A stretch of DNA of 14,631 bases from Promethearchaeota archaeon (GCA_013375475.1 JABXKD010000043.1:1-14631); one strand, 5' to 3'; numbered from the stretch's first letter, positions 1 to 14,631 are shown. The notes: a model not told the origin generated them from the letters alone. Program-made: numbers and translations.

Positions 1-1
1 A

Positions 2-805
2 TCGATTGTGATCCCAGTATATAACGAGGAAAAAACAATAAGGAAAGTTTTAGAGCAATTACCGAATAATAAATCAATAGAAATAATTTTAGTTGATGAT
101 CGCTCTACTGATAATAGCTTAGATGAGATAAAGAAAGCAAAAAATGTAAAAAGGATAAAGGTGATAAAGCACGAGAATAACCAAGGATATGGTAGTGCAC
201 TTCTTACAGGAATTAACCATGCTACAGGTTATGTTGTAGTAACGATGGATTCAGATGGTCAACATCGTCCAGAAGATATTTTTTATCTAATCAACCCCAT
301 TTTTAAGAAGGAGGCAGATATTACTATCGGTTCACGCTATTATGGCACTTACAATTATCGTTTGCCAGTATCAACAAGATTAGGTGAAGCTATTATAGAA
401 AAATTTATGTTCATTTTTTTTGGCCAAAAAGTTGCGAATAATCAGGGAGGATTTCGAGCTTTTCATAAGAAGACATTAAAGATTTTTAAAGACATGAAGT
501 TTATGGATTACGCCTTTACTACTGAGTTACTCTTTAAAGCTTCGTTAGCAAAATTTAAAATAAAGGAATGTCCTATCCATTTAGTTGATCGTGAGCACGG
601 CAAATCAAAGATTGTGCTTTCAAAATTGATACTAAGCCTATTGCTATGCGTAGCATACTATACCCTTCAGAGAATCAATAGTCCGTACTATAACAAGTGG
701 GTGATGAAGCGATTCTATTTTATAAAAAAGCTTCCTATATATAGAAAGCAAAAGAGCATCGAAAGTATTGTCCCAAAAGTAGACCGCATAATTTTTGTTC
801 CCTAA
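2..805 (+). CDS. GT2 glycosyltransferase, DPM1-like polyprenol-phosphate sugar synthase family (5' truncated by window edge)
   Basis: The frame is open from base 2 (TCG ATT GTG ATC CCA = SIVIP), so GTG at 8 is an internal Val and the true start lies upstream of the window. Motifs: SIVIPVYNE, VDDRSTD, N-x-GYG-x-A, DxD in TMDSDGQH, IGSRY, GFRAF, ECPI...R-x-x-G-x-S. Hydrophobic C-terminal segment. Confidence 0.9.
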   Translation, partial: SIVIPVYNEEKTIRKVLEQLPNNKSIEIILVDDRSTDNSLDEIKKAKNVKRIKVIKHENNQGYGSALLTGINHATGYVVVTMDSDGQHRPEDIFYLINPIFKKEADITIGSRYYGTYNYRLPVSTRLGEAIIEKFMFIFFGQKVANNQGGFRAFHKKTLKIFKDMKFMDYAFTTELLFKASLAKFKIKECPIHLVDREHGKSKIVLSKLILSLLLCVAYYTLQRINSPYYNKWVMKRFYFIKKLPIYRKQKSIESIVPKVDRIIFVP

Positions 806-875
806 TTTAATTAGATAGCTGAATAACTCGATGTTCTTTAGAGTAAATATCAATTCAATAAATTTAAATTAAATA

Positions 876-894
876 CGCCAAATATTTTTATTAA
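876..894 (+). promoter_or_regulatory. Possible archaeal BRE/TATA promoter for the 935/941 gene
   Basis: CGCCAAA (876-882) precedes TTTTTATTAA (885-894), about 40-50 nt upstream of the TTG starts. The AT-rich background makes this weak. Confidence 0.3.
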
Positions 895-925
895 CTTACT
901 TACAAATAATTAACTAATCTTAAAT

Positions 926-932
926 AAGGGAG
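926..932 (+). promoter_or_regulatory. Shine-Dalgarno-like site AAGGGAG
   Basis: Purine-rich motif 2 nt before TTG935 and 8 nt before in-frame TTG941. The spacing favours 941 as the start. Confidence 0.45.
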
Positions 933-934
933 CT

Positions 935-1783
935 TTGAAATTGAAAACTCTTACTTTTAAAAAAAATTCCTGCTCTCTTATAGAAACACTTAAGCATAAC
1001 CATTATAAAACGGATTATGATTTTCAAGAACTATATCAATCACTTGATGAACAAGAAAGCATTGATGATAATTCGCTCCATTTATCTATAATTCTACCAG
1101 TATATAATGAAGCAAGGACGATTTTGAAGCTAATTCAATCCCTTCCAATACATAAATCAATAGAAATCATTATAGTGGATGACCATTCGACGGACAATAG
1201 TCTGGAAGAGATTAACAAGGCAAATTATAAAGGAAAAATTCATATTATCGAGCATAAAGTTAATTCAGGCTATGGTGCAGCATTGTTGACCGGAATTCGT
1301 TATAGTAAGGGGAAAATTTTCATAACAATGGACTCAGATGGCCAACATCAAGCAAGTGATTTACATAATTTAGTCAAACCTATTTTTGATGGGCAAGCAG
1401 ATATTACAATAGGATCTAGATACAAGGGAACGTATAACTATAAGTTACCATTGTCAACAAGGATTGGAGAGGCAGTATTAGAAGTGGTAATACGAATTTT
1501 CTTTGGTCAAAAAGTTAAAAATAATCAGGGAGGTTTTCGAGCGTTTCATAGAAAGACAATTAAGATGTTTGAAGATACTCGATTTCATGGATATGCCTTT
1601 ACCACTGAGTTAATTTTATCGGCAGTATTACGTAATCACAGAATTAAGGAATGTCCGATTGCTTTATTAGGTCGAGAGCATGGCGCTTCCTATATTATAT
1701 TAAATAAATTATTTATTTCACTGTTGTTATGCGTTTGGTTATATATTCTTAAAAATACTAAACGCTTACTTTCAAGAAGATAA
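935..1783 (+). CDS. GT2 glycosyltransferase, DPM1-like; paralog of the upstream gene (start may be TTG941)
   Basis: LSIILPVYNE, VDDHSTD, GYGAALLTG, TMDSDGQH, IGSRY, NNQGGFRAF. A hand alignment with ORF1 is gap-free with 124/200 identical residues (about 62%). About 45 aa precede the GT2 core. Confidence 0.9.
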   Translation: MKLKTLTFKKNSCSLIETLKHNHYKTDYDFQELYQSLDEQESIDDNSLHLSIILPVYNEARTILKLIQSLPIHKSIEIIIVDDHSTDNSLEEINKANYKGKIHIIEHKVNSGYGAALLTGIRYSKGKIFITMDSDGQHQASDLHNLVKPIFDGQADITIGSRYKGTYNYKLPLSTRIGEAVLEVVIRIFFGQKVKNNQGGFRAFHRKTIKMFEDTRFHGYAFTTELILSAVLRNHRIKECPIALLGREHGASYIILNKLFISLLLCVWLYILKNTKRLLSRR

Positions 1784-1803
1784 TTATCTTATCATATTAA
1801 AAT

Positions 1804-4326
1804 ATGAATATCAAAAGGATTGGACAAATAGTATTACCTTTATTATTAATTATTGAAACACCTATTAATAAGATTTTATCTAAGAGAAATCTCAAAGTGG
1901 GATTTCGGGAAAGGCAGAATATTTTAATTGTAGGCGGGAGCTTCTTTAATAAAGGAGCTCAAGCAATGAGTTTTACCGCAGTAGATCAGATAAAAAGAAG
2001 ATTTCCAAAGAAGAGCATATATCTCTTATTAGATTCCGATTATAATGATGTTGATGATAATAATTTTGCGTTTAGAACATTACCGTGGACATACGAGTTA
2101 AGATTTAAACTACTAAACCCTCTTAATAGCCATTTATTTAAGTTTTATTCAAAATATAGAAAACATGAAAACTCAATAACGAAAATCCTTAAAAATACTT
2201 TAATGATTATTGATGTAAGTGGATATAGTTTTTCTTCGGAGATGGGACAAACATGGGTTGCTTCAATTTTAGATATTATGATAGCAGAGAGGTATCAAAT
2301 TGATTATTATATCTTTCCTCAATCAATTGGCCCGTTTAATTTCTCTTTATTAAATAGATTATTTTTCTTTACGCTAACGAGATCATTTTTAACATATCCT
2401 CAAGAAATATTTGTTAGAGAGGATGATGGATTGAAGTTTATGGCGCAAATCTCTAACAAACATCTTTCAAAATCTTACGATATTGTTCTTAAAAACAAGG
2501 AATACGACTTAAGAAATATTTACAAGAGATTACCAGATTTAAGAAAAGTTCATATTAATTCAAACTCCGTTGGAATAATTCCTAACAATAAAATCTCCAT
2601 GAGGATTAAAGAAGATGAATTTTTAAATCTCTACTCAAAGGTAATTAACAGTTTGATTAAAAGTGGTAAGTACATTTATATTTTAGCACATTCGTCAGAA
2701 GATTTCAAAATCTGTGAGAAAATTAAACATACTGTTATAGATAACGATAAAGTTATTTTTTTGAAAGATAATTATAATGTTTTTGAATTGGAAAACATAA
2801 TAAAGCAGTTTGATTTTGTAATTGCTTCTCGTTACCATTCAATTGTAAATTCCTATAGGCTTGAAGTACCATCTTTCGTGATCGGATGGGCTCATAAATA
2901 TAAAGAGTTAATGGATGCCTTTAATCAGTTTGAATATTATTTTGATATAAGACAGAAAATAGATACAAGAGAGCTTGAAAATAAATTAGAAAAGATGACT
3001 CGTGATTTTGCTTTGGAAAAAAACATAATTTCTGCTAATTTAACAAATATTTTAAATAATTCACAATCTTGTTTCGACTCTTTACACGATATAAAGGATA
3101 AGAATGTAATAAAGACAAAGCAATTAGATTTTTGTTTATCATGTGAAGCATGTGTAGCGGTGTGCCCCGTAAATGCAATTAAAATGAAGTTAGAAAAGGG
3201 TCAATTTTTACCAGAAGTAAATTTAGGATTATGCACTAATTGTGGAATTTGTTTAAGCGTTTGTCCAGGAGTAGATTTAAACCCCTTAAAAATAAGCAAA
3301 AACGAGACCTATTTAGATTATGAAAAACAAAAAATAAGAGCATGCTATACAACTTACAGCAAAAATGAACTAATTAGGAAAAATTCTACAAGTGGGGGCG
3401 TAGTTACAAATCTTATTTATGAATTGTTAAAATCTAAAGAATATGACGGAGCATTTGTTCTAAAATTCAAGGATTTCGATGGAGAACCAGTTAGACTAGA
3501 TTTAATTAATAATCCTGATGATTTAATAAGTTCAGCAGGTTCGAAATATTTACCTGCGTCAATTTTTTATATTTTAAAAAAAATTAAAAAGTATCCTAGT
3601 AAAAAGTATATAATTGTAGGAACTCCTTGCCAATTTCATAGCATAAAAAAATTTCTTAGTCATAAGAATTTAGATATTAAAGAAAATCTTTTGTTTTTAG
3701 GTTTATTTTGCGATGGAACGCTAAATTTTAATTTTATATACTATATTAAGCAGCTTTATGAAACTAAAAACAGCAAAATACAGGAATTTCAGTATCGATC
3801 TAAAGAAAAATATGGTTGGCCCGGGCATTCTAAAATAGAGTTTAACACTGGAAGAAAATCTATCTTAAAGAGAGATTTTAGAATATTCTGCAAGAGATAC
3901 TTTATATTAAATCGGTGTTTGTATTGTTACGATAAGTTGAATAATTTATCTGATATTTCTTTTGGAGACTGTTATATTGCAGGAAAAGCTAATAAAGACG
4001 GAAATTCGAATATAATTATAAGAACTAAGAGGGGTGAACAAACTTTTAATAAATACTCTCACTTATTTTATAGCGAAACAGAAGACTTCAAAAAGATCGC
4101 AAAGTCCCAAAATGTTCCCCTAAAGGCTAAAAAATTGGAATATAATAAATCTTTATATCAAAAAAAAAGAATAGGAATGAAAGATTTTCTTTTAATTAAT
4201 TCTAAAATGATACTTGCTAAATTTTTTCTCAGAAGAGGTCAAAAATACAGTTCTTTCATATCATTCCACTTTTATATAATAAAATTATACAAATATCTAA
4301 TTTCATACCTTAAGATAAGAAAATAA
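1804..4326 (+). CDS. Fusion: polysaccharide pyruvyl transferase (WcaK/CsaB-like) + 2x[4Fe-4S] ferredoxin + coenzyme F420 hydrogenase/dehydrogenase beta-subunit (FrhB/FdhB) family domain
   Basis: N-half motifs: NKGAQAM, IIDVSGYSF, FPQSIGPF, IFVRE, IASRYHS, IGWAHKY (pyruvyl transferase pattern). Two CxxCxxCxxxCP motifs at 3133-3168 (CLSCEACVAVCP) and 3232-3267 (CTNCGICLSVCP). C-half motifs: STSGGVVT, GSKY, VGTPCQ, GLFCDG, GWPG, RCLYC, DISFGD (FrhB_FdhB N/C pattern). Single uninterrupted ORF. Confidence 0.88.
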   Translation: MNIKRIGQIVLPLLLIIETPINKILSKRNLKVGFRERQNILIVGGSFFNKGAQAMSFTAVDQIKRRFPKKSIYLLLDSDYNDVDDNNFAFRTLPWTYELRFKLLNPLNSHLFKFYSKYRKHENSITKILKNTLMIIDVSGYSFSSEMGQTWVASILDIMIAERYQIDYYIFPQSIGPFNFSLLNRLFFFTLTRSFLTYPQEIFVREDDGLKFMAQISNKHLSKSYDIVLKNKEYDLRNIYKRLPDLRKVHINSNSVGIIPNNKISMRIKEDEFLNLYSKVINSLIKSGKYIYILAHSSEDFKICEKIKHTVIDNDKVIFLKDNYNVFELENIIKQFDFVIASRYHSIVNSYRLEVPSFVIGWAHKYKELMDAFNQFEYYFDIRQKIDTRELENKLEKMTRDFALEKNIISANLTNILNNSQSCFDSLHDIKDKNVIKTKQLDFCLSCEACVAVCPVNAIKMKLEKGQFLPEVNLGLCTNCGICLSVCPGVDLNPLKISKNETYLDYEKQKIRACYTTYSKNELIRKNSTSGGVVTNLIYELLKSKEYDGAFVLKFKDFDGEPVRLDLINNPDDLISSAGSKYLPASIFYILKKIKKYPSKKYIIVGTPCQFHSIKKFLSHKNLDIKENLLFLGLFCDGTLNFNFIYYIKQLYETKNSKIQEFQYRSKEKYGWPGHSKIEFNTGRKSILKRDFRIFCKRYFILNRCLYCYDKLNNLSDISFGDCYIAGKANKDGNSNIIIRTKRGEQTFNKYSHLFYSETEDFKKIAKSQNVPLKAKKLEYNKSLYQKKRIGMKDFLLINSKMILAKFFLRRGQKYSSFISFHFYIIKLYKYLISYLKIRK

Positions 4327-4339
4327 ATTACAATACTGC

Positions 4340-5974
4340 TTATCCATGGATTCTTTTTAGTATATTTAATATTTTTAAGAGAACCTTGTTTAAGAGTTTC
4401 TGTTTATGAAAAATGCTTCTTAAATTTTCGATATCTTGAATAGTAATAATTTTTAATATTAAATTCAAAAAAGCAAAAATACAGAAGAAAGTAAGTATTG
4501 ATAATGGATAGAAATTCTTGAGGATACTTAGATGTAGAAAATCGAATAGTAGTATTTCTAATTCTTCCAGGAATAACATTTGTAATATTAAAACCAGAAT
4601 TAAGGAAAGAGCAAAAGTGATATAAAGTACAATTAATGGTTTCAGTTCTATATGTAACTTACCCCATTTGATAGTAAAGAATAGATAAAAAAAACCAAAA
4701 ACTGAATTACTGATTATAATACCGATTAATGCAGGTATTATCCCAAACCAAACTAACAAGAATAAAAATAATGGTAATCTAAGCACTAAACCTAAAAACC
4801 GTATATAGAGGATCATTTTCGGTTTATGTTCTGCTAGCATTAAGGCATCGAATGGTGCCGCAAAACTTAGAAATAAGTAAGAGAAGAGGTAAATTTTGAG
4901 TATAATGGAAAATTGAAGATAATCTTCTCCTAAGATATATAAAAAGAAATCCGTAGCAAGAAACAAAATTCCTGTTAATAATAAAAATGTGAATAACGAA
5001 TATTTCAAAATTAGGTTATATATAGCCTTTATTTTTTCTTTCTCATCTTTAGCCATGAACCTAGAGAAGGAAACTGTTAGAGGGGACGAAAAGGAATTTA
5101 GAGCGTTTGTCGAGACTGCTAAATAAGTTTTCGCTAAATAGAAGCCTGTTGTAAATAATGGTTCAAGGGCACCTATCGACTGTATTTGAATTTCTCCCCA
5201 AATATCAGACAAGAACCTACCCCCTCTCACAGGAGCGCCATATTTTAGAATTTTCATTAACTCATCGTTATGAAAAATTGGTGTTTTATTATCGATTTTT
5301 ATTTTCAGATATTTCTTAAGGACAAATAGCAGGTTTATAAAAAAAGCTATTGCGTATGACACCACATTAAAAATCGCAATATTTTCCAATCCCAGATTGC
5401 CAGTAATGAAGAAAAAAGAAATCAGAAGTCCGATATAAAGTAGATTTTTTAATACTAAAAGTAGAAAGATGAACTTAAAGTTATTTAAACCTTCATTGAA
5501 TGAATTTAAATATAGTTCCAAACCATTGATTATGATTAACGGAGATAATAAGAATAATAAATTGATATCCTCGGGATTCAGATTAAGGAGAAATATGTTT
5601 TGGAAAAAGTTAAAAATTAATAAACTGATTATGAAAATTGGAATTAAGAAGAGCATCTTTGTAATGAACGCTGATTTTAATAAAGATTTTAAATTTTGAG
5701 TTTGATTCAATGACTGGTACCGGGGAACATAATAACGTAATGTCTGTTGTAAACCCGGGGGAAAAAATGTTAAAATCAGAGTTATAATAAGAATATAAGA
5801 ATTAGCGATAATCAAAATTATCCAAGATTCAGGGCTGATTAGACGCGCTATTAGAAATGTAATTATTAAATTGAAAAAGAAGTTCCCATAAATACTCAAA
5901 AATGAGTAGAATGAACTCCTTACAAGAGTTCTATGATCTGAAAAGGTTTCTTGATTAAAATTATCTTCTTTCAA
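4340..5974 (-). CDS. Oligosaccharide flippase, Wzx/MOP superfamily (polysaccharide biosynthesis protein)
   Basis: 544 aa with roughly 12-14 hydrophobic segments. The N-terminal LVRSSFYSFL...IARLISPESW matches the Wzx 'ARxLgPexyG' pattern. Also LKYGAP and a ...ILGEDY segment. Glycan-locus context; TTG start. Confidence 0.85.
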   Translation of the reverse strand: MKEDNFNQETFSDHRTLVRSSFYSFLSIYGNFFFNLIITFLIARLISPESWIILIIANSYILIITLILTFFPPGLQQTLRYYVPRYQSLNQTQNLKSLLKSAFITKMLFLIPIFIISLLIFNFFQNIFLLNLNPEDINLLFLLSPLIIINGLELYLNSFNEGLNNFKFIFLLLVLKNLLYIGLLISFFFITGNLGLENIAIFNVVSYAIAFFINLLFVLKKYLKIKIDNKTPIFHNDELMKILKYGAPVRGGRFLSDIWGEIQIQSIGALEPLFTTGFYLAKTYLAVSTNALNSFSSPLTVSFSRFMAKDEKEKIKAIYNLILKYSLFTFLLLTGILFLATDFFLYILGEDYLQFSIILKIYLFSYLFLSFAAPFDALMLAEHKPKMILYIRFLGLVLRLPLFLFLLVWFGIIPALIGIIISNSVFGFFYLFFTIKWGKLHIELKPLIVLYITFALSLILVLILQMLFLEELEILLFDFLHLSILKNFYPLSILTFFCIFAFLNLILKIITIQDIENLRSIFHKQKLLNKVLLKILNILKRIHG

Positions 5975-6118
5975 CTTAATAAATCGGTAAATTTGATTAA
6001 GTGTATAAAAGTAATAAGAAAAAAAAACCTTAGGTTAAAATTAGAAAGAAAAACAGATCCAAAATAAATCACATAAAGGGAATCACTTTAAAATAAATTT
6101 TAAACTCAAAAATCATTA

Positions 6119-6126
6119 TTTAAAAA
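6119..6126 (+). promoter_or_regulatory. Possible TATA box for a leaderless transcript of the 6148 operon
   Basis: TTTAAAAA lies 22-29 nt upstream of ATG6148, in the divergent intergenic region 5975-6147. No SD precedes the ATG. Confidence 0.3.
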
Positions 6127-6147
6127 CAAAATAAAATTAAATTTGAA

Positions 6148-6978
6148 ATGATAAACCCTTTAGTTTCCATAATTATTCCGACATATAATCGTCCCACATA
6201 TCTTCAAAGAGCAATTGGTTCGACTTTAAATCAGACATATAAGAACCTTGAAATAATCATCATTGATGACTTTTCAACTCAAGATATTTCAGCCGTGGTA
6301 AATGAATTTCAAGATAATCGAATTAAATATTTTAAAAACTCAACCAACCGAGGGTCTGTATTTAGCAGAAATAGGGGATTATCAATTTGCTCAGGAGATT
6401 ATGTAAATTTTTTAGATGATGATGATGAGATATTACCACAGAAAGTTGAATTTCAATTAGCTAAATTTAAAGTGTCTAATGTTGAAAATTTAGGGGTAGT
6501 AAGTTGCGATATGGAATATAGACGAAAAGATATAAATATGCTAAAGAAGAATCACCTGAAAGGGAACATATATAAAAAGTTACTCAGGCAATATTGTATC
6601 TATGGAATACATAGCATGCTAATCAAGAAAGAATTTACACCTAAATTCGATATAAATCTTAAATCAAGCCAAGAATACGATTTATCAATAAGACTTGCTA
6701 GGAGATGTAATTTTGATTATGTTCCCAAACGACTTGCTATCACTCACACTTCCGAGAATCAAATAAGTTTTAATTATAAGAAGAAAATTCATGGTACAAA
6801 GTATTTATTTAAAAAATATCGAAGCGAGTTTTTAAGATTTGGAGCGAAATTTTATGTTTATAATTGGTTCAGATTTCGCTATTTATTACTAAGATATTTT
6901 GTTTTGCTAAAATTAAGTGTGAGACATGTAAATGAATTGATATATACTATACACAATAAATTAGTAAAAAATCTTTGA
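6148..6978 (+). CDS. GT2 family glycosyltransferase (GT-A fold)
   Basis: PLVSIIIPTYNR, LNQTYKNLEIIIIDDFS, SRNRGL, VNFLDDDD, QEYDLSIRL. Confidence 0.92.
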   Translation: MINPLVSIIIPTYNRPTYLQRAIGSTLNQTYKNLEIIIIDDFSTQDISAVVNEFQDNRIKYFKNSTNRGSVFSRNRGLSICSGDYVNFLDDDDEILPQKVEFQLAKFKVSNVENLGVVSCDMEYRRKDINMLKKNHLKGNIYKKLLRQYCIYGIHSMLIKKEFTPKFDINLKSSQEYDLSIRLARRCNFDYVPKRLAITHTSENQISFNYKKKIHGTKYLFKKYRSEFLRFGAKFYVYNWFRFRYLLLRYFVLLKLSVRHVNELIYTIHNKLVKNL

Positions 6979-7811
6979 AAATTAAGAAAATGCGAGAATT
7001 ACCCTTTGTTACGGTTTTTACACCAAATTATAATAAATCTAAATATTTACCGGAAACGATAGAAAGTGTTTTACAGCAAACATATAAGAATTTTGAGTAT
7101 ATCATCGTTGATGACTGTTCTACGGATGATAGTTGGGATATTATTCGCACTTATGCTTCTAAGGATGAAAGAATCAAACCTTATAGAAATGAGGAAAATT
7201 TAAAAATTGTAAAAACTCGCAATAAAGGATTTCAATTTAGTTCCAAAGAAGCAAAATATTATGCTATTTTAGATAGTGACGATGTTTCTGCTCCTGAAAG
7301 ATTAGAAAAACAGGTCACTTTTTTAGAGGAAAATCCCTTATATGGGTTAATAGGGAGTGATATTATTGTAATAAATGAAGAATCGAAGGAGATTGGGTAT
7401 AGAAAATATGCCTCGTCCGATTTAGAAATACGAAAAGTGATCACACGATTAAATCCGATTGCCCAATCAAGTGTCCTTATAAGAAAGCAAGCAATTCAAG
7501 AAGTAGGATATTACGATGAACAATGGAATGTCTGTCAAGATTATGATTATTGGTTGAGAATAGGGATTGATTGGAAATTAAAGAATTTCGATAATCCTCT
7601 AATAAAATACCGCTTAAGCGGAACCCAGGTTAAAATCACTAACTTAAAAGAGACAATTCAAAATACATATTTAATCCAAAAAAAAGCTATAAAAGAATAT
7701 AACTATGGTGATTCCATCTATAATAAGTTCTATAGGCTGATTTTAAGACTTTCTTTTTCATACCCAAAATTTGCCTACTTTATTTACCGAAGAAAGATAA
7801 GAAAACAATAA
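6975..7811 (+). CDS. GT2 family glycosyltransferase (GT-A fold)
   Basis: VTVFTPNYN, ESVLQQTYKNFEYIIVDDCSTD, AILDSDD, RLEKQ, QDYDYWLR. The TTG start overlaps the previous stop (TTGA, 4 bp); ATG6990 is an alternative start. Confidence 0.92.
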   Translation: MKIKKMRELPFVTVFTPNYNKSKYLPETIESVLQQTYKNFEYIIVDDCSTDDSWDIIRTYASKDERIKPYRNEENLKIVKTRNKGFQFSSKEAKYYAILDSDDVSAPERLEKQVTFLEENPLYGLIGSDIIVINEESKEIGYRKYASSDLEIRKVITRLNPIAQSSVLIRKQAIQEVGYYDEQWNVCQDYDYWLRIGIDWKLKNFDNPLIKYRLSGTQVKITNLKETIQNTYLIQKKAIKEYNYGDSIYNKFYRLILRLSFSYPKFAYFIYRRKIRKQ

Positions 7812-7827
7812 AGAGGATATTTTAGGA

Positions 7828-8796
7828 ATGATAAAAAATAAGAATATATTAATTACTGGTGGGGCGGGATTTATAGGATCACATCTAGTCGAATTGTTAC
7901 TCAAGGAGGGTAATTTTATAGTAGTTATTGACAATTTCAACGATTATTATGAAGGGAAAGACGCAAATATCCAGAGCGCAATAAAAAATTGTGAAGCAAA
8001 AGATTATCACATAATCAGGGGAGATATCACCAAGGAAGATATTTTTAATAAAATAACGGTGGATGTTGACATCATCTTTAATTTAGCGGCTCAAGCGGGT
8101 GTGAGATATTCAATTGAAAATGCTGCTGAAGTTGCACAAAATAACATTACAAGTGTCGTGAATGTTCTCGATTATGCAGTTGAGAAAGATATTGGAAAGA
8201 TTGTTCATGCTTCGTCTTCCTCTGTCTATGGTAATCCTCTATATACTCCTCTAGACGAGGATCATCCTAAAAATCCTATTTCTCCTTATGCAGTTTCTAA
8301 ATTATGTGGCGAACTTTATTGTGATTATTATTTTAAAGAGTACAATTTACTTGTTTCTTCTCTAAGGTTTTATACTGTTTATGGTCCAAGAGGACGCCCA
8401 GATATGGCTATTAGAAAATTCTTTAACTTAATGTTCCAAGACAAAGAAATTACGATTTATGGCGATGGAACACAATTAAGGGATTATACTTATGTTTCTG
8501 ATATTATAAATGGATTATATTTAGCAGCTGAAAAAACAGAATCCGCAGGGCAAGTCTTTAACTTAGGATATTCAAACCCCATTAGTGTAAATGATCTTAT
8601 TGAGAAGATGTATTCAATTTCTGGTAAATCTAAAAAAGTTAAGTATATAGAAAGTCAACAGGGGGATGTAGATATAACATATTCAAATACAGAAAAAGCA
8701 AAAAAAATTTTAAATTATCATCCTCAAATAAATATTGATGAGGGATTAAAGAAAACCTACGAATGGCAGAAAAAAATTCAATTGACTAAATTATAA
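7828..8796 (+). CDS. NAD-dependent epimerase/dehydratase (extended SDR), UDP-glucuronate 4-epimerase-like
   Basis: TGGAGFIGS, NLAAQAGVRYS, ASSSSVYG, catalytic YAVSK, LRFYTVYGPRGRPDMA, RDYTYV. AGVRYS and RPDMA are typical of the Uge/CapI-like group. GAGGA at 7813-7817 is a possible SD. Confidence 0.88.
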   Translation: MIKNKNILITGGAGFIGSHLVELLLKEGNFIVVIDNFNDYYEGKDANIQSAIKNCEAKDYHIIRGDITKEDIFNKITVDVDIIFNLAAQAGVRYSIENAAEVAQNNITSVVNVLDYAVEKDIGKIVHASSSSVYGNPLYTPLDEDHPKNPISPYAVSKLCGELYCDYYFKEYNLLVSSLRFYTVYGPRGRPDMAIRKFFNLMFQDKEITIYGDGTQLRDYTYVSDIINGLYLAAEKTESAGQVFNLGYSNPISVNDLIEKMYSISGKSKKVKYIESQQGDVDITYSNTEKAKKILNYHPQINIDEGLKKTYEWQKKIQLTKL

Positions 8797-8850
8797 TAAA
8801 TATGTGAAATTACATAATTAAAAAATATAGTTAAGAACTATTGACCTAGC

Positions 8851-9819
8851 ATGAATTTTAACAAAAAGAGGATTTTAATCACTGGAGCTGCAGGCTTTAT
8901 TGGGAGTAACCTTACTGATAGTTTATTAGAAGAAGGTGCAGAGGTTATCGGTATTGACAATCTCTTTAGTGGAAGTCTAGAAAATCTAGAGCGTGCATTT
9001 AAAAATAAAAAATTTGAATTCCATAAAGGAGATATCCGTGATCTAAACTTTCTATTAGATATCTTTAAAGATATTGATATAGTGTATCATCAAGCAGCGT
9101 TTACAAGTGTACCTCAATCTGTTAAAATGCCAGAGAATTGTAATGATGTCAATGTAAATGGTGTTTTAAACGTACTGAACGCCGCTCGCCGAATGAATGT
9201 AGATAAGGTAATTTATGCTTCTAGTTCAGCAGTATATGGAGATACACCTACCTTGCCTAAACGAGAGGATATGCGAAGGATACCAATATCTCCATACGGC
9301 GTTGCTAAATTAGCTTGTGAAGCCTACATGCAGGCGTATCATCATGTGTATGGGTTAAAAACAATTTCTTTAAGATATTTTAATGTTTTTGGACCAAGGC
9401 AAAGAGATTCACCTTATAGCGGAGTTATTGCTATCTGGTTAGGCAATATTATTAGAAATGAAGATCTAATAATATTTGGGGATGGTAAAATTTCGAGGGA
9501 TTTTACTTACATTAAGGATGTAATTCAAGCGAATCTTTTAGCTGCGGAACATAATGCAGCAGGAGAAATAATTAACATAGGCGCGGGATCACCAATAACT
9601 CTAACAGATTTGGCAACTTTAATGTTAAAAATAGTGAAAAAAGAAAATCTAAAAATTATTTATTCAGATCCCAGACCTGGTGATATATTACACAGCTATG
9701 CTGATATCTCGAAAGCATTGGATTTAATACATTTCAAACCAGAATATGATCAGGAACGAGGTTTATCTGATTATTTCAAATGGTACAGCAATAGATATAA
9801 TATAGATTTAAAGAAATAA
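8851..9819 (+). CDS. NAD-dependent epimerase (extended SDR), WbpP/TviC-like UDP-GlcNAc(A)/UDP-Glc 4-epimerase
   Basis: TGAAGFIGSN, HQAAFTSVPQS, ASSSAVYGDTPTLPKRE, catalytic YGVAK, LRYFNVFGPRQ...YSGVI, RDFTY, RPGDILHSYADI. Confidence 0.88.
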   Translation: MNFNKKRILITGAAGFIGSNLTDSLLEEGAEVIGIDNLFSGSLENLERAFKNKKFEFHKGDIRDLNFLLDIFKDIDIVYHQAAFTSVPQSVKMPENCNDVNVNGVLNVLNAARRMNVDKVIYASSSAVYGDTPTLPKREDMRRIPISPYGVAKLACEAYMQAYHHVYGLKTISLRYFNVFGPRQRDSPYSGVIAIWLGNIIRNEDLIIFGDGKISRDFTYIKDVIQANLLAAEHNAAGEIINIGAGSPITLTDLATLMLKIVKKENLKIIYSDPRPGDILHSYADISKALDLIHFKPEYDQERGLSDYFKWYSNRYNIDLKK

Positions 9820-9835
9820 AAGAATTATTGAAGAT

Positions 9836-12091
9836 ATGAGCGCTATTAAAATTAGTCTAAATAAAATCCTATTATATTTTAGATTAAGAATTAATCTCTT
9901 TTTCATAGTATTATCATTTTTAATGTTTTCATCAGTATTTCTTCAAATTAGTGGTATTTTGGTAGATGTATTTAAGGATTTGAATTTAGTTAGCGTAATT
10001 TTTATTTTATTGTTATTACCCTCGTATCCTATTTATTTTTTCATTTTTAAATTCGAAAATCTAAATGCTGTAGAGAGATTAAGCCTGACTATTGTTACTA
10101 ATTTATCAATCTATATTCTCGAAGGATTTATTGGCCATTCTTTAAAAATCCCATTAACGCCATTATTTTTTCTCTCAATAACTTTTTTTTTATTTATTAT
10201 TCTAATTGGTTCAACGGTTATTATTCAAATTAAAAATAAATCTCTCTCATCTTTTATAATATTACAAACCGATGTAGATAAAGAGAGGTTTTACAACGAT
10301 TTCTCGATTTTAAAATACATTAAGGATCGTTTATCCTTAAACGGGATTTTATTGATTATTTTTATTTTACTGTTTATCTTATCAGATTTCGCAAGGGGGG
10401 GTTATTTTATTGGGTTTGATCCGTGGCTACATATTAGTATAATTAGGTCGATTACCGAAACCTACCAATTACCTGCAGGAGAATACTTTGGAGCAATGGG
10501 TTTACACATTTTCAGCGTAGTTTTTCAATACTTTTCAGGAATAAGTGCAATAAATATACCTAGGTTTTCACTTTTTTACACATTTCCAGTTTCGAGTTTA
10601 ATTGTCTATTGTCTTCTAATGCGTGTATTTAAAAACAAAAATTTAGCAATTTTTGGAGTATACATATTAACCTTTACTTCATTAGGGTTTTCTTATTTGA
10701 TGTATCAATATTGGCCCTCGGGATTAACTTTTATCCAAGGGCTTATGATTTTTCTTCTACTTTTTATAAGATTACAAGCTTTTATAAAAGAGAGGCCTCC
10801 AAGTCGCAAAGAGATTTTTACTGGTATCTTTAAAACATATATACCGGTTATATTAATCCTAATTAGTGCTTTAATTACTCACTCATTGATGGCACTTATT
10901 ATTTTAATTTCTTTTGTATGGATTTATTTAATCTACTTCTGCATTAATGTCAGAAGAGGGTTTGATTTTTTCCTCTTATTAGGTTTGATGGGTATTTTTT
11001 TACTATTTTATAGCTTAAATATCAGTACGGGGCATCTTAGAGTGTTTGATAAGTTTTTTTCCTTACCAATTCAATACATTGTTTCAGGTTTAATTGCTGG
11101 TGCTTCAGTTATATTACTATCTATTCTCTATATCAGAAAGGACACCAAATTTACAACAGGAAGGTATAAGCTAATAATTTTCGGTAAAAAGAAAAAGTTT
11201 TATAAAACAGTTGAAGATCGGTTTTTTATACCAATTTTAATAGCTCTTGTAATTATTTTTACTATTACCTTTTTTATTGCAAATTTCTTTGTGTTTAATT
11301 TAAATTCTTATTTTATTTTTGTAGGTTTTGAATTAGCGCTATATATAATTATTGCTCTATGGGGATTTGGAGTGTATAGATTTAAGCCTAGGGGTAAAGT
11401 CTTATGGTTATGGGCAATTATATTGGTCTTTTTGATTTTTGCGGGTTTAATTTTTGATGTTTTCACCAACACTTTCCATTTTTATACACGGATTTTTTAT
11501 ATTAGCTCGGTTGTTATAGCTATAGGGTTTATTTCTTACTTTCAAAAATTAATGAAGTTAGGAGGAAGAAATGAAACAAAATCAATGATTTTGATAAGCT
11601 TAATAGTTTTCTTCTCTTTATTTGCTTCGTTTATTGATATAAGCGTTTCTAGGGAAATTTACACATTAAAGAAGCGAGAAGTGAGTACTATACAATGGTA
11701 TTCAAATTACACTAATGAGACTAATACGATAGTTGGTATGAATGGCTGGGAGCATGTTTTTGTATATTACAATTTCCCCTTTGATAATCTAAGTTATGAT
11801 TTATCGTTCAAGCAGATTCATAATTTTATTCCTGCTGACAATGATCTAATGCACCCTGAGAATCATGTTTTGAGTAATGGTACAAATTTCTTAACAGAAA
11901 TGAAGAAAGACACAGAAATGGAAATTTATCTTCTTTTGTCTGATAATTTCTTATTAACATCAGGTTCGAGCTTTTTTGGTCAGCTGACTCCAGAAGAAAT
12001 AGAACATTATTATAATCTAAACTATTTAAATAGAATATTTTCTGCTAAAAGTGAAAACGGCGAAGAAATGCCCATTTATTGGGTTATATAA
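9836..12091 (+). CDS. Polytopic membrane protein, putative GT-C-fold glycosyltransferase with DUF1616-like N-terminus
   Basis: 751 aa with many TM segments. The N-terminal LP-x-Y...ERLSLTI pattern resembles DUF1616. GFDPWLH (10412-10432) sits in a loop after a TM helix, as the acidic motif does in GT-C/STT3-like enzymes. The soluble C-terminal domain starts at about EVSTIQWY. Membrane protein is secure; the GT-C call is inference. Confidence 0.55.
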   Translation: MSAIKISLNKILLYFRLRINLFFIVLSFLMFSSVFLQISGILVDVFKDLNLVSVIFILLLLPSYPIYFFIFKFENLNAVERLSLTIVTNLSIYILEGFIGHSLKIPLTPLFFLSITFFLFIILIGSTVIIQIKNKSLSSFIILQTDVDKERFYNDFSILKYIKDRLSLNGILLIIFILLFILSDFARGGYFIGFDPWLHISIIRSITETYQLPAGEYFGAMGLHIFSVVFQYFSGISAINIPRFSLFYTFPVSSLIVYCLLMRVFKNKNLAIFGVYILTFTSLGFSYLMYQYWPSGLTFIQGLMIFLLLFIRLQAFIKERPPSRKEIFTGIFKTYIPVILILISALITHSLMALIILISFVWIYLIYFCINVRRGFDFFLLLGLMGIFLLFYSLNISTGHLRVFDKFFSLPIQYIVSGLIAGASVILLSILYIRKDTKFTTGRYKLIIFGKKKKFYKTVEDRFFIPILIALVIIFTITFFIANFFVFNLNSYFIFVGFELALYIIIALWGFGVYRFKPRGKVLWLWAIILVFLIFAGLIFDVFTNTFHFYTRIFYISSVVIAIGFISYFQKLMKLGGRNETKSMILISLIVFFSLFASFIDISVSREIYTLKKREVSTIQWYSNYTNETNTIVGMNGWEHVFVYYNFPFDNLSYDLSFKQIHNFIPADNDLMHPENHVLSNGTNFLTEMKKDTEMEIYLLLSDNFLLTSGSSFFGQLTPEEIEHYYNLNYLNRIFSAKSENGEEMPIYWVI

Positions 12092-12123
12092 TTCATTTAT
12101 GGATGATAATCCGATTTTGTAAA

Positions 12124-12888
12124 TCAATCAAAAATTTCATATTCTCCTAGAAATGCTGTATCTAGTTTATCATTTAAGATTTGAGTCTTGTTACCTTCAA
12201 TTTTAAAAAAACTGGGGAGATTACCAACTTGTCCTACTTTATCTTCTCGACAAATAAAAGCGCCCTTGACACCTTCAATGTTTTCCGCTACATCTAGAGC
12301 ATCTTTGATTGATTTTTCAATATCCGCTCCTTTAACTTCATTTGCTACTCTCGTTGCGGCCCCATCTGCCAATGTTGCGGTTGTTGCGAATATAGTTACT
12401 GCATCAGCTTGACCCAAACTTATAGCATGCCCAATTGTGGCAGAACTTGTGCCAATTCCAATCGGACAATCTTTTTCTTGAATTAGAAATCCTAAATTTA
12501 AATTTAATTGATTATATCCAGCAAATAGTGCAATTTTTAAAGTTTCTTTGGTCTCTATTGCGATTTCACCTCCATTTTCGACTAACGCAACTTCAGGAGA
12601 ATTCATTGATTGTAGCATTAAATCAGCGAATGCACCTGCTACTGCTGCCATTGGACCGACATCACATACAACTGATGCTTCACTCATTAGATTGATAATC
12701 TCAAACTCTGTTTTAATTTTAATAGGTAAAAAGGAGGTGAGGAATTTGTCATTTTTTTTTATAAATTGTTCTAAAATTAAACGATTACTAGCCAAACTTT
12801 CTTTAGCTTTTAAAATGGCACTTTTCGACTCTGAAATTAAAGTTACATCCGATTCTTGTTCTAAAAAATGATATTTATATTTTTTCAT
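12124..12888 (-). CDS. UPF0280 family protein (ApbE-like superfamily)
   Basis: VGPMAAVAGA, ENGGEIA, GIGTSSATIGHAISLGQADAVTI, LADGAAT-x-x-AN are characteristic of archaeal UPF0280 proteins. Confidence 0.9.
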   Translation of the reverse strand: MKKYKYHFLEQESDVTLISESKSAILKAKESLASNRLILEQFIKKNDKFLTSFLPIKIKTEFEIINLMSEASVVCDVGPMAAVAGAFADLMLQSMNSPEVALVENGGEIAIETKETLKIALFAGYNQLNLNLGFLIQEKDCPIGIGTSSATIGHAISLGQADAVTIFATTATLADGAATRVANEVKGADIEKSIKDALDVAENIEGVKGAFICREDKVGQVGNLPSFFKIEGNKTQILNDKLDTAFLGEYEIFD

Positions 12889-12906
12889 TTAGACTATAAT
12901 GCGAAT

Positions 12907-12924
12907 TATATTTAATTAAATATA
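12907..12924. repeat. Perfect 18-bp palindrome TATATTTAATTAAATATA
   Basis: The sequence equals its own reverse complement and lies between divergent genes. It is all A/T, so it could be chance. Confidence 0.6.
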
Positions 12925-12930
12925 TATAAA
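12921..12930 (-). promoter_or_regulatory. Candidate TATA box for the UPF0280 gene within a divergent promoter region (12889-12971)
   Basis: The minus strand reads TTTATATATA, matching the archaeal TTTAWAWA consensus, 33-42 nt upstream of the ATG at 12888. Confidence 0.4.
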
Positions 12931-12971
12931 TAAGATTTTATTAATTATTCAAAAAATTTATAATTAATATT

Positions 12972-13460
12972 ATGAAGCAAATTAACTACGACGAAATCAT
13001 CAAACAATTGAAAGTTGAGCTAAATTCTGAATGTGCGATTGCAAATATATACGGAATTGTCTTAGCATCGAAAATAAAAGAATTTTCTAAAGGAAAGATT
13101 ATACCCCATAAAATTCTTTCTCTAATTGGGAGTTCAAAAGATATTGCGGACGAATTAAAGCTAAATAAAATAAATTCATTTGCTTTAGAAGCTCAAGAGT
13201 ATAACTATTTATTTACTTTCAGTGACGAGTTAATCTTAATATCAAAATTAGGCTTGAATATGAATTTAGCTAAGTACATGCCATCTATTTCAGTTTTCTT
13301 AAAAAAATTAAGTGAAAAACATAAGACACAAGAAGTGAGTGAGTTTTCGGTGTTTGATTTTTCAAAAGAAATTCAGAAAATTCAAGAAATTTTTCAAGAT
13401 AAGAAAAGTAATGACAAAAAGTATTCTATAATTAAGGATCTTGTAAAACACATCACGTAA
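12972..13460 (+). CDS. Roadblock/LC7 (LAMTOR2/MglB-like) domain protein with C-terminal helical extension
   Basis: Helix (YDEIIKQLKVEL), CAIANIYGIVLAS (roadblock 'xxvvdxdGlviaS' hairpin), helix ending ADELKL, strands SFALEA / YNYLFTF / LILISKL, helix NLAKYMPSISVFLKKL. This is the alpha-beta-beta-alpha-beta-beta-beta-alpha order of roadblock domains. It is adjacent to a small GTPase gene. Confidence 0.65.
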   Translation: MKQINYDEIIKQLKVELNSECAIANIYGIVLASKIKEFSKGKIIPHKILSLIGSSKDIADELKLNKINSFALEAQEYNYLFTFSDELILISKLGLNMNLAKYMPSISVFLKKLSEKHKTQEVSEFSVFDFSKEIQKIQEIFQDKKSNDKKYSIIKDLVKHIT

Positions 13461-13498
13461 TGATGAAATTTCTAAAAAAAATAACAGTATCTTAAATT

Positions 13499-13504
13499 AG
13501 GTGA
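13499..13504 (+). promoter_or_regulatory. Archaeal Shine-Dalgarno AGGTGA
   Basis: Matches the archaeal GGAGGTGA consensus core, 6 nt upstream of in-frame ATA13511. Confidence 0.55.
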
Positions 13505-13510
13505 AATATA

Positions 13511-14631
13511 ATATTAAGACAGGTTTACATATATAAGGGCGGCAAATTACTATATTATCGTCATTTCGGAAAAGCCCTTAAGAAAGTGGCTTTCAATGCT
13601 TTAGTAAAAGATTTGATGCGAGATGCTTTTGCTAAAGGAGGAAAAAAAGTAGAATATCACGATTATTATAAATATAGAATATCCTATATTACAGAGACAG
13701 AACATGAATTGATGTTTTTATTTGTAACTGGATTAACAGATAATTTTGAAAACATAAAAAAGGAACTAATCAAATGTCAAAAAGAATTTTTAAATTTCTT
13801 TGAAGATATCCTCCAACATAAGTTCGATTCTAAGACTTTTGAGATTTTTGATCCCACCATTGATTCAATTCATAAAAATTTAAGGCCAAAAATTTCATTA
13901 GTTGGTTTTTCGGGTGTTGGAAAAACCACGATAACTCGCTTAATTAAAGCTGAAGAAATTCCGATGCAACATATTCCAACAATAACAGGAGATATAGCTA
14001 CGATTAAAATAGGAAAATTACATTTTCATTTATGGGATTTTGCAGGACAAGAACAGTTTAGCTATTTATGGAATAATTTTATCAAGGGAAGTGATGCGGT
14101 TTTATTAATCACAGATTCAACTTTGGTAAATGTCGAAAAAAGTAAATTTTTCTTGGAACTTATAAAAGAACAAGCTGCTCAAGCCCACACATCAGTTATT
14201 GGTAACAAGCAAGATCTAGACGATGCTATGAAGCCTGAACAAATCGAGAAAATCTTAGGATTAAAAACATATTCAATGATTGCAAAAGATTCAGGAAACC
14301 GAGATAAAATGATAACTATTATTGCTGACATACTAGAAATGAGTGCAGAAGTTTCTCCATTATTGCAACCCCTATTAGAAAGGGATAATTATACTGAAAA
14401 AGCTGTAGAAGCTTTAGAGGCAGCAAAATTTGAGGAAGCTGCGATGTACTTTGAGAAAATAAGTGACTTATGCATCGAATTAGGAGATGATTCATTGGGT
14501 AAAGAATTCTATGAAAAATCTCTAAAAATAAAAACTATGATCCAACAATCGAGTACCGCTCAGAAAGCTCCTATTCAAGAACCAAAAAGTGTAGAACCTC
14601 AATCCAAGGCAATAGAACCACCTAAACCAAA
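13511..14631 (+). CDS. Longin-like domain + Ras-superfamily small GTPase (Arf/Rab-like) + helical hairpin + Pro/Lys/Glu-rich tail; 3' truncated; absent from the supplied ORF track
   Basis: Hand translation shows an open frame from 13505 to the window end: (I/M)LRQVYIYKGGKLLYYRHFGKALKKVAFNALVKDLMRDAF...YRISYITETEHELMFLFVTGLTDNFENIKKELIKCQKEFLNFF... G1 GFSGVGKTT (13904-13930), G2 IPTIT (13973-13987), G3 WDFAGQ (14033-14050), G4 NKQD (14204-14215). The start is uncertain (ATA13511/13508; first GTG 13586, first ATG 13616). Confidence 0.9.
   Translation, partial: MLRQVYIYKGGKLLYYRHFGKALKKVAFNALVKDLMRDAFAKGGKKVEYHDYYKYRISYITETEHELMFLFVTGLTDNFENIKKELIKCQKEFLNFFEDILQHKFDSKTFEIFDPTIDSIHKNLRPKISLVGFSGVGKTTITRLIKAEEIPMQHIPTITGDIATIKIGKLHFHLWDFAGQEQFSYLWNNFIKGSDAVLLITDSTLVNVEKSKFFLELIKEQAAQAHTSVIGNKQDLDDAMKPEQIEKILGLKTYSMIAKDSGNRDKMITIIADILEMSAEVSPLLQPLLERDNYTEKAVEALEAAKFEEAAMYFEKISDLCIELGDDSLGKEFYEKSLKIKTMIQQSSTAQKAPIQEPKSVEPQSKAIEPPKP

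Follow-up and report, generated by a model that had tools for sequence, protein, structure and literature searches.

A fusion gene within an archaeal glycan locus

The window, by which we mean the whole 14,631-nucleotide stretch of DNA from a Promethearchaeota archaeon that was analysed, carries on its plus strand an ORF at 1804..4326 that starts with ATG, has zero internal stops and encodes a single protein of 840 aa. In this protein PS_pyruv_trans is joined to two CxxCxxCxxxCP motifs and to FrhB_FdhB_N and FrhB_FdhB_C, with every domain match exceeding its Pfam cut-off, and thus the ORF call and the Pfam/HMMER matches bear out the first-pass annotation, which had described one 840-aa ORF joining a transferase, a ferredoxin and an FrhB-type domain. 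The gene, its parts and its neighbours are the following:

2-805 (open at the 5' end) and 935-1783, + strand: two GT2 glycosyltransferase genes directly upstream of the fusion gene (ORF call, Pfam)
1804..4326, + strand: whole fusion gene (P0001), stop codon included, 840 aa (ORF call)
1810..1884, + strand: N-terminal moderately hydrophobic helix, aa 3-27 (alignment, AlphaFold2 model, hydropathy)
1915..3063, + strand: polysaccharide pyruvyl-transferase-family domain, about aa 38-420, GT-B-like fold (Pfam PF04230, Foldseek, invariant columns)
3064..3123, + strand: short linker, about aa 421-440 (alignment A2, L009 gene coordinates, pLDDT dip at aa 429-431)
3124..3273, + strand: 2x[4Fe-4S] ferredoxin-type domain with two CxxCxxCxxxCP motifs (motif scan, Pfam)
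3343..4089, + strand: FrhB/FdhB-type flavin and [4Fe-4S] domain, aa 514-591 and aa 600-762 (Pfam, phmmer, Foldseek, invariant columns)
4114..4320, + strand: C-terminal helical tail, aa 771-839, basic and partly hydrophobic (alignment, AlphaFold2 model)
4340..5974, - strand: Wzx-like flippase (Polysacc_synt / MatE), convergent with the fusion gene (ORF call, Pfam)
6148-6978 and 6975-7811, + strand: two further GT2 genes (ORF call, Pfam)
7828-8796 and 8851-9819, + strand: two NAD-dependent sugar epimerase/dehydratase genes (ORF call, Pfam, curated models)

A Pfam scan of 12 ORFs in the window found no hydrogenase subunit, FrhA/FrhG, Fpo complex, dehydrogenase or siroheme partner, and the GT2 genes, the flippase and the sugar epimerases/dehydratases agree with the earlier description of a glycan locus lacking hydrogenase subunits. 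The fusion is the only PF04230 match of the host genome and therefore none of the other FrhB-like genes adjoins a transferase. There are roughly ten of these, all distant from the fusion (best phmmer E 7e-26); as they are distant and none lies beside a transferase, they were set aside as a source of information on the fusion.

The N-terminal helix is also present in the aligned stand-alone transferases of loci L009 and L010. No transmembrane segment is predicted for it, the top 19-residue Kyte-Doolittle mean being 1.46, and peripheral membrane contact is possible. The C-terminal tail likewise recurs in L009 and L010, in their stand-alone reductases. Where the fusion has its linker, related split pairs have a stop codon followed by 32 nt of spacer and then a start codon, as seen from alignment A2 and the L009 gene coordinates. 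The AlphaFold2 model of the fusion reaches a mean pLDDT of 90.5 with a pTM of 0.63, so that the relative placement of the two halves in it is tentative.

As the source genome is a metagenome assembly of 288 contigs with an estimated contamination of 6.41%, and as frameshifted or degenerate copies of the modules occur elsewhere (L011, L064), the long ORF might be an assembly chimera or a recent, non-functional fusion. We consider this very improbable. The region around the junction (nt 3050-3130), for which the first-pass annotation had proposed a check of read support, is bridged by Logan contigs from three other studies: X3 record 6 covers 2765-3285 with 0 differences, X4 record 13 covers 2823-4634 with 20 differences, and X5 records 22 and 23 span it as well, with no indel against the window listed in this comparison between 1834 and 4326. 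Moreover, an 81%-identical protein of 840 aa (P0003) represents a 12-member cluster from JGI, ENA and Logan assemblies, in which ten of the 12 members are 840 aa long. The retention of 52 out of 52 invariant positions and the high mean pLDDT of the model also speak against this explanation. The fusion is real and no assembly artefact; RNA runs carrying its sequence were absent among the matches listed.

Both halves retain the invariant residues of their families

In the transferase half PS_pyruv_trans (PF04230) matches aa 49-363 with 66.5 bits (cut-off 25.3) and covers profile positions 1-279 of 280. Compared with 18 stand-alone transferases in alignment A4, all 16 invariant columns are kept, including N49, K50 and G51, D137, P172 and Q173, R205, D226, D300, R343 and H345, W362, and K365 and Y366, and the motifs of the partnered subfamily (N-K-G, P-Q..G, R-x-H and W..K-Y) are present. 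Foldseek assigned the N-terminal half to a GT-B-like fold of two Rossmann domains with WaaA, OGT, UGTs and UDP-GlcNAc 2-epimerase as matches (E 5e-8 to 2e-6), and no solved pyruvyl transferase was among the matches listed. A sequence search of the PDB gave no match for the single protein, and the profile of the 18 transferases found capsid proteins at chance level only. The half contains two cysteines, C304 and C423, and no redox cofactor motif.

WcfO and Pvg1 are ketal pyruvyl transferases of PF04230. The best named models for the domain described here are CsaB and WcaK, and it has the membership in PF04230, the conserved motifs and the presumed PEP donor in common with these ketal transferases. 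In contrast to them it lies far below the CsaB/WcaK equivalog cut-offs of NCBIfam (TIGR03609, 53.7 vs 213.1; NF007452, 35.9 vs 399; TIGR04006, 28 vs 727.1) and it shares its polypeptide chain with a reductase, for which ketal formation has no use.

The second half begins with a Fer4_7 match at aa 444-488 (37 bits, cut-off 27) with the cysteine motifs C444/447/450/454-P455 and C477/480/483/487-P488, followed by FrhB_FdhB_N (PF04422, aa 514-591, 53.8 bits, cut-off 22) and FrhB_FdhB_C (PF04432, aa 600-762, 95.5 bits, cut-off 23.3). All 36 positions that are invariant in alignment A1, made from 29 stand-alone reductases, are kept. C609, C636, C705 and C708 align with the invariant FrhB-type [4Fe-4S] cysteines, the TSGG and SKYxPAS motifs are conserved, and S530-G531-G532, S580, Y582 and S586 of the flavin-site motifs stand on invariant columns of A1; from the alignment, the four cysteines are predicted cluster ligands and the latter residues are predicted to serve the flavin site. 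The closest PDB sequences found with phmmer are 8rja_E (E 1e-20) and Fsr (E 4e-16), and Foldseek returned F420-reducing modules, Fsr, FrhB and HCAR (E 3e-18 to 3e-13). The scores stay below the curated FrhB/FpoF cut-offs (TIGR03289, 61.2 vs 331.5; NF006807, 79.8 vs 269; NF040616, 72.3 vs 475). FrhB, FpoF, the N-terminal half of Fsr, 8rja_E, 8riu_B and HCAR show the same arrangement of ferredoxin and FrhB-type domain with flavin and [4Fe-4S] clusters, which is also that of BciB. The substrate proposed for the protein described here, however, is an enolpyruvyl sugar rather than F420 or a chlorophyll.

Pairing of transferase and reductase in archaea and bacteria

We searched contigs of one genome per species with the reductase profile and compiled 57 loci, in 54 of which a transferase is fused to the FrhB-type reductase or located within one gene of it. 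They comprise 32 reductase-transferase fusions and one frameshifted fusion, 16 loci with a separate upstream transferase gene (14 adjacent, two with one intervening gene), four with an adjacent downstream transferase plus one with a degenerate copy, two truncated at the contig end and one without a transferase. Other partners such as sugar dehydratases differ from locus to locus. The first-pass annotation had described both families as frequent neighbours, which is confirmed by these species-genome loci, and its Rosetta-stone inference of one common pathway is strongly supported, as the fusion was found in both orders on several separate branches. Both families are present in all of the best 120 full-length matches, and fusion as such is not rare. 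The transferase-first order is the less common one, since 115 of 121 proteins examined are reductase-first; the 150 top-ranking cluster representatives divide into 71 reductase-first fusions, nine transferase-first fusions, 55 transferases alone and 15 reductases alone.

Reductase-first fusions such as P0049 (MSMAC_1863) from Methanosarcina mazei C16 consist of the same three modules, with each half 45-53% identical to the corresponding half described here, and with about 835-850 aa they are of nearly the same length, but the order of the domains is opposite. P0049 is named 'hypothetical protein', and the JGI name for such fusions is 'coenzyme F420-reducing hydrogenase beta subunit/polysaccharide pyruvyl transferase WcaK-like protein'. 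In the phylogenetic trees of both halves the window's protein is placed beside split transferase-reductase pairs from archaeal MAGs: each half forms a group with the L009 split pair (SH-aLRT 100 and 99), and the next nearest are L010, a split pair from Promethearchaeota, and the fused P0006 (SH-aLRT 87-91 and 98). The trees require at least five changes of the transferase-first label across the starred branches. The grouping with split pairs shows this fusion to be separate from the common reductase-first form, and it would have arisen by read-through fusion of an adjacent transferase-reductase pair in an archaeal lineage.

A link to a known glycan structure comes from E. coli. The gene cluster of the O124/O164 family was reached through glf homologues, the six other regions examined belonging to other serogroups, and has the order wzx, FrhB-like gene (PF04422 and PF04432), PS_pyruv_trans gene (136 bits), glycosyltransferases, glf and gnd. 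According to the accessible text of PMC7685785, O124 carries 4-O-lactyl-glucose, pyruvate groups are given only for O112ac, O149 and O156 but not for O124, and the lactyl-free O164 is ascribed to a frameshift in wfeP. In three of six E. coli genomes with the cluster, the serotypes of which are NCBI wzx/wzy labels and not serology, the transferase gene lacks one base and appears in the annotation as two CDS, whereas the reductase protein is the same; this loss matches the wfeP frameshift given for O164. A literature search for wfeP returned only unrelated work among the matches listed. As controls, wcaK, which forms a ketal in colanic acid, has no FrhB-like neighbour, and PF04432 had no match in the E. 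coli and B. subtilis control genomes whereas PF04230 did.

Thus, as in the window, both modules lie together in a glycan-assembly locus, here as two neighbouring genes that follow wzx in a Wzx/Wzy cluster, and the published genetics, as far as given in the accessible text of PMC7685785, connect this glucolactilic-acid pair of O124 (wfeP and the FrhB-like gene beside it) with a lactyl ether rather than a ketal. There are also differences: in O124 the reductase gene precedes the transferase gene and the host is a bacterium making no F420, whereas the window shows a single gene of transferase-reductase order in an Asgard archaeon. The E. coli reductase is 25% identical to that of the window (E 3e-17), with the four FrhB-type cluster cysteines aligning by eye, and shows no Fer4 match at E<=1e-6. 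Between the transferases there is no BLASTP match (best E 2.8), and the motif S-R-Y-H of the window's transferase is replaced by D-S-F-H at the aligned place, which assigns them to different subfamilies. The E. coli sequences sit on very long branches in both trees. As the F420 ligase family has no match in the E. coli control genome and O124 nevertheless encodes an FrhB-like protein, the family need not depend on F420.

A search of plasmid proteins gave five distant records, and both of the two examined contain pyruvyl-transferase genes within the polysaccharide locus concerned; these two records were left out of the argument on the product. One E. coli plasmid has a nitroreductase-family fragment that lies beside a transferase and, separately, an FrhB-like gene lies beside a transferase, so that the transferase appears to be partnered with two unrelated flavoreductase families. 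The accessible text on a set of Klebsiella cps loci (PMC4616057) lists a single 'coenzyme F420 hydrogenase' gene and two nitroreductase genes.

Proposed lactyl-ether formation

We regard it as somewhat probable that the fusion is a lactyl-ether synthase that forms a 1-carboxyethyl ether on a sugar of the surface glycan. It would be a cytoplasmic single-chain enzyme with two steps, encoded by a variable cassette in the Wzx-type glycan locus of an uncultured Asgard archaeon and acting on a lipid-linked glycan, which is probably the acceptor rather than UDP-GlcNAc. In the first step, as expected from the family, the N-terminal GT-B domain would attach a sugar hydroxyl to C2 of phosphoenolpyruvate with loss of phosphate. 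The resulting O-enolpyruvyl sugar would be the intermediate from which ordinary members of the family form the cyclic ketal via a second hydroxyl. In the second step the C-terminal module would reduce the C=C bond ahead of ring closure. Electrons would pass from the two ferredoxin-type [4Fe-4S] clusters via the FrhB-type [4Fe-4S] cluster to the flavin, and the flavin would pass a hydride on to the enolpyruvyl group, which would lie in the pocket where true FrhB binds F420. The electron donor is probably reduced ferredoxin; as the host genome encodes CofD, two CofE and a CofH fragment, F420H2 might serve instead. For the enolpyruvyl transfer followed by reduction to a lactyl ether, as proposed in the first-pass annotation, the E. 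coli O124/O164 pair offers indirect support, but only as that of a distant relative.

The reduction of enolpyruvyl groups by a reduced flavin would have parallels in MurB and in FbiB's C-terminal domain. In MurB, flavin mediates the reduction of an enolpyruvyl ether to a lactyl ether. The chemistry of MurA and MurB, with a PEP-derived enolpyruvyl ether that is then reduced by flavin, is thus like that proposed here, but MurB takes its electrons from NADPH whereas the window's protein would take them via Fe-S clusters. Their folds (EPSP-synthase-like and FAD-binding PCMH type) are unrelated to the GT-B and FrhB-type folds of the fusion, and neither a MurA nor a MurB family is among the 16 Pfam matches. 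The MurA reaction is described in the accessible text of PMC6801904. That of PMC6450877 describes the FMN-binding domain of FbiB as reducing the PEP-derived dehydro-F420-0. This C-terminal domain of FbiB performs the same flavin-dependent reduction of an enolpyruvyl to a lactyl group as proposed here, but with a nitroreductase-like fold, FMN and a phosphodiester-linked cofactor precursor as substrate.

The transferase half might also be an ordinary ketal-forming pyruvyl transferase, with the Fe-S/flavin module being used for redox sensing or for another reduction on the same glycan, for example of a keto-sugar or of another substituent. Every invariant family residue including R-x-H is retained, CsaB and WcaK are the best-scoring named models even if below their cut-offs, and ketal formation is the only family activity in the accessible text of the review PMC6801904, where 'lactyl' and 'reductase' are absent. 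Yet a ketal needs no electrons, and the reductase is paired in nearly all of the 57 loci and was fused many times while other locus partners vary. Together with the O124 cluster, for which the accessible text of PMC7685785 gives a lactyl ether and no pyruvate group, this makes such a division of labour unlikely. Nor do we expect the pair to cooperate towards a different product, such as a further-reduced or rearranged three-carbon substituent, or to run in the oxidative direction, in which case the flavin would send electrons outward via the Fe-S clusters in the manner of Fsr. It is true that the nearest modules of known structure (8rja_E, 8riu_B and the N-terminal half of Fsr) shuttle electrons between F420 and other catalytic sites in the same ferredoxin-FrhB arrangement, and the host is probably able to make F420, but no redox cofactor motif that could accept electrons is present in the transferase half, the fusion contains no third catalytic domain and the E. 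coli correlation favours a plain lactyl ether; we judge this reading improbable. The synthesis of a lactyl ether is therefore the reading we prefer.

Lactyl-ether sugars are present in O antigens, capsules and lipooligosaccharides. The accessible text of PMC7685785 gives them for the O antigens of E. coli O58, O69, O124, O146 and O150, and they also occur in the LOS of Odoribacter splanchnicus and an O-polysaccharide of Salinivibrio, although these two structure papers contain no gene-cluster analysis for the lactyl group. Our literature search found no work tying FrhB-like proteins to pyruvyl transferases and nothing on the enzymology of lactyl-ether sugar formation, and at title level no lactyl-ether sugar in an archaeal glycan was among the matches listed.

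In a wider sense, PF04230 transferases alone might lead to ketals and those joined to an FrhB- or nitroreductase-type flavoreductase to lactyl ethers, as a general route independent of MurA/MurB in bacteria and archaea, by which a ferredoxin-driven single-chain enzyme might provide Asgard archaea with acidic surface sugars similar to muramic acid; we see the chances of this generalization as evenly balanced. With a self-contained single-chain enzyme and relatives in cultured Methanosarcina the question would be directly testable. If the lactyl-ether reading is true, annotation could use the presence of the reductase to predict a lactyl ether as against a pyruvate ketal, and the label 'coenzyme F420 hydrogenase beta subunit' would be corrected in thousands of cases within glycan loci. 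It would also be a new ene-reductase activity for the FrhB family and a first clue to the acidic decoration of Asgard surface glycans.

The fusion gene, its locus and its genome

The window is one complete 14.6-kb contig of a 3.92-Mb genome (288 contigs), and its sequence occurs in marine-sediment and subsurface metagenomes. Using Pfam and ORF translation we could bear out every particular of what the first-pass annotation had seen, namely an 840-aa ORF with its domains and CxxCxxCxxxCP motifs inside a glycan locus without hydrogenase. All Pfam module calls on the fusion protein exceed the curated cut-offs, the two motifs begin at C444 and C477, and the Pfam scan of the window found no hydrogenase subunit genes.

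Fusion gene and Pfam modules of its product
1804-4326, + strand: fusion gene, 840 residues, no stop inside
aa 49-363: PS_pyruv_trans
aa 444-488: 2x[4Fe-4S] ferredoxin domain
aa 514-591: FrhB_FdhB_N
aa 600-762: FrhB_FdhB_C

By Pfam the protein belongs to PF04230 and to the FrhB/FdhB families, and it reaches none of the curated cut-offs for CsaB, WcaK, FrhB and FpoF. Its transferase half keeps 16/16 columns that are invariant in an alignment of 18 stand-alone transferases, and the reductase half keeps 36/36 from 29 stand-alone reductases. In an AlphaFold2 model calculated from the block alignment (mean pLDDT 90.5; the lower pTM of 0.63 leaves the relative placement of the halves unsettled) the N-terminal half matches GT-B-fold enzymes and the C-terminal half F420-reducing modules, Fsr, FrhB, FdhB and HCAR. 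A MurA or MurB homologue is ruled out by the Pfam families and these fold matches.

As the junction (nt 3050-3130) might have been an assembly artefact, it was compared with Logan contigs and found to be bridged in runs from three studies besides the likely source: record 6 of metagenomic run X3 spans 2765-3285 with 0 differences from the window, record 13 of X4 spans 2823-4634 with 20 differences, and records 22 and 23 of X5 span 2934-3395, across the junction. No insertion or deletion between 1834 and 4326 was listed in this comparison. The homologue P0003 (81% identity, equal length) stands for a cluster of 12, drawn from JGI, ENA and Logan assemblies, in which 10 sequences have 840 aa. In a further X5 contig (depth 4.5, compared at 90% likeness) nt 1720 is followed, after 37 letters of different sequence, by nt 4361, a mere hint of a related strain without the entire fusion gene, which would fit a variable cassette.

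Two GT2 genes lie 5' of the fusion gene, which faces a convergent Wzx-like flippase; beyond are two GT2 genes and two NAD-dependent sugar epimerase/dehydratases. These are followed by a gene (9836-12091, + strand) for a polytopic membrane protein of 751 aa whose C-terminal part is soluble and for which neither Pfam nor NCBIfam gave a match at a threshold as loose as E 5. In the protein atlas it is grouped with archaeal 'hypothetical' clusters (commonest phylum Promethearchaeota) near DUF6541, DUF1616 and DUF2206 clusters, and it may serve the locus as glycan polymerase or as a GT-C-type transferase. The 254-aa product of 12124-12888 (- strand), with 221.6 bits against the NCBIfam 'hypothetical protein' model PRK04334 (cut-off 262) and no Pfam family, is conserved in archaea but uncharacterised. 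The last gene of the window (13586-14629, + strand, open at the 3' end) encodes an Arf/Roc/Ras-family small GTPase with an N-terminal extension of ~95 aa, and four actin-family genes are found elsewhere in the genome (contigs C284, C218, C133 and C20; best 441.7 bits); both gene types are eukaryote-like signatures that point to an Asgard archaeon. Among the other genes of the genome are CofD, two copies of CofE and, at a contig end, part of CofH, from which F420 synthesis is probable. About 10 further FrhB-like genes (ORFs of 364-602 aa on contigs C26, C282, C221 with three copies, C240, C288, C44, C144 and C284) have no pyruvyl transferase nearby. In related species the same FrhB paralogue type lies within open frames of 910-938 aa, so the genus holds FrhB fusions of another kind as well.

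Pairing, domain order and origin

Both families are present in all 120 best full-length matches to the fusion protein, and by BLAST of the halves 115/121 proteins (query counted in) show the order reductase then transferase; the window's order is restricted among them to its own cluster, P0003, two fragments and P0006. We also searched a library of 1.84 billion cluster representatives and classified the best 150 matches into 71 reductase-first fusions, 9 transferase-first fusions, 55 transferases alone and 15 reductases alone, some of the single-domain entries being incomplete proteins, among them P0004, the truncated sequence that represents the window's own cluster. When single genomes for each species were scanned with a stand-alone-reductase profile, 57 loci emerged, which were sorted by HMM analysis.

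Classes of the 57 reductase loci
32/57: reductase-first fusion, plus 1 frameshifted fusion (L011)
16/57: separate same-strand transferase upstream of the reductase (14 adjacent, 2 with one intervening gene)
4/57: transferase adjacent downstream, plus 1 degenerate copy (L064)
2/57: contig end directly after the reductase
1/57: reductase without transferase (L065, the most distant, 27% identity)

The statement of the first-pass annotation that both families often occur as neighbours holds, with the transferase fused or within one gene in 54/57 species-genome loci, and the fusion gene is ordinary in its occurrence. Two of the archaeal MAG loci are damaged: in L011 the reductase and the transferase start share one frame with the remainder in the next, and in L064 both modules are reduced to fragments. 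On annotated plasmids from Pseudobutyrivibrio xylanivorans and Desulfotalea psychrophila, pyruvyl transferases likewise share a polysaccharide locus with a reductase (only 25% identical to the query); the genes are adjacent in the former and separated by ~3 kb and a flippase gene in the latter. The P. xylanivorans locus (L066, plasmid pNP95) contains two separate pyruvyl-transferase/FrhB-like modules; one of the transferases is split into two annotated CDS, and upstream lie a radical SAM gene and an acyltransferase. According to its precomputed Pfam list (PS_pyruv_trans, FrhB_FdhB_N/C and Polysacc_synt, PF01943 and PF13440) the 1336-aa protein P0023 may also include a Wzx-type flippase and so be a triple fusion; this, if true, would tie the module to lipid-linked glycans.

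To place the window's domain order, trees of both halves were calculated (IQ-TREE quick search, SH-aLRT support, unrooted). The window and P0003 cluster with the split pair of L009, an archaeal MAG locus (support 100 and 99), and are next joined by the split pair of L010 (Promethearchaeota) and the fused P0006 (87-91 in the reductase half, 98 in the transferase half); these five are surrounded by reductase-first fusions. Of the other transferase-first fusions 8/9 entered the tree, and 8/8 fall into a separate, mostly bacterial clade (20 rows, support 100), where they are interleaved with split transferase-to-reductase pairs. To fit the starred branches, the transferase-first-fusion label must change at least 5 times, fusion and fission being indistinguishable in unrooted trees. 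As the two genes of L009 are 32 nt apart and the window's linker (about aa 421-440) aligns so as to connect the transferase C-terminus straight to the reductase N-terminus, we take the window's gene to have probably arisen when two neighbouring genes were joined by read-through, independently of the common reductase-first fusion. Its nearest relatives come from MAGs under the titles Promethearchaeota or 'uncultured archaeon'. Occurrence within the genus is patchy: a true homologue was present in 1/24 other species searched, and this one (G012:C81:91212-93707, locus L078) is a reductase-first fusion in an 866-aa open frame with 47% and 38% identity to the halves, so both orders occur in one genus. 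No homologue of the query was found in 16 genomes from three other families of the order (completeness 63-93%).

The E. coli O124/O164 gene pair and the proposed function

For the one pair whose glycan structure is known we reached, through glf homologues, the O124/O164 cluster of an E. coli chromosome (serogroups from NCBI annotation labels), with the order wzx, FrhB-like, pyruvyl transferase, GTs, wzy, glf, gnd. The FrhB-like gene is named 'Coenzyme F420 hydrogenase/dehydrogenase beta subunit C-terminal domain' by NCBI and its neighbour 'polysaccharide pyruvyl transferase family protein', and Pfam verified both families. The review PMC7685785 lists lactyl groups on glucose for O124 and pyruvate groups only for O112ac, O149 and O156, and states that in O164 glucose replaces glucolactilic acid due to a wfeP frameshift. 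The cluster occurs in 6/5426 E. coli genomes, with the transferase gene intact in 3/6; in the other three the match lacks one base and the transferase carries two CDS annotations, with the reductase protein unchanged in accession. From this one-base loss and the O164 frameshift it follows that wfeP is the pyruvyl-transferase-family gene and is required for the lactyl ether. The E. coli colanic-acid gene wcaK (pyruvyl transferase by NCBI name) has no reductase neighbour, and the control genomes of E. coli and B. subtilis show PF04230 but no PF04432 matches. The O124 proteins are only remotely related to the window's: the reductase has 25% identity and no Fer4 match at E<=1e-6, and the transferase has no BLASTP similarity, with D-S-F-H where the window has S-R-Y-H.

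Two glycan-tailoring modules are also found on the IS-rich small E. coli plasmid pBDSF8-3_3 (L083, 1739-9661), one with a nitroreductase-family fragment adjoining a pyruvyl transferase, with GT2, and one with a flippase and an FrhB-like gene adjoining a pyruvyl transferase, an arrangement suggesting that flavoreductases of unrelated families are able to take this role. Part of the transferase is also matched by two further small E. coli plasmids.

Forming a pyruvate ketal takes no electrons; a reductase partner this nearly obligate therefore points to a redox step that the transferase product undergoes. MurB performs a flavin-dependent reduction of a PEP-derived enolpyruvyl group. The same type of reaction is established for the FbiB C-terminal domain (PMC6450877). 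PMC8466920 describes a Salinivibrio O-polysaccharide with 4-O-lactyl-mannose and counterparts in which that mannose bears a 4,6-pyruvate ketal, as a shared O-4 enolpyruvyl intermediate would predict. In our literature search FrhB-like proteins were linked with pyruvyl transferases only as gene counts, and no title among the matches listed named an archaeal glycan with a lactyl ether. We consider it reasonably probable that the fusion protein transfers enolpyruvyl from PEP and then reduces the C=C bond with its flavin, giving a 1-carboxyethyl (lactyl) ether on a glycan sugar. Ferredoxin and F420H2 are the candidate electron donors, and from the Wzx-type locus we infer a lipid-linked oligosaccharide as acceptor. 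The fusion protein would work most like the enterobacterial glucolactilic-acid gene pair, as its fused and reordered archaeal relative.
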